From Candidatus Latescibacterota bacterium (GTDB lineage: Bacteria > Latescibacterota > UBA2968), in assembly GCA_965205975.1 (NCBI GenBank), contig OZ242195.1:512001-576000 (forward strand): a DNA stretch of 64,000 nucleotides, written 5' to 3'. The notes under the pieces are model-generated. The model had not been told where the DNA came from. It was given only the letters and a program-made list of their open reading frames with translations, and did not search any database. The position numbers and the translations under genes were made by a program. This document shows, piece by piece, positions 1 to 64,000 of this stretch. The first letter of the stretch is position 1. Each line of letters opens with the position of its first letter.

Positions 1-2376
1 TTTGCCGGCGTCATCGCGCGAGTAACCATAGGTCATTTGCGTGAGGTCATTGGTGCCAAACGAGAAAAATTCTGCGTGTTCGGCAATTTCGGCGGCGGTG
101 AGGGCAGCGCGGGGAATTTCGATCATGGTGCCGACGAGATACGCGACGCGCTTGCCGGTTTCGCTTTCTACCGCGCGAGCCACGCGATCTGTCATGATTT
201 TGAGTTCGGTAAATTCTTTGACCGTGCCCACGAGTGGGATCATGATTTCGGGAACGGCTTTGGATCCCACATTGGCGGCGGCTTCGAGGATGGCGCGCAC
301 CTGCATTTCGTAAATTTCTGGATAGGTGATGCCCAGCCGACAGCCGCGATGCCCGAGCATAGGATTAAATTCGTTGAGGGATTCGACCTTGTCCTGAATC
401 ACGCGCAACGAGGTATCGAGCCGCCTTGCCATTTCCTCTTGCTGGTCGCTCTCGTGTGGGAGAAACTCGTGCAGGGGGGGATCGAGCAGGCGAATGGTCA
501 CTGGCAGGCCTGCCATGGCATTGAAAATGCCTTCAAAGTCGCCGCGTTGGATGGGCAACAGCTTTTCGAGGGCGCGACGGCGGCCTTCTTCATCATCGGC
601 GAGAATCATTTCGCGCACGATATTGATGCGGTCGCCTTCAAAGAACATGTGTTCCGTGCGGCACAGGCCAATGCCTTCGGCGCCAAAGTCGCGCGCAACA
701 GCCGAATCGTGTGGTGTGTCCGCATTGGTGCGGACATTGAGTGTGCGAATCTCATCGGCCCAGCTCATCAAGATGGCAAAATCACCCGAGAGTTCAGGCT
801 CCTGTGTGGGAACCTGGCCGAGCATGACTTCGCCCGTAGAGCCGTCAATGGAGACCCAGTCGCCGCCTTTGACAACCGTATCGCCGACAGAGAACTGATT
901 CGCTGTGTAGTCGATGACGAGATCGCCACAACCGGCCACACAGCATTTGCCCATGCCGCGGGCAACCACAGCAGCGTGTGAGGTCATGCCCCCGCGTGCG
1001 GTGAGAATGCCCTGCGCGGCGTTCATACCGCCGATGTCTTCGGGCGAGGTTTCGAGGCGTACCAGTAGAACTTGCTCGCCCTGCTCGGCGGCTTCTTCGG
1101 CTTCTTCAGCGAGAAAGACGACCTTTCCCGACGCAGCGCCCGGTGAAGCGGGCAATCCCGTAGCCAATACATTGCGTTCAACTGTAGGATCGAAAGTGGG
1201 GTGCAGGAGTTGGTCGAGTTGTTCGGGGTCCACGCGTTGCACGGCTTCGCTCCGGGTGATCAGCCCTTCGTTGACCATGTCAACGGCAATTTTGACGGCG
1301 GCAGCGGCTGTGCGTTTGCCATTGCGGGTTTGCAGCATCCAGAGTTTGCTCTGTTGCACGGTAAATTCGATGTCCTGCATGTCTCGATAGTGTTTTTCGA
1401 GTGTTTGATAGATGCCTTCGAGTGTTTGATAGGCTTCGGGCTGTCTGCTCTTCAGGCGTTCTACAGGCTCAGGTGTGCGCACGCCTGCGACCACGTCTTC
1501 GCCCTGTGCGTTGGTGAGAAATTCGCCGTAAAATGTGTTTTCTCCCGTGGAGGGATCGCGCGTAAATGCAACGCCTGTGGCGCAGTCGTCGCCCATGTTG
1601 CCATAGACCATGGACTGGACGTTGACGGCTGTTCCCCAGTCTCCGGGGATATTTTCCAGACGCCGATAGGTGATGGCGCGATCCGCCTGCCATGAGCCAA
1701 ATACCGCGCCAATACCGCCCCAGAGTTGCTCGATGGGATCGGTGGGGAAATTTTGTCCCGTGCGTGTTTTGACGATGTCTTTGAACATATCGACGAGGGT
1801 TTTGAGGTCCTCTACGGTCATGTCGAGGTCGTCTTCGATGCCGCGTTTTTCTTTGACTTCCTCAATAGCGGCTTCAAAGGGGTCTATTTCGAGGCCCTCG
1901 GGAGTCACGCCCATTACCACATCGCCATAGGTCTGGATGAAGCGGCGATAAGAGTCCCATCCAAAACGCGGGTTGTTGCTTCTGGCAATAAGACCTTCTG
2001 TGATTTCATCGTTGAGGCCGAGGTTGAGTACGGTTTCCATCATGCCGGGCATGGAGACGCGCGCGCCCGAGCGCACGGAGAGAAGCAATGGGTTTGTCGC
2101 ATCGCCGAATTTGCTGCCCATAACATTTTCGAGTTTGGCAACGTTGTCCATTACCTGTTTTTCAAGTGCGTCGGGATATTGTTTGTCGTGGTCGTAATAA
2201 TACGTGCAAACCTCGGTGGTGATGGTAAATCCAGCGGGCACGGGAATGCCAAGGCCCGACATTTCTGCGAGGTTCGCGCCTTTGCCACCGAGCAAGTTGC
2301 GCATTTCTGCAGCGCCTTCGGCTTTGCCATCGCCAAAGAAATAGACGTATTTTTCTTCTTGTTTTGCTGTTGCCAT
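1..2376 (-). CDS. ppdK: Pyruvate, phosphate dikinase (3' end runs off the window)
   Basis: Not in the ORF track because no stop lies in the window. Reverse strand reads MATAKQEEKYVYFFGDGKAEG...LLGGKGANLAEM..GIPVPAGFTITT and the phospho-His motif GGMTSHAAVVARGMG (~955-995). GGAGG RBS upstream. Confidence 0.95.
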   Translation of the reverse strand, partial: MATAKQEEKYVYFFGDGKAEGAAEMRNLLGGKGANLAEMSGLGIPVPAGFTITTEVCTYYYDHDKQYPDALEKQVMDNVAKLENVMGSKFGDATNPLLLSVRSGARVSMPGMMETVLNLGLNDEITEGLIARSNNPRFGWDSYRRFIQTYGDVVMGVTPEGLEIDPFEAAIEEVKEKRGIEDDLDMTVEDLKTLVDMFKDIVKTRTGQNFPTDPIEQLWGGIGAVFGSWQADRAITYRRLENIPGDWGTAVNVQSMVYGNMGDDCATGVAFTRDPSTGENTFYGEFLTNAQGEDVVAGVRTPEPVERLKSRQPEAYQTLEGIYQTLEKHYRDMQDIEFTVQQSKLWMLQTRNGKRTAAAAVKIAVDMVNEGLITRSEAVQRVDPEQLDQLLHPTFDPTVERNVLATGLPASPGAASGKVVFLAEEAEEAAEQGEQVLLVRLETSPEDIGGMNAAQGILTARGGMTSHAAVVARGMGKCCVAGCGDLVIDYTANQFSVGDTVVKGGDWVSIDGSTGEVMLGQVPTQEPELSGDFAILMSWADEIRTLNVRTNADTPHDSAVARDFGAEGIGLCRTEHMFFEGDRINIVREMILADDEEGRRRALEKLLPIQRGDFEGIFNAMAGLPVTIRLLDPPLHEFLPHESDQQEEMARRLDTSLRVIQDKVESLNEFNPMLGHRGCRLGITYPEIYEMQVRAILEAAANVGSKAVPEIMIPLVGTVKEFTELKIMTDRVARAVESETGKRVAYLVGTMIEIPRAALTAAEIAEHAEFFSFGTNDLTQMTYGYSRDDAGK

Positions 2377-2481
2377 TGCGTCCTCCAAAGGGGTTCAAAT
2401 CGGGACACGACAGTGTGCCCCCGGGATATTTGGGCAGGAAAAAATATAACAGGGTAAAAAAACGAGCAAGGATTTTGTTTG

Positions 2482-2654
2482 AATTAAAAATTAAAAATTA
2501 AAAATTAAGAATGGGGAGCAGAGCGGGCTGGCTGCTGAGAGGTGATCCGCAGATGACGCAGATAACGCAGATGAAAAAGAGGGGCGGAGGACTGAGGTTG
2601 GTGGGTTGAGCGGGCTGACTACTGATCACTGACTACTGATTACTGATTACTGAT
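2482..2654. repeat. Cluster of short tandem arrays: (AATTAAA)x4, 9-mer CGCAGAT-NN x3, (CTGA[C/T][T/C]A)x5
   Basis: Read directly at 2482-2509, 2548-2572 and 2615-2649; the last overlaps the stop codon of the HlyD gene. Confidence 0.8.
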
Positions 2655-3845
2655 GGTATCAGACTGTGAGGTATTGATGGTGTCGGGTGGGGTACTAATA
2701 GTATCGGGCGTATTAATGGTGTTAGGTTGGAGAGCTTGGAATGATTCAATCGATGATTTTACCTGATTGAACTGGGTGTTGCTTTCCCAGCCGAGGATGG
2801 TTTGCAAAATGCTGCGGCGCCCCACATAAATACGCAAATCAGCGGTAGATCCAAAGCTGAGGGCAATGGGGGTTTGTTTGACGACGACTTCCAGACCAAA
2901 GGTGCGAACATTGCCTTCAATGACGGCATACCCATGAACTTCTGACACTTCGCCCTGACCGACAAAACCTTCGCGGTCAGTGAAGAGATTGCTCAATATT
3001 TCAACGGGTTGGCCGGGGCGCACCTTCCACGCGCTGGTTTCGGCCATCCAGGCACCGATGACTGTACCTTCGCCTTCTCCTGCGATGATCATGACAACGG
3101 CACCCTGACTGGCCTGCATGCCCGGATAGAGATCCTGGCGAGCCACCACGCCACTGACTGGCGCGCGCAAGGTGGCGCGTTCAAGGGCTTCGCGCGCGGC
3201 TTCGAGATTGTGTTTTGCCTTGTCCAGAGACGCCTGGGTTTGGCGCACTGCTGCTTCTGCCTGTTGAATTTCTGCGGGCAGGGGACCGCGTCTCACCAGG
3301 TTGAGATTTTCGAGTTCGACTTTTAAGCTGGCTTCAGCGAGGTCGTAATTGGTTTTGGCGCGTTCGTAGTCTTCCTGACTGAAGAGGCGCTGGCCTTCAT
3401 AGAGAGCCTGGGCGCGTTTGAGGTCCTGTTGTCGGGCCGTGAGGTTGATGCGCGCTTGCTCAACACGCGATTCGGCTATTTTGATTTCTTCGGGGGTTGG
3501 CTGTGCACGCAGCAGGGCAAGTCGCGCCTGTGCAGCTTCGAGGTTGGCCATTTCCCGTTTGATTTCTTGTTCTGCGGTTGCCGCTGCCGCTCTCAAATTG
3601 CCGTCGTAGAGCCGTGCGACGGGTTGATCGACTGTGACGGAGTCACCGGGGCTTACGAGGATTTCCTGGATGTCCTGGCTCATGGGCGAATTGATAAATA
3701 TTTTGTCTCCTGGTTCTACAATGCCTTGAGCCATCACAATATCGTCAATCTGGATCAGTGCAAGGGCGAGTGCAATGGCCCCAATTACACCGAAGACCCA
3801 GAGTAGCCATTTGACAATTCTGCCTTTTCGGCGACGGCGCATCAT
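2640..3845 (-). CDS. HlyD-family secretion / periplasmic adaptor protein
   Basis: N-terminal TM helix, lipoyl half-motifs (V.PGD.V...Q; LRAPVSGVV) and a long coiled-coil hairpin. Confidence 0.85.
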   Translation of the reverse strand: MMRRRRKGRIVKWLLWVFGVIGAIALALALIQIDDIVMAQGIVEPGDKIFINSPMSQDIQEILVSPGDSVTVDQPVARLYDGNLRAAAATAEQEIKREMANLEAAQARLALLRAQPTPEEIKIAESRVEQARINLTARQQDLKRAQALYEGQRLFSQEDYERAKTNYDLAEASLKVELENLNLVRRGPLPAEIQQAEAAVRQTQASLDKAKHNLEAAREALERATLRAPVSGVVARQDLYPGMQASQGAVVMIIAGEGEGTVIGAWMAETSAWKVRPGQPVEILSNLFTDREGFVGQGEVSEVHGYAVIEGNVRTFGLEVVVKQTPIALSFGSTADLRIYVGRRSILQTILGWESNTQFNQVKSSIESFQALQPNTINTPDTISTPPDTINTSQSDTISNQ

Positions 3846-3867
3846 GGGATTATTTTTTTCCTTTTGC

Positions 3868-3895
3868 TTGACAGATTTTGGGAGAATGGTATATT
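3868..3895 (+). promoter_or_regulatory. Sigma70-type promoter for tRNA-Lys
   Basis: TTGACA-16 nt-TATATT, about 27 nt upstream of the tRNA. Confidence 0.6.
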
Positions 3896-3922
3896 TTATA
3901 ATTCTATACCAAAATCCTGGAT

Positions 3923-3995
3923 GGGCGCGTAGCTCAGGCGGTAGAGCAACGGCCTTTTAAGCCGTGGGTCGCAGGTTCGAATCCTGCCGCGCTCA
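3923..3995 (+). tRNA. tRNA-Lys(TTT), CCA not encoded
   Basis: Acceptor GGGCGCG/CGCGCTC, anticodon arm ACGGC-CTTTTAA-GCCGT, T-loop GTTCGAATC. Confidence 0.95.
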
Positions 3996-4007
3996 CTATT
4001 ACAAAAT

Positions 4008-4040
4008 GGCCCTGAATCACTATGATTTCAGGGCTTTTTT
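4008..4040 (+). terminator. Intrinsic terminator after tRNA-Lys
   Basis: GGCCCTGAA...TTCAGGGCT hairpin followed by a T run. Confidence 0.7.
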
Positions 4041-4150
4041 CGCGCCCCTTGCGAGTAAAGATAGTAAACAAATTTATTATATTGTTTTTAAAAGGTCAAG
4101 AAAGTTATAAACAAAAGTTATGATTTAGAACCGCCATACTGCACGGCAAC

Positions 4151-4179
4151 TTGACATTACAATGGGTATTAAATATATT
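4151..4179 (+). promoter_or_regulatory. Sigma70-type promoter for cysH
   Basis: TTGACA-17 nt-TATATT; AGGAG RBS before the ATG at 4207. Confidence 0.65.
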
Positions 4180-4206
4180 GTGAATCAACGAACTCAAGAA
4201 TAGGAG

Positions 4207-4953
4207 ATGTTTGTGCTTACCCGAGAAAAATTGAATGCGCAGTCCCTGGCTCTTGAAACGGCGCCTCTGGAAGATATTTTGATCTGGGCATGGGAGACGT
4301 TGGGTTCTCGCGTGGCATTTGGTACTGCTTTTGGTGCCAGCGGCATGGTTTTGCTCGACGTGATGCAAAAGGCCGCGCCACAAATTCCCGTATTTACAAT
4401 TGACACGGGTTTTCTGTTTCCCGAGACCCTGAGCTTGATCGACCGCGTGGAGGCGCGCTATGGAATTGAGATTGAGCGGGTGCATTCTCGCTTGAGTATT
4501 GAAGAGCAAGCGCGTGATTACGGTGACGAACTCTACAAGCGGGATGCCGACCGGTGTTGCTGGTTGCGGAAAGTCGAGCCGTTGCAGCGCAAGTTGTCCC
4601 AGTTGAATGGCTGGATTAATAGCCGCCGGCGAGATCAGAGCGATACCCGCAGCCAAATTTCCATTCTGGAATATTATGAGACAGATGGTCGCGCGTTGCT
4701 CAAATTGAATCCCATGGCACCGTGGACGCGCAAACAGGTCTGGGATTATATTGTCGAACACGATGTGCCCTATAATCCCTTGATGGATCAGGGCTTTGCC
4801 ACGATAGGATGCTGGCCCTGCACAAAAGCTGTGGATGCAGATGCAGACGAACGCGCCGGTCGTTGGGCGGGTTCGGATAAGACAGAATGCGGTATTCACA
4901 CCTTTTTACAGCCTATTGATGCGGCGGTTAATGCCGTGCCTGTTGAATCTTGA
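4207..4953 (+). CDS. cysH: APS/PAPS reductase (Fe-S type)
   Basis: IDTGFLFPET, CC..RK (CCWLRKVEPL), GCWPCT, ERAGRW and the C-terminal ECGIH motif. Confidence 0.93.
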   Translation: MFVLTREKLNAQSLALETAPLEDILIWAWETLGSRVAFGTAFGASGMVLLDVMQKAAPQIPVFTIDTGFLFPETLSLIDRVEARYGIEIERVHSRLSIEEQARDYGDELYKRDADRCCWLRKVEPLQRKLSQLNGWINSRRRDQSDTRSQISILEYYETDGRALLKLNPMAPWTRKQVWDYIVEHDVPYNPLMDQGFATIGCWPCTKAVDADADERAGRWAGSDKTECGIHTFLQPIDAAVNAVPVES

Positions 4954-5096
4954 CATAATGTCGAAAATAGTATTATTTGGATGTAATCGCGGCCCTCTCG
5001 TGGGGTCGTTTTTGGTTTATGCAAAAAAGAAACACCCTTTTCGAGTAAATGATGTTACGCGGCGATGTGATATAAGGCTGTAGGTCAGCAGGTAGC

Positions 5097-5696
5097 ATGG
5101 AGGAAATCATGATAACTGAAAATGAATTGCGACGACGCGCCGATGAGGGATCTCCAGAAGCACAGTATGATCTTGGCTGGCGGTATTCCGCAGGTCATGA
5201 TGTGCAGAAAGATGACGAAGAGGCAGTGAAGTGGCTCCGCAAGGCAGCCGATCAAGGTCATACTAAAAGTCAGAATATCCTTGGTTTGATGTATGCCGTT
5301 GGTCATGGTGTACCGCAAGACGATGTAGAGGCAGCAAAGTGGTTTCGCAAGGCAGCCGATCAAGGACTTGCTCAAGCTCAGCATAGTCTTGGTGTGATGT
5401 ATTATTTTGGAAATGGTGTGCCGCAAGACTGTATGGAGGCAGCAAAGTGGTTTCGCAAGGCAGCCGATCAAGGACTTGCCCAAGCCCAGCACGACCTGGG
5501 CGCAATGTATGTAAATGGAGAGGGGACACCCCAAGACTATGTGGAAGCCCACAGGTGGTGGAACCTCGCCGCGGCACAGGGTAATGAGGAAGCGCGGGAG
5601 AAACGCGATATACTTACCAAAATGTTGACCCCTTCTCAGGTCGCCGATGCCCAGTACCGAGCACGCGAAAAAATGGAAGAGATCCACGATGAATGA
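5097..5696 (+). CDS. Sel1-repeat (TPR-like) protein
   Basis: Repeated AQ..LG.MY..G.GVPQD..EA.KWFRKAADQG units with 108-nt DNA periodicity. Confidence 0.93.
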   Translation: MEEIMITENELRRRADEGSPEAQYDLGWRYSAGHDVQKDDEEAVKWLRKAADQGHTKSQNILGLMYAVGHGVPQDDVEAAKWFRKAADQGLAQAQHSLGVMYYFGNGVPQDCMEAAKWFRKAADQGLAQAQHDLGAMYVNGEGTPQDYVEAHRWWNLAAAQGNEEAREKRDILTKMLTPSQVADAQYRAREKMEEIHDE

Positions 5697-6099
5697 AGAA
5701 GAAACATTTGTGGAAGTACTCCAGCAGGAGTTCCTACAAGCTAAAAAAATATACCGGAATCTGGAACAGGTTGTTATTGTCACTACCGAAGATAAGCTCC
5801 GGCTCTGTCTGCATAAATCTATTGACCGTCTCGGCACCAAACGGGAGTGGTGGACACCAGTGGCTCTGTTGGTGACACTCGTTCTTGCACTAACCACGGC
5901 TGAATTCAAAGACCGATTCGCTTTTCCGGCAGCAACTTGGCAGGCATTTTTCTTGCTATTAACATTAGCCTCATTGATCTGGACTTTTGTGGCTATATGG
6001 AAAGCGATCCGAGTCAAAGTATCTGTTGAATCAATCGTATCCGAAATCAAGCAGCAGTCTCCAGAAATAACAGATGTTGAAGTGGGACAGAGAGATTAA
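5689..6099 (+). CDS. Small two-TM membrane protein of unknown function
   Basis: ATG overlaps the end of the Sel1 gene; two hydrophobic stretches (WWTPVALLVTLVLAL; WQAFFLLLTLASLIWTFVAIW). Confidence 0.7.
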   Translation: MNEEETFVEVLQQEFLQAKKIYRNLEQVVIVTTEDKLRLCLHKSIDRLGTKREWWTPVALLVTLVLALTTAEFKDRFAFPAATWQAFFLLLTLASLIWTFVAIWKAIRVKVSVESIVSEIKQQSPEITDVEVGQRD

Positions 6100-6159
6100 G
6101 GGCGATTTTTCTACATACTGGGCTTCAGAAAATGCCACAAAGATAGAGGAAAAGCCACA

Positions 6160-6372
6160 ATGTCTGAGATCATATTTGAAGTCAGCGAGGATGAAGTTGA
6201 TGGCGGATACTCCGCCAATGCGCTGGGATATGGCATCCACACCGAGGGCGAAACGCTTGAGGAACTTCGCCAGAATGTCAAAGAAGCTGTAGAGTGCTAC
6301 TTTGATGAAACGATGAAACGCCTTGGATTGATTCGTCTGTACTCAGACAATGTCGTTGTCCGGTGGGGATGA
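6160..6372 (+). CDS. HicB-like antitoxin-fold small protein; orphan, tail possibly altered
   Basis: EIIFEVSEDEVDGGYSANALGYGIHTEGETLEELRQNVKEAVECYF pattern; no HicA-like partner seen next to it. Confidence 0.75.
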   Translation: MSEIIFEVSEDEVDGGYSANALGYGIHTEGETLEELRQNVKEAVECYFDETMKRLGLIRLYSDNVVVRWG

Positions 6373-6413
6373 GAAGTACCAGAAAGATGAGCAACAGGAA
6401 ATAGGAGTGATTC

Positions 6414-8456
6414 ATGATAGGCAATAGTTACAAAGATAAGAAGGAAGCGGTATTGGACGTGTGTAATCGATATCTATCTTCACGCGGTGATGCCGAGGAT
6501 GGTGTTGATGTAGATTTCCTGAAAGACCGAGTTAAAGCACTGAAGGACAGCCGGTATGTTCTCCTCGTAGCTGGTGAAGTGAAGGCGGGGAAATCTACTT
6601 TTATCAATGCGCTACTCGGAGAGAAAATTTTGCCGACTGATGTCTTTCAGAGTTCGAGTGCTGTCGTCGAGATATGCAAGTCCAAGAAGAAATACGTCAA
6701 GGTTCTCTATGCAGACGGAAAACCTCGGTACGAAGCATTCGAGGATCTGCGAAAGATTGGAGCGATCAAAGATGAATACCGTAGCATTCCGACTACGCTG
6801 ATTGACACCCGTATTGTCGAAGGAAGTATCAAGCCTGGCCATCCGCTTCCCATTGGCGAACTAGAAGCTGAGAGCAAGTTGCGGCTACAAGATGAGAAGG
6901 CACTCATCGAAAAATATGTAAAAAGTCGAACTCTCGCGGACATACCCGAGAAAATTACCTTCGGCTTTCCGCTCAAATACACCTTTGATGGGCTTCGCAT
7001 AGTTGACAGCCCAGGCGTCAGTGCCCGCGGCGGTGTTCAGGGTGTCACCTACGACTATTTCCAGGAAGCAAACGCAGTGCTGTTCATCCATTCGCTTGAA
7101 TCACCTATCGAGAGTAGTTCATTTTACGACTTCATCACTAAGGTCGTGCCTGACCGTACTCGGGAGACGCTGTTCTTGGTCCTCACAAAGAGCGGAGGGA
7201 AGTCAAAAATTGAGATCAATGAAAAGGTCCGCGAGGCACGCCAACGGTACGATAAGGAGTTCGATAAGCATCGAATTCTGCATGTGGATTCCATGCTCAA
7301 AATCGTTTCCGACGAGATTGAGAGCTTCGATTCTGCCGATACCCTCAAGCAATACTACCGTGATCAAAAAGAACAATTCGAGTTAAAATATGAACAGGAC
7401 CAGAGTCAAGAGTGGCGAGATGAGGCGATTAACTTCGATATCAAGCTTAAACTACTAAATGGTGTCCTTGATGATATTGATGGTGATTCTGACTTTGAGG
7501 CCGTCCGATCTGCCCTGCAGGAATCATCTAACTTCGATGAAATGGAACGCGTTATTGATAAGTTCTCAGACCGAGCACCTTTGATTCAACTCACAGAACT
7601 TCTCTTGTCCGTGAAGCACGGATACGGCACACGGGTCGCAAAGCTTAAAGAAAACCTCGCCTTGTGGAACAAACAGAGCAAACACCCGCAGACTTTCGAG
7701 GATGAGATCAGCGAAATTCAAGAACGCTTGAATGAATACCGACACTCGATGAATGAATTTACCGAAGGTGTCACCAGCAAATACACCGGGCGTAATGCCT
7801 TATATCAAAGTTCACTCAAGCAGACCGAAACCGATTATTTTAATCAGATTAATGACGCATCCATGCTTGACGGAGTCAAGAAAGCACTTGCTGACTTTCA
7901 CGACGCGATGAGTGTATTCGCCAATGAGAAAGAGTCAGAAATAAAATCTCTGTTCGAAGACGAGGTGAGACGGTTGGAAGGGCAGTTCAAGACTGAGTAT
8001 TCCATCACTGTACCAACGGTCGATATTTCAGGTATTACAGCCAAGGCAAAAGAAGGGGCGTATCGGGAAAGAGAGGTGCCTAGAGAGCCTAAGGGTTTCT
8101 GGGAATGGACTAAGAAAATAGTCACCTTTGGGATAGCGAAGTTTACCCAGAAGGAGACCATTTATGACTCTCTGGCCCACTTGTCTGCATACAAAAGACT
8201 TGCACATCAGGTTGTAGAAGAGTACAAGGAAAAATTGCCCGGTCTTGTGTCAAGTCTTATTGAAAACTTTAAGACGGATTTCCAGCCATCTCTCAAGCTC
8301 CTTATTGACTCACGTAACAAAGAACTGGAGGACATTAAGACGAGCCAAGCCACAAATGAGGAGATATTGGCGAATATCGATGCGGCAGAGCAGAAAAAAA
8401 AAGACATCGCGGCTCAGGTAGCTTGGATTACCGATATGTTAGGAGATCTCCAATGA
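6414..8456 (+). CDS. Bacterial dynamin-like GTPase
   Basis: G1 GEVKAGKST followed by FINALLG.KILP, G3 DSPG, G4-like TKSG, long helical C-terminus with an aromatic loop (KGFWEWTKKIVTFGIAKF). AGGAG RBS. Confidence 0.9.
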   Translation: MIGNSYKDKKEAVLDVCNRYLSSRGDAEDGVDVDFLKDRVKALKDSRYVLLVAGEVKAGKSTFINALLGEKILPTDVFQSSSAVVEICKSKKKYVKVLYADGKPRYEAFEDLRKIGAIKDEYRSIPTTLIDTRIVEGSIKPGHPLPIGELEAESKLRLQDEKALIEKYVKSRTLADIPEKITFGFPLKYTFDGLRIVDSPGVSARGGVQGVTYDYFQEANAVLFIHSLESPIESSSFYDFITKVVPDRTRETLFLVLTKSGGKSKIEINEKVREARQRYDKEFDKHRILHVDSMLKIVSDEIESFDSADTLKQYYRDQKEQFELKYEQDQSQEWRDEAINFDIKLKLLNGVLDDIDGDSDFEAVRSALQESSNFDEMERVIDKFSDRAPLIQLTELLLSVKHGYGTRVAKLKENLALWNKQSKHPQTFEDEISEIQERLNEYRHSMNEFTEGVTSKYTGRNALYQSSLKQTETDYFNQINDASMLDGVKKALADFHDAMSVFANEKESEIKSLFEDEVRRLEGQFKTEYSITVPTVDISGITAKAKEGAYREREVPREPKGFWEWTKKIVTFGIAKFTQKETIYDSLAHLSAYKRLAHQVVEEYKEKLPGLVSSLIENFKTDFQPSLKLLIDSRNKELEDIKTSQATNEEILANIDAAEQKKKDIAAQVAWITDMLGDLQ

Positions 8457-9115
8457 AACGCCGAATGAGAGTGCGAATCGAGGGAGATATACGCGAGGAA
8501 TTTGATGAACTGCGCGAGAAACTGAGCCGCCACTTTGAACCTGATACGGATGTTGATCAGGCGCGGCGGATACTCATTGAACACGCGCCTACAATGGTCG
8601 TTGCAAAGGCTCAACTCCTCCTTGATACCTTGTTGAATTACTTGATGGAGGATGCGACGGAGGCATTGACTGATGCCCCAATGACGATTAAGAACGCCTT
8701 TTATGACCTTGACCTTAGAGCTTCTATCAAAGAATCCTTTTCTTTAAAACCTGAATTGCTGGAGTTGTCATTCGACCCGCGGATAATAGCCGGTGGTGTC
8801 GCGGCGGGCTCAACGGCTACAGCAGGCGGACTCATGACCGCATTGTTTCTGAGCGGACTAATCTTCCGAATCATTGGAGGAGTAGCCACCCTTGTCGCCT
8901 CTGCGATTGCCTTTCGAATCGCTCACACAGCCGCAACTGGCACTGCTCTCCAGCGATTGCGGAACGGCTTGGAAGAATACCTGACTCATTCCGAGCAGCA
9001 GATGTCTTCGTGGCTAACAGACATTGAAGAAGACTTCGTCGCAGCCTTCAAGAAGTTCCAGGACGAGGTGGAACGATCAAACGGAGGGAAGTCTGATGGT
9101 TCAGAACCAAGCTGA
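8453..9115 (+). CDS. Helical membrane protein resembling a dynamin stalk/paddle without a GTPase domain
   Basis: ATGA overlap with the dynamin stop and AGGAG RBS; Gly/Ala-rich hydrophobic hairpin flanked by amphipathic helices. Confidence 0.75.
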   Translation: MKRRMRVRIEGDIREEFDELREKLSRHFEPDTDVDQARRILIEHAPTMVVAKAQLLLDTLLNYLMEDATEALTDAPMTIKNAFYDLDLRASIKESFSLKPELLELSFDPRIIAGGVAAGSTATAGGLMTALFLSGLIFRIIGGVATLVASAIAFRIAHTAATGTALQRLRNGLEEYLTHSEQQMSSWLTDIEEDFVAAFKKFQDEVERSNGGKSDGSEPS

Positions 9116-12100
9116 AACTAATATAGAAGATGCTCTGCGTGATCTGCTTCCGTTTATGGAGGCTGCTCACGGCGATGTCCTTGCCCACGTAGAGACAGAT
9201 CTGGATAGGGATAGGCTGATGCGCGGCTCCTATCTCTTCAAGGTTTCCTCTGTGGTCCTTCCCGACGGTGTGGACGACATTCAGGGGTTCATTGAGCAAC
9301 GCTATCGAAGCGTTCTATCTGCAGCACACCGCGCAAACTGGACAGTTCTCACCGCGATTGTTGGTTCGCATTCGGGGGTGTCATTGTACTTGGGCTTCAG
9401 GCCGACACAGACAGATTCGTCTGTCGATCCGGATGTATTCGAACGCATTCTTCAAGGACTGCTGCCGGGACTTGCCCTCGACTTTGAGAAAAACCTGAAA
9501 GTAGAGGCGTTGGTTGGCGGCAAGCGTTTTGGCGGCATGCTCTCGGGAGTGCCCGTATTAAAGATCGATGATGAACGCCAGTACTTTAACTTATCTTCGG
9601 TTGTTCGGAGCCTTCATGGTGAGACATACACTCTGCTATTCGTGTCTCGTCCCGTTCGCGATAACGATCTGTCAAACCAACTGAATGCAGTGTTCGATAT
9701 TCGAGACAAATGCCACACGCTGGCAAGACAAACGTGGACGAAAGAGTCAGGAGAAGGTAAGAATTGGCAAACCAGCCAGACTGAAGGAACGACGGAGACC
9801 GATTCTCGGTTTGTTAAGGCTGCCAGCGGAGCTGTAATTGGCGGAGTTGCCGGAGCAAAGGTCGGAGGTTTGCATGGCGCAGTAATAGGTGCCGGAGTTG
9901 GCGCATCTTTGATTCTGGCCGCATCTGGTCAACGTTCTACATCGAAAGCAGATACTCGGACATATGGTGGTGAGTCGCACTGGAGTGAAAGTCTTTCAGG
10001 AGAACAGCAGGTTACCGTGGCATTGGAATTAGAGCGGATTGCCGAACGGCATACAGATCGACTGATGAAAGCTGCCAACGTTGGTCAATGGGAAACCGCG
10101 ATTACCTTTGCTACAGAGACAGCGGCTGGTCGCGATGTACTAACCGGTGCCCTGCTTGGGGAACTCGCCAAGCCGAGTACAGATGTATATCCGCCGCGCA
10201 TTCATCACGATGACCTAACAAATCAACGCCCGCTCCTTCTCCCCAAATACGACCGTTACAGTGCTGTTTTTCCTAAAAGCCTCGCCTCCTATCTGACCAG
10301 TGAAGAGTTAGCCTCCATCGCCGCGCCGCCATGCGAGAATCTGCCCGGGTATGAGATTCGCCGGACCCCTGCTTTGAGTCTGACGGATATCCGATCCTTC
10401 ACGTCCAGCGAGGGTCGGTCCTTAGGCAATGTCTGCGCCCAGGGTCGTCCACTTGAAGGAGTTGAAGTACGCCTCAGTTCGACCGATCTCGCGAAGCACT
10501 TGTTCGTGTGTGGTCTGACAGGTTCCGGAAAAACCACCACCGTCAAGGAGATACTGGCAGCATTGGATGTCCCTTTCTTGGTTTTGGAGTCGGCGAAGCG
10601 AGACTACCGCCAATTGCTCGGTTGCCCCTCGCTGAAAGGGCCACTGCGTATCTATACACCCGGAGATACTTCGATTGCGCCACTACGATTGAATCCTTTT
10701 CATATCATGCCCGGTGTACCGGCGGGTGTTCATATTGACTATCTCAAGGCGATTTTCAACGCTAGTTTTTCGCTCTATGGTCCTATGCCGTACATCGTTG
10801 AGAAGTGCCTTCACAACATCTATCTAAAGCGTGGTTGGAACTTGACTTCCGGAAAACATCCGCAACTCCTCGACGCTGACGGTCAACCGGACAAACAACG
10901 GTATGACAAGGAAGAGTCGCGATGTTACTTCCCGACCCTTCTTGACCTGCGGGATGAGGTTCAGAAATATGTTCGGTCATTGGATTACAAGGGAGAACTC
11001 TCGGACAATATCAGAACGGCTATCATCACTCGACTGGATAGCCTTGCGGTGGGTGCCAAGGGTCTGCTATTCAACACGTCGAAACCGCTCGACATTGAAG
11101 ATTTGCTGGCGAAACGGACTGTACTCGAGTTGGATGCACTGTCGGACGACGACGATAAGGCATTCGTAGTCGGATTGCTCCTCACGCTCATCAGTGAGTA
11201 CCGGCAAACCAACGACCCTTCCCGTAATCCGTTCGCAAAACCAAGGCACGACCTCCAGCACGACCTCCAGCATGTCCTTGTCATAGAGGAGGCGCACCGC
11301 CTTCTCAAGAATGTTGTGCAGGAACGCCAAACCGAACATCTCGGCAATCCTCGCGGCAAAGCTGTCGAGTTCTTCGCAAATGTGATTTCGGAGATGCGGT
11401 CAATGGGGCAAGGGGTTGCTGTGGTAGAGCAAATTCCTTCGAAACTACTACCCGACGTCATCAAGAATACGAACACGAAAATTGTCCATCGGGTAGTGTC
11501 TCACGATGATCAGGCGCTTCTCGCCTCGACCCTTGGATTGGTAGAACAAGAAGCGATCTATCTCACTTCTCTCCAGACTGGCTACGCGCTCTACGCGACA
11601 GAGGGAATGCAACGACCGATTGAAGTCAAAATCAGGCAGACCCTTTCTCCACGGAAAGTTAGTGACAATCAGGTAATGAAGAAAATGTCTTCAAAGATGG
11701 TCGCAGAAGACGAGGCTAATGTGATGGCAATTCGGCATGCTCTGGGTCCGAAAGGAAATGTCTTGGTCTTGCGATTTCTTTGTACAGTGGCGTGCGGCGA
11801 CTCGTCAGAGTCCTCGGTATATGTGCGCGAAGCCATGGCGCAGTTCAAAGCCCTGCTCCTCAAGCACGACCACAGATTCCCGGAGCCAAGCATCAAGAGA
11901 TTTCTAAGCACAGGCGTTATCGAACTATTGGCGAATGGTCAATTCCGCTTAGCAGACGGCAAGGTGCAGGGTATTGTTCCCTTCATCTCACGTCTCTTAG
12001 ATGGTGATGATCAGGCTGGAGACAGCTTTCGAAAACGATTGGCCCAGGGATGGGGGAAAGATGTGCGGGATGGAGCGATACACCGGATACGCGAACTCGT

Positions 12101-12251
12101 TCTTGACCGAGCATTACGAGGAAGGATTGAGCCCAACGATGCTGATATAAACCGAATCGTGGAAACCTACTTTATTGCGGACATCCCGTCCGTACACGAA
12201 ATTTCAAATCAAGTCTTGAGGCGAATTGGAGGATCGGTATGGATCTCTTAA
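9096..12251 (+). CDS. HerA/FtsK-family (DUF87-like) ATPase with N-terminal glycine-zipper membrane segment
   Basis: Walker A HLFVCGLTGSGKTTT, Walker B VLVIEEAHR, Arg finger EMRSMG, VEQIPSKL; GAVIGGVAGAKVGGLHGAVIGAGVG zipper; GGAGGG RBS before ATG 9096. Confidence 0.9.
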   Translation: MVQNQAETNIEDALRDLLPFMEAAHGDVLAHVETDLDRDRLMRGSYLFKVSSVVLPDGVDDIQGFIEQRYRSVLSAAHRANWTVLTAIVGSHSGVSLYLGFRPTQTDSSVDPDVFERILQGLLPGLALDFEKNLKVEALVGGKRFGGMLSGVPVLKIDDERQYFNLSSVVRSLHGETYTLLFVSRPVRDNDLSNQLNAVFDIRDKCHTLARQTWTKESGEGKNWQTSQTEGTTETDSRFVKAASGAVIGGVAGAKVGGLHGAVIGAGVGASLILAASGQRSTSKADTRTYGGESHWSESLSGEQQVTVALELERIAERHTDRLMKAANVGQWETAITFATETAAGRDVLTGALLGELAKPSTDVYPPRIHHDDLTNQRPLLLPKYDRYSAVFPKSLASYLTSEELASIAAPPCENLPGYEIRRTPALSLTDIRSFTSSEGRSLGNVCAQGRPLEGVEVRLSSTDLAKHLFVCGLTGSGKTTTVKEILAALDVPFLVLESAKRDYRQLLGCPSLKGPLRIYTPGDTSIAPLRLNPFHIMPGVPAGVHIDYLKAIFNASFSLYGPMPYIVEKCLHNIYLKRGWNLTSGKHPQLLDADGQPDKQRYDKEESRCYFPTLLDLRDEVQKYVRSLDYKGELSDNIRTAIITRLDSLAVGAKGLLFNTSKPLDIEDLLAKRTVLELDALSDDDDKAFVVGLLLTLISEYRQTNDPSRNPFAKPRHDLQHDLQHVLVIEEAHRLLKNVVQERQTEHLGNPRGKAVEFFANVISEMRSMGQGVAVVEQIPSKLLPDVIKNTNTKIVHRVVSHDDQALLASTLGLVEQEAIYLTSLQTGYALYATEGMQRPIEVKIRQTLSPRKVSDNQVMKKMSSKMVAEDEANVMAIRHALGPKGNVLVLRFLCTVACGDSSESSVYVREAMAQFKALLLKHDHRFPEPSIKRFLSTGVIELLANGQFRLADGKVQGIVPFISRLLDGDDQAGDSFRKRLAQGWGKDVRDGAIHRIRELVLDRALRGRIEPNDADINRIVETYFIADIPSVHEISNQVLRRIGGSVWIS

Positions 12252-12784
12252 TCCCTGAGGGTGTTTTGAGACTGGATGCGAGTCTTGAGGCCTCGGCTGA
12301 GGCACGCGAGGCAATCATTGGCGAACAAGGGCTGATCCAACAACTCGATTCAATCAGGTTTGAGTCGACGATAGAGGCTTTAGCTGCACGCAATGAGGCT
12401 GCGCTGAGAGAGAGGCCACAGATTGAGGTCAATCGAATATCCGGTGTTGCACGAGAAGGGATGGTAGATGGCGAATTGGCGCGTGAGTATCCTGCGGAGA
12501 CTGGAAACCGTATTGAGCGTGAGTGTTATTTACGTAACGCTGAGGGGGAGAGCGTTAAGGATCCGGTGACGGGAGAGGCACGCCGAATCGACTTCGCCGT
12601 TATCAAAGATGGTGAGGTCGTAAAGTCAGTTGAGGTGACTTCCGAAACCGCAGACAAGACAGCCCAAATGGCAAAGGAAGAACGTATCCGAGAGGCAGGA
12701 GGAAATTATATCAAGGATCGCCTTACGGGCGGAATGGTTCCCTTTAGTTCCGGCGTGGAGACAGAGATTCTGAGGAGGGCCTGA
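12239..12784 (+). CDS. Putative toxin with C-terminal restriction-endonuclease-fold (PD-(D/E)xK-like) domain
   Basis: G..RE helix, RRIDF, V.SVEVTS and K..Q..KE pattern resembling REase-type toxin tips. GGAGG RBS; overlaps the ATPase stop. Confidence 0.6.
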   Translation: MDLLIPEGVLRLDASLEASAEAREAIIGEQGLIQQLDSIRFESTIEALAARNEAALRERPQIEVNRISGVAREGMVDGELAREYPAETGNRIERECYLRNAEGESVKDPVTGEARRIDFAVIKDGEVVKSVEVTSETADKTAQMAKEERIREAGGNYIKDRLTGGMVPFSSGVETEILRRA

Positions 12785-13107
12785 TGGGAAATGGAACGAT
12801 ATACGACAAGGTTTCTTGGCACTTTCCGGAAGGGAAAAATTGTCCCAGTCTGGATGCTGCGAAGGTACACTTTGATGTAGTGATGCATTGGCTTAAGTCC
12901 AAAGATTTGCTGTCGGAAGAAGGTTGTGAGGCGATGGAAATCGGTATCGATTCGGACTTTTCGATCACATCCTATATGCTCACCAAAGAGGGCAATCAAC
13001 TCTTGGCGTTGTGCTATACGGAGTGGGCCAATACCGTACAGTATGGCACGCGGCCATCCGAGAGGTTGCTGGAGGATCGCCTGCGGAAAATTGAGAGTGG
13101 TGAATGA
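12784..13107 (+). CDS. Putative immunity protein
   Basis: TGATG overlap with the toxin; 107-aa acidic protein starting YDKVSWH...HF..VMHWL....LLSEEG. Confidence 0.55.
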   Translation: MGNGTIYDKVSWHFPEGKNCPSLDAAKVHFDVVMHWLKSKDLLSEEGCEAMEIGIDSDFSITSYMLTKEGNQLLALCYTEWANTVQYGTRPSERLLEDRLRKIESGE

Positions 13108-13200
13108 AGGCGAATCATTCAAATATGACAGCGATGGCACTATCCTACAAAACGAACACACAATTTGCTCCTACATAATAACAACGGCTAAAGGCCATTT

Positions 13201-14145
13201 ATGCGTAGCAAAAAGCTATCAAAGCGTTCTGGCATCCGACACTCGATTCTCGATGCCATAGGCAATACGCCGATGTTGCGTATCCGGGAATTGGGTGACA
13301 GGATCAATCCCGAGGTTGAAATCTGGGCGAAGTTGGAGATGTTTAACCCGGGCGGATCGGTCAAAGATCGCCCTGCTTTGCAGATGATTGAAGATGCCGA
13401 AAAAGCAGGTGTGCTCACGCCGGAGAAAGTGATTTTGGATTCGACTTCGGGCAATACGGGTATTGCGTATGCCATGATCGGCGCGGCAAAGGGATACCGC
13501 GTCGAGCTGGTCATGCCCGAGAGCGTGAGCATTGAGCGGCGATACGTCATTCAGTCTTATGGATCTGATCTGGTGTTGAGCGATCCCCTTGAAGGCTCAG
13601 ATGGTGCGATTTTGAAATGTCGAGAAATGCTGGCTGCAAATCCCGATTTGTATTACAAGCCCGATCAGTACAATAATCCATCCAATTCCAGGGCGCATTA
13701 TTTGCATACGGCACCGGAAATCTGGTCGCAGACACAGGGGAGGGTGACGCATTTTGTGGCGACGTTGGGCACGAGTGGTACTGTGATGGGTACTGGCAGA
13801 GGTCTGAAGGGATTTAATCCCGATGTGCAAATTATTGCTGTTGAGCCACCCGAATTTCACGGGATTGAGGGGCTGAAAAATATGGATGTGTCCATTGTGC
13901 CGGGTATTTACGATCCATCGGTGTGGGACCAGAAGATACGGATTGAAACGGAAGATGCGTATGATATTGCGCGATGGTTGACGCGAGATATGGGTTTGCT
14001 GGTGGGGCAGTCGTGTGGTGCGGCGATGGCCGCTGCTCTCAAAGTTGCCGAGACTATAGATGAAGGGGTTATCGTCACTTTGTTTCCCGATAGTGGTGAA
14101 AAGTACATGAGTACGCCTCTGTGGCGGCTCGATCCCGTGAGGTAG
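13201..14145 (+). CDS. cysM: PLP-dependent cysteine synthase (CysM-like)
   Basis: IGNTP, KLEMFNPGGSVKDR, STSGNTG, LGTSGT, FPDSGEKY; adjacent to JAB and sulfur-carrier genes. Confidence 0.88.
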   Translation: MRSKKLSKRSGIRHSILDAIGNTPMLRIRELGDRINPEVEIWAKLEMFNPGGSVKDRPALQMIEDAEKAGVLTPEKVILDSTSGNTGIAYAMIGAAKGYRVELVMPESVSIERRYVIQSYGSDLVLSDPLEGSDGAILKCREMLAANPDLYYKPDQYNNPSNSRAHYLHTAPEIWSQTQGRVTHFVATLGTSGTVMGTGRGLKGFNPDVQIIAVEPPEFHGIEGLKNMDVSIVPGIYDPSVWDQKIRIETEDAYDIARWLTRDMGLLVGQSCGAAMAAALKVAETIDEGVIVTLFPDSGEKYMSTPLWRLDPVR

Positions 14146-14147
14146 CG

Positions 14148-14603
14148 ATGTTTGACAAAGCGATTTGGGATGCCATGTTTGTCCACGCACAGCGAGAATA
14201 CCCGGCAGAGTGTTGCGGTATTGTGACCGAAGATGCTGCGGGTGTGCAGGTGATTCATCCGTGTGAGAATATCCAGGACAAATTGCACGCTGCCGATCCC
14301 GAAACCCATCCGCGCACTTCCAGGACGGCCTATCGCATGAACGATATGCATGTGATGAAAATTCAATCGGAGGCGGAGCAAGCGGGTGGGCGGATTGTCG
14401 CGATCTATCATTCGCATATTGACGTTGGTGCTTATTTTTCTCAAGAGGATCAAGACGCGGCAACATTTTTTGGTGAACCAACCTATCCGGGCGTTGTTTA
14501 TCCCATTATTCCAGTAAAAAATGCCCGGGTAGATATCGGTGGGAAAAAAGTTTTTCAATGGCGTGATTCGTCGTCAAAATTTGAGGAAGTGGAAATTCGG
14601 TGA
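14148..14603 (+). CDS. JAB/Mov34 (Mec-like) metallopeptidase
   Basis: EYPAECCG and the JAMM motif YHSH...GAYFS.ED. Confidence 0.9.
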   Translation: MFDKAIWDAMFVHAQREYPAECCGIVTEDAAGVQVIHPCENIQDKLHAADPETHPRTSRTAYRMNDMHVMKIQSEAEQAGGRIVAIYHSHIDVGAYFSQEDQDAATFFGEPTYPGVVYPIIPVKNARVDIGGKKVFQWRDSSSKFEEVEIR

Positions 14604-14625
14604 AATGTAAAAAAGGAGGTAACAA

Positions 14626-14910
14626 ATGGCTGTAACAGTTCGGATTCCAACGCCTTTGCGCAAATTTACAGGTGATCAATCCGATGTAGAAGTGCAGGGC
14701 GCGACGGTTGGGGAAGCTATCGACAATCTCGAAGCGCAGCATGCGGGTATTAAGGAACACATGGTCGATGAGTCGGGCGCTATTCGACGCTTTGTCAATG
14801 TGTATGTCAACGAAGAGGATATTCGCTTTCTGGATGGTCCCGATACCAGCGTCAAAGATGGCGATCAGGTGACTATTGTGCCTGCGATTGCCGGCGGGTG
14901 TTCCTTTTAA
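14626..14910 (+). CDS. MoaD/ThiS/CysO-family sulfur carrier
   Basis: VTVRIPTPLR...FVNVYVNEEDIRFL.G..T...GD.V.IVPAIAGG followed by a CSF tail. Confidence 0.92.
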   Translation: MAVTVRIPTPLRKFTGDQSDVEVQGATVGEAIDNLEAQHAGIKEHMVDESGAIRRFVNVYVNEEDIRFLDGPDTSVKDGDQVTIVPAIAGGCSF

Positions 14911-14926
14911 TCGGTATATCTGACTT

Positions 14927-15358
14927 ATGATGCACATTTCCGCTAAAGGTGACTACGGTTTGCGTGCGGTTTTAGACCTGTGTCTGCACGATGGGGAAGG
15001 GCCAATTTTGCGTACAGATATCGCTGCGCGACAACACATCCCCGAAGCGTATTTGGTACAGTTGCTCAATCTTTTGCGAAAAGCCGGATTGGTACACAGC
15101 ATTCGCGGTCCCAAAGGCGGACATGTGTTGTTGAAACGTCCGGATGAACTGACCGTGGAAGAGGTATTGGCTGCTCTGGAGGGACCTGTCAATTTGGTGG
15201 ATAAGCGCGAAAAGGCTGAGGATGCGGGAACAGATGTGCTCAAAGATGTATGGGAAGCTGTAGGAACCGCTGTGCATGATGTCCTGTCATCGGTGACATT
15301 TGACGATTTGTGTCGAAAGTACCGGGCGCGTCAGATGCCTGTCACATTCCGGATATGA
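14927..15358 (+). CDS. Rrf2-family regulator (CymR-like, no Fe-S Cys triad)
   Basis: ISAKGDYGLRA...YLVQLL..LRKAGLV.SIRGPKGG; lies among cys genes. Confidence 0.88.
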   Translation: MMHISAKGDYGLRAVLDLCLHDGEGPILRTDIAARQHIPEAYLVQLLNLLRKAGLVHSIRGPKGGHVLLKRPDELTVEEVLAALEGPVNLVDKREKAEDAGTDVLKDVWEAVGTAVHDVLSSVTFDDLCRKYRARQMPVTFRI

Positions 15359-16281
15359 TTATGGATGGCGCGAAAACTGGACATACGGTTCTGGATCTGG
15401 TGGGCAATACGCCCATGGTGCAACTGAACTCGATAGGACCTGCAAATGGTGCTCAGATTTGGGCGAAATTGGAATTTTTTAATCCGGCGGGCAGTGTAAA
15501 AGATCGCACGGCACTTGCTATGGTTGAGGCTGCGGAGAAAAACGGGCAGCTCAAGCCCGGTATGACCATTGTGGAATCGACCAGTGGCAATACGGGTATT
15601 GGCCTTGCCATGGTAGCTGCAATAAAAAATTATCAGCTGATTATTACCATGCCCGAAGGCGTCAGCGACGAGCGTACCCGATTGCTCAAAGCTTATGGTG
15701 CCGAGGTTGTGCTAACGCCCGCCCGCGAGGGGATGCGCGGTGCGATTGAAAAAGCGTGGACGCTTAAGGACAAGAACTGTTTTATTCCGATGCAGTTTGA
15801 AAATCCCGCCAATCCCGAGATTCATCGGCAGACCACTGCCCGCGAGATGATTTCGCAACTTGAGGGCGTTCCCGATGCTTTTGTCGCAGGTGTGGGAACG
15901 GGGGGGACAGTGACCGGTGTGGGCGAGGTCTTTAAGCAGGTGCGATCAGATGTCGTGATCGTCGGCGTAGAGCCAAGGGATTCTGCAGTGTTATCGGGTG
16001 GAGAACCCGGCCCCACTGAGATCGATGGCCTGGGCGCAGGCATGATTCCAGATGTGCTGAATACGGAAATACTGGATCGCGTGATTGTCGTATCTAATTC
16101 GGATGCGCGCAAGATGTCAAAGCGGTTGGCCCGAGAAGAGGGCTTGCTGGTAGGGATTTCGTCGGGTGCAGCAGCGCACGCGGCCGTTGTTGTCGCTTCA
16201 GCGATGAGACCTCAACAGATGGTTGCAACGGTATTGTGCGATACTGGTGAACGCTATTTGGGCACGTTTTTGTTTGGCTGA
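15355..16281 (+). CDS. cysK: Cysteine synthase A
   Basis: KLEFFNPAGSVKDR, ESTSGNTG, QFENPANP..H..TT, GVGTGGT, GISSGA, DTGERYL. Confidence 0.92.
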   Translation: MIMDGAKTGHTVLDLVGNTPMVQLNSIGPANGAQIWAKLEFFNPAGSVKDRTALAMVEAAEKNGQLKPGMTIVESTSGNTGIGLAMVAAIKNYQLIITMPEGVSDERTRLLKAYGAEVVLTPAREGMRGAIEKAWTLKDKNCFIPMQFENPANPEIHRQTTAREMISQLEGVPDAFVAGVGTGGTVTGVGEVFKQVRSDVVIVGVEPRDSAVLSGGEPGPTEIDGLGAGMIPDVLNTEILDRVIVVSNSDARKMSKRLAREEGLLVGISSGAAAHAAVVVASAMRPQQMVATVLCDTGERYLGTFLFG

Positions 16282-16297
16282 TGCACGCGATTACAAT

Positions 16298-16341
16298 AAA
16301 AAAACCCGGCATCTTTTTGAAGATTGCCGGGCCTTTTTATT
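16298..16341. terminator. Bidirectional terminator between cysK and rpsT
   Basis: A-run, CCCGGCA...TGCCGGG hairpin, T-run, between convergent genes. Confidence 0.75.
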
Positions 16342-16353
16342 TGCGCGGATATT

Positions 16354-16611
16354 TTACGATTCAAGAGCAGCGACGTGGCGCCGTACTTTCGATTTGTATC
16401 GGGCGGCCGCATTGCGGTGGATAACGCCTTTTTGAGCTGTTTTGTCAATTGCAGACTGTGTACTATTGATCAGTGCTTCCGCTTCTTCTTTGCTATTTGT
16501 TGCCAGGATTTTTTTTAGAGAAGTGCGCAAAGATGAGCGCGTGCTTTTGTTGCGGAGCCTGGTTTTTTCAGCCTGGCGCATGCGTTTTTTTGATGATGCC
16601 AATTTGGGCAA
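16354..16611 (-). CDS. rpsT: 30S ribosomal protein S20
   Basis: TTG start after GGAGG; PKLASSKKRMRQ...RLRN...IDK.AQKGVIHRNAAARYKS. Confidence 0.95.
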   Translation of the reverse strand: MPKLASSKKRMRQAEKTRLRNKSTRSSLRTSLKKILATNSKEEAEALINSTQSAIDKTAQKGVIHRNAAARYKSKVRRHVAALES

Positions 16612-16765
16612 GGGATTCACCTCCTTAGAGAGTTTTCCGGAATTCAGAATACAAAATCTAACCATTTACAGGTATTTGCACAACCCATTTTTCATTTTCT
16701 TGTTTTTTTGTGCTTCTGTCGTATTTTACCGCCCGGGGTATTTAATCTAATCAGGAGGAATCACA

Positions 16766-17716
16766 ATGACACCAACTATTTATGTCGGCACAATTGGTCA
16801 AGGCGTCTGGCGAAGCAAAGATGGTGGCGACTCATGGCGGCGCACGAGCAGCGGTATGTTTTCAGAATCGGATATCCGCGCCATTGCCGTGCATCCGGAC
16901 AATGCGTCAATTCTCTTTGCGGGGACAGAGACCGGTATTTATCGCTCGCAAAATGGGGGGGACAACTGGGAGAAATTGGATTCTCCAATGAACGGTATGC
17001 AAATTTGGTCTCTTGCGATTCATCCCAGAAATCCAGACACGGTTTATGCAGGCACATGTCCTTCTGCGCTATTTCGGTCAGACGATGGCGGTGAAACATG
17101 GAAGCAACTTTCCGTGGAACTCGTCGAGGATTGCGGTGCTATTATTCCGCGCGTCACGACTATTATCACAGATCCGACAGATGATCAGACCGTCTATGCG
17201 GGTATTGAAATCGATGGGATGCGGATTAGTAGAGATGGCGGCGAGACATGGACATCTGGCAATGAGGGCCTTTCGAGTCTCGACATTCACGGCCTCGCGC
17301 TTGTGCCCGGAAATCCAAAAACGCTTGTGGCTGGTACCAATAATGATGTGTGCCTTACAACCGATATGGTGAATTGGACACGGCTCAATGTGAAAGCAGA
17401 GTTTCCCTGGCCCTATTGCAGGGGGGTGCTCTATATGTCAAGTGGTCGGGTGTATGTCGGCGCGGGAAATGGACCGCCAGGCGATGAAGGCGGGCTGTTC
17501 TACACTTCTGATTTGGGACATTCGTGGGAGCGCGCCGATCTGAACGGCAATACAAACAGTACGGTCTGGGCGATTGTTCACAATCCCGCTGTGCCGAATT
17601 TGATAATAGCGTATAGCATTGCCGGACAAATTTTTAGCAGCACCGATAATGGCGATTCCTGGACCAAATTCGCCCGCGAGTTCGGCGAAGTTCGCGCAGT
17701 GGCTATTGCGCAGTAA
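16766..17716 (+). CDS. BNR/Asp-box beta-propeller protein
   Basis: Repeated S.DGG.TW Asp-boxes; AGGAGG RBS. Confidence 0.85.
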   Translation: MTPTIYVGTIGQGVWRSKDGGDSWRRTSSGMFSESDIRAIAVHPDNASILFAGTETGIYRSQNGGDNWEKLDSPMNGMQIWSLAIHPRNPDTVYAGTCPSALFRSDDGGETWKQLSVELVEDCGAIIPRVTTIITDPTDDQTVYAGIEIDGMRISRDGGETWTSGNEGLSSLDIHGLALVPGNPKTLVAGTNNDVCLTTDMVNWTRLNVKAEFPWPYCRGVLYMSSGRVYVGAGNGPPGDEGGLFYTSDLGHSWERADLNGNTNSTVWAIVHNPAVPNLIIAYSIAGQIFSSTDNGDSWTKFAREFGEVRAVAIAQ

Positions 17717-17735
17717 TACAGGTGGTGGATAGTGG

Positions 17736-19388
17736 CTAAACGAGTTTCTCTTCTGCGGCCGACCACGTTCCGCATCTGATTTCCAGCAGGTGATCCACTG
17801 GCGTCGTAAATGTCATCAATACGCGGAAGGCAGTGGGGGCGGACTCGCTGCCCCGCAATGCCCAGTAGCGATGCGTGTATGCGCCCGGTCCAATGGAAAT
17901 GGCGTCGTTGCCTATGTGGTAGGTCGCATATCCGGATTTGAGGAATGCGACCTCCGCGGCCTGGCCACGCACGATACCGCTGTCAAAATCCAGTTCGCCG
18001 CCGGGTACAAAATCGCACGCGATTTGAAATGGCACGCGGTCATAGCCCTCTGATTTTACGTGCAGATTAAATCCGTTATCCACTTCTTCAATTTCCAATA
18101 CTGTCGTTAGTGGCGACAGCGCGTACACATCTCTTTCTTTTCGCAAGTTGTAAAATTCCTCAAAGGCGACTTCGCGCCCCAATGGCAGGTCATAACCGGG
18201 TCTGCCGCCATCAGAACTGCGGCTCACATGCGTCATCCTGATTTTGCCATCCACTTCCTCAAAGGTCTCACCTGAAAATTGCGCGATAGCAAAATAGCTC
18301 GCGCACAGGTTCACCGAGGCCAATTCTACGTCTCCATGCTTTACGCTAAATGGCGATATTATACCTGCACCTGCTGTGGCACTCGTTTTTTCGCGCCGCA
18401 CGCGCCACAGTCGCGCTGTGGGATAAACCTTCGCGTACGATTCGGGCAAAGGCTCGCGCTTCAGGTTGTCGTCTCGCCATTCGGGGCGGGTTAAAAATGG
18501 TTCCAGCGTCCACGGCAAACCGCCCGGGGATATGGCGTATAACCAGTCTGCGACTGCCGCGTAAAATCCATTTTCCTCGCGCCGCGCCATGTTGTAATAG
18601 CTATCGACCATACCTACCAGTATCACGCGCGTGCCGTGGTCCTGTCTGCGGGAAAAACTTGTTACAACAGTTCCGTCTGCATGTAACATGTGATAGGACA
18701 AATCCAGATTTCGGCGCACGGGTTCCAGAAGTTGGGGACGATTGAGCGCGTCGGAAGCCAGTCTCAGTGCGCGATTGCAGATGGCGTTATACGTGCCTGC
18801 ACTGCGCTCGATGTATTCGCCATCGGCATTGTTGTCTATTGTTTCGGCGAGATAGCTTTCAATGGTGTCCATTCCGTCCAGATCGGGGAATAATTCCAGC
18901 GCCTGGGAAAGCGCGGCGACCAATACCCAGCGGTGATTGGGCGTGTGGAATCCGCCTGCGATCATGCCTGGTACCGCCGTTTGAATAATTTCTCCGAGTA
19001 CTTCAGCTATCTGGCCTGCGCCGTCATTTTTTGCTTTGCGAGCCGCGCGGACTACTGGCGCGAGTCCTTCGACCAGAAATCCTGTGTCTGGCGATGAATC
19101 AAAATTGGTTGTAATAAGATCAAAGCATCCACTTTCCCTGCGAATTTTTCGCGCAAAAGCCGCGCCGGCGAGAATACGCGTCAATATTTCTTCGCTTTGA
19201 TAATAGCGACCGCCTTCCAGAAGATAGGCATAGCCCAGGGTGGATATTGCGCTCACATTTGTTGCACCGGCAATGCCATCGCTGACAAACCCGCCGTAAT
19301 CTTCGCGATGGATATCCATGACCTGACGGGGCAACATAGTTTCTATTTGTTCATTCAGATTTTCCAATAGTGATTCGTATTTTAGCAT
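17736..19388 (-). CDS. Hypothetical protein, possibly alpha/alpha-toroid polysaccharide lyase / heparinase-like
   Basis: GGFHTPNHRW and DGEYIERS..Y motifs; start placed at MLKYE after GGGAG. Confidence 0.6.
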   Translation of the reverse strand: MLKYESLLENLNEQIETMLPRQVMDIHREDYGGFVSDGIAGATNVSAISTLGYAYLLEGGRYYQSEEILTRILAGAAFARKIRRESGCFDLITTNFDSSPDTGFLVEGLAPVVRAARKAKNDGAGQIAEVLGEIIQTAVPGMIAGGFHTPNHRWVLVAALSQALELFPDLDGMDTIESYLAETIDNNADGEYIERSAGTYNAICNRALRLASDALNRPQLLEPVRRNLDLSYHMLHADGTVVTSFSRRQDHGTRVILVGMVDSYYNMARREENGFYAAVADWLYAISPGGLPWTLEPFLTRPEWRDDNLKREPLPESYAKVYPTARLWRVRREKTSATAGAGIISPFSVKHGDVELASVNLCASYFAIAQFSGETFEEVDGKIRMTHVSRSSDGGRPGYDLPLGREVAFEEFYNLRKERDVYALSPLTTVLEIEEVDNGFNLHVKSEGYDRVPFQIACDFVPGGELDFDSGIVRGQAAEVAFLKSGYATYHIGNDAISIGPGAYTHRYWALRGSESAPTAFRVLMTFTTPVDHLLEIRCGTWSAAEEKLV

Positions 19389-19407
19389 GCATAACTCCCA
19401 ATGAGTA

Positions 19408-19563
19408 ACTGATGTTACGCAACTGCACAATATAATGGGCCTGTCATTTTGAGCGGAGCGCAGCGGAGTCGAAAAATCTACGACCAACGCAGGTGGAATA
19501 GATGCTTCGGCTCCGTTCCACTCCGCTCAGCATGACAAAACCATAGACCTGCGTAACGTCAAT
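19408..19563. repeat. Nested palindromic (REP/MITE-like) element
   Basis: Outer inverted repeat ACTGATGTTACGCA / TGCGTAACGTCAAT; inner TGTCATTTTGAGCGGAG (19442) / CTCCGCTCAGCATGACA (19537). Confidence 0.75.
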
Positions 19564-19655
19564 AAGTAAACGACCAATAGCAAACTGAAGACCCGCTCAA
19601 TATACCCCCAATTTATTCGTACTTCAAGAGAACTCGTTTCCCACAGGGGCCTGAT

Positions 19656-20297
19656 TCAATGCAAACTGAAACGGATCGGGATGGTCATGCGTACCGCAAT
19701 TGCTCTGTCATTTTGCATGGCTGGCTTGAACAGAAATTGTCTGACTGCCTCCAGAGCCGCAGCGCGAAAAATCTCGGGGCCTTTTAAAACTCGTGGTTCG
19801 GATACGCGCCCTTCTCTGGTCACTATAAACGCCACAATCACCTGGCCCTGTAAACCCGCTCTGCGGGCCATCTCTGGATAAACTGGATTCACACGCTGGA
19901 TCAACTCGGGTTTCTGTTCCACGATCCAGAATTCCAAAATCTCTTCTTCTACTTCCACATCGTTCTTCCGCAGGGGTGGTGGGATATCGACGACAGGTGC
20001 ATCGAAATCCAGTTCTGTATCGGCAATGGTTACATCATCGGGTACGTCTTCGTCTTCTGTTTCAATGGGTACGGAGGGCCTTTCCATGGGTGGTGGTCGC
20101 TTCTTCTGATGTGTCTCGGGAATATCTTCAACTTTAAGGACCTCAATAACTTTTTTGGTCGATTTAGAGTCGATCTTCATATCTGGAAACAAAATGGCCA
20201 ATCCGACCATCAGAAACAGCGTCAACGAAGTAGAACGTTTCATTACTTTTGGATAAATTGCTTTCAAATCGGCATCTGCATGTTTTTTGCGAATCAT
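19656..20297 (-). CDS. tonB: TonB-family energy transducer
   Basis: N-terminal TM, Pro-rich linker, C-terminal YPEMARRAGLQGQV.V.F.V...G.V...F.PA....IPIRF. Confidence 0.9.
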   Translation of the reverse strand: MIRKKHADADLKAIYPKVMKRSTSLTLFLMVGLAILFPDMKIDSKSTKKVIEVLKVEDIPETHQKKRPPPMERPSVPIETEDEDVPDDVTIADTELDFDAPVVDIPPPLRKNDVEVEEEILEFWIVEQKPELIQRVNPVYPEMARRAGLQGQVIVAFIVTREGRVSEPRVLKGPEIFRAAALEAVRQFLFKPAMQNDRAIAVRMTIPIRFSLH

Positions 20298-20315
20298 CGG
20301 TTTCTCCTTTTTAGA

Positions 20316-20331
20316 TATTAAAAATTTAATA
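20316..20331. promoter_or_regulatory. Putative BlaI-family operator upstream of tonB
   Basis: TATTAA-AAAT-TTAATA palindrome identical to the copy at 22791-22806. Confidence 0.7.
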
Positions 20332-20365
20332 GTTCATTTTAAAAAAATATTTAACCCAACGTGAT

Positions 20366-22390
20366 CTATCCCTCCTTCCGCACACCTTCAATACAAAATG
20401 TGTGAGCCAGTACATCGAGTTGTCTCATCTGAAGCGCCTTTGTGCGGTTAGGCGCATAGATACCCATGTTGATTAAAAAGAAGCGATTCTGAGCAATATC
20501 AAAGAGTGCATAACTCTTAAATGGTCCACCTTGCCACGCGCGTGTATTTTCCCATAGTCCTTCCAGGCATACGGCCAATTTACCCAGAAACTCCGTCTGG
20601 TAAATATTTACCTCCCCAGACGATGTTTGATCGCCGCCATAAAAACGGCTCGATACGTCGTCCCACTTTTGCAAACACCAATCTGGCGTCAATTGATCGG
20701 GATGTACACCATCTTCCCAATATACCCACAGCCACAATTGTCGTCGATCTACCTGACGCGCCAGTGCTACAAAGTTCTCGCTTGCATACTCATCCATTAC
20801 TTCATAGCCCACCGGCACCCGCAGGCGCCAGCCAAATTGCCGTGATAGAGCTTCAGAATGCTCGGTATTTTCTCCCGCGTGATACAGAATGGTTTCGAGC
20901 CATTTCGACATAGATGCATCAATCGCCGACACAATGCGGTCGCCATTGAGCGCGACTTGTTCAGCTACACCCGGATCATCTGCAGCGTTGACGACCACAA
21001 CTATCTGATCAGATGCCCACACATCGCGGTGAATTACTGTCTCATTTTTAGAACGCCCGGTAAACAGCGGCTGCAAGTCCTTCGCCAGAATACCATTTGC
21101 AGATGAAACAAGGATCAAATTGCGGTAAGCCCGAAAATCCCGAAACGCTTCAGGAGAGACATATACGAGATCAAATACGTACTCGGGTTGCGGCGTCAAC
21201 ACCGGATCTAATAGTAAATCTTCCAATACTGGTTTTAACTCCTCCCGGGCGGCTCCATCGGCCACAATCACAATTTTACTGGTTAGTCCAATGCCCCTGG
21301 GCAGCGGATTGCCGATAAGTACATCTGCCAGCGGTTTGCTCCATCGGGCAATTTTCAGATGGGCTTCGGCTCGACCGGGCACATCAATGAGAGGACCGAT
21401 TTTTATAGCAATGATACAGACAGATAGAAATATCGCGAGCCAGATTGCACTGTGCGACAGCGATGGGCGGTGCCGGCTGAGCAGATATTCAAAGCGTTTT
21501 ACCAGATTTGGATGGCGATTTATAATGCCCAAACCTATTGGGCGCACCTTGCCAATCATCTCTGTCAGGCGCGTCAGACAGATTGCATAATCACGTGCAT
21601 TGTGACCGCGATGCACTGCATAATCATCGCAGGCCATTTCTCGCGTCAGTGACAGTTGCCAGCTCAGCCACCAGATGCCGGGATTGCACCATAAAAAAAC
21701 TTCCACGAGGCGCTGCATCAGAATGCCGAGAGCATCTCGGCGTTGAACATGCGCGATTTCATGCTTGAGAATTTGCTCCAGTTCAGACGCTGACAGTTGC
21801 GGTATGAGATGTTGCGGTATGAGAACGACCTGACGAAAAATACCCAGTACTGCGGGGCTGGCAATAGCATCTGAAATTCGCAAACCAACATCCACTGAGC
21901 CAATCCATCTGCGTTTGCACCGCTCAAACTGAGTCTGAAGATCCTTTCCAGCCCACTTTCCAGATCGCTTTAACCGCATCATCTGATAATATCCCAGTGC
22001 TATGCGCCCGAGCATTGCATTGGCAACGGCCAGCCATAAAATCCAGAAGACAATTGGCCAGGAAGATGTGCTGTGGCTCGACCGGGTTTTCACAGGCGTT
22101 GCTATTTGTGGTTGTGATGCCTCACTGGCGAGATTGGTATCCAGCACTCTGGTTGGGGGAATCGTTGTGTCCGATTCATCTGTGGCCTCGTATGGTGCAG
22201 GTGTGACGAGAAACAGAGGCATAATCACTACACCAATCACAGCGATCCATAACAGGCGGTGCAACAAAGACGCGGGCACGCGCAAGTGCGAGAGGACTGC
22301 CACAATCATTGCAGCCAAAAATCCCATCCAGATCCCATTCAGCAGATAAAACACGCTGAGCCGAGCAATGGTATCAATCCATTCGCCCAT
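20366..22390 (-). CDS. BlaR1/M56 peptidase fused to a DUF4837-like domain
   Basis: TM helices, HEIAH (HExxH), W.NP..W, REMACD; C-terminus GLWE...GGPF.SY...YAP...K...RQL. Confidence 0.85.
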   Translation of the reverse strand: MGEWIDTIARLSVFYLLNGIWMGFLAAMIVAVLSHLRVPASLLHRLLWIAVIGVVIMPLFLVTPAPYEATDESDTTIPPTRVLDTNLASEASQPQIATPVKTRSSHSTSSWPIVFWILWLAVANAMLGRIALGYYQMMRLKRSGKWAGKDLQTQFERCKRRWIGSVDVGLRISDAIASPAVLGIFRQVVLIPQHLIPQLSASELEQILKHEIAHVQRRDALGILMQRLVEVFLWCNPGIWWLSWQLSLTREMACDDYAVHRGHNARDYAICLTRLTEMIGKVRPIGLGIINRHPNLVKRFEYLLSRHRPSLSHSAIWLAIFLSVCIIAIKIGPLIDVPGRAEAHLKIARWSKPLADVLIGNPLPRGIGLTSKIVIVADGAAREELKPVLEDLLLDPVLTPQPEYVFDLVYVSPEAFRDFRAYRNLILVSSANGILAKDLQPLFTGRSKNETVIHRDVWASDQIVVVVNAADDPGVAEQVALNGDRIVSAIDASMSKWLETILYHAGENTEHSEALSRQFGWRLRVPVGYEVMDEYASENFVALARQVDRRQLWLWVYWEDGVHPDQLTPDWCLQKWDDVSSRFYGGDQTSSGEVNIYQTEFLGKLAVCLEGLWENTRAWQGGPFKSYALFDIAQNRFFLINMGIYAPNRTKALQMRQLDVLAHTFCIEGVRKEG

Positions 22391-22779
22391 CACGTTTCAT
22401 CCTCCTCTGCCTTCTGAATCATTTTGTGAATGCGGGCGAGGTCTTGTGCATCGAGTTCTTCATTTTCCACCAGATTGAGTACCAGAGTTTCTGGCGAATT
22501 ATCGAAAAAACGACTCATTAGATATTGAATGGCGCTTCGCTGTGCATCCTCTCGCCCCACGATTGGATAATACACAAAAGCTCTGCCTTCTTTTTCATGT
22601 CGCAAATAACCCTTCTGTTCCAGAATGCGCAATATTGTCAATACTGTGCTATACGCCGGAGATTCACGTCCAGCGAGTGTGTTGACAACCTCGCTCACTG
22701 TAGCCGATCCACGATCCCAAATCACCCGCATCAATCTCAGTTCGGCATCTGTCAGAGTAGGGGATCTTCGCCTGCCCAT
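22390..22779 (-). CDS. BlaI/MecI/CopY-family repressor
   Basis: LTDAELRLMRVIW...TV.EV...AYSTVLTILRILEQKGYL...GRAFVY.P. Confidence 0.93.
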   Translation of the reverse strand: MGRRRSPTLTDAELRLMRVIWDRGSATVSEVVNTLAGRESPAYSTVLTILRILEQKGYLRHEKEGRAFVYYPIVGREDAQRSAIQYLMSRFFDNSPETLVLNLVENEELDAQDLARIHKMIQKAEEDET

Positions 22780-22790
22780 ATAGTCCTCGC

Positions 22791-22860
22791 TATTAAAAAT
22801 TTAATACTTCCAAAATAAATATGACCGAAAAGAAAGTGAATGTCAATTAAAAAATTAATA
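22791..22860 (-). promoter_or_regulatory. blaI-like promoter with two operator palindromes
   Basis: Minus-strand TTGACA (22846-22841)-17 nt-CATATT; palindromes at 22791-22806 and 22845-22860. Confidence 0.65.
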
Positions 22861-22936
22861 GTTCAACAGAAAAAAAGACAAACTGGTAGGAGACAGGACG
22901 CCCTCGCGTCCAGGTTTTCCAAACGGAGATACAAAG

Positions 22937-23917
22937 TCACTTGAACTTCAAGAGTTTGCCTTCGCGGGCAGATTGATAGACCGCTTCGAGGAGTGCTACT
23001 GTGCGGCGGCCTTCGCGTCCATCTACAGATAGGGGCGTTCCTTTGGTCACGGCATTGACCACATCTTCGACAATGCTGTGGACGTTATTTTCTACGCTGT
23101 CGAGTTTTTCCTGAAGCCCTGTGCCGTAAACCGTCATTTCGCCATTTAAAACATCGTGCAGCAAAATACCACCTTCTGTTCCGTGGACCTCTGCACTGAA
23201 ATACACACTCTGGGGAAAGGTCGTAGTGCCCAAAATTGTGCCTTTTGCCCCGTTCTCAAAATTCAGGATTGCCAGTCCGATGTCTTCGGTCTCAATCTCG
23301 TGATTTACAATGTCGATTTCGCCATACACAGAAACCGGGTCGCCCATAAACCAGCTCAATACATCGAGCAAATGTGCGCCCTGGTTGGCCAATGAGCCGC
23401 CGCCATCCATATCCCATGTCCCGCGCCAACCATCGTCGTGCAAAAAATAGCCGTCAGATCGAAACCACTTAAAACGCACTTCACCCAATATCATCTTGCC
23501 CAGCCAGCCTTCCCGAATCGCGGTTGCCACCTTGACGTTGCCATCAACGTATCGGCTTTGATAATCCACACCGCACAATACACCGGCCTCTTCACAAGCC
23601 GCAATGAGCCGGTCACACGCTTCCGTACTTACATCCATGGGCTTGGTGGTAATTACATGCTTGCCCGCTTTTGCCGCTTCAATGCCCACCTGGGCATGTT
23701 TGCCGCTCGGCGTCATCACCATCACGACATCCACATCATCTCGCGCAAACACATGTTCCATATTTATAACGCAGTCCGTCTCCAATTCCTGCGCCACTTC
23801 TTCGGCCAGATCGCCGTGCAGATCGCATACGACCTTTAAATCTGCACCGGCTGTCTCTTTAATCAACCGCGCCCTGTTGCGCCCCATGCCCAGACCTATA
23901 ACGCCAAAACCGACCAT
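22937..23917 (-). CDS. Gfo/Idh/MocA oxidoreductase
   Basis: GVIGLGMG, TPSGKH, GKHV...KP, WRGTW.MDGGGSLANQGAH.LD. Confidence 0.9.
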   Translation of the reverse strand: MVGFGVIGLGMGRNRARLIKETAGADLKVVCDLHGDLAEEVAQELETDCVINMEHVFARDDVDVVMVMTPSGKHAQVGIEAAKAGKHVITTKPMDVSTEACDRLIAACEEAGVLCGVDYQSRYVDGNVKVATAIREGWLGKMILGEVRFKWFRSDGYFLHDDGWRGTWDMDGGGSLANQGAHLLDVLSWFMGDPVSVYGEIDIVNHEIETEDIGLAILNFENGAKGTILGTTTFPQSVYFSAEVHGTEGGILLHDVLNGEMTVYGTGLQEKLDSVENNVHSIVEDVVNAVTKGTPLSVDGREGRRTVALLEAVYQSAREGKLLKFK

Positions 23918-23930
23918 GTTATCCTCCTAT

Positions 23931-24029
23931 ACGAATCAGCGAATCAACGAATCAACGACGGAGTTCGTAACAACTTTGGGTGGTAGGGCGGGGTTCGTCT
24001 ATTCGTCTATTCGTCTATTCGTCTATTCG
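23931..24029. repeat. Pair of inverted octamer arrays
   Basis: (ACGAATCA)x3 at 23931-23954 faces (TTCGTCTA)x4 at 23994-24025, whose reverse complement rotates to ACGAATAG. Confidence 0.8.
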
Positions 24030-24037
24030 CCTTATTT

Positions 24038-25045
24038 TCATGCACAATCGGGATGGCCTTCTTTCCAACGCCCGAACGGAACATCGGTCTGCCCGTCCTG
24101 ATTGATTTTCGACATCGCCTTTCGAGTATCCAACCACATTTGGGTCCACACTTTTGCATCTCTCAATTCGCGCTCTGGATGTTTGCGGCTGCGCGCGACA
24201 AAGCCCGGAAATGCTTCGCGTCCAGTCAACTGACCGGTGGGATTATAGCGCAGATCAAAGCTCCAGCGGATTTTATCGCTCACATTGGGCAGCGATCCGT
24301 GTACTGTACACTTGGGAAGAAAAATGACATCTCCCCGTTTAATCGGTAGCGGTATCATGCGTTTGGCTTCAAATAGCGATTCGGGTATTTGCCGCCCGCC
24401 CGCTGTTTTGGGCCCATTCCCAAAGTACGACGGACAGTGCGTCAAAAGTCCATTTTTGTGGCTGCCGGGCACGACTTTTAGCGGGCCTTGTTCAATATCG
24501 ACGTCTTCGAATGCAAACCACACGGTCAACATATTTGTCTCATCTGCTTCTGGTACAACCACGCCCTGATCCTGGTGCCAGATCGTTTCTCCCAAAATCG
24601 GATTTCCAAACTGGTTTTTGGGCAGAATATGCTCGGGCGGTTTAATCCGCACATGTTGTACGGGATTCGAGTAAATCTCTGGACCGATGAGCGATTCCAC
24701 ACAATCGAGCAGGGATTCATCCGTAAAGGCATTGAGAACAGCCTGTCCCGTCCAAAAAGGTGTGTCTGGCTTCACATTTTGAAATGGTAGCGAAAAATCG
24801 AAATACTGTTTGTGTACATCACCTGTTTCAATACAGACTGCGATAAACCGCTCGGCAAAATCGAGGTCCTCAAACAAAGAAGAGATTTCTTCTCGCTCGT
24901 AAAGATCGCGCACTAATGTGTCGAGTACATCTGTGTATTCTTCAATCACAGGATCCAACACGGTTTTTGGATCCAACACGCCTTCCACCACCAGATAGCC
25001 TTCTTCTTCAAACTGTGCAATCTGCTCGGCAGTTAGGCAACCCAT
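24038..25045 (-). CDS. Phytanoyl-CoA dioxygenase (PhyH) family
   Basis: LTAEQIAQFEEEGYL, WHQD, L.VVPGSH, GDV....VHGS.PN.S...R. Confidence 0.9.
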   Translation of the reverse strand: MGCLTAEQIAQFEEEGYLVVEGVLDPKTVLDPVIEEYTDVLDTLVRDLYEREEISSLFEDLDFAERFIAVCIETGDVHKQYFDFSLPFQNVKPDTPFWTGQAVLNAFTDESLLDCVESLIGPEIYSNPVQHVRIKPPEHILPKNQFGNPILGETIWHQDQGVVVPEADETNMLTVWFAFEDVDIEQGPLKVVPGSHKNGLLTHCPSYFGNGPKTAGGRQIPESLFEAKRMIPLPIKRGDVIFLPKCTVHGSLPNVSDKIRWSFDLRYNPTGQLTGREAFPGFVARSRKHPERELRDAKVWTQMWLDTRKAMSKINQDGQTDVPFGRWKEGHPDCA

Positions 25046-25107
25046 GGTATTTCCTCCTTTTTGTGGGTGTTTTAGCGGTCAGCTTTTTAATTTTAGAGCC
25101 TCAGACG

Positions 25108-25998
25108 CTATTGTCCTGCTGTGACCAGCGTTAGCGCACCGGGCATAATTTCAAATACCAGTTCTTTTGGCCCTTTCTCTACTTCGCCGTCAAATTGAAA
25201 CCAATCGCTTTTCTCGCGCGTGATATGGACTTTTTTCGCCTGAAATATCTCGACACCGGGCATTCGGTCAAAAGTGCCATTAAAAAGTCGATAGGTATTC
25301 AACACCAGGCGAATCCACCCCGGATGTGTAAACACGCATACATCGAGAAGTCCATCATCTGGCATTGCTTGAGGAGCTATGGTTGCGCCGCCTCCAAAGT
25401 CCGGCATGTTGGCTATGGCAACGAACAAAGGCGTGCGCTCAATTTCACTGTCAGAATCCAATTTCAACCGCAAGGTCTGCGGGCGATATAAGAGAAGCGA
25501 TAGCGCGGTGAGCACCAGGTAGGGCAAGAATCCGCGGCGCCCCGTCCGATTTGCATACCGATGTGCAACCTCTGCGTCTAAGCCAATGCCCGCCGTAGAA
25601 AAAAACAGGGCATTGCCCACGCGCCCCACATCGAGTTTCCGTATCTCTGGCTGAATAAAAGCGCGACAGGCTTTTGCCGGGTCAAAAGATAAATTCAAAG
25701 CACGCGCAAACGCATTGCCCGATCCAGCGGGTACCACTCCCAGTGGCATCTCTGTGCCGAGTAGTGCGCGTCCAACTTCGTTAATGGTGCCATCGCCTCC
25801 AATGGCTACTACCAAATCGAATCCCATTTCGGACGCGCTTGCCGCCAATTCCGTAGCGTGCCCCGCGTGCTGCGTTACTTCAAGGGTAAAATCCATCTTT
25901 GCTTTTTCACAGGCGGCAATTATGCGCGATCGAATATTGCGCCGCACACCTGCATGCGGATTCGCAATGAAGAGCACGCGGGAAAATTGCACACTCAT
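25108..25998 (-). CDS. Diacylglycerol kinase (YegS/DgkB) family lipid kinase
   Basis: NPHAG, GGDGTINEV, PAGSGNAFAR, DDGLLDV, QFDGE. Confidence 0.92.
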   Translation of the reverse strand: MSVQFSRVLFIANPHAGVRRNIRSRIIAACEKAKMDFTLEVTQHAGHATELAASASEMGFDLVVAIGGDGTINEVGRALLGTEMPLGVVPAGSGNAFARALNLSFDPAKACRAFIQPEIRKLDVGRVGNALFFSTAGIGLDAEVAHRYANRTGRRGFLPYLVLTALSLLLYRPQTLRLKLDSDSEIERTPLFVAIANMPDFGGGATIAPQAMPDDGLLDVCVFTHPGWIRLVLNTYRLFNGTFDRMPGVEIFQAKKVHITREKSDWFQFDGEVEKGPKELVFEIMPGALTLVTAGQ

Positions 25999-26582
25999 GT
26001 GTGTAAAAAATCGACCAGGGTCTGACCGATATCCCTCAAAATTTTTGGCGAAGGCTGCGATACATCGATTTGTTGCACGATTTCTTTGGGATAATGTTCC
26101 AATACAGCAATTGTTTGACGGTCGTACACATCGAATCTTTTGCGAATAATTTGTTCATTTGCGTCATCAATGCGGTATGCGACGAGCGCACGCCCAAAGA
26201 GGCGTTTGATCAGTACATTGCGGTCTGGACAATCCAATACCATGATCAATTTTACATTCAGGTTCTCATCGGCCATCTGAGCCTGGGCCAGTGTGCGCGG
26301 TAAGCCATCTAAAATCAGTGTCTGTTCATCGGGCTTAAAATCGCCAAAATCAGCCAGACGCTGCATGCGTTCTCGCCACAGGGCTACAACAAATTCATCG
26401 GGTACCAACTCGCCTTTGCGAATACTCGCCAGAGCCATTTCCCCAGGCTGGCTATCGACGTCCAATGCCCTGAGCATATCGCCACTTGAAAAATGGTATA
26501 AACCTGGTATTTGTTTTAACACACTTCCCCATGTGCCCTTGCCGGCACCGGGGGGGCCAAATAATAAGACAGTATCATACAT
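25995..26582 (-). CDS. Adenylate kinase family (short-LID type)
   Basis: GPPGAGKGT, SSGDMLR, GELVPD, LDGLPRT..QA, R.DD. Confidence 0.88.
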   Translation of the reverse strand: MYDTVLLFGPPGAGKGTWGSVLKQIPGLYHFSSGDMLRALDVDSQPGEMALASIRKGELVPDEFVVALWRERMQRLADFGDFKPDEQTLILDGLPRTLAQAQMADENLNVKLIMVLDCPDRNVLIKRLFGRALVAYRIDDANEQIIRKRFDVYDRQTIAVLEHYPKEIVQQIDVSQPSPKILRDIGQTLVDFLHT

Positions 26583-26636
26583 CGGCACAACTCCCTTGAT
26601 TGTTTTTTGACAGAATGGAAATGTGAATGTATTTTA

Positions 26637-26692
26637 GTAGGAGCGGATTGAACTGCTGTCGCAGTTGTACATCGCTCCAAACCCGCTCCTAC
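26637..26692. repeat. GTAG-type REP palindrome
   Basis: GTAGGAGCGG ... CCGCTCCTAC inverted repeat. Confidence 0.75.
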
Positions 26693-26720
26693 GGATTACC
26701 GAACCTTATAGGAGAACATC

Positions 26721-27326
26721 ATGAACCTCGATCCCGCTGCCGTCTCACTGAAAAAAAACGGCGATAAAATCGAAGCTCTTATCCACGGACAGACCACATT
26801 TGTCGATCGCCTTGCCCGCGCGTTTCCCCACAGCAATCCCGACCAATTTGTCAGCTTGATGGACGAATTGGGGCACGAAATTGGCATTATTGAAAATCCA
26901 AAAAAACTCGACGATGCTTCGCGAAATTTGCTCGAAGCCGAACTCAAAGCCATCTATTTTGTCCCGGCTATCAGCGCTATAACGTCCGTCGTATCCAAAG
27001 GTACGGGCAGTCAGTGGACTGTTGATACCGACGATGGCGAATATACTTTCCGCATTCTGGGACGAGACGCACTCAAGGGCAATGAACCGCCTGCAGTTGA
27101 AATTACAGATGAACACGGCAAGCGATACAGAATTGACAATTACTGGGATCTCGATGCGGAAAGCCGAGATCTGACCTCCGACCTGCTGCCCGATAAAGTT
27201 GTCAAGGCGCGCTATTACACCCGATCGATCTCGAGTAGTAGAAGTGGCAAAAGTAGAGGTTCGAGCAGTCGCGGTAGTAGTAGTGGCGGTAGTAGTGGCA
27301 TGGGCGGATCGATTGGCATACGATGA
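26721..27326 (+). CDS. DUF1854-like protein with Ser/Gly-rich tail
   Basis: RAFP.S.P..FVSL.D..G.EIG, YFVP.I..I, W.VDTD.G, D..G.RY.I. Confidence 0.75.
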   Translation: MNLDPAAVSLKKNGDKIEALIHGQTTFVDRLARAFPHSNPDQFVSLMDELGHEIGIIENPKKLDDASRNLLEAELKAIYFVPAISAITSVVSKGTGSQWTVDTDDGEYTFRILGRDALKGNEPPAVEITDEHGKRYRIDNYWDLDAESRDLTSDLLPDKVVKARYYTRSISSSRSGKSRGSSSRGSSSGGSSGMGGSIGIR

Positions 27327-27330
27327 TCCG

Positions 27331-28500
27331 CTACCGCACGCCTAACATCAATTCGGCCAGCAATTGATCCAGACGCTCATAGCCCAATCCAATGCGTCCC
27401 ATTGCATCGATGTCAAATTGCACTTGTTTGAGTGTTTGCGATTTTTCCCGGCTGTATTTGCCCAGATGCTGTTCGTATTCGGGGTTCTGGTTTCCAATTT
27501 CTTTCAAGATTCCCTGAATTTCGGCATCTGCTTCAAATTGTGCCGCTTTATCCCTTAAGATATTGTACGTACGCATACACCCTGCGGCAAAATCCCATAC
27601 CCCTTCTTCGTCTTCTGTGCGAAATGCGTGTGCGTCGAAGTGTTTCGGGCCCGCATAACCGTTGTTTTCGAGCAAGCGCACGAGCAAAAAGGCACTTTTG
27701 TAATCTTCTGAGCCAAACCGGAAATCTTGATCATAGCGACCAAAACGCTGGTCGTTTAAGTCGATATGGAAGAGTTTGCCCGCTTCGAGCGCTTGCGCTA
27801 CGCCGTGGTGGAAATTTAACCCCGCCATGTGTTCGTGTGCAACTTCCGGGTTGACGCCCACCATCTCGGGGTAATCCAGTGTTTCGATAAACGCCAGATA
27901 ATGCCCGGTTGTGGGAAAGTACATATCGGCACGCGGTTCATTGGGTTTGGCTTCGAGCGCGAAATTCAAATCGTATTTCTGGTCGCGCACGTAATCACAC
28001 AAATAATTTAAGCCATCGCGGTAGCGTTTGAGGGCGTCAATGGGATCTTTCGCCACATTGCATTCGGCGCCTTCGCGTCCGCCCCAAAATACATAGGTTT
28101 TTGCACCCAATTCGACGCCTAAATCAATGGCTTGCATAATTTTTTGCAAGCCATAAGCGCGAATTTTGGGATCGTTGGACGTAAAGCCCCCATCCTTAAA
28201 TACGGGATGAGAAAATGTATTGGTGGTTGCCATGGGCACGACCATATCGCAATCTTTTAGGGCGTTTTTGAAATCGCTTACGATTTTATCGCGCTGCTGT
28301 GGTGTGGCGTCGATTGGCACGAGGTCGTTATCGTGCAGGTTAATGCCCCACGCGCCCAGTTCGCTCAATCGTTGCACAATCCGCTCGGGCGCAAGTGCTT
28401 GGCGCGTTGGGTCGCCAAAGGGGTCGCGTCCGGGATTTCCCACTGTCCACAAACCAAATGAAAATTTATCTTCTTTTATGGGCGTGTATGCATCGGCCAT
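27331..28500 (-). CDS. xylA: Xylose isomerase (short, actinomycete-type class)
   Basis: [48 protein letters not shown]. Confidence 0.95.
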
Positions 28501-28640
28501 TGGACCTCCTCAAATACATTAGAATGTGATAAGGTTATATAGCCCGTTGAGGGCGAGGCTGTAAATACTCGGCGTGCAAAATATCATGGCACGGTCTGGC
28601 TGTCAATGGACAATTCCACAACTCATCGGGAGCAAGTATA

Positions 28641-29876
28641 ATGATTATCCGCGATCCCGTTCACGGCGATATGTCCTTTAATGAATCCGAGCGCCGGGTT
28701 ATGGACACGCGACAAATGCAACGCCTGCGCGGCGTGCGCCAAACAGGATCGGCATATCTGGTTTATCCCGGTTGCGTACACACGCGATTTGAACACTCGC
28801 TGGGTACAACGGCGATGTCGCGTCGCGTGCTCGATGTCTTGAGACGTAGTGGCGCGCAAATCGTTCCCGAGCAGGCCGATGCAGTCGCACTGGCCGCGCT
28901 GGTTCACGATATCTCGCACTTGCCTTTTGGACATACTTTTGAAGATGAACGCAAGCTGTTCCCTCGCCACGATACAGCTACCCGCATGAAATATTTCTTA
29001 ACGCAAACAGAAATCGCGCAAGCACTCGATGCTTCGGGCCTGCGCGATACAGTGGTTTCTCTGCTTACGGATAAATCGTTTTCACCGGCGTGGATGCAGC
29101 AGATCGTGTCCAGCACCATCGATGCCGACTTGCTCGATTATTTGCGTCGCGATGCGTATTTTGCAGGCCTGCGTCAGGATTATGACGACCGAATTTTTAG
29201 CACCTTTATGCTTGCCGATGGAAATCTTGCGATTGATGTGACCCGTCTCAGTACGCGCACCGAGTTGCTGCATTTGCTGCGGTTGCGCTATTTCCTCACC
29301 GAGCGCGTTTATTATCATCACGCCAAAGTGTCATCGGGTGCTATGATCGCCAAAGCCGTCGAGATCGCCACAGAACACGGTCTTGCCGAAACCGATCTCT
29401 ATACCCTGACGGATGACGCTCTGTTTCGCCATTTGCTCGGCTATGAAGACCCGCGTATTGACCGTTTGATCAATGGCGTTTGCGAACGGCGGTTGCTCAA
29501 ACGCGCCTATATGATTTCGACTGCCGAAGTGGGGCGTCGAGGGCGCGATGAGTTGATCGCCACTTACAGTAGATCTGTCGAGAGTAGGCAGCAGATTGAG
29601 CGACAAATCGCCGATGCTGTGACCATCAATCCCGATCAGGTTATTCTCTATTGTCCAGATATCTCGGCCATTAAAGAAGCGCGCGTGCGCGTTGTCACGC
29701 GCAATGGCTTGAGCCGTCTGAACGATCCGCCAGACAATCCGCCTTTTGATGTAAAGGTCGTGGAAGATCAGTATGAACGGCTCTGGAAATTCTACATTTT
29801 TGCTCCCGAAGGTTATAGGGAGCGCGTTGGACAGGTGTGCGCGCGCTTCTTTGGCGAACCAAACGCGCTGATATAA
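28641..29876 (+). CDS. HD-domain phosphohydrolase (dNTPase-like)
   Basis: RDPVHG, QRLR.VRQ, HTRFEHSLG, LVHDISH.PFGH.FE, DAD..DYL.RD, VYYH. Confidence 0.9.
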   Translation: MIIRDPVHGDMSFNESERRVMDTRQMQRLRGVRQTGSAYLVYPGCVHTRFEHSLGTTAMSRRVLDVLRRSGAQIVPEQADAVALAALVHDISHLPFGHTFEDERKLFPRHDTATRMKYFLTQTEIAQALDASGLRDTVVSLLTDKSFSPAWMQQIVSSTIDADLLDYLRRDAYFAGLRQDYDDRIFSTFMLADGNLAIDVTRLSTRTELLHLLRLRYFLTERVYYHHAKVSSGAMIAKAVEIATEHGLAETDLYTLTDDALFRHLLGYEDPRIDRLINGVCERRLLKRAYMISTAEVGRRGRDELIATYSRSVESRQQIERQIADAVTINPDQVILYCPDISAIKEARVRVVTRNGLSRLNDPPDNPPFDVKVVEDQYERLWKFYIFAPEGYRERVGQVCARFFGEPNALI

Positions 29877-29882
29877 CGATCT

Positions 29883-30392
29883 TTATTGAGACCGCTGTGA
29901 TCGGTGTTTGACGCGATCAAATAACGGCATATCTGCTCGTCCAGCGCCCTCCATCTTCTTGTGGCATGAAGGGCACAGGCTGATTAGATTGCTCAGTTTA
30001 TTGGCCTCTTTTGGCGAGTCGAAAAGTCGGTACGGTATTTTGTGGTGTACATCCATCTGCCGTCCGAGTGCGTCTTCTGTAATCCCGCAAGACGCGCAAC
30101 AAAATCCATCGCGTGCGCGCGCCTTGTCTGCCTGAATTTTCCAATTTCCCCCGCGATACTCTGGACGGCCTTCCAGTACGAGTTCAAAAGCCTCATCAGA
30201 TTCCCAATGGGTTCTGCACTCGTTGCTGCAGAATTGGGAGCGGATGCCCTTTTCAGCATACCAGCGCGGTTGGGAAAATCGCTTGTCGCATTGCATACAT
30301 CGCACGGTGATATCGTCTTCGCGCCGAACTTTTTGTTCTTCTTCAAACGACAGGCGCATTTGCGGTGATGATAGATAATTTTTTTTGTTCAT
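29883..30392 (-). CDS. HNH endonuclease with N-terminal zinc finger
   Basis: CxxC...FCS.EC, RD...C..CG, DVHHKIP, N.LSNLISLC.SCH. Confidence 0.85.
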   Translation of the reverse strand: MNKKNYLSSPQMRLSFEEEQKVRREDDITVRCMQCDKRFSQPRWYAEKGIRSQFCSNECRTHWESDEAFELVLEGRPEYRGGNWKIQADKARARDGFCCASCGITEDALGRQMDVHHKIPYRLFDSPKEANKLSNLISLCPSCHKKMEGAGRADMPLFDRVKHRSQRSQ

Positions 30393-30564
30393 CGTTTTAA
30401 AACCTCACACATCAATAGCGCACTCGATTAGTCCAAATATAGGTTGGAATAAATCACAAGTCCATAGAATGTTGTGTAGAGGTATTGTGCTTCAACGTAA
30501 AGATTGGATATTGTATCTGAATTTATTATAATAATTCGCACTGACAACTGAACAGGAGAATCTC

Positions 30565-32946
30565 GTGTTTAAGAATTATATCACAATCGCGATCCGCAAT
30601 TTTTTTGGGCAAAAGACCCATTCTATAATCAATATTGCGGGTCTTTCCGTGGGCCTGACCTGTAGTTTTTTAATTTTTATGTGGATTGCCCACGAACTCA
30701 GCTACAATCAATTCCATGTGGATGGCGACCGGATCTACCGCTTTATGCGGCATCATCACGGCATGAATAAGATCTCGACGTTGTCTTCTATCCCGCAGCC
30801 GAGTGCCAAATTGCTGGAAGAGCGATATCCAGAGGTTACCGGGACCGTGCTTGTGACCTGGACTCAGCCCATGCTTTTGACACAGGGGAAACAGACTTTT
30901 CGGGAGCGCGGATATCACGCTGGACCGGCCTTTTTTAAGATTTTCACCTTTCCCCTCATCCTGGGCGATCCCGAAACCGCGCTTTCGGAACCGAATAACA
31001 TCGCTATCTCAGAGCGATTGGCTGAGAAGTATTTCGGAGAGAATTGGAGAAGTACTGCGATGGGGCAGATATTTGTGGTGAATAGTACGCACGCGTTGAT
31101 GCAATACGATAACAAAAGTTTTAAGGTGGCCGGGGTTTATGAAAACATGCCCGTAAATTCGACGCAGAGATATGACTGTATTTTGCCAATGGCATCTTAT
31201 TTGGCCAATAAACGCGGTTTTTCTCAGTGGACGGTAAATCACCTTCGGCTATACGTTCAGTTGCAAAAGGATGTCAATATCGATCAATTCAATGCCAAGA
31301 TTAAAAATATTATTAAAGAGAATGATAAGACGGTTACAAGCGATGCTTTTTTACAGCCCTATCTGGATATTCATCTGTATTCCGACTACAGGAATGGCAA
31401 GCTGGTTGGTGGTCGGATTGACTATGTGCGGATGTTTATTGTCGTGGCCGTGTTCATCATTTTGATTGCGAGTATCAACTTTATGAATTTATCGACTGCG
31501 CGTTCTACGCAACGCGCCCGGGAAATTGGGATTCGCAAGGCTGTTGGGGCGCATAAAACCATTCTGATTGGGCAGTTTATGGGAGAATCTCTCATGATGA
31601 CCATGTTCGCTGCAATTCTGGCACTGATCATGGTCATTTTGGTTTTGCCGTCGTTTAGCGATTTGATTAATCAGACGCTCACGACCGATCTTTTCAGTAT
31701 TGAGATTCTTCTGATTTTTTTTGGTATTGCGATTGTAACCGGTTTGCTCGCGGGAAGCTATCCCGCTTTTTTCCTGTCCAATTTTAATCCCGTCGTTGTT
31801 TTGCACGGTACTTTTACACCGGGGTCGGGTTCGAGTCAGTTGCGCCGGGTGCTGGTGGTGTTCCAATTCGGTCTTTCTATTTTGCTCATTATCGGCACGC
31901 TGACGGTTTATGAGCAGATTGCGTATATGCGAAATAAAGATCTGGGGATTGACCGCGATAATCTGGTGTATATACGGTTGGAAGGTGCAGCTAAGAGGCA
32001 ATATGAGGCTTTCAGACGCGAGCTTTTGCAACAGCCGGGCATTGTCGGCGTGACCAGTACCGCACATAACCCACTCAGGGTAACGAGTACCGGAACAAAT
32101 GCTATGTGGGCGGGTAGAGATCCCAGTTCAGAACATATTTTCCACAGGTTACAGGCCAACTACGATGTGGTCAATACCCTGCAAATGGAGCTTGTTCACG
32201 GGCGCGAATTTTCCAGAGATTTTCCCGGTGATCTCAGAAGTTTTATTGTGAATGAAGAAATGGCCCGGGCTATGGGCATGGAAAACCCGGTTGGCACTCG
32301 TCTGCGGTTTGGCCGCGAAGGTCCAATTATTGGCGTGGTTAAAAATTTTCATTTTCAATCACTGTACACCGCCATCGAACCGCTGATTATTCTTCTGAGT
32401 CCCGCCCGGACGGAGTATTTATTTGTGCGTATTGCCGCGGGACAAACGGCTGAGGCCATTGCAGGTATTGAGCGGGCATTTAAGAAATTCAATGCGGACC
32501 GTGCTTTTGAATTTTCTTTTCAGGACGAACAGTTTGAAAACATGTATCGCAACGAAAGCACGATGGGCACGCTGGCCACTTTTTTTGCAATTTTCGCCAT
32601 TTTTATTTCTTGCCTGGGTCTGTTTGGCCTGGCGTCCTATACCGCCGAACAACGCACTAAGGAAATCGGTATTAGAAAAATTCTCGGCGCGTCTATCCCC
32701 AATCTCGTTATTCTGCTCTCCAAAGAGTTTATCCGGCTGGTTGTCGTCTCCTTTGCACTGGCCGCTCCGCTGGCTTATCACTTTATGAACGATTGGTTAA
32801 ATGATTTTGCCTACCACACATCTCTGGGCTGGCGCGTCTTTGTTTTTGCTGGCGTCCTTTCTTTGATTATCGCCTGCCTCACTGTGAGCTATCAAGCCGT
32901 CAAAGTTGCTATGGCCAATCCCGTTGAATCGCTGCGGTACGAGTGA
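30565..32946 (+). CDS. ABC transporter permease (duplicated MacB/FtsX-like)
   Basis: INIAGLSVGL, INFMNLSTARS..RAREIGIRK..GA, QRTKEIGIRK.LGAS, ANPVESLRYE. Confidence 0.92.
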   Translation: MFKNYITIAIRNFFGQKTHSIINIAGLSVGLTCSFLIFMWIAHELSYNQFHVDGDRIYRFMRHHHGMNKISTLSSIPQPSAKLLEERYPEVTGTVLVTWTQPMLLTQGKQTFRERGYHAGPAFFKIFTFPLILGDPETALSEPNNIAISERLAEKYFGENWRSTAMGQIFVVNSTHALMQYDNKSFKVAGVYENMPVNSTQRYDCILPMASYLANKRGFSQWTVNHLRLYVQLQKDVNIDQFNAKIKNIIKENDKTVTSDAFLQPYLDIHLYSDYRNGKLVGGRIDYVRMFIVVAVFIILIASINFMNLSTARSTQRAREIGIRKAVGAHKTILIGQFMGESLMMTMFAAILALIMVILVLPSFSDLINQTLTTDLFSIEILLIFFGIAIVTGLLAGSYPAFFLSNFNPVVVLHGTFTPGSGSSQLRRVLVVFQFGLSILLIIGTLTVYEQIAYMRNKDLGIDRDNLVYIRLEGAAKRQYEAFRRELLQQPGIVGVTSTAHNPLRVTSTGTNAMWAGRDPSSEHIFHRLQANYDVVNTLQMELVHGREFSRDFPGDLRSFIVNEEMARAMGMENPVGTRLRFGREGPIIGVVKNFHFQSLYTAIEPLIILLSPARTEYLFVRIAAGQTAEAIAGIERAFKKFNADRAFEFSFQDEQFENMYRNESTMGTLATFFAIFAIFISCLGLFGLASYTAEQRTKEIGIRKILGASIPNLVILLSKEFIRLVVVSFALAAPLAYHFMNDWLNDFAYHTSLGWRVFVFAGVLSLIIACLTVSYQAVKVAMANPVESLRYE

Positions 32947-32973
32947 GACTTAATTTTTTAATGAGGGTAAACA

Positions 32974-33750
32974 ATGAAATCCCTAACTCTGCTTTCGGGC
33001 CATGCTATGCCTGTTGTCGGTCTCGGTACCTGGCCAATGAGAGGCAATCAATGTAAAGAGGTCATTAAGCAGGCTCTCGAACTGGGCTATACGCATTTCG
33101 ATACGGCCTGGATCTATCAGAATCAGCGCGAGATCGGCGAAGCCCTGCGGGAGGTCGGTGCTGATCGCTCAAAACTTTTTATTACTTCTAAAGTCGGTAG
33201 AGATTATCTGCAATATGATGTCGCGATGGAACAAGCCGACGATATTCTCGAATATCTCCAGATGGACTACGTGGATTTGCTGCTCGTTCACTGGCCTAAC
33301 GAGACCGTGCCTATGGAGGGAACGATTCGCGCTTTCAACGAGTTTTTCGATGCGGGAAAAGCGAGAAGTATTGGGGTTAGCAACTTTTCGGTCGAACAAA
33401 TGGAACGCGCCCGTTCGCTCTCTACAGCACCTATCAGTGTGAACCAGATCAAATACCATCCTGGTTATGAACAGCGAGATGTTTTGCAATGGTGCCTGGA
33501 AAACGATGTGGTGGTGACTGCGTATTCCCCTCTGGGGAAGAAGGGTATTCTTCGAGATCCCGTTCTGCTGGAGATCGCCCGTATCCACGATAAGACCTCT
33601 GCACACGTCGCCCTCAAGTGGCTGCTGCAAAAAGGCATGATCGTTATTCCCAAAGCGAGTTCCAGAGAACATCTCCAGGCGAATCTCGATGTTTTTGACT
33701 GGTCCTTATCTGAAAGCGAGATGCAGTCCATTGACCGCATAGCGGGGTAA
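32974..33750 (+). CDS. Aldo/keto reductase
   Basis: GLGTW, DTA.IY.N, FITSK, DLLLVHWP, IGVSNF, AYSPL, IPK.S. Confidence 0.93.
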   Translation: MKSLTLLSGHAMPVVGLGTWPMRGNQCKEVIKQALELGYTHFDTAWIYQNQREIGEALREVGADRSKLFITSKVGRDYLQYDVAMEQADDILEYLQMDYVDLLLVHWPNETVPMEGTIRAFNEFFDAGKARSIGVSNFSVEQMERARSLSTAPISVNQIKYHPGYEQRDVLQWCLENDVVVTAYSPLGKKGILRDPVLLEIARIHDKTSAHVALKWLLQKGMIVIPKASSREHLQANLDVFDWSLSESEMQSIDRIAG

Positions 33751-33755
33751 ACGAA

Positions 33756-35390
33756 ATGAATGAGAAAAACAGGCCCAATGTCGTTCTTATCATTACGGAC
33801 GATCAGGGGTACGGTACTGTGGGGGTACACGGGAATGACCAGGTCAGGACGCCCAATATGGATCGTTTGGCCAATGAAGGGGTAGCGTTTGACCGGTTCT
33901 ACGGGAATCCGCTTTGTTCGCCTTCTCGAGCCGCGTTGATGACTGGGCGGTATTTCTATCGAACCGGAATTCTACACACGTCTCGAGGGGGTGCATTGAT
34001 GTCGGGCCATGAGGTCACTGCCGCCGAGCTGTTTCGAGATGCCGGGTACCGCACCGGGATTTTTGGGAAGTGGCATCTCGGTGATAATTACCCCATGAGG
34101 CCCATGGACCAGGGATTTGAGAAAGCCGTGTGGCACAAAGGCGGAGGGATCGGGCAGACTCCCGTAAGGCCAAACAGCTACTTTGACTCACTTCTGTGGC
34201 GAGAGGGGGAAGAGTTCCAGGCGAAAGGGTACTGTACGGATGTCTTCTTTGACGAGGCCCTCGCGTTCATCGAGGAACATCAAAGTGAGCCTTTTTTCCT
34301 CTATATTCCGACGAACGCGCCGCACGATCCTCTCGAGATCAGTGACGAATATGCGGATCCCTATCGCGAGATGGGTCTGGATGACAGCGTCGCACGAATC
34401 TATGGAATGGTCGAGAATATCGACGACAATATTGGGCGGCTCAGGGAACTGCTGGAACGTCTCGGGCTGGATGAGGATACAATCATCATCTTTACGTCCG
34501 ATCACGGTCCCGCGGGCGGGAGGTACAATGCCGGACTCAGATCGACAAAAGGAGACGTGTACGAAGGCGGAATTCGCGTTCCGTATTTTATGAGGTGGCC
34601 GAAAGGGTTGCCGGCTGGTTTCAAAACCGACAAGATTGCCTCACACATCGATGTTCTGCCCACTTTGTTGTCGCTTTGTAACGTGGATTCTCCCTCTGAT
34701 CTCGGGATGGATGGCGTGGATCTGACGCCTCTGATTCGAGGTCAGGAAGTGGCATGGCTTGATCGCACCCTTTTCATTCAGACACACCGGGGGAGCCGTC
34801 CGCGACAGTACCACAACTGTACGGCGATAACCCAGCGCTACAAGTGGTTGGGTTATCCCGGTACTGGTGGACAGTGGGATTTTGAGGCTTCTTCGACAGA
34901 CCCTGTGATGGAGCTGTACGATCTCGAAGACGACCCTGGCGAAGAGAAAGAGATAGGTGGCCTGATGCCCGATCTTGTAGCGCGGATGAAGAAAGACTAC
35001 GACGCCTGGTTCGACGATGTGGCTTTGGATTGGCAGGCGGGGGTTATTCGCATTGGGAATTCGGCGGAGAATCCTCTCACGCTGTGTCGCTATCAGGATT
35101 CAGAATACATATCCGAACTCCCACATGGCTGGCGGGTGAAGATCGAACGGAGCGGAACCTATGAGCTTCGAATCAACCGTGAGTCGCTAAATGGCGCGGG
35201 TGCCCTCGGGGTTCAGTGGCAGGGGAATACTCAGAGAAGCCCACTGGCTGCGGGAGAGAATACAGGACGGTTCGAGCTTGAAGCGGGGGACGGCAAGCTG
35301 GAGATTTGGTTCGAGCTCGAAGACATAGGTCGCGTGGCGTTTTCAAGCAATTTGACGATTGGGGATGTGGAGGTGGATTACCTGGGGTAG
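33756..35390 (+). CDS. Arylsulfatase (FGly-dependent, Cys type)
   Basis: [45 protein letters not shown]. Confidence 0.93.
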
Positions 35391-35403
35391 GGACGGTAGA
35401 AAT

Positions 35404-36513
35404 ATGAGCGAAATCGTTAAGATAAGGACGCGGCTGTTCGAAGTGCCATTGGCGGAGGTGCTTGTCGATGCCAAGCATGGCGACCATAGTCACTTTGAAC
35501 TGATTACCGTTACAATAACACTTGTGGATGGGTATGAGGGAACCGGGTACACTTATACCGGTGGTCGCGGTGGCAGGTCGATTAAAGCTATGATCGACAC
35601 GGATCTGGCTCCCAGATTGATTGGCAGGGATGGCACGGATGTGGAAGAGATCAACGATTGGTGCGAATGGTATATCCATTACGTCGGTCGTGGCGGGGTC
35701 TCGTCATTTGCGATATCGGCGATCGACATCGCTCTTTGGGATATCCGCTGCAAACGCAAGGGTCTGCCCTTGTGGAAAGTTTCGGGTGGCGCGCGTGCAA
35801 GTTGCAAAGCCTATGGCGGAGGCATTGATCTGAATTTTCCACTTCCGAAACTTCTCGATAACATCCGTCGCTATCTCGACAAGGGCTTCAACGGGGTCAA
35901 GATTAAGGTTGGACAACCCACCCTTGATGAAGATGTAGAGCGGGTGCAGGCGGTTCGAAAGCTTATCGGTCCCGATATTGCTTTCATGGTCGATGCAAAC
36001 TACTCGATGAGTGTCGGGTACGCTATTGAGGCGGCTAACCGATTTAAGGCGTTCGATATCCTGTGGTTTGAGGAGCCTACGCTTCCAGACGACTATCTGG
36101 GTTATGCCGAGATTGCCGATGCTACGGGAATGCCTTTATCGATGGGCGAGAACCTTCATACGATACATGAATTTGGCTACGCTTTTGAACAGGCTAAGCT
36201 CTCTTATATTCAGCCTGATGCTTCCAATTGTATGGGGATTACGGGCTGGCTGAAGGTTGCCGAATTGTCGCGTAAGTACGAAGTCCCAATATGCTCTCAC
36301 GGCATGCAGGAGTTGCACGTCAGCCTGGTTTCTGCGCAACCCAATGCAGGTTGGATGGAATACCACAGCTTTCCAATCGACGAGTACACGAAGCGTCCGT
36401 TGAAGATCGAAAACCACCGGGCAATTGCGCCTGATGATCCGGGCATTGGCGTAGAATTTGACTGGCCCAAACTCGAACCTTATTGCGTCTCCGATTTGGC
36501 ATTTGGCGAATAA
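35404..36513 (+). CDS. Mandelate racemase/enolase superfamily enzyme
   Basis: [34 protein letters not shown]. Confidence 0.9.
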
Positions 36514-36617
36514 TGACCGGTTGCCACACGCGCCAGGCCTGCGGATGTTGCTCAACTCGGCGAACTACGCGAAGATCCGTAACATCTCTACGATAATCCA
36601 GCATTATCTATCTCCTC
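36508..36617 (-). pseudogene. 5' relic (RBS plus ~33 codons) of the sialidase-like gene at 38414-39529
   Basis: 110-nt direct repeat of 39430-39539 with about 9 mismatches by manual alignment. Confidence 0.85.
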
Positions 36618-36711
36618 GACCTGAAGGCATCCTTCTTGATATAGTAAGATAAATAGTATAGATTTCTGACATCAGTGTCAAAATACGTTTGAATGTAAGG
36701 AATGTAGTCCA

Positions 36712-37335
36712 ATGACCGGAATCGCCGACAAGATCATGCAGAGGGTGTCTGTCCACGATAGCGGAAGATGGGTGTGTACGCCGAAGGACTTCCTGGACCT
36801 CGGCAGCCGCGAGGCCGTTGACCAGGCTCTGTCGCGTCTCGTCAAGGCGGGACGGCTGCGCCGGATGGGCCATGGCCTGTACGACAGGCCGAGGATCAGC
36901 AATGTGCTGAATCGGCCTGCGCCCGTCGATCTGGATGCGGCCATCACAGCACTGGCACGGCGGGATGGCGTGCGGATCATGCCGGATGGATTGGTGGCTG
37001 CGAATCAATTAGGTCTTACCAACGCCGTGCCCGCGAAGGTCAGCTATGTGACGGATGGCCATTCCAGGACCCTCAAGATTGACGGAAGAACCGTCCGGTT
37101 CCGGCATGTGGGCCCAAGCGTCATGCGGTGGGCGGGAAGACCCGCCGCGCCAGTGGTTCAGGCGCTGCGGTGGCTGGGCTCCCGCGTAGCCGCGGACGGA
37201 GAGATTGTCTCGATGCTGAATCGCCATCTTCCCGACGCAGTGAAGCTCGATCTGTTGCACAATAGCCGCGATCTTCCCGGCTGGGCATTGCCGCTGGCGC
37301 GCAGCATCGCGAGCGACCTGATCGACGATGTGTAG
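36712..37335 (+). CDS. DUF6088 / AbiEi-like type IV antitoxin (orphan)
   Basis: DFLDLGSREAVDQALSRL...G.LRR.G.GLY..P, AANQLGLT..VP....Y.TDG.SR. Confidence 0.85.
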   Translation: MTGIADKIMQRVSVHDSGRWVCTPKDFLDLGSREAVDQALSRLVKAGRLRRMGHGLYDRPRISNVLNRPAPVDLDAAITALARRDGVRIMPDGLVAANQLGLTNAVPAKVSYVTDGHSRTLKIDGRTVRFRHVGPSVMRWAGRPAAPVVQALRWLGSRVAADGEIVSMLNRHLPDAVKLDLLHNSRDLPGWALPLARSIASDLIDDV

Positions 37336-37367
37336 GATAAGCGGATTTATATTTATAGGAGAACAGC

Positions 37368-38387
37368 ATGACACCCATCAGACTTGGCGTTGTTGGTCTT
37401 GGTCTTGGTCAATGGATAGTAGAAACTGCGAAGAGAATCGAGGGTGCCCACGTTGTGGCAGTTGCTGAGAATATGCCCGCTCGATTGGATGGTATGGGGG
37501 GGTATAGAGCCTATGAGAAGGAAAATGATCTCAGGCTTTACGAAGATGCAGACCAGATGATGGATAGCGAATCGTTGGACGCGATCGCACTTGCGGTGAC
37601 GCCCAAACATCGCAGAGCGCTGATCGAATCGGCTGGCAACAGGGGTATCCCAATGCTGATCGAGAAGCCCTGGGCAGGAACTGTCAAAAATGGAAGAGAT
37701 CTGGTTGACTTGTGCAACAGTTTTGATTTGCCCTGTCAGGTCGAATTTCCGATCCGTTGTATGCCTGCAATGGTGCGGTTGCGAGAACTCCTGAAAGGCC
37801 CTCTCGGAAAAGGGTGGATGGCGAATGGCAATCTGATGATGGGTTGGTGCCCTCCGCCAGAATCAACAAAACACTGGGATCCGGAAAACCACAATGGGCT
37901 TATCAACGAGTGCTATGTACATCTTTTCGACACGCTGGCATTTTTACTGGGCAAGCCCAAATCCGTATTCTCATTTGGGGGATCGTTCAGGGGTAGCCCA
38001 ATGCCGGATGCGGCCGCAGCAGTTATTGAGTTTGAATCTGGGGCCTCCGCTTCGCTGACTTGTGGTGGCATTGGTGCTGTTTGTGCTGATGGCGGACATC
38101 TTCTGGATATTTGGACAGAGAACGGATTGGCACGCATAACTGGCACGCAATGGCTACCGGATACGCTGGAATGGGCCCTGAGGGAGGCCAAAGAATCTAC
38201 AGTCGAGACGTTTCACGCGCCTGAGCGAACGACCCTGATGGAGTACAATATGCGTGCATTTTTTAACGCGGTCCGAAGCGGTGCCCCCGTAGCTGCAACA
38301 CCGGAAGACGGACTGATTGCAACAGCCGTCGCGATGGCCATTCAAGAATCTATTGTTACGGGGAATCGCGTTGCGGTGGACTATTAG
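37368..38387 (+). CDS. Gfo/Idh/MocA oxidoreductase
   Basis: LGVVGLGLG, LIEKP, H.FD. Confidence 0.85.
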   Translation: MTPIRLGVVGLGLGQWIVETAKRIEGAHVVAVAENMPARLDGMGGYRAYEKENDLRLYEDADQMMDSESLDAIALAVTPKHRRALIESAGNRGIPMLIEKPWAGTVKNGRDLVDLCNSFDLPCQVEFPIRCMPAMVRLRELLKGPLGKGWMANGNLMMGWCPPPESTKHWDPENHNGLINECYVHLFDTLAFLLGKPKSVFSFGGSFRGSPMPDAAAAVIEFESGASASLTCGGIGAVCADGGHLLDIWTENGLARITGTQWLPDTLEWALREAKESTVETFHAPERTTLMEYNMRAFFNAVRSGAPVAATPEDGLIATAVAMAIQESIVTGNRVAVDY

Positions 38388-38413
38388 GCAAACAGGCAAG
38401 ACTATAACACGAA

Positions 38414-39529
38414 TTATGGTGAAATTCGCAACTTGCCGAAATGAATATGAGTACGCGCCGTATCTGGTGTGCCGCTGTCCCACACGCAGCGGAAGTCACC
38501 CGGTGCAGTTTCAATAAGTGTGGGATAAGAGTTCTTAATCCCGGCATCGTAGAAGGTTTTCTCTTCGCTCCAGGTGTCTCCGGGATTTTTTGTTTTGTAC
38601 CGCAGAGAGGTCCGACCTCCGTTGGGAAATCCCGGTGCTTTTACTCTTTGGGGAGGCCCATCGCTGTACACATAGATATGCGTGCCATTCGAGGATCGGC
38701 CAAAGAAAGCCTTTGATTTGGCGTTGTGCAGGTCGGGTTCGGGTTTGGCGACACTCCAGGTCTGGCCACCGTCGCGGCTCACGCTCGAATAGGCTCTGGG
38801 AGGGTCCGTCGTGCGATCGGTTTCGTCGTAATCGGCAGTTCGCATGACGATCCATAGTTCCTCTGGTGTTTCTCCCGGCGCGATATTTCCCTCATGCAGG
38901 AAAACACGCGCATTGGTGGGTTGGGGAATATATGCTTCGAGCTTCCACTCCAGCAGGCTGGTACTGCTGAGAACGAAGTGGTCACGCGAACCGCGTGGGT
39001 CTTCCTGCAGCGTGTTGCGGTGGGCTGGCAGCAGAAACTTGTGTCCCGAGTCGGTCTCCGTGGTCACGATGGTTGAGCATGTAATCAGCGGTCCCGCATA
39101 GTGCATCGCCATTTCCACCTGTGTCCAGGAATAACCGCCATCTGCAGTGAATGCACCGACCAGTTGAGATTCTTCGCTGTTCTTCTGGGCTATTGGGCAG
39201 CGCATCGCAAAGCACCAGATTACGTCCTGTCCGGGGGCGCGGTAAAGGACTGGATTCGCGTAGGCAAATTGTACCATACCCTGATGCTGGCGATGATCGA
39301 AGATCATCACGGGTTCCTCCCAGGTATCCCCATCGTCGGTTGAGAGCGTCGCGAGAATGTCTCCCATGTCTTTCTTGCCGTTGACCATCGCTCCGAAGGC
39401 CACAATGAGATGCCTCTTCTTGTTTCCCGGAATAATGACTGGTTGCCACACGCGCCAGGCCTGCGGATGTTGCTCAACTCGGCGAATTACGCGAAGGTCC
39501 GTAATATCTCCACGATAATTCTGCATCAT
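38414..39529 (-). CDS. Sialidase / BNR-repeat family protein
   Basis: Asp-boxes STDDGDTW, TADGGYSW, SRDGGQTW; HEG, MR and NSYP motifs. Confidence 0.8.
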   Translation of the reverse strand: MMQNYRGDITDLRVIRRVEQHPQAWRVWQPVIIPGNKKRHLIVAFGAMVNGKKDMGDILATLSTDDGDTWEEPVMIFDHRQHQGMVQFAYANPVLYRAPGQDVIWCFAMRCPIAQKNSEESQLVGAFTADGGYSWTQVEMAMHYAGPLITCSTIVTTETDSGHKFLLPAHRNTLQEDPRGSRDHFVLSSTSLLEWKLEAYIPQPTNARVFLHEGNIAPGETPEELWIVMRTADYDETDRTTDPPRAYSSVSRDGGQTWSVAKPEPDLHNAKSKAFFGRSSNGTHIYVYSDGPPQRVKAPGFPNGGRTSLRYKTKNPGDTWSEEKTFYDAGIKNSYPTLIETAPGDFRCVWDSGTPDTARTHIHFGKLRISP

Positions 39530-39538
39530 TTATCTCCT

Positions 39539-40438
39539 CTATTCGCGTTCAAATCCCAGGTTCGGTATCCGCCAGTTGGCATACCAGCGGGAGTCTTTTG
39601 GGGGTGCTTTATCCCCACTCTGCATAGAGGCAAAATCTTTCATCCGGGGCCGGATCTCCTCTTCCCAGATACGCTCGATCTGCCCGTAGGTCAGCGGGGT
39701 GTGATCGGGTTTTAACCGCTCGTATTCCGTTAGAAGTTCTTTTGCTTTTTCAGATATATGTGCCACGGTATCAGCCGCCATTTCTTCTCCCGCTCGCCGG
39801 CTGGATGTATCCACATAATCGCCCTGGGCGAAATGAGGGCCTGGCTCGTCCGGTCCGGGAAGGCGGGATAGATCTACGCAGTCTGGAGCCACGGCCCACA
39901 GCAGCGATGTTTCCCCTCTTCCCGCGTGGCCTCCCATGCCCCGGTCGTCTTTGAAACGGGATTCCCCTGTGCCCATACTCATAAGAGAATAGAGTCGGAC
40001 GGAAACGTGTTGCTGGAGGATTTCCAGTACAACGGGTACGTCCAGGCGGTGCGGTCCCGAGTGTCCCGAGAAGAGCACGGCTACGTGAAATCCCAGGGCA
40101 TCGACGGCGCGGATGTGATAGCAGAGATTTTTCAAAAAGATCCACGGTGGCACTGCTGTAAGCCAGGGGCGGGCGTCACCCACTCGTTCGTGTGCCCAGA
40201 TTCCGTAGCCTCCGGATTCGTGGCAGTGCCAGTATTCGGGCGGGGCTACAATGCCCCCGAAGGACCGGGCGGCTTGGCACACCACCCCGTGGGCACGCAA
40301 CGCGTCCAGGCCCAGGGCGTTCACCGGGCCGTGGGGTTCACACAGGCCATAGGGCAAATACACCACTGGACAATCCTCAAAAGCAGCTTCTAATTCATCG
40401 GGAAACATGCGTTCCCAGCGGACTTCTCTCCGTTCCAT
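39539..40438 (-). CDS. Creatininase family amidohydrolase
   Basis: P.G..EPHG...LG.D, GH.G, HAG.GETS. Confidence 0.88.
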   Translation of the reverse strand: MERREVRWERMFPDELEAAFEDCPVVYLPYGLCEPHGPVNALGLDALRAHGVVCQAARSFGGIVAPPEYWHCHESGGYGIWAHERVGDARPWLTAVPPWIFLKNLCYHIRAVDALGFHVAVLFSGHSGPHRLDVPVVLEILQQHVSVRLYSLMSMGTGESRFKDDRGMGGHAGRGETSLLWAVAPDCVDLSRLPGPDEPGPHFAQGDYVDTSSRRAGEEMAADTVAHISEKAKELLTEYERLKPDHTPLTYGQIERIWEEEIRPRMKDFASMQSGDKAPPKDSRWYANWRIPNLGFERE

Positions 40439-40642
40439 GGTTCAGGCTCCTTATTTGAATGGAGAATAAGGTAAAAGGCCGAATGAAATTTAGGCTTAGA
40501 AATAAAAAAAGCTACGATTAATCTCATACATCCGCAAGTACGACAAAAACACTTGACAACGACTGCCGAAAACGCCTTCTTACCAGCCATCTATGCGCAA
40601 GAAATGTCCCTTGTAGTTCCTACACGTAGAGGAGATTAGAAG

Positions 40643-41659
40643 ATGGACGACGCGATGCGTGAAACGTTCGCACGACAAGGCTATGTCGTCGTGCCCGATG
40701 TGCTCAATCAACAGCAGTTGGACGAGCTCAATCAAGTCTATGATCAGCATATCCACGAGCGGGAGGAGACGCAGTCCACGGACGGCACCGACGCACAGAA
40801 GCGCAAAAGTATCCGGGGGCGCGGCACACGCCAGACAACTGATCGGCACGGCAACACCTACGTAGGGAGAAGGCTCTGGAGCAAGGCCTACCGGGACCTG
40901 ATCGACAACGAGATCATGCTGCCCATCCTTGAAGAGATTCTCGGCGACCCAGCGTGGGGCCATGCCCCAGCACATATGCCGGAAGAGCTTCGCCCCTTGT
41001 TCCGGTTAGATCACGACAATATACATTACAAGCCCGGCCGGAAACCGACAGACGGCGCGGACATAGGCGGGACGCTCCACGGCGGCCCGGGCAGCTTTCA
41101 TATCACGTGTGTGTATGAGCTCAAGACAGTCGGACCAGATGACGGGGGCTTCGGGTGTGTTGTTGGCACACACAAGCCGGCCAATGAGCAGAAGCTGATG
41201 GACATCGACGGCGACTGGCGGCGGAACTGGTGTGATACGAAATGGACGTCGCAGCTGCCGAACTGGGATGACGATGTGCCGGTACACCGCGTCGAGGCGA
41301 AGGCTGGAGATTGCATTTTGTTCACTGAGAAGCTCAAACACGGTACGATTCCATGGGCAGGGAGCGGGGAGCGCCGCACCCTCTTCTACAAGTATGTTCC
41401 TTTCGGCATGCACCACGGCGACGCCGGGTACGACACCAACGACCCCGAACTGACTGAGCGTCAGAAACGGATCCTGGAGTTCTCGCCGTGCTGGTTTAAC
41501 GATCCCCGGGAGGACAAAGACTACTCCTCGAACCCGGCGCTGACAAAGCTCCATCCGCAGGCGTGTGTGGAGAGCGACCCGAGTGTGTTGCTGCCGGGCA
41601 TGTCGCCGCCGCACATCCGGCTGACGGACGAGACCTGGGCAATGCTGAGTGCCAGCTAG
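40643..41659 (+). CDS. PhyH-like Fe(II)/2OG enzyme, HxG variant
   Basis: FARQGYVVVPDVL, RLDH, LHGG, GTHK, AGDCILFTE.L.HGT.PW....RR. Confidence 0.8.
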   Translation: MDDAMRETFARQGYVVVPDVLNQQQLDELNQVYDQHIHEREETQSTDGTDAQKRKSIRGRGTRQTTDRHGNTYVGRRLWSKAYRDLIDNEIMLPILEEILGDPAWGHAPAHMPEELRPLFRLDHDNIHYKPGRKPTDGADIGGTLHGGPGSFHITCVYELKTVGPDDGGFGCVVGTHKPANEQKLMDIDGDWRRNWCDTKWTSQLPNWDDDVPVHRVEAKAGDCILFTEKLKHGTIPWAGSGERRTLFYKYVPFGMHHGDAGYDTNDPELTERQKRILEFSPCWFNDPREDKDYSSNPALTKLHPQACVESDPSVLLPGMSPPHIRLTDETWAMLSAS

Positions 41660-41689
41660 AACTTTTTGGCCAAATGATAGGGAAAATAG

Positions 41690-41724
41690 AAAAATGCCGT
41701 GAAAAAAAATCTCACGGCATTTTT
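41690..41724. terminator. Hairpin / bidirectional terminator, copy 1
   Basis: AAAAATGCCGTGA...TCACGGCATTTTT; near-identical copy at 43940-43974. Confidence 0.7.
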
Positions 41725-41757
41725 CATTGATTCACTGTAGAGAAAGGAGTTGTGTCG

Positions 41758-43626
41758 ATGAAGAAGCAAACCCCGGAAGCCATCCTGGCTGGATTTGAGA
41801 AACGGGTGGATGCAATGTTTCGCGCAGAATCGGGCACCTCCCTGGTGCGCGCCAAGAAGCAGAAACCTCTCGGCCCGGGGCGCGGTAACTACGTCCGAGC
41901 CTACTCCTATTCCATCATGGCGTTTGCCGCGCGCTGCCTGTATCTAGGGGAGATGCTGGATGAGGCAAATGCTGCACTGGCCGAAAATGCCCAGCACTAC
42001 CTCGATAACCCAAAGGACATCAATGACCGCGACAGCTTCCACTGGCATGCGGAGATCGTGATGCGACTGCTTGAGATGTACGGCACCAACGGGACGGAGC
42101 ATCCTGGCCGCATCACCAAAGAGACCGAGGCCCTCGCGCTCAAACCGGTCTGGCTCTATGCCAAAATGTGCTCGTGGCTAAGCAAGGCGAAGGTCAAGGA
42201 CTCGCAGACCTGGCACATTTACGGGTCCGAGAACCATCATGCCATGGACTTCACAGTGAATTGGCACTTCTCCAAGCTCGCCAGGAATCTGCCCGAATAT
42301 AGGAACCTCAAGTTTGATGACGGCGCCACGGCCGAGGATCACTACCGCGCCTGGAACGAGTACTTCATCGCTTACTGCCGTGAACGGGCCCGCAAGAGCC
42401 TGTGTATCGAAATGATGAGCGATGGATATAACGCCACGCTGATCAGAGGATTCTATAACTTCTACGACTTCGGTGATCCACCAGTACAGCGCTCGGCCGG
42501 GATGTTCCTCGATCTCTACTTTGCTTACTGGGCGCAAGAGCAGATTGGTGGGCATATGGGTGGCGGCGGGTCACGCAGAAAGGGGGAGAAAGCGTTCTAC
42601 CAGAACCGAGATCACGGAAACGCTCCGTTGGCCTGGTTCTACTTCGCCATCGGCAAGCAACCAGCGGTCAATGGTCAGGACGTCAACGCCGCACTCAGCG
42701 CTTACCGCCCCCCGACCGTAGTGGCAGATATCGCGTCCGACGTAAAGGGACGCGGCCGCTACGAAGTGCGACAGCGTACACAGGGTCTCGGGAAACAAGG
42801 CCATTCGTTTCCCATGGTGGCAGTTGCGAGCAAAGCGCCGAATCAATTGCGAACCGACGGTGGTGGCATTCTGCGCTACAGTTTCTGTGACCCTGCCTTC
42901 ATCTTGGGTACCCCAATGACCGAGGCGCGACCGCTGTCCGATTGGGTCGCAATCAGCGCACAGAATCGTTGGCAGGGTGTGATCTTTGCTGGCGAAGACG
43001 ATGCCCGCATCGTTCCTCTTGTGCGTCCCGAGGACAACAGGGTCGTTCTCAATGCTCAGTGGTCCGTCCAAAGCAAGGGTAGCCTGATCACACAGAAGCT
43101 CAAGTACCACAAGGGTGGCGCCGAGATGAATGTCTGGATGTCGGAAAAAGGCTTGAGCGCACCCGTTGAGGAAGATGGTGTGGTATTTGTGGAAGCAGAA
43201 GGCGCATGGGCAGCGATTCGCGTGTCCGATGGTGGCTTCACGTGGAAGGAGGGCTCATACACCGTCAAGGCTGAGGATGGCAGTACACGTAAGACGCCTC
43301 CCGGAAGGATCATGGCGCTTAAGGGCGAATACGCCCCCGTCATTCTCGAGGTTATGGCCAAGAGCGATCTCGATAGCTTCGACACGTTCAAAGCGAAGGT
43401 AAAAGGTTGTGAGATGAGCATGGATGGTGCCATTCTTAGATACACCACGATCTACAGCGACCTGTTGACCTTCGACACCAGCTTTGAGAAAACGCCCAGC
43501 ATTAACAGCAAGCCAGTGAACTACGCCCCGAAGAAGGTCTTTGAAAGCCCTTTTCTCAATGCTGGCTACAATAGTGGTATCGTCACCATTAGTAAGGGTA
43601 AGCGGAAGAAGGTGTTGGAATTCTGA
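41758..43626 (+). CDS. Hypothetical protein, possibly heparinase/lyase-like
   Basis: Long ORF with AAGGAG RBS; GSENHH and E..S..Y motifs. Confidence 0.6.
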   Translation: MKKQTPEAILAGFEKRVDAMFRAESGTSLVRAKKQKPLGPGRGNYVRAYSYSIMAFAARCLYLGEMLDEANAALAENAQHYLDNPKDINDRDSFHWHAEIVMRLLEMYGTNGTEHPGRITKETEALALKPVWLYAKMCSWLSKAKVKDSQTWHIYGSENHHAMDFTVNWHFSKLARNLPEYRNLKFDDGATAEDHYRAWNEYFIAYCRERARKSLCIEMMSDGYNATLIRGFYNFYDFGDPPVQRSAGMFLDLYFAYWAQEQIGGHMGGGGSRRKGEKAFYQNRDHGNAPLAWFYFAIGKQPAVNGQDVNAALSAYRPPTVVADIASDVKGRGRYEVRQRTQGLGKQGHSFPMVAVASKAPNQLRTDGGGILRYSFCDPAFILGTPMTEARPLSDWVAISAQNRWQGVIFAGEDDARIVPLVRPEDNRVVLNAQWSVQSKGSLITQKLKYHKGGAEMNVWMSEKGLSAPVEEDGVVFVEAEGAWAAIRVSDGGFTWKEGSYTVKAEDGSTRKTPPGRIMALKGEYAPVILEVMAKSDLDSFDTFKAKVKGCEMSMDGAILRYTTIYSDLLTFDTSFEKTPSINSKPVNYAPKKVFESPFLNAGYNSGIVTISKGKRKKVLEF

Positions 43627-43642
43627 TTGCTGGGAGTGATAT

Positions 43643-43885
43643 ATGGGCGTAATGACAGATGAACAGAAGAAGCACTTTCGCGAAGCAGGATATCTGCTGG
43701 CGTCGGGTTTGATTCCCGAGCAGGTGGTTCGCAAGGCTGAAGACGCGATGTGGGCGGCGTTGGAAATGGACCGTGACGGCTCCGAAACCTGGGGGCGTGT
43801 GTCCGTGCATGCGATCAATCAACAGCATCGTGCATCGCCTGGAAATCTGTTAAGAATTCAGATTTTTCAACTTGAGCCGGAGTAA
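43643..43885 (+). pseudogene. Truncated PhyH-family gene fused to unrelated sequence
   Basis: First ~50 aa align with the 53108 protein (GY.L.SGLIPE.....AE.AMW..L.MDRD...W), then run into the 52-bp repeat. Confidence 0.8.
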
Positions 43886-43888
43886 CAA
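43837..43888 (+). repeat. 52-bp direct repeat, copy 1 (copy 2 at 50792-50843)
   Basis: GCCTGG(A/G)AATCTGTTAAGAATTCAGATTTTTCAACTTGAGCCGGAGTAACAA; one mismatch. Confidence 0.9.
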
Positions 43889-43939
43889 ATGGAGATCAGA
43901 TAGGACTCGAACTTTCCACAAATAATCTGTTCAAATTAG

Positions 43940-43974
43940 AAAATGCCGCGAGAAGAAATCTCACGGCATTTTTT
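43940..43974. terminator. Hairpin / bidirectional terminator, copy 2
   Basis: AAAATGCCGCGAGA...TCTCACGGCATTTTTT. Confidence 0.7.
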
Positions 43975-44606
43975 CGATTGTTTTTTATAATTGTTTTTCT
44001 TGCTATTTGCCAAAAAATAACTATAACTCTCATTTAATAATCATTTTTCCGGGATGTGCTATGGCTAAACACCACCAAAATCTAAAATTCTGACCACTCT
44101 GTTGTAGGGGATTGTCAACACAAATTGAGGGAGATCGTATTGAGACAAAATATTCTCCTTTAGTTACGATAGGCGTGAATGGAATATAATAGGCGTCTCT
44201 TCTTCTGGGCGGATACATTCTCCTATAAAGAATGCTCCTTCTATATACTTCCGTCTAAGGGCCGCAAAATAAGCATCCCGATTTGATTCATAATAAATCA
44301 TTGACTTTTATGGATCAATACAAACTTGCCATGATGATCGCTAATGGTAGCTCCTCCTGTTGGTGAGAAAATACCACGCTGATACCCAATGTCACAGCCT
44401 TTATACCGGTTCAACTAATAGGGCGCACCTCATATGCCTGCCACCTCGATAACAACCTCATTGTCCTCAGCGCACGTATCCGGATCCGCCTGGTAGATGT
44501 AGGCACAGAAAAACGAAAAGTTTTGACTTCCAAATAGATAGCGAAAGCGGTATAATATTGTATCGAGCAGGGCGACCGTGCTGACATCACAATCTGGAGA
44601 TGAGAG

Positions 44607-46160
44607 ATGGGCATATCAGACAGACGCAAGTTGCCTATCGGCATTCAGACCTTTCGCGAGATACGAGAGGAGAACTACTACTATGTCGATAAAACGGCCC
44701 TCATTCAGCGACTGATGGACGAGGGTAAGCACTACTTTCTATCGCGTCCACGTCGGTTCGGCAAAAGCCTATTTCTGGACACACTGAAGGAACTGTTTGA
44801 GGGCAATGAACCACTGTTCGAAGGGCTGTACATTCACGACCACTGGGACTGGTCTGTTCGCTATCCCGTTCTGCGACTCGACTTTGGCAGCGGCAATTTC
44901 AAAGAGCCGGGTTACGTGCAGGCAAATGTGATGACGCAACTTCACACCATAGCAGAAGATGCCGGTATTGCGCCGCATTACGATACGGCACCGGAGTGCT
45001 TTGGCGATCTAATCCGGGTCTTGCACCGGCAGGTTGGGCAACGCGTTGTCGTTCTGGTTGATGAATACGACAAGCCGATTCTGGACGCACTTGAGGTGCC
45101 AGAGGTCGCTCGCGCCAATCGCGACTTTTTACACGGTCTATATTCAACAATCAAGTCTAATGACGCCCACGTCAAGTTCACCTTTCTCACAGGCGTTAGC
45201 AAGTTCTCCAAGGTTAGCTTGTTCTCTGGTCTCAACAATCTCAAGGACATCACGCTGGATGCACGCTACTCAGCCATCTGTGGCTACACGGATGCAGATC
45301 TGGACGCGATATTCGCACCAGAGCTACCCGGTCTGGATCGGGATGAGATACGCCGCTGGTACAACGGCTATAGCTGGCTGGGAGAGGAGGTTTATAACCC
45401 ATTCAACATCCTCCTGCTCTTCGATAAGCGCCAGTTTGGTGCCTACTGGTTCGAGACCGGCACCCCGACGTTCTTGGTCGAGACCCTGATCTCGCGCGGA
45501 GTCGGTACGCTGGCTCTGGACGACATGCTGGGCAGCGACGAACTGTTGTCTGCCTTCGATGTTGACCATATTGCCACCGAAGCACTGCTGTTCCAGACCG
45601 GCTATCTCACGATTATCCAAACCGAACCGCGAGGCAGCAGGACCTACTACCGTCTGAGCTACCCTAACCAGGAAGTGCGCCAGAGCCTGAACGAAAACTT
45701 ACTAAACCACTTGACCGGGCGCCCGACGCAGCAAGCAGAGCATAGCGCCCGTTTGTACGACCTGCTACTGGTCAATGACTTCGCTGGCCTGGAAAGCCTG
45801 TTCAAGGCATTCTTCGCCAGCATTCCCTATCAGTGGCACACAAACAATGACATAGCGAACTACGAAGGCTATTACGCCAGCGTGTTCTACTCCTACTTCG
45901 CATCGGTGGGATTCGACATCGTTGTAGAAGACAGTGGCAGCGATGGGCGTCTGGACATGGCGGTTCGTTTCAACGACACTGTGTATCTGTTCGAGTTCAA
46001 AGTGGTGGAATTGGCACCGGAAGGGTCTGCAATGGCGCAATTGCAGGCAAAGGGCTATGCGGACAAATACCGCGACCTGGATCAGCCGATTTTTATGATT
46101 GGGGTAGAGTTCAGCCGCGAGAGCCGCAATCTGATAGCATTCGAGACAGCTCTTGCTTAA
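44607..46160 (+). CDS. AAA-ATPase-like protein with C-terminal PD-(D/E)xK nuclease domain
   Basis: LPIGIQTF..IR...YVDKT, LSRPRRFGKS, LVDEYDKP, GR.D.......FEFK, A..Q...KGY. Confidence 0.92.
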   Translation: MGISDRRKLPIGIQTFREIREENYYYVDKTALIQRLMDEGKHYFLSRPRRFGKSLFLDTLKELFEGNEPLFEGLYIHDHWDWSVRYPVLRLDFGSGNFKEPGYVQANVMTQLHTIAEDAGIAPHYDTAPECFGDLIRVLHRQVGQRVVVLVDEYDKPILDALEVPEVARANRDFLHGLYSTIKSNDAHVKFTFLTGVSKFSKVSLFSGLNNLKDITLDARYSAICGYTDADLDAIFAPELPGLDRDEIRRWYNGYSWLGEEVYNPFNILLLFDKRQFGAYWFETGTPTFLVETLISRGVGTLALDDMLGSDELLSAFDVDHIATEALLFQTGYLTIIQTEPRGSRTYYRLSYPNQEVRQSLNENLLNHLTGRPTQQAEHSARLYDLLLVNDFAGLESLFKAFFASIPYQWHTNNDIANYEGYYASVFYSYFASVGFDIVVEDSGSDGRLDMAVRFNDTVYLFEFKVVELAPEGSAMAQLQAKGYADKYRDLDQPIFMIGVEFSRESRNLIAFETALA

Positions 46161-46246
46161 AGAGTACAAACCGATGAAAAGTCTCACCTTCCCAATCAGA
46201 TGCATCTCGCCTCGAGTACAATACAAAGCCCGATTCAAATACAAGG

Positions 46247-47233
46247 ATGACGGATATGAAATTTTGGTGGTTGACAGTCGGAGGCATCTTTCTGGCCCTT
46301 TGTAGGGACTCGGGGTTGGAAGCGGCGGAAAACCGTGTGGTGGAGATTATATACGACTTCAGAAAGGAACAGACAGGCTGTTATCCCCAGATTATGATCA
46401 ACACCAAACTTGAGAACTACAAATGCGTCAAGAGCAACTCTGACAATAATAACGCGAGCAGGGGACTGAAGAAACATCCATTTGAGATTAAGCCAACTGA
46501 CAACGTGATATTAATCATGAAATGGCAATGCGACTCTACGGGACGATGTGACACTAAGGCTGCGGATATTCAGTACGCCGTAATGGGCAAGTCCAAGAAC
46601 ATCAACATACTGAAGATAATCCTGGAAAATCTGACAAAATTAACTACGTCCAAATCCCAAAAAGCAGAACTGAGTCCGAGGCAGCCTACTGTATCCAAAG
46701 TTAATAGCAAAACCTGTTTACTGTTGTTGCCGGTGAAAGACAACCTGGTGGCGGGCGGCTACCTTATAGTGACTTTTAATAAAAAAGAGAGCTCGAATGG
46801 TAGAGTCATGGCCTCGTCAGGGCCGTGGTCATTTCAAATTGGAATTCCTCCATCTCGATACACCGTGTCGCACGGTTTCGTGATCACAAACGCCGCGAAA
46901 CCGAACCAACAGGCGTCCACGTTTAGGGATGACCATCCAGAATGGCGACTTGTTCCGTCGCCATTTACCTTCGTGAATCTCCAGCCGTGGTCCGGTTGGC
47001 TATATAAGCAATGGCGCATACCAAGGCCATATGTGTCCGTAGGATTCCAGTTGGGGAGTCAACCGTTTGATGACCTCGTTGTGGGCGTGACATTGGGGCC
47101 CGAGGTAGGTAGTGTAGGCTTAAACTGCACTTTGGGTGGGGTCATCAGCCTTGAGACGGAGAAAGACTCTGATAGTGAGTTTGATATATCACATAATTGG
47201 GGATTGGCAGTCGGGGTGTCGCTGGTTTTCTAA
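46247..47233 (+). CDS. Hypothetical exported protein
   Basis: Signal-like N-terminus; C-terminal amphipathic strand ending in Phe (WGLAVGVSLVF). Confidence 0.6.
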   Translation: MTDMKFWWLTVGGIFLALCRDSGLEAAENRVVEIIYDFRKEQTGCYPQIMINTKLENYKCVKSNSDNNNASRGLKKHPFEIKPTDNVILIMKWQCDSTGRCDTKAADIQYAVMGKSKNINILKIILENLTKLTTSKSQKAELSPRQPTVSKVNSKTCLLLLPVKDNLVAGGYLIVTFNKKESSNGRVMASSGPWSFQIGIPPSRYTVSHGFVITNAAKPNQQASTFRDDHPEWRLVPSPFTFVNLQPWSGWLYKQWRIPRPYVSVGFQLGSQPFDDLVVGVTLGPEVGSVGLNCTLGGVISLETEKDSDSEFDISHNWGLAVGVSLVF

Positions 47234-47276
47234 CGGGATAACTCCAATATCTGCAATCCACTTCTTAGGAGGCAAT

Positions 47277-48836
47277 ATGTCCGAGACCGAACTTATGCAG
47301 CAAGAAATTGATCGTCTGCGTACACAGGTCAAAGCGCTCAAGTCGCGTGACCAGCTTTCTCAGAATTACTACTATTCGGATGCGGCACAAAAAAATTGGT
47401 TGGATGTCACACATATTCCGCAACACGGCATTACTCCAGAAGCAGCGCAGATCATTATTGAGAGTGTCAATGGACTCGATTTCGACTATCGGTTTAACAC
47501 ATCATCTTATGTCAATGTCTTTTTAGAAAAAGAAGAACGAGATATCGCCTTGCTCGGTCTCCATGTCAATATGGCAGACCAGACAGTCTATCCCAATTCG
47601 TACAAATTGCACGATACTGTTGTCAATATGATTGCCAACTTGTGGCATTGCCCAAAACCGGACGATTTTGATGACTATGGCGTGTATGCAGGCGCTGGTA
47701 CCGTTGGTTCAACTGAAGCGTGTTTGTTGGCAGGACTCGCCCTCAAATTCCGCTGGCGAGCCTGGTATGCGAAGCGCAAAAACTTAACGGACAACGATGT
47801 GCTGGGCACCAGACCCAACCTTGTTATTTCCACTTGCTTTCAAGCTGCCTGGGAAAAACTGTTCAAGTATATGGATATTGAGCCACGCCTCATTCAGCCA
47901 TCCGTAGATACCTTTACCCTGGATCCAGAAAAAGTGCGCGAAGCGATTGACGAGCATACGATGGGTGTGGTGTGTATTATGGGGAATCACTACAGTGGTC
48001 ACTACGATCCCATCGAACAAGTCAATGAGGTGGTCGAAGAAGTCAACGCAGTTAGGGGATATCAGGTCGGCATCCACGTAGATGCTGCATCTGGTGGGTT
48101 TATTGCGCCATTTCAGCCAAACCTGCGTCCGTGGGATTTTCGCCTGAATAATGTGTTGTCCATATCTACCAGCGGTCACAAATACGGAGAATCGTGTTGC
48201 GGCACGGGTTGGATCGTGTGGCGGCAACGCAAAGACCTGAGCGAGCATGTCGCAATTTCAGTGACCTATCTCGGTGGCAATGCGGATTCCTATACCCTCA
48301 ATTTCTCCAGACCCGCCAGTGGGGTTTACGTCCAGTATTACCAACTGATTAGGCAAGGTTTGAGTGGATACCAACAATGTTGCGACAACCTGATGCAAAA
48401 TGCAAAATTCTTGCGCGATGGTCTCAAAGCCATGACATACCGCGGGAAGCCGAGGTTCACGATTCTCGACAATGGGGATACAGAATGTTTACCTGTTATC
48501 ACAGCCAGACTGAATCCAGACTGCGATATCAGCTACGACGATATTGACTTACAGCATGTTTTGTCTCAATACCGTTGGTATGTAAGTGGCTATAGAATGC
48601 AATACGAGCATCCCTTGAGCGGAGAGACTTTGCCCTTATTTTACGATCAAGCGGGACAGACATCCATGTTCCGCATCGTGGTAAAAAGCAATTTGACGCG
48701 CAATGTGGCTAAAAAACTCTTAGAGTCATTCATGGGCGCGTTTGAATTTATTGATCCACTTGATTTTACCAAGCTGCATGGATTTAAGACCGAAAGTTTG
48801 CGTCATCAGGATCAGCGCATTACAAACCACTGTTGA
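47277..48836 (+). CDS. Glutamate decarboxylase-like PLP enzyme
   Basis: GTVGSTEAC.LAGLA.K.RW, WEK...Y.D.E, IHVDAASGGF.APF, WDFRL..V.SI..SGHKYG, LNFSRP; AGGAGG RBS. Confidence 0.9.
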   Translation: MSETELMQQEIDRLRTQVKALKSRDQLSQNYYYSDAAQKNWLDVTHIPQHGITPEAAQIIIESVNGLDFDYRFNTSSYVNVFLEKEERDIALLGLHVNMADQTVYPNSYKLHDTVVNMIANLWHCPKPDDFDDYGVYAGAGTVGSTEACLLAGLALKFRWRAWYAKRKNLTDNDVLGTRPNLVISTCFQAAWEKLFKYMDIEPRLIQPSVDTFTLDPEKVREAIDEHTMGVVCIMGNHYSGHYDPIEQVNEVVEEVNAVRGYQVGIHVDAASGGFIAPFQPNLRPWDFRLNNVLSISTSGHKYGESCCGTGWIVWRQRKDLSEHVAISVTYLGGNADSYTLNFSRPASGVYVQYYQLIRQGLSGYQQCCDNLMQNAKFLRDGLKAMTYRGKPRFTILDNGDTECLPVITARLNPDCDISYDDIDLQHVLSQYRWYVSGYRMQYEHPLSGETLPLFYDQAGQTSMFRIVVKSNLTRNVAKKLLESFMGAFEFIDPLDFTKLHGFKTESLRHQDQRITNHC

Positions 48837-48882
48837 ACGGCAAACCTTGAAGTTGATACACGGCTAAAAGAGGAGACGCGCT

Positions 48883-49152
48883 ATGAAAAATAAGAATCCA
48901 ACCTGGCAGGATCGCATTGTCACTGACCCGTTGATACTGGCCGGGAAACCAACAATAAAAGGCACTCGGATTTCAGTGGAACTGATCATGGAATTGCTGG
49001 ACGGGGGGCGCAGCGAAGCCGATATCATTCGCAGGTATTCGCACATTACCCTGAAAGATATCCAGGCCTGTCGGGAGTACGCCGCCACTGGTGCAAAGCT
49101 GTCCAATGTGACCTGGGCGGATATTGACACGATTATGGATGGCAAACGATAG
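48883..49152 (+). CDS. DUF433 antitoxin
   Basis: RIVTDP.IL.GKP.IKGTRISVE.I.ELL..G.S..DI...Y..IT..DI.AC..YA. Confidence 0.9.
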   Translation: MKNKNPTWQDRIVTDPLILAGKPTIKGTRISVELIMELLDGGRSEADIIRRYSHITLKDIQACREYAATGAKLSNVTWADIDTIMDGKR

Positions 49153-49250
49153 ATGAGAATACTGGCTGATGAAAATATATTGGATCAGGTTGTCATCCGG
49201 CTACGTGCTGCAGGCCCTGATGTGCGATAGGCAATGGAAACTGACCAGGG
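49153..49250 (+). pseudogene. DUF5615 PIN-like toxin remnant
   Basis: MRILADENILDQVVIRLRAAGPDVR, in-frame TAG at 49228, then truncated. Confidence 0.8.
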
Positions 49251-49282
49251 TAACTCCACACATACTAAAGTATCAAAAATAA

Positions 49283-49311
49283 TTGACACTATTTTTACAT
49301 TCCTATATATT
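49283..49311 (+). promoter_or_regulatory. Sigma70-type promoter
   Basis: TTGACA-17 nt-TATATT. Confidence 0.75.
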
Positions 49312-49317
49312 TTGAGC

Positions 49318-49458
49318 ATTGCCCCTTCAGACATTCAGTGCTGAAGCCCCCGGACTTGTTAGTGGGTCCGGGTTGAATTTGTAAATAATTAACCACCCCT
49401 GTTGCTTCGGGAGCAGGGCGCGAAGCCGTATAGAGTTCTATACGGCTTCTGCATTTTT
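49318..49458 (+). ncRNA. Candidate structured RNA leader upstream of the NYN gene
   Basis: Consecutive hairpins CTTCAG/CTGAAG, CCCGGAC/GTCCGGG, GGTTGA/TTAACC, CCCTGTT-gcTTCGgg-AGCAGGG, then the 12-bp GAAGCCGTATAG/CTATACGGCTTC stem and a T run. Confidence 0.55.
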
Positions 49459-49467
49459 GGAGTTTTA

Positions 49468-50130
49468 ATGCAAACGAATGTCTATATTGACGGTCTTAAT
49501 CTATATTACAGAGCCGTGCGAGGAACGCAGTATAAATGGCTGGATATAGATGCATTAGTTAAAAAAATGTGTCCCCAAAATACCATTTGCAAAATCAAGT
49601 ATTTCACTTCGATTGTGAGTTCGCGTCCCAATGATCCCGGACAATCAACGCGCCAACAAATCTATCTACGGGCTTTACGTACTTTTTCGAACATTGAGAT
49701 TATTGAAGGTCACTTTTTGACCAGCAAAGTCAGAATGCCACTGGTGACGCCTTCCTCCAAAGGACCAAATACTGCGGAAGTTTGGAGAACGGAAGAAAAA
49801 GGATCAGATGTCAACCTTGCTGTTCACCTATTAAACGATGCTCATAACAAGGATTATGAGGTTGCTATTGTGGTATCAAACGACTCTGACTTAGGGGAGG
49901 CTATCCGCATTGTGACTCAAGATATAAACTTGAAAGTAGGTGTTGTATTCCCTGCGGGTGCGATTGATCCGCGTACTGGCACTCGATATAAACTCCGAAA
50001 ATCACAAACACTTCTAAAATATGCCTCGTTTATACGTCAAATTAGACCTGGTGTTCTCTCACTTAGTCAACTGCCTAATACATTGACTGATGCGAATGGC
50101 ACTTTTCACAGACCACCAGAATGGCAATAA
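49468..50130 (+). CDS. NYN-domain (PIN-like) ribonuclease
   Basis: VYIDGLNLYY, IKYFT, EEKGSDVNLA..L..DA, VVSNDSD. Confidence 0.9.
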   Translation: MQTNVYIDGLNLYYRAVRGTQYKWLDIDALVKKMCPQNTICKIKYFTSIVSSRPNDPGQSTRQQIYLRALRTFSNIEIIEGHFLTSKVRMPLVTPSSKGPNTAEVWRTEEKGSDVNLAVHLLNDAHNKDYEVAIVVSNDSDLGEAIRIVTQDINLKVGVVFPAGAIDPRTGTRYKLRKSQTLLKYASFIRQIRPGVLSLSQLPNTLTDANGTFHRPPEWQ

Positions 50131-50265
50131 AGAAGGATTCCAAGCCCCAGCAGGGCGGCGAAAATCGCCAGGAAACTTGACGAACCAGAAAGCTTCTGGG
50201 TTCAGCTTGCTTTACAGGATATGCTTCGAAAAGAAGATTTGAACCTGGTGGTTTCCATCGTGTGA
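50131..50265 (+). pseudogene. C-terminal fragment of an XRE/HigA-like HTH antitoxin
   Basis: Manual translation RRIPSPSRAAKIARKLDEPESFWVQLALQDMLRKEDLNLVVSIV*, starting directly after the NYN stop. Confidence 0.65.
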
Positions 50266-50338
50266 AGATACACTGAAGCCTCCGAGTGTATCTATCTTTA
50301 CTGAATTCGGAATACGAGATGGTAAATCGGAACATCAT

Positions 50339-50830
50339 ATGACATTTAAGGATCTGATCAATCGCCATACGTGGCCAGGTGTAAAATATCGATTTTTGGA
50401 AACCTATCCCGATGAAGCAGATTGCATAGACGCATATGCAGATGTGTATGAACGCCTGATCTTGCTGACCCCTGTAGAAACTTCTATGCGACTGAGTGTC
50501 ACTGAAAAGGTCGGTGACGACGGTCGTATCTGGGGAGATGTATCTGGTCTTGACGGCACACGCTGGAAAGATCAGGATGAAAACAGCAGAATGCCAGGAT
50601 TGGCAGGAGAAGACGAGGTTCCCTGGGCTATTGAATTTTGCCCCTGGGAGGAGTGGCTTGGAATGGAGATTGATCCTGAAACATTGCAGCAGTTAGACGA
50701 GGTGGATATTCTGATCCACTGTCTTTGGGAAATGACGTTTTGTGGTTTTGAGCAGGAGACCATTCAACAGGAATACAGGCAAATTCTCGATGCCTGGGAA
50801 TCTGTTAAGAATTCAGATTTTTCAACTTGA
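50339..50830 (+). CDS. Hypothetical acidic protein (DUF6557-like)
   Basis: MTFKDLI....W..V...., AIEF.PWEEWLGMEI, HCLWEMTF.GF.QE.IQ. Confidence 0.7.
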   Translation: MTFKDLINRHTWPGVKYRFLETYPDEADCIDAYADVYERLILLTPVETSMRLSVTEKVGDDGRIWGDVSGLDGTRWKDQDENSRMPGLAGEDEVPWAIEFCPWEEWLGMEIDPETLQQLDEVDILIHCLWEMTFCGFEQETIQQEYRQILDAWESVKNSDFST

Positions 50831-50927
50831 GCCGGAGTAACAACACGAAAACGCGCAAGCCACTTTGATCATCTGACAGATGAAGAAATCGATGCTATGG
50901 AACAGGCTGTGCAATTCCCTGAGAGGT

Positions 50928-51044
50928 CTGCTTGACGATGATCAAGCAATATCGCGGACGATGCTTCAAAGAATCGCGATCGCATTGAATCAAAGGGTCG
51001 AGATTAATTTTGTACCAGTGGAAAGGCAACAAGAGGTCGTGTAA
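50928..51044 (+). pseudogene. C-terminal fragment of an XRE-family HTH protein
   Basis: Manual translation ...TMLQRIAIALNQRVEINFVPVERQQEVV*. Confidence 0.55.
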
Positions 51045-51074
51045 AAGTAGCGGGATGAATAGCGGAATCTGTCC

Positions 51075-51142
51075 GTAGAAACGGGGTAACTCCACTCTCG
51101 TGTTGGGTTGGATTTACCCCGTTTGGATTTACCCCGTTTTTA
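51075..51142. repeat. GTAG-started palindrome with a duplicated right arm
   Basis: GTAGAAACGGGGTAACTCCA faces (TTGGATTTACCCCGT)x2 at 51108-51137. Confidence 0.7.
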
Positions 51143-51301
51143 GTGTATAATTTAGAAGGTTCACCTCAATCATCCTGTGCCATCAGTTTTTCATAGGTGA
51201 TGGGTAATTGAAATGTTATACATCAAATCGGGTCAAGTCCATGTTGATAGACTTTGACCTTTGGATAGGTGGAGCAACAAATTTTTGACTGGAGGCAGAA
51301 C

Positions 51302-51493
51302 GTGAAATTTTCAGTGAATTTATCTGAAAATGAGGTCAAACGCCTACAGGCGACCGCTAAGCGACTGAATGTTCCTGTGGAGAAATTGGCTAAGGCAGCA
51401 TTAATCGACCTTTTACATTCGGATGCAGATTTTGAGCACGCTGCGGAGCATGTTCTAAAGAAGAATCGGGAACTCTATCGAAGGTTGAGTTGA
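51302..51493 (+). CDS. Ribbon-helix-helix-like antitoxin
   Basis: GTG after GGAGG; FE.AAE.VL.KN.ELYRRL tail; TGATG overlap with the Doc-type gene. Confidence 0.8.
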   Translation: MKFSVNLSENEVKRLQATAKRLNVPVEKLAKAALIDLLHSDADFEHAAEHVLKKNRELYRRLS

Positions 51494-51879
51494 TGCGTTA
51501 TATCAGTCTGAGTGAAGTGTTAGAACTTCATCGGCGTATTATTGAAGAAAGTGGCGGATCGACGGGGTTGCGTGACCTCGGCGGATTGGAATCAGCCATC
51601 GCCCAGCCCCGTATGACGTTTGGAGGTCGTGATCTTTACCCGACTCTGATTGAAAAAGCAGCCGCATTGTGTTTTTCTCTGGTTCAAAATCACCCGTTCA
51701 TTGATGGAAACAAGCGAGTAGGGCATGCCGCTATGGAAGTCATGCTAATTCTGAATGGGTATGAAATTTATGCTCCCGTAGATGATCAGGAACAGGTCAT
51801 TTTAGAACTTGCTTCAGGGGATGTTTCTCGTGATAAACTGATCGAATGGTTGACAGATCATATTGATGAAGTGAGATAA
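51493..51879 (+). CDS. doc: Fic/Doc (death-on-curing) toxin
   Basis: GLRDLGGLESAIAQP, NHPFIDGNKRVG. Confidence 0.9.
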   Translation: MRYISLSEVLELHRRIIEESGGSTGLRDLGGLESAIAQPRMTFGGRDLYPTLIEKAAALCFSLVQNHPFIDGNKRVGHAAMEVMLILNGYEIYAPVDDQEQVILELASGDVSRDKLIEWLTDHIDEVR

Positions 51880-52184
51880 TGGCAAAACAAAAGGCCGTAA
51901 GTATTGCTTTGTGGGAGCAAAAACTCACGACCTTTGAGGAATTATATAATGAAGCCACACCAAAGGAAAGAAAAGACCTCTTAAGGCTGCATATCAACTA
52001 CCTGATCTATACCCCTGATGGGATTCAACTCGCCTTATTTGACCCCAGTAGCAAAGCGGATAGGCCAAAGGTTCAGCGAGACGGCACATCTGGCTCCGGC
52101 GGTAGGACTCGAACCTACGACCCAGTGGTTAACAGCCACTTGCTCTGCCAGCTGAGCTACGCCGGAACGTCATATTTCCAATAG
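51879..52184 (+). pseudogene. Probable C-terminal remnant of a large serine recombinase reading antisense through tRNA-Asn
   Basis: F.ELY..AT..ERK.LLR..I..LIY..D.I.L.L resembles recombinase tails; the last ~30 codons are the tRNA antisense. Confidence 0.55.
52091..52166 (-). tRNA. tRNA-Asn(GTT), CCA encoded
   Basis: TCCGGCGTAGCTCAG...AGTGG-CTGTTAA-CCACT...GTTCGAGTCCTACCGCCGGAGCCA. Confidence 0.96.
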
Positions 52185-52351
52185 CGATGAAATCTACTGG
52201 AAGTGAATAGTAGTGTCAAGCGCAATTTTTGACCCGTTGACTTTGCAGCGTCTGGATATCAGGGCATTCTCCTTGACATCCTTTTGGTGAACATCTATGT
52301 TTCCAAAGGTTAGCCCAACCATCCAACCTACCAGTCCCCAGCCTCTTGCCT

Positions 52352-53077
52352 ATGTCAGATGAAAAATTGATACAGCGGATTGTTGCCGAAGTTGTGCGGC
52401 GGTTGAAGGCGTTGGAGGGGGGCGCGGTATCTGCACCGATTGACCCGCCGGTGAGTTTGGTGACGGAGGATCTGGTTAAATCTGCGATAAGTCGCGGTGG
52501 CGATGCGGTTTATGTGACGCCCAATGTGATTGTGACGCCGTTGGCGCGGGATTTGATACGGCAGCAGAAGGTGCGTCTGGTGGTCGTGGCTGATGATGAG
52601 GCCGTGATTCAAGAGCCGCAGAAATCGAGTGTATTAGCTATTGGTGCGGACCACAAGGGATTTGAACTTAAGAAACAGATTGTACTTATGTTGCAAGATG
52701 CCGGGCGAGAGGTGATGGATTGTGGTGTGCATAGCCCGCAAGAGGCGTCTTATGTCGGTGTGGCAAAGACGGTGGCTGACGTTGTTCTGGAAAAAAAATT
52801 GATGACGGGTATTGTGGTTGATGGGGGAGGTACTGGGGCTGCTCTCGTTGCGAATAAGGTAAAGGGAATTCGCGCTGTTTCGTGTCACGATGTGACGTCG
52901 GCCAAATTTGCCCGCGCCCATGTGGATGCCAATATTTTGTGTCTCGGTGTGGGCGTGGTGGGTGATACCGTGGCGAAAGAGATTGTTGCGACGTGGTTGA
53001 GTACCCCGTTTGAAGGCGGTCAATATGCCGCGCGTGTTCGAGAAATTGGTGAGGTGGAAGGTGGGAATGAGGATTGA
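52352..53077 (+). CDS. RpiB/LacAB sugar-phosphate isomerase family protein with N-terminal extension
   Basis: AIGADHKGFELK, ANKVKGIRA, AR.H.DANILCLG, W..TPFEGG; extra ~90 aa N-terminus. Confidence 0.85.
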   Translation: MSDEKLIQRIVAEVVRRLKALEGGAVSAPIDPPVSLVTEDLVKSAISRGGDAVYVTPNVIVTPLARDLIRQQKVRLVVVADDEAVIQEPQKSSVLAIGADHKGFELKKQIVLMLQDAGREVMDCGVHSPQEASYVGVAKTVADVVLEKKLMTGIVVDGGGTGAALVANKVKGIRAVSCHDVTSAKFARAHVDANILCLGVGVVGDTVAKEIVATWLSTPFEGGQYAARVREIGEVEGGNED

Positions 53078-53107
53078 GTTGAATGTCTTTCTCAGCAGGG
53101 GGTGTCT

Positions 53108-53878
53108 ATGCTTTCACAGGAGCAACTGGCGCAGTATGACCGGGATGGGTATGTGCTGGTGTCGGGATTGATTCCAGAAGAGACAATTGCCAATGCAGAA
53201 GCTGCGATGTGGTCTGTGCTCGGGATGGATCGGGATGATCCGGCTTCGTGGTCTCCTTTGCCAGACGAAACAGATGGGGTGAATACAATCGCCCGCCAGG
53301 GAGTGATTGAACATTTTGGGGTTCGTGATCCCGCGTTGCTGGCTTGTTGTACGCCCGCGTTTTACGAGGCGCAGAGCCAATTGGTTCGGGAGAATGCAGG
53401 TGCATTTCACTGTCAGAAACCACAACCCGAGGCAGTGTGGGCACGCAGTGTATTTCCGGTTTCGAAAGGCTGGAATTATCTCAGTGGGCATGTCGATGGT
53501 GGACATCGACCTTTTGATGTTTTTCCAGGGTCATTCCGGGTTTCCTCTCTGACTTATCTCGATTCTGGTGTTGCGCAAGGTGGTGGGACCGCGGTCTGGC
53601 CAGGGTCGCATCGGAAGTTCAGCGAGATGGCAGTGCAGGATCCCGATCGGTTTCGAATGCTGTCGGATTTTGCGAAGCCGCAACAAAGGTTCGGTCTGGG
53701 AGAGCCGATTGAGTTGAGGCCGTCCCGAGGCGATGTCATGTTTTTTCATTATTTGTTAGTACACTGCGGATCTCTCAATACAAGCAATAAACCGCGTTTT
53801 GCCCTCCGCTGGATGTGTGCTTGTGACGCATGTCGCATCTGGGAAAAACACGGCGAGTGGAATATCTGGATGCCCTGA
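53108..53878 (+). CDS. PhyH family dioxygenase
   Basis: LSQEQLAQYDRDGY, HVD, GGT.VWPGSH, GDV.F.H..LVH.GS.N....R. Confidence 0.88.
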   Translation: MLSQEQLAQYDRDGYVLVSGLIPEETIANAEAAMWSVLGMDRDDPASWSPLPDETDGVNTIARQGVIEHFGVRDPALLACCTPAFYEAQSQLVRENAGAFHCQKPQPEAVWARSVFPVSKGWNYLSGHVDGGHRPFDVFPGSFRVSSLTYLDSGVAQGGGTAVWPGSHRKFSEMAVQDPDRFRMLSDFAKPQQRFGLGEPIELRPSRGDVMFFHYLLVHCGSLNTSNKPRFALRWMCACDACRIWEKHGEWNIWMP

Positions 53879-53954
53879 TGTTGATGGTTGACTCTGTGTG
53901 GGGAAACCCGTATATTTTTTCCTCTATGACCAGTGTTGTTTTTGCGGAGTATCC

Positions 53955-54413
53955 GTGCTGGATGATGACCTGACAGGCATGAATTTTGCGCTCGAAGAAG
54001 CCCGCGTGGCGGCAAGCGAACAGGAAGTGCCTATTGGCGCTGTTGTGATGCACAATGGCGAGGTAATCGCACGAGATCACAATCGCATTGTCCAGCGAAA
54101 TGATCCCACCGCGCATGCCGAAATGCTCGTTATTGGGCAGGCAACAAAAAAGTTGGGCGTTCGGTGGCTAAATAACTGCACGCTTTACGCAACGCTGGAA
54201 CCCTGTGCGATGTGTGCAGGTGCTATGGTGCTTGCCCGATTGTCCCGGTTGGTTTTTGGGGCTTGTGATCCCAAAACCGGGGCTTGTGGATCCCTGAGAA
54301 ATATTGTGGAAGATACACGTCTGAATCACCGCCTATGTGTGCGCCGAGGCGTTTTAGAAGATGCGTGTGGTCAGGTGTTGCGGGCGTTTTTTCAAACTTT
54401 GCGGAAGAAATAA
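53955..54413 (+). CDS. tadA: tRNA adenosine(34) deaminase
   Basis: EVPIGAV, DPTAHAE, LEPCAMCAGA, FGA.DPKTGA.GS, LNH, FF..LR. Confidence 0.95.
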   Translation: MLDDDLTGMNFALEEARVAASEQEVPIGAVVMHNGEVIARDHNRIVQRNDPTAHAEMLVIGQATKKLGVRWLNNCTLYATLEPCAMCAGAMVLARLSRLVFGACDPKTGACGSLRNIVEDTRLNHRLCVRRGVLEDACGQVLRAFFQTLRKK

Positions 54414-54418
54414 ATAGT

Positions 54419-54508
<90 letters not shown>

Positions 54509-54568
54509 AAAATAAGCACACAGGTGTATGTGTGAGAAAGCTGATAGCTGATCGCTTACAGCTATATA

Positions 54569-54658
<90 letters not shown>

Positions 54659-54677
54659 AAAATATCACGAGGTTGTT

Positions 54678-55049
54678 ATGCCGCATCCCATTCGCATTAC
54701 AGTTGGCGATATTGAACTCGACGCCGAGTTGAACGATTCGCAAACAGCGGACAAAATTCGCGAGGTTTTGCCGCTGGATTGTTCGTTTAATACGTGGGGC
54801 GATGAGATTTATTTTTCAATTCCCGTTCAAGCGGGTCCCGAAGATGCATGTGAAACTGTGGCGTTGAACGACCTCGGATATTGGCCGCCGGGTCATGCAT
54901 TTTGCATTTTTTACGGTCAGACCCCGGCCAGTCATGGAGATGAAATTCGTCCCGCAAGTCCCGTCAATATTATTGGACGGGTGCTGGGCGATGCCACGGT
55001 GCTCAAATCTGTTTCGGGAGTACGCAACATCGTGGTTGAAGCCGTTTAG
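54678..55049 (+). CDS. Cyclophilin-like fold protein
   Basis: AELNDS.TA..I...LP, WGDEIYF, LGYWPPG.AFCIFYG.TP.S, RPASPVN.IG. Confidence 0.85.
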   Translation: MPHPIRITVGDIELDAELNDSQTADKIREVLPLDCSFNTWGDEIYFSIPVQAGPEDACETVALNDLGYWPPGHAFCIFYGQTPASHGDEIRPASPVNIIGRVLGDATVLKSVSGVRNIVVEAV

Positions 55050-55050
55050 G

Positions 55051-55127
<77 letters not shown>

Positions 55128-55182
55128 AAATATATTGTTTAAGAGGCGAGAGGTGAGATTCCTCTTGTATCTCACTGTTTTC

Positions 55183-55457
55183 AGGTCGTGCTAGACGGGG
55201 AGATAGCGGTGCCCTGTAGCCCGCAATCCGCTATAGCGGGGTCGAATTCCACGTCTGAGAACCGGTATTTTGGATCGCGGTCAATGAGTAGGCAGCGTAG
55301 ATCGTCAGGTCCTGCGCAACGTGCCTATGCCGAACCCCGTCAGGACCGGAAGGTAGCAGCGGTAAGCAAATCGGTGCGTGTGCCGCAGGGGCACCTGGCA
55401 GGAGCGAGCGCTCATTGAACGCCCTGGGATAGCGGCTCGAAGCGCGGTGCACGACCT
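55183..55457 (+). ncRNA. ffs: Large (Alu-containing) signal recognition particle RNA
   Basis: Terminal helix AGGTCGTGC/GCACGACCT, Alu-like GCGGTGCCCTGTAGCCCGCAA, helix 8 CAGGACCGGAAGGTAGCAG; directly upstream of dnaX. Confidence 0.93.
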
Positions 55458-55505
55458 TTTTTCAGGTTGGGGGCTGGGGTTGGAAAGGCCCCTTTTGGAG
55501 TTCTT

Positions 55506-57218
55506 ATGTCTTACACGGTAATGGCCCGAAAGCGAAGGCCACAGGCATTTGAAACAGTGGTTGCACAAAGCCATGTGACCACCACATTGCAAAACGCCAT
55601 TCGGCTGGAGCGGGTGGCGCAATCGTACCTGTTTTCCGGGCCGAGAGGAACGGGTAAGACCACGACGGCGCGATTGCTCGCCATGGCACTCAATTGCGAG
55701 CAGGGGCCAACGGCTGAACCGTGTGGAGAGTGTGCTTCGTGTGTTGCCATCCGTCAGGGCAACAGCATGGATGTGCTGGAGATTGACGGGGCTTCGAATC
55801 GCGGGATTGATGAAATCAGGCAATTGCGGGAAGAGGTGGGGTATGCGGCTTCGCAAGGCAAGCGCAAGGTTTATATTATCGATGAAGTACACATGCTTAC
55901 TACCGAGGCTTTTAATGCCTTGCTCAAAACGCTCGAAGAACCGCCAGCGCATGTTGTTTTTGTATTTGCAACTACTGAAGCCCACAAAGTACCCGAGACC
56001 ATTTTATCCCGGTGTCAGCGCTACAATTTCCGGCGCATTCCACCCACGGCAATTGTGGAAGAGCTCAAAAGGGCTGTGGATGAAGAAGGCGTAACAGCGG
56101 AAGAAACGGCGCTGTTTTTGATCGCGCGAAAAGCCGATGGGGGCATGCGCGATGCACTGAGTTTGTTGGATCAGGTCATTGCATTTTCAGATGCTGGTAT
56201 TACGGAAGATGCGGTACAAAATTTACTGGGTTTGATTCCTCGGGATGTGTATTTTGACCTGACGCAGGCCATTGTGGAGCGGGATGGTGCCCGCGCATTG
56301 GGGATTGTTGACGAACTGGCACGCGAAGGCAGTGACCTGGGTGAATTTGTGGCGGGGCTGATGGCGCATTTTCGACATTTGCTCGTTGCTTGTGCCGCAG
56401 GAGATTTAACGGATGAACCAGAAGCTGACCGCGTGCAGTATGCAGAGGTTGCCGAGCAATTTGAAGAGGCAGATCTCGTGCGCATGCTCAATGCCGTGGG
56501 GGAATTGGAAACGCAGATTAGTCGGGTGACCGAGCCGCGATTTTGGCTTGAATTGACGGTTATGAAGCTGGTACAGATGACGTCAAGTGTAGATTTGCAG
56601 GTTTTGATTAGTCGATTAGAACAACTCGAACGGGGGTTAAAAAGCCAGGGAACGGCTACTGAAACGCGGCGGCCATTGCCCAGGCCCCAATCTGCACAAA
56701 AAGCGACATCATCTGGATCTGGCCCGCGTGCCAGGGTAGATAAGTTACTGCCGCCAAAAGCCGATCCCAAATCTTCACCTCCGCAACCGCAGGGCAACGG
56801 TCATCCTCTGGTGAAACAGCCAGAAGAAGAAATACCTCCAATGTCAGATGTGTCTTCAGAAGAGCCGCCAGATTTTTCTATTATAAAAGATAAGTGGGCA
56901 GAACTGGTACAGGCAGTGAAGAGCAAGAGCATATCGGTGGGCACATTTTTGGCCGAAGGCCGCCCGCAATCAATGGATGGGCGACTTTTAATGGTGTCCT
57001 TTCACAAGCAGAGCCACGAATTTCACGCCAATCAGGTGCGGCGCAGCCGCGCTCTGGTTGAAGAAGTTGCGCGCGGTGTTTTTGGAGGTACAGTCACCAT
57101 CTCATGTAAGGTTGTTTACGATGATAATAAAGAGCAAATAGTTGAGGAGATGGGTGCAGAAGAAGATGAGCGCGTGCAGATGGTGATGCAGGTGTTTAGT
57201 GGGGAAGTAATCAGGTAG
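55506..57218 (+). CDS. dnaX: DNA polymerase III subunit gamma/tau
   Basis: ARK.RPQ.F, GPRGTGKTT, CGECASC, EIDGASNRG, IIDEVHML, SRCQ. Confidence 0.96.
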   Translation: MSYTVMARKRRPQAFETVVAQSHVTTTLQNAIRLERVAQSYLFSGPRGTGKTTTARLLAMALNCEQGPTAEPCGECASCVAIRQGNSMDVLEIDGASNRGIDEIRQLREEVGYAASQGKRKVYIIDEVHMLTTEAFNALLKTLEEPPAHVVFVFATTEAHKVPETILSRCQRYNFRRIPPTAIVEELKRAVDEEGVTAEETALFLIARKADGGMRDALSLLDQVIAFSDAGITEDAVQNLLGLIPRDVYFDLTQAIVERDGARALGIVDELAREGSDLGEFVAGLMAHFRHLLVACAAGDLTDEPEADRVQYAEVAEQFEEADLVRMLNAVGELETQISRVTEPRFWLELTVMKLVQMTSSVDLQVLISRLEQLERGLKSQGTATETRRPLPRPQSAQKATSSGSGPRARVDKLLPPKADPKSSPPQPQGNGHPLVKQPEEEIPPMSDVSSEEPPDFSIIKDKWAELVQAVKSKSISVGTFLAEGRPQSMDGRLLMVSFHKQSHEFHANQVRRSRALVEEVARGVFGGTVTISCKVVYDDNKEQIVEEMGAEEDERVQMVMQVFSGEVIR

Positions 57219-57260
57219 GGATTGCTGCGTTGGGAACATTGCTTTTTAAGGAGATAGAGT

Positions 57261-57587
57261 ATGGCAAAAGGTATGGGCGCAATGATGAAGCAGGCTCAAA
57301 AGTTGCAGGCCAAGCTGTCGAGAGTGCAAGATGAACTGGGTGCAAAAGAGGTAGAGGCAACTTCGGGTGGGGGTATGGTGACAGTAAGGGCCAGTGGTCA
57401 TCAAGATATTTTGTCGATAAAAATTGATCCCGAAGTCGTCGATCCCGAAGATGTGGAAATGTTGGAAGACCTGGTGCTGGCAGCGGTTCAGCAGGCGCGT
57501 CAAAAAGCTGCGGACATGGCCGAGGCAGAAATGCAGAAAGCCACAGCGGGCCTTATTCCGCCCGGCATGAATATGCCGGGGTTCTGA
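57261..57587 (+). CDS. ybaB: YbaB/EbfC nucleoid-associated protein
   Basis: MMKQAQKLQ, SGGGMVTV, DVEMLEDLVLAA; between dnaX and recR. Confidence 0.95.
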   Translation: MAKGMGAMMKQAQKLQAKLSRVQDELGAKEVEATSGGGMVTVRASGHQDILSIKIDPEVVDPEDVEMLEDLVLAAVQQARQKAADMAEAEMQKATAGLIPPGMNMPGF

Positions 57588-57632
57588 GATTGGAAACGCG
57601 AAGTCCTCGCACGATAGTTTTTGGAGTTTTCC

Positions 57633-58226
57633 ATGGCATCAGAAGCCATTGAAAAATTGATTGTCGCTTTGAATCGGTTGCCAGGGATCGGTGCTAAAAC
57701 AGCACGCCGTCTCGCGCTGGAGATGTTGACATGGGATACGGATGAGGTGCGCGAACTCGCCGATTTGATGGTGGATGTCAAGACCCGGGTGAGGCGGTGC
57801 TCAATTTGTTTTAATTTGACTGAGGTTGAGCCGTGTTCTGTGTGCAGCGATATGCGTCGAGATCGTTCCAGTGTGATGGTAATTGATTTTATCGGCGATC
57901 TTTTGGCATTTGAGCGCACCGGACTTTATCGGGGGCTTTATCACGTACTGGACGGGCGAATTTCGCCTCTGGATGGTATTGGTCCAGAAGACTTGAATAT
58001 TTCCCAGTTGCTCCACCGCTTGCGCCAGGGGGAAATTCGGGAAGTGATTCTCGCCAACGGCCCGACGGTAGAGGGCGATGCCACAGCACAATATTTGTCT
58101 CAATGTTTGACTCCGTTTGAAGTATCTGTCACACAAATTGCGCGCGGGTTGCCAGTGGGCAGTGATCTCGCCCTGGCCGATCAAGTGACATTGTCACGTG
58201 CGCTGGAAGGCCGTCGGGAGTATTAA
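57633..58226 (+). CDS. recR: Recombination protein RecR
   Basis: LPGIGAKTARRLA, C4 zinc finger, YHVL.G.ISPLDGIGP, EGDATA, IARGLPVG. Confidence 0.96.
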   Translation: MASEAIEKLIVALNRLPGIGAKTARRLALEMLTWDTDEVRELADLMVDVKTRVRRCSICFNLTEVEPCSVCSDMRRDRSSVMVIDFIGDLLAFERTGLYRGLYHVLDGRISPLDGIGPEDLNISQLLHRLRQGEIREVILANGPTVEGDATAQYLSQCLTPFEVSVTQIARGLPVGSDLALADQVTLSRALEGRREY

Positions 58227-58868
58227 ATGCCCCAGGTAAATACCATAGAGTCTAATCGCATGACAATGCCTGAGCCGCATACCCCAAATCGGTTGTGGAC
58301 AGTGCCCAATGTCTTAACAGTGTCGCGTCTGTTGCTTACGCCTGTGTTTTTGCTGTTGATTTTTGCTGCCAACTGGTATTTCAAAATCCTCGCACTACTC
58401 GTATTTACCGTAGCCTCGCTGACCGATTTCTACGATGGGCGCATCGCGAGGCGCGATGGCACAGTGACCAATTTTGGTCGCTTTATGGATCCGCTGGCCG
58501 ATAAGTTACTGGTATCTGCGGCATTGATTGCATTTGTGCATTTGGGCATGGTTGAAGCATGGCTTATCGGAGCGATGCTCGTGCGAGATGTCGTAATTAC
58601 GGGATTGCGAATTTTTGCGATTCGGCGCGGCAAGCCCGTGGTAACTTCACAACTTGCCAAGTGGAAAACAATGCTGCAATTGGTGCTTGTTTTTGGAATT
58701 TTGATCTTTATTAATGTGCGGGTAGTTGAAGCCGAATTGGCTGCCCAACCAATTGTGCTCGTGGGCGATATTTCTTATTGGGTTTTGAATGTCCTGGTGG
58801 CTGTAGTGACCCTCGTTGCCGTAATTTCAGGCGTCCGATATTTAATTGAAAATCGCAAGACGTTTTGA
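58227..58868 (+). CDS. pgsA: CDP-diacylglycerol--glycerol-3-phosphate phosphatidyltransferase (start may be 58260)
   Basis: PN.LT..R, TDFYDG.IAR, T.FG.FMDPLADK, KWKT..Q. Confidence 0.93.
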   Translation: MPQVNTIESNRMTMPEPHTPNRLWTVPNVLTVSRLLLTPVFLLLIFAANWYFKILALLVFTVASLTDFYDGRIARRDGTVTNFGRFMDPLADKLLVSAALIAFVHLGMVEAWLIGAMLVRDVVITGLRIFAIRRGKPVVTSQLAKWKTMLQLVLVFGILIFINVRVVEAELAAQPIVLVGDISYWVLNVLVAVVTLVAVISGVRYLIENRKTF

Positions 58869-58890
58869 GGCGAGCGAATAGCTAACTGCT

Positions 58891-59370
58891 ATGACAGATT
58901 TTCGGCCTCCTGAGCCATCATTTTTTGTCCGGTTGATTGCAACCGGCTTTTTTTCTGGCTATTCGAGTTTTGCCCCGGGCACAGCCGGGTCAGGCGTGGC
59001 ATTGGTGATTTATTGTCTGTTGCCACCACTGAACTCGTGGGCGTGGGGTGGGCTACTGGTGGGGCTATTTTTCGTAGGGGTTTATACATCCGGGGCATGT
59101 GAAAAAGCCTGGGGTAAAGATCCCAGATATGTGGTGATTGACGAGTTTGTGGGTTTTTTTGTGACGGTAAGTCTGTTTCCGCAGTCGGTGTTGATGGGCA
59201 TTGTTGGCTTTGTCGTGTTTCGAATACTGGATATTACTAAGCCACCGCCCGCTCGACAGGTCGAGGCATTGCCCGGTGGGTGGGGTATTGTAGGTGACGA
59301 CGTGATTGTGGGAATTTATGGACATCTGATTCTGATATTATGGCTGGCATTCGCACCTTTGTCGCATTAG
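58891..59370 (+). CDS. pgpA: Phosphatidylglycerophosphatase A
   Basis: APGTAGS, DP..VVIDE..G, FR.LDI.KP.P, GG.GI..DD. Confidence 0.93.
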   Translation: MTDFRPPEPSFFVRLIATGFFSGYSSFAPGTAGSGVALVIYCLLPPLNSWAWGGLLVGLFFVGVYTSGACEKAWGKDPRYVVIDEFVGFFVTVSLFPQSVLMGIVGFVVFRILDITKPPPARQVEALPGGWGIVGDDVIVGIYGHLILILWLAFAPLSH

Positions 59371-59402
59371 AGATGTCCCGTTTTAGATCGCTAAATAGTT
59401 TC

Positions 59403-59431
59403 TTGACGTATATACAAATGTTCACTATACT
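59403..59431 (+). promoter_or_regulatory. recA promoter
   Basis: TTGACG-17 nt-TATACT. Confidence 0.7.
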
Positions 59432-59500
59432 TGTTGCACATTGTGCGGTGCAGGAGACGAGAGGGGCTGCGCCGTGATCCCAAACCTTTTGTAAGGAGAG

Positions 59501-60571
59501 ATGCAGATGGCCAAACGCAACAACATTAAAGGTACGCAACAAAATGATGGCAAACAGCAAGCAATAGACAACGCGATTGCCCAAATCGAAAAGCAATTTG
59601 GACAGGGGGCTATTATGCGCCTGGGAGGCGAAGATGGGCAACCCCTTGTAACAGAGGTTATTCCGACGGGTTCTCTAAGCCTGGATGTCGCATTGGGTGC
59701 TGGTGGCGTTCCCCAGGGAAGAGTGGTTGAAATATATGGTCCTGAAGGATCGGGCAAAACGACTTTGATTTTGCACATTATTGCCGAGGCACAAAAGCGC
59801 GGTGGGGCAGCGGCTTTTGTCGATGCAGAACACGCATTGAATGTAGAATTGGCCGAGCGCCTGGGCGTAGATATCGAAAACTTATTGATCGCCCAGCCCG
59901 ATACGGGTGAAGAAGCACTCGAAATTACAGATACTCTCGTGCGTAGTGGTGCTTTTGAGGTCGTGGCTTTAGACTCTGTGGCTGCCCTGGTGCCGCGTGC
60001 TGAACTCGAAGGTGATATGGGTGATTCTCACATGGGCTTGCACGCCCGTCTGATGTCTCAAGCCCTGCGCAAACTCGTCGGATCAATCAGTCAGTCTAAA
60101 ACCTGTGTGATCTTTGCCAATCAGATTCGCATGAAGATCGGCGTGATGTTTGGCAATCCCGAGACGACCACCGGTGGCCGTGCGCTTCCGTTTTACGCAT
60201 CGGTGCGTATAGATATTCGACGCATTGGCTCTATTAAAGATGGGCAAGAGGTCGTTGGCAATCGCGTTCGGATTCGCGTGGTGAAAAACAAGATGGCACC
60301 GCCTTTTAAGGAATGTGAAGTCGATCTGATGTTTGGGGAAGGCATTTCCAGAGAGGGCAGTTTGATCGATATGGCCGAATTGCACGGTATTATCAAGAAA
60401 AGTGGTACCTGGTTCTCTTATGGCGATGATCGGCTTGGGCAGGGGCGAGAAAATGTCAAGCGTCATCTGAAAGAGAACGCGGATTTGTCTGCAAAAATCG
60501 AACGCGAGGTGCGCGAGGTCGTGGGGCTTCCCGTGGATAAAGTGTTTGAGCTCGAAGAAGAACCCGCATAA
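59501..60571 (+). CDS. recA: Recombinase A (start may be 59507)
   Basis: [67 protein letters not shown]. Confidence 0.98.
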
Positions 60572-60700
60572 GTATGTTGTTGACATCTCAACTTTCTCTA
60601 ATTTAATTCATAACGGATTTTACATGATAAAAACTGGGAATCTTTGTTGGTTATAATGTCACCTTTTTATTTTCCCAGCCTTCAGAGAAATTGAGAAAGG

Positions 60701-63661
60701 ATGTCGCAAATGTTTTTGAACAAAGGAATGTTGTTTATTACTGTCCTTGTGTTGCTGTTATGCGTGGGGCAAGTCTCTGCTGGTTCCGTAGGCAATCAGG
60801 ATGATACTACGCAGCCTGGAGATCTCAACAGCGATGGGATGGTTAACTTTGCGGATTTTTTGTTATTTGCGAGCCTGTTTGGAGTAAGTCAAGGCGATGA
60901 TAGGTATGATGCCCGGGCTGATCTGGACGGAGATGGTACGATAGGTTTTGGCGATTTTTTGGCCTTTGTCAGTGCCTTTGGCACATCTGGTCCTGGCGAT
61001 GGTGGCGGTGGTGCCCCTGATCTCATTGTTATAGCACCTTCGGTGAGCGATACCACGCTGGCGCCTGAGCAGATGTTCACACTGAATGCGACGGTACGCA
61101 ACGCTGGGAATGGACAAGCCGCGGAGACGACGCTGACGTATTACAGCTCGACCGATGCGACGATCACAACGAGTGATACACAGGTTGGCACGAGTGCCAT
61201 AGACAGTCTCAATGCTGGAAGCACGAGTGGTCAGTCGATTGACTTGAATGCGCCATCGAGTGCCGGCACGTACTATTACGGTGCCTGCGTGGCGAGCGTC
61301 AGTGGGGAGAGCAATACGGATAACAACTGCTCAGCTGGGGTGAGTGTCACGGTCAGCGATGGCGGGGAAGGTGGTCAAGGCAGTGGTGAGACGTCCTTCG
61401 ATCTGGACCGCAACAACAATCCGCAGGATATCCTCTATGTCAATAATCGATTCTATGTGCTTGATCAGGAGGGTGCAAGGGTCTATGGGTACGGGGGTGA
61501 CGGTCAGCGTGATGCGAATGCCGACTTCCGTCTGGATAGCGGTGCCCCGCAGAGTATCACCTTTGCCAATGACCGATTCTATGTAGTTGATGATACGGAT
61601 GATAAGGTCTATGGATATGGGAGTGACGGTCAGCGCGATGCGGGTGCAGACTTCGATTTGGGTATCAGTGATCCGAGGGGTATCGCCTTTGCCAACGACC
61701 GGTTCTTTGTGGTTAATGACGGGGATGATAAGGTCTATGGATATGGGAGTGACGGTCAGCGCGATGCGGGTGCAGACTTTGATCTGGGTATCAGCGATCC
61801 GATGGGTATCACCTTTGCCAATGACCGATTCTATGTGGTTAATGACGGGGATAATAGGGTCTATGTGTACACGAGTTCTGGTCAGCGTGTTGAGGATGCA
61901 GGCTTCCGCTTGTTTACCGGTGATCCGAGGGGTATCGCCTTTGCCAACAACCGATTCTATGTGGTTGATTTCTGGAATGATAAGGTCTATGGGCACGGGA
62001 GTGACGGGCGGCGTGATTCGGCTGGAGACTTCGACCTGCATAGCAACAACACTCCGCAAGGTATTGCCTACGTCAACGACCGATTCTATGTGCTCGATGT
62101 GGATGATGGGAAGGTCTATGTGTATGGGAGTGATGGTCAGCGCGATGCGGCAGCAGACTTCGACCTGGTTAACAGTGATCCGTTTAGTATTACCTATGCC
62201 AATGACCGATTCTATGTGCTCGATCCCTCGGACCTAAAGGTCTATGTGTACACGAGTTCTGGTCAGCGTGTTGAGGATGCAGACTTCGACCTGGCTGGCA
62301 ACAACGATGATCCATCGGGTATCAGCTATATCAACGAGCAATTCTATGTGCTTGATCCCACAGATGAAAAGGTTTATGTGTACACGAGTTCTGGTCAGCG
62401 TGATGCGATTGCAGACTTCAATCTGGCTAACAGTTCTCCGTCGGGTCTCACCTTTGTCAACAATCTATTCTATGTGCTTGATTCCGCAGATGAAAAGGTT
62501 TATGTGTACACGAGTTCTGGTCAGCGTGTTGCAGCTGCAGACTTTGATGTGGCTTTCAGTTCTCCGGTGGGTCTCATCTATGTCGGCAACCAATTCTATG
62601 TACTTGATATCGAAGGTGCAAAGGCTCATTGGTACACGAGTGCCGACCCAAGTCCTGATCTAATTGTTGTGGCGCCTTCGGTGAGCAATAGCAGCCCGAG
62701 TATCGACGAGGCCTTCGGTTTGAGTGTTGTGGTTCGCAATCAGGGCGCGGGTTCTTCGGCTGCGACGACCTTGCGTTTCTACCTCTCGCCCGACACGACG
62801 ATTACAACGAGTGATACAGTGGTTGGCACGGCTGCCATAGGTAGTCTCAATGCGGGAGGGCCGGATGGTCAGGCGATTGATTTGAATGCGCCATCAAGCG
62901 TGGGTATATACTACTACGGTGCGTGTGTCCAAAGCGTCAGTGGAGAGAGCGATACGGATAACAACTGCTCGAATGGGGTGCGTGTTTCGACTGCAAACTT
63001 TGATCTGGATGGCGACAACACTGATCCGGAAGGTATGACCTATGCCAACAACCGATTCTATGTGGTTGATGCCAGAGATACAAAGGTCTATGCGTACACG
63101 AGTTCTGGTCAGCGCGATGCGGCAGCAGACTTCGCCCTGGATGGCGGCAACACTGGTCCAGAAGATATCATCTATGCCAACAACCGGTTCTATGTGCTTG
63201 ATCGGGGAAATGTGTCTGATCGAGGGGATGAAAAGGTCTATGCGTACACGAGTTCTGGTCAGCGCGATGCGGCAGCAGACTTCGATCTGGATAGCAACAA
63301 CAGTACTCCGTCGAGTATGACCTATGCCAACGACCGATTCTATGTGGTTGATTTTTTGAGTGCAAAGGTCTATGCGTACACGAGTTCTGGTCAGGGTGAT
63401 GCGGCAGCAGACTTCGCCCTGGATGAAAACAATACTGATCCGTTTGGTATTAGCTATGTCAATGACCTATTCTATGTGGTTAATAACGCGGACGAGGGTG
63501 CACAGGTTTATGCGTACACGAGTTCTGGGCAACGTGATGAGGATGCGGATTTCAATCTGCCTAACAGTGATCCGTTTGGTGCTACCTATGTCAATGACCT
63601 ATTCTATGTGGTTGATAACGGAGATGATCAGGTCTATGCGTACACGAGTTCCGGACAATAA
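60701..63661 (+). CDS. Secreted/surface protein: signal peptide, dockerin/EF-hand, two CARDB-like Ig domains, 15 propeller-type repeats
   Basis: GDLNSDGMVNFADF and DLDGDGTIGFGDF; PDLIV...YYYGACV.SVSGES.TDNNCS twice; ~42-aa repeats FDL....P.GI.Y.NNRFYV.D..D.KVY.Y.S.GQRD (10 + 5). Confidence 0.88.
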   Translation: MSQMFLNKGMLFITVLVLLLCVGQVSAGSVGNQDDTTQPGDLNSDGMVNFADFLLFASLFGVSQGDDRYDARADLDGDGTIGFGDFLAFVSAFGTSGPGDGGGGAPDLIVIAPSVSDTTLAPEQMFTLNATVRNAGNGQAAETTLTYYSSTDATITTSDTQVGTSAIDSLNAGSTSGQSIDLNAPSSAGTYYYGACVASVSGESNTDNNCSAGVSVTVSDGGEGGQGSGETSFDLDRNNNPQDILYVNNRFYVLDQEGARVYGYGGDGQRDANADFRLDSGAPQSITFANDRFYVVDDTDDKVYGYGSDGQRDAGADFDLGISDPRGIAFANDRFFVVNDGDDKVYGYGSDGQRDAGADFDLGISDPMGITFANDRFYVVNDGDNRVYVYTSSGQRVEDAGFRLFTGDPRGIAFANNRFYVVDFWNDKVYGHGSDGRRDSAGDFDLHSNNTPQGIAYVNDRFYVLDVDDGKVYVYGSDGQRDAAADFDLVNSDPFSITYANDRFYVLDPSDLKVYVYTSSGQRVEDADFDLAGNNDDPSGISYINEQFYVLDPTDEKVYVYTSSGQRDAIADFNLANSSPSGLTFVNNLFYVLDSADEKVYVYTSSGQRVAAADFDVAFSSPVGLIYVGNQFYVLDIEGAKAHWYTSADPSPDLIVVAPSVSNSSPSIDEAFGLSVVVRNQGAGSSAATTLRFYLSPDTTITTSDTVVGTAAIGSLNAGGPDGQAIDLNAPSSVGIYYYGACVQSVSGESDTDNNCSNGVRVSTANFDLDGDNTDPEGMTYANNRFYVVDARDTKVYAYTSSGQRDAAADFALDGGNTGPEDIIYANNRFYVLDRGNVSDRGDEKVYAYTSSGQRDAAADFDLDSNNSTPSSMTYANDRFYVVDFLSAKVYAYTSSGQGDAAADFALDENNTDPFGISYVNDLFYVVNNADEGAQVYAYTSSGQRDEDADFNLPNSDPFGATYVNDLFYVVDNGDDQVYAYTSSGQ

Positions 63662-63765
63662 CGCACGGGGAACATGAGAAAGAAATCGCATTTTAGGCTT
63701 TGACAACAGAGTGGGTTTGCCTATTTTAATACCTGCTCTGTTGTTTTTTTTAACGAGAATTTGTC

Positions 63766-64000
63766 GTGAAATTAGAGACTGATAAAGCCGTTGAAAAGGC
63801 CAGGGCGTATGCCTTGCGCTTGCTGAGCAGACGTGCTTATACAAAAAAAGAGATTTGCGACAAACTCGCTGGACGAGGTTATGAGCAAGGCGCGATTGAA
63901 CAGACTCTCTCGATGCTCAAGCGTCTCAATTTAATTGATGATGTGTTGTTTGCGCGTCAATTTGTCGAGCAACGGTTGCGATTGCGGCCTTCTGGGCGGG
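63766..64000 (+). CDS. recX: Regulatory protein RecX (runs off the window)
   Basis: Not in the ORF track. GTG start reads MKLETDKAVEKARAYALRLLSRRAYTKKEICDKLAGRGY...L..LNLIDD..FA..FV. Confidence 0.88.
   Translation, partial: MKLETDKAVEKARAYALRLLSRRAYTKKEICDKLAGRGYEQGAIEQTLSMLKRLNLIDDVLFARQFVEQRLRLRPSGR

Follow-up and report, generated by a model that had tools for sequence, protein, structure and literature searches.

The role of most bacterial dynamins is a long-standing question. The HerA ATPases of anti-phage systems dock their effector through an N-terminal HAS barrel. Among the dynamins that have been described, LeoABC proteins promote vesicle release (PMC4159319, available text), and the dynamin pairs of Eleos are anti-phage (10.1101/2022.05.11.491447, available text). 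Polymorphic toxins (Rhs, CDI, LXG and MafB), as presented in the available portion of the survey PMC3482391, have a constant N-terminus, a swappable C-terminal toxin and a cognate immunity gene directly downstream. The locus described here shares all three features, and the LHH, WHH, GH-E, NucA-type and REase tips with SUKH/SUFU immunity are likewise found both in polymorphic toxins and among the loci compared here. That portion of the survey makes no mention of dynamin. Here, a swappable DNA-cutting toxin and its antidote are linked to a membrane-bending dynamin and a motor with what seems to be a needle of its own, which points to toxin delivery.

The operon lies in a 64-kb stretch of DNA (hereafter the window), with the following features.

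6414-8456, plus strand: gene 1, a BDLP-type dynamin-like GTPase of 680 aa (profile and structure-relative matches)
6573-6596, plus strand: G1 motif of gene 1 (motif search)
8453-9115, plus strand: gene 2, a predicted GTPase-less helical bundle of 220 aa resembling a dynamin stalk (AF2 model and fold comparison)
8816-8926, plus strand: Gly-rich hydrophobic hairpin of gene 2, residues 122-158 (hydrophobicity)
9096-12251, plus strand: gene 3, an FtsK/HerA/VirB4-superfamily ATPase of 1051 aa (profiles and AF2 fold)
9726-10010, plus strand: Ser/Thr-rich hairpin of gene 3, residues 211-305, a predicted beta-barrel conduit (AF2 and hairpin survey)
9810-9923, plus strand: Gly-rich hydrophobic tip of that hairpin, 38 residues (hairpin survey)
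10512-10535, plus strand: Walker A of gene 3, residue 473 (motif)
11280-11297, plus strand: Walker B of gene 3, residue 729 (motif)
12239-12784, plus strand: gene 4, a polymorphic toxin of 181 aa as judged by tip typing and sequence comparison
12293-12415, plus strand: leader of gene 4, residues 19-59, common to tip types (cross-type comparison)
12431-12781, plus strand: tip of gene 4, a putative PD-(D/E)XK-type nuclease domain (invariant residues and Atlas leads)
12784-13107, plus strand: gene 5, a putative cognate immunity protein, DUF7832-like, 107 aa (tip pairing)
6397-13088, plus strand: segment collinear with Candidatus Binatia locus L020 at 72% DNA identity (alignment)
5027-13177, no strand: variable block between cysH-like and cysM-like genes (empty-site comparison)

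An ORF check of the window found five plus-strand genes, co-oriented and overlapping, exactly as the initial annotation had placed them. Genes 1 and 2 overlap by ATGA (8453-8456), genes 2 and 3 by 20 nt and genes 3 and 4 by 13 nt; genes 4 and 5 meet at TGATG and share base 12784. The ribosome-binding sites reported for the first four genes are present, but the limit to four was mistaken: an AGGAG/GGAGG site lies 5-7 nt ahead of each of the five start codons. Promoter and terminator scans of the locus gave signal at shuffle level.

Collinearity with L020 does not extend beyond 6397-13088, and the alignment identifies this segment as the unit that moved. The variable block contains a Sel1 gene, a 2-TM gene, a HicB-like fragment and the five-gene operon. 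Its empty-site joint (5026 to 13178) occurs in contigs from three of the four runs examined, all three from one study. Among 21 same-genus genomes, the slot is empty in 11 and the ATPase is present in just 7. We interpret the window's copy as a block from another lineage, at a chromosomal slot with allelic replacement.

Relatives of the operon were found in records of 14 phyla, spanning both monoderms and diderms, with a patchy, hotspot-bound distribution. Of 112 loci with sufficient flanking sequence, 103 have a dynamin and its partner upstream of the ATPase. Dynamin, stalk, ATPase and typed toxin are all present in 86 of the 97 loci with both flanks, so the expected recurrence in other genomes was borne out. 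These counts rule out a chance neighbourhood and indicate that the five genes travel as one unit, their co-occurrence being far above chance. Sister clades keep the order dynamin-ATPase-toxin-immunity, with tips that include GH-E with SUFU, WHH with SMI1, and a papain-fold deamidase. A search of 72,556 plasmid and 50,697 phage records turned up no full-length member, and the gene 4 tip had no match on plasmids. One viral contig carries a gene map identical to that of a chromosomal locus.

Gene 4 and its relatives are small toxins (about 160-290 aa) that combine one uncatalogued leader with tips of six types, assigned in 150 of 168 loci. The leader profile matches across tip types, above the non-toxin background, and the leader follows the ATPase lineage through tip swaps. 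At least 21 tip changes map onto a tree of 106 ATPases, and one pair of loci with 94% identical ATPases shows a clean swap immediately past the leader. Tip and immunity type matched in 141 of 141 typed pairs, with no crossed pair (84 LHH with SUKH_5-type, 35 WHH with SMI1_KNR4-type and 22 REase with DUF7832-type); SUKH, SMI1 and SUFU families were confirmed among the immunity genes. The gene 5 family stands behind the window-type tip in 22 of 22 loci and behind no other tip. Compared at sequence level, the loci thus display the pattern that the initial annotation had named as support for a polymorphic toxin system: conserved genes 1-3, a shared leader with swappable nuclease tips and a gene 5 that varies to match the tip. 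By this pattern, gene 4 is a polymorphic toxin. The sequence comparison also shows a conserved gene 3 hairpin of matched arm lengths.

The window's tip was earlier read as a small REase-fold protein. Residues E73, D118, E132 and K140, an acidic and lysine motif, are invariant (22/22), and Atlas leads to Tox-REase-3/7/9 score only 0.87-0.89. Gene 4 has no Pfam match at E 0.1, no PADLOC family, no match to the catalogued Tox-REase 1-10 profiles and no solved relative by profile search. We therefore infer the fold from the invariant residues and the Atlas leads, and regard the tip as a probable PD-(D/E)XK-type nuclease domain. It forms the C-terminal end of each of the 20 longer homologues, and 17 of these have accessions that we take to be Rhs, TPS, HINT or PAAR-like delivery domains. 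The tip is thereby found at the end of Rhs, CdiA-like and HINT toxins, with one Rhs-CT cassette viewed in context. Gene 5, small and acidic as first described (107 aa, pI 4.9), has a weak DUF7832 match and is probably the cognate immunity protein of gene 4. Against the gene behind the same tip in Rhs locus L219, it aligned over 78 columns, below significance (E 0.03, probability 1.6%). The host genome has no SMI1_KNR4 gene. Among 78 loci with 4 kb or more of downstream sequence, none had orphan toxin/immunity cassettes of the three main types; one short locus (L047) has a second cassette.

Genes 1 and 2 are as originally annotated, a dynamin-like GTPase followed by a GTPase-less protein with a membrane hairpin. 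Gene 1 matches Dynamin_N (Pfam, E 6e-18) and, among solved structures, is most closely related to Nostoc BDLP (2j68, E 5e-31); G1, G3 and G4 motifs lie at residues 54, 198 and 258, and there is no transmembrane segment. Gene 2 has no GTPase domain and a hydrophobic stretch (residues 122-158) that is kept in 118 of 121 relatives. Its AF2 model (pLDDT 90.6) refines the earlier description, because the predicted fold resembles a GTPase-less dynamin stalk: dynamin-family chains occupy 12 of the best 15 VIA rows (Z 8.2-11.5). Because helical bundles can reach such Z values (maximum 11.5) by chance, it is the enrichment of dynamin rows that supports the stalk reading. Foldseek returned nothing at E 0.001, with weak alpha-pore-toxin rows only. 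Gene 2 as a duplicate of the gene 1 stalk was rejected, there being no profile homology (HHalign 0.6%).

Gene 3 comprises an alpha/beta N-domain, a hairpin insert, a motor (about residues 430-860) with one Walker A/B set, and a helical C-domain. It was annotated as HerA-type; the motor and superfamily hold, but the structure is nearer to DndH-C (Z 31.6) and VirB4 (Z 30.5) than to HerA (Z 22-26), with EccC at Z 16.5. Residues 33-867 of the AF2 model can be aligned with full-length VirB4/TrwK, including the N-region, a large alpha/beta domain (TrwK alignment rmsd 14 Å), and a wide fold search with all of gene 3 returned the motor only. By its modelled fold, gene 3 is a VirB4/DndH/HerA-type motor.

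The glycine zipper noted earlier in gene 3 is a weak match at residues 241-270, under the Pfam cut-off, and really belongs to the tip of a conserved beta-hairpin of much greater length (a 28-residue arm, a 38-residue tip and a 29-residue arm). The hairpin is present in 101 of 101 ATPases examined. Its two arm lengths co-vary (rho 0.77) and differ by no more than 6 residues in 85% of these; independent contrasts have the same sign in 51 of 75 (r 0.37). Ser and Thr make up 34% of the hairpin versus 13% across the entire protein, and period-2 alternation is +0.36 versus -0.03 ± 0.01 in shuffles. The stems of beta-pore-forming toxins are likewise long, Ser/Thr-rich alternating hairpins with a hydrophobic tip, one per ring subunit. 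We consider the gene 3 hairpin likely to be a built-in beta-barrel conduit. Against this, AF2 gives most of the hairpin low confidence, with paired strands at the base only. Scaling of needle length with envelope type was rejected, as median arm lengths do not differ (Bacillota 57, Pseudomonadota 60.5).

Of the two readings raised by the initial annotation, delivery and anti-phage defence, we lean towards delivery: on balance, the system probably delivers polymorphic toxins on its own, by means of an undescribed export machine. Within the producer, gene 5 would bind and silence gene 4. Gene 1 and the GTPase-less stalk of gene 2 would come together as a degenerate dynamin pair on the cytoplasmic membrane, with gene 2 supplying the membrane anchor that gene 1 lacks, and would bend the membrane into a tube or vesicle or draw two membranes together. 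Gene 3 would form a ring, as in its relatives, and its six hairpins a barrel of about 12 strands and 80-100 Å whose Gly-rich tips insert into a membrane. Standard barrel geometry, with a hexamer assumed, gives a backbone diameter of about 21 Å, so such a barrel would admit an unfolded chain or single-stranded DNA and exclude duplex DNA. The motor would then grip the gene 4 leader, strip off gene 5 and thread the nuclease through the barrel to a neighbouring cell or outgoing vesicle, and cells without the matching immunity gene would be killed. More tentatively, the machine could represent a new three-protein secretion or injection class, in which an FtsK/VirB4-type ring motor with its own beta-barrel needle and a membrane-shaping dynamin pair delivers polymorphic toxins independently of the envelope. 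On this view, variants with different toxins and needles of different length would be found in the sister clades and perhaps among the 'serine-rich' ATPases.

The persistence of intact immunity genes in two genomes (G015 and G001) in which the machine is deleted or decayed counts for delivery, as does the vesicle release promoted by LeoABC dynamins. Searches of the host genome (98% complete) found no TssC, WXG100 or VirB4 family, so another carrier for the toxin is not evident. Counting against delivery, the operon lacks any outer-membrane channel, wall hydrolase or surface receptor, yet it occurs in monoderms and diderms alike, and hairpin arm length is the same for both envelope types; orphan cassettes of the kind seen at CDI or Rhs loci are absent from the 78 loci above; the recognisable core-clade tips are all nucleases, a narrower range than in most delivered-toxin classes; the closest motor structures include DNA-handling defence ATPases such as DndH-C; and the neighbourhood is partly of defence type. 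Upstream WYL regulators occur in 30 of 90 loci. PADLOC matches adjoin the operon in 8 of 43 loci scanned, as a raw count (type I RM, PDC-S02/S14/S18/S27, SWIM, Cas13a and Eleos), and in Tenacibaculum the operon sits between Mod and Res of a type III RM.

These neighbours and regulators, the nuclease-only tips and the lack of a wall-crossing part make cell-autonomous defence against phages or plasmids the main rival, although we think it rather unlikely. The membrane-anchored motor and dynamin pair would sense or capture incoming DNA or the injection site, and the motor would free or feed the nuclease, destroying the invader or killing the cell, with toxin-immunity pairs borrowed from polymorphic toxins as swappable effectors. 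The patchy, hotspot-bound and envelope-independent occurrence fits this reading, as do anti-phage dynamin pairs (10.1101/2022.05.11.491447, available text) and the HerA/DndH motors as nearest folds. However, 35 of the 43 scanned loci have no defence match among their neighbours, and no PADLOC model fits genes 1-5 well. The long conduit-like hairpin has no clear use in a purely cytoplasmic sensor, a papain-fold tip occurs in sister clades, and Rhs and CdiA-like toxins end in the same tip as gene 4 of the window. As a general rule, tip-matched SUKH/SUFU/DUF7832 immunity marks toxins that reach other cells (compare PMC3482391, available portion).

We consider allorecognition improbable. Here the dynamin pair would fuse or bridge neighbours for content exchange, and the toxin-immunity pair would punish non-kin, as with myxobacterial outer-membrane exchange toxins. 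Bacterial dynamin pairs do tether and fuse membranes (PMC6104087 and 10.1101/363689, available text), and a single toxin-immunity pair per locus with allelic replacement at one slot resembles an identity locus, yet the operon has no receptor or adhesin gene, cell walls would block cytoplasmic-membrane fusion, and two-thirds of the same-genus genomes lack the ATPase. A selfish addiction module, in which genes 4 and 5 stabilise genes 1-3, themselves serving for example in membrane repair, would suit the frequent gain and loss of the block but is very improbable, given a leader that tracks the ATPase lineage across tip swaps, a block that is readily lost while toxin-immunity remnants outlive the machine, and the absence of full-length members from plasmid and phage records.

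If toxin delivery is correct, polymorphic toxins would have an extra trafficking route, spread over 14 or more phyla with gut Bacillota and cultured strains among the carriers, and a motor that contains its own conduit would be of general interest as a minimal translocase. The defence reading, if true, would still give a new five-gene immune system; swappable SUKH-type toxin-immunity effectors are, to our knowledge, unusual in such systems. Because the cargo linked to the dynamin in this operon is defined and its effect can be selected for (killing and immunity), the question of dynamin function becomes directly testable.

The five-gene combination matched no named system in profile or PADLOC searches, as first suspected, and no description was found in the literature searched (supplements and subscription journals lay outside its scope). 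Like LeoABC and Eleos, genes 1 and 2 are tandem dynamin-fold proteins in an island. However, both Eleos proteins have GTPase domains needed for defence, according to the available text of the Eleos report, whereas gene 2 has none; Eleos has no ATPase, toxin or immunity gene; and gene 1 scores 21.5 bits on LeoBC, versus 277 and 328 bits for the true Eleos pair in locus L157. HerA-effector systems (Sir2-HerA and DUF4297-HerA) and DndH resemble genes 3 and 4 in having an FtsK/HerA-superfamily motor adjoining a nuclease. Unlike these, the operon has a membrane hairpin within the 430-residue N-region of gene 3 and also encodes a dynamin pair and an immunity protein, and gene 3 scores 28 of 800 bits on HerA_antiphage NF042943, 20 of 850 on NF042944 and at most 49 bits, at the motor end only, on PADLOC HerA.

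VirB4 (type IV) and EccC/EssC (type VII) share the motor superfamily of gene 3 and serve protein export. EccC/EssC are multi-domain, whereas gene 3 has a single ATPase domain. The host genome has no match to WXG100 (PF06013; the control matched in 3 of 14) or, despite the VirB4-like fold of gene 3, to the VirB4 family (PF03135), and no VirB or Ess partner was among 88 neighbours scanned. The best NCBIfam match of gene 3 is NF033849 (E 2e-30), a 'serine-rich protein' of anaerobes that is likewise a large ATPase with a Ser-rich insert. Gene 3 scores 104.7 bits against a cut-off of 650, and 12 core and sister ATPases scanned score 62-123 bits, so by profile score the gene 3 family is distinct. 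The hairpin resembles the stems of aerolysin-family toxins and binary-toxin translocases in pattern only, and here it is part of a cytoplasmic ATPase. Among polymorphic toxin loci, the operon also stands apart in that the linked machine (dynamin, stalk and hairpin ATPase) differs from the trafficking routes in the available portion of PMC3482391. The toxin-immunity module is of a known kind; the novelty rests on the dynamin/stalk/ATPase machine.

The five genes that the initial annotation placed head to tail were borne out, together with their overlapping junctions. It had given ribosome binding sites to the first four; these are present, and g5 also has one. The segments discussed here are as follows.

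5097–6372: a Sel1-repeat gene (199 aa), a gene with two transmembrane segments (136 aa) and a HicB-like fragment (70 aa), within a variable slot
6414–13107, + strand: dynamin (g1), GTPase-less stalk-like protein (g2), ATPase motor (g3), putative toxin (g4) and candidate immunity gene (g5)
13201–16281: presumably cysM, a JAB/Mov34 protease, a MoaD/CysO-type sulfur carrier, an Rrf2 regulator and cysK, judging from the sequence; a housekeeping cluster that is not part of the five-gene system

None of the five genes has a second copy in the 5.56-Mb host genome. The assignment of g1 as a dynamin-like GTPase held (Dynamin_N, E = 6e-18; BDLP 2j68, E = 5e-31), and its sequence contains no hydrophobic segment. 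For g3, described earlier as a HerA-type ATPase, the Walker motifs are intact and named families match only weakly. No family match above cut-off was obtained for g2, g4 or g5.

The operon recurs well beyond this genome. A search profile built from 34 ATPases yielded 417 confirmed stretches from the genome collection, and from metagenomes at least 377. We retained the best 79 of the former, the best 80 of the latter and one viral contig, which with the window and seven relatives' regions make 168 loci (3 duplicates); because these are the best-scoring matches, the counts describe the core clade. Clustering done blind placed the homologues of g1, g2, g3 and g4 in one cluster each and those of g5 in three. 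Among the 112 loci that have 3.2 kb or more upstream (duplicates removed), 103 carry dynamin and stalk upstream of the ATPase, 7 a dynamin without a stalk and 2 neither. Both flanks are present in 97 loci, and 86 of these have every gene from dynamin to toxin. By record title the operon covers 14 phyla, many records being binned genomes. The family is rare: with centre genomes excluded, a full-length member turned up in one of 398 further genomes from a clostridial class, and in none of 400 from each of two phyla.

The C-terminal domain of g4, its tip, could be typed in 150 of the 168 loci. Gene 4 is broken in one of the remaining 18 and not seen in two; the other 15 stop within 505 bases past the ATPase.

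Tip types of gene 4
LHH: 88 loci
WHH: 35 loci
REase as in the window: 22 loci
Second REase-like: 2 loci
HNH: 2 loci
Non-specific endonuclease: 1 locus

Pfam confirmed the LHH, WHH/Colicin-DNase, HNH and Endonuclea_NS_2 tips and the SUKH_5 and SMI1_KNR4 immunity genes. As the initial annotation had anticipated, g5 varies with the tip: pairing is one to one in all 141 loci with both typed, using immunity profiles derived from clusters formed blind to tip type. At least 21 tip changes fall on a FastTree tree of 106 ATPases (shuffled mean, 43). The proposed constant N-terminus and variable C-terminus are seen in loci L038 (LHH) and L109 (WHH), whose ATPases are 94% identical and whose tips differ; their DNA is ~90% matched to about codon 65 of gene 4 and then noise, with the breakpoint just past the motif of the N-terminal leader. 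Over 41 residues, the leader in the window shares 63% identity with one from a WHH toxin, and leader profiles from one tip type recover part of the other types above background, the motif being weak. Searching 1.84 billion proteins with the leader alone yielded 57 matches; of the 32 with at least 140 residues, 16 carry known tips, 5 more look nuclease-like by eye, and the rest are truncated, chimeric or repeat noise. Judged by sequence, gene 4 is a polymorphic toxin. Two leader-search proteins, P0135 and P0183, carry further tip types: another PD-(D/E)XK-like domain and a WHE variant of the WHH nuclease. At L139:6979-7965, between ATPase and LHH toxin, a second leader-like ORF (328 aa, HExxH motif, no Pfam match) may represent a metallopeptidase tip within the core clade. 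A second cassette was seen only at L047:7470-8138, where a 223-aa ORF that matches the WHH motif as well as the SMI1 profile comes after the REase immunity gene; no orphan cassettes lie downstream of the operon in the 78 loci with 4 kb or more on that side.

The window's tip (residues 65–180) lies no more than 19 residues from the C-terminus in 20 of 20 longer homologues, of which 13 have RHS repeats, 1 is TPS/haemagglutinin, 1 HINT and 2 PAAR-like. One Rhs-CT cassette with this tip was read in genomic context. The REase-fold nuclease claimed for g4 stands as a prediction: invariant E73, D118, E132 and K140, with weak Atlas leads, suggest nuclease activity.

The machine consists of g1–g3. When the predicted g2 fold (pLDDT 90.6) was compared with 48,161 chains, 12 of the 15 best structural matches were dynamin-family stalks, with Z values (MxB, 11.5; IniA, 10.9; Cj-DLP1, 10.2; LeoA, 8.6) that are modest by helical-bundle standards. 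Sequence homology between g2 and g1 was not found, and a hydrophobic stretch occurs in 118 of 121 g2 proteins versus 3 of 126 g1 proteins. The g3 motor matches DndH-C (Z = 31.6), VirB4 (30.5) and HerA (26.5), and its model aligns with TrwK over residues 33 to 867 at high rmsd. Residues 211–305 of g3, flanked by two helices and with AF2 strands at each end, form an insert present in 101 of 101 full-length ATPases: a hydrophobic tip between two polar arms (median lengths 31 and 33 residues). Arm lengths co-vary (rho = 0.77 across the 101; independent contrasts of the same sign in 51 of 75), the Ser plus Thr content is 34%, and small residues show a period-2 alternation (+0.36 versus −0.03 ± 0.01 in shuffles). 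We read this insert as a long beta-hairpin; within a hexamer the hairpins might close into a barrel, by analogy with beta-pore stems.

Of 16 regions collected around further matches, 15 belong to remote relatives (E = 1e-49 to 1e-119). Five of the 15 retain dynamin(s), ATPase and toxin, with a small gene after them; their tips are WHH with SMI1 (twice), GH-E with SUFU, HNH-like and a papain-fold deamidase. A Ser/Thr-rich stretch marks four of the dynamin-linked sister ATPases (0.34–0.41 over 80 residues) and is weaker in the fifth (0.28); among those without dynamins, three lack it (0.17–0.19) and two others are Ser/Thr-rich. Among 12 ATPases scanned from core and sister clades, none reached the NF033849 cut-off. 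Three dynamin-less loci are possibly further undescribed conflict systems: L203:2571-10833 (two Hsp70-like genes, an HExxH protein and a small gene), L196:7153-17358 (vWA and tubulin-like genes) and L195:7062-14914 (AAA ATPase). In another sister clade (L204–L208), a Ser/Thr-rich ATPase precedes a conserved 195–260-aa protein and a coiled-coil gene, and no toxin-immunity pair was recognized there. Behind a plasmid-borne relative lie HNH and SMI1/KNR4 genes.

The window's ATPase falls among loci of Candidatus Binatia (76% to L020) and is 40–47% identical to the WHH version of same-genus genomes, which groups with records titled Latescibacterota. Window positions 6397–13088 are collinear with L020 at 72% DNA identity, with no match outside that segment. 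The slot lies between cysH-like and cysM-like genes. Of 21 same-genus genomes, 11 have it empty and 5, the window's among them, have an operon there (one of the 5 with no stalk gene detected); the others have a decayed copy (1), deletion remnants (2), other cargo (1) or a rearranged slot with a partial copy adjoining cysH (1). Contigs joining 5026 to 13178 occur in three of four runs, all three from one study. Together, the slot states, this empty-site joint and the distant relationship of the window's copy indicate that at one site the unit is gained, lost and exchanged for a remote version whose toxin differs. In G015 (L209:1284-2213) and G001 (L019), the machine is deleted or decayed and a shortened WHH toxin retains its catalytic motif; the immunity gene is intact in both, which is suggestive only. 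In G019 (L211:1107-1598), a deletion that took out the whole machine left the dynamin N-terminus joined, in frame, to the SMI1 immunity gene's C-terminal half. The Sel1 and two-transmembrane genes, the latter a weak PADLOC PDC-M18B match in the window, also lie upstream of the WHH-type operon in G013 and persist in G004 and G019; the HicB-like gene occurs in several contexts among read contigs. Same-genus loci L014 and L016 have three unrelated genes between g2 and g3, one of which we take from its look to be an Rpn-type transposase.

Toxin delivery by the machine is the best reading, and we hold it with modest confidence. The g1 and g2 proteins would remodel membrane, the g3 ring would place its hairpin tips in it, grip the leader and thread the nuclease out to a neighbor cell or vesicle, and g5 would guard against g4. 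Tip-matched immunity genes, tips common to Rhs and CdiA, the peptidase-fold tip of one sister clade and a hairpin resembling a conduit favor delivery, which leaves crossing of the wall or outer membrane unaccounted for. Cell-autonomous defence is a less probable contender, drawing on nuclease-only tips, an operon indifferent to envelope type, and its neighbors. Among 88 hand-picked ORFs of 173 (43 loci, no background control), PADLOC defence matches adjoin the operon in 8 loci, integrase, transposase or relaxase genes lie near it in 6, and secretion-system genes in none; TssC, WXG100 and VirB4 families were likewise not found in the host genome. WYL genes, also in favor of defence, precede the dynamin in 30 of 90 loci and are absent upstream in the window. 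Kin discrimination linked to fusion seems doubtful, and addiction very improbable. In Tenacibaculum (L032, L033 and L035), the operon sits between type III restriction Mod and Res genes. A true Eleos pair (LeoBC and LeoA) directly follows the operon at L157:13659-17476, and at L124:14264-17767 the gene directly 3' of the immunity gene is Cas13a-like (1168 aa; 105 of 150 bits in NCBIfam).

Our search of full-text articles, for the most part freely available main texts, found no description of the five-gene operon and no paper combining dynamin, polymorphic toxin and HerA. The word "dynamin" is absent from the first 300,000 characters of PMC3482391 and from PMC10853773, PMC7159879 and PMC12419801, and has general mentions only in 10.64898/2026.10.19.760177. 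The five-gene polymorphic toxin system, which combines a dynamin pair with a motor carrying a hairpin, is real and widespread and, as far as searched, undescribed: its machine is not of a known kind, and its toxin-immunity module is.
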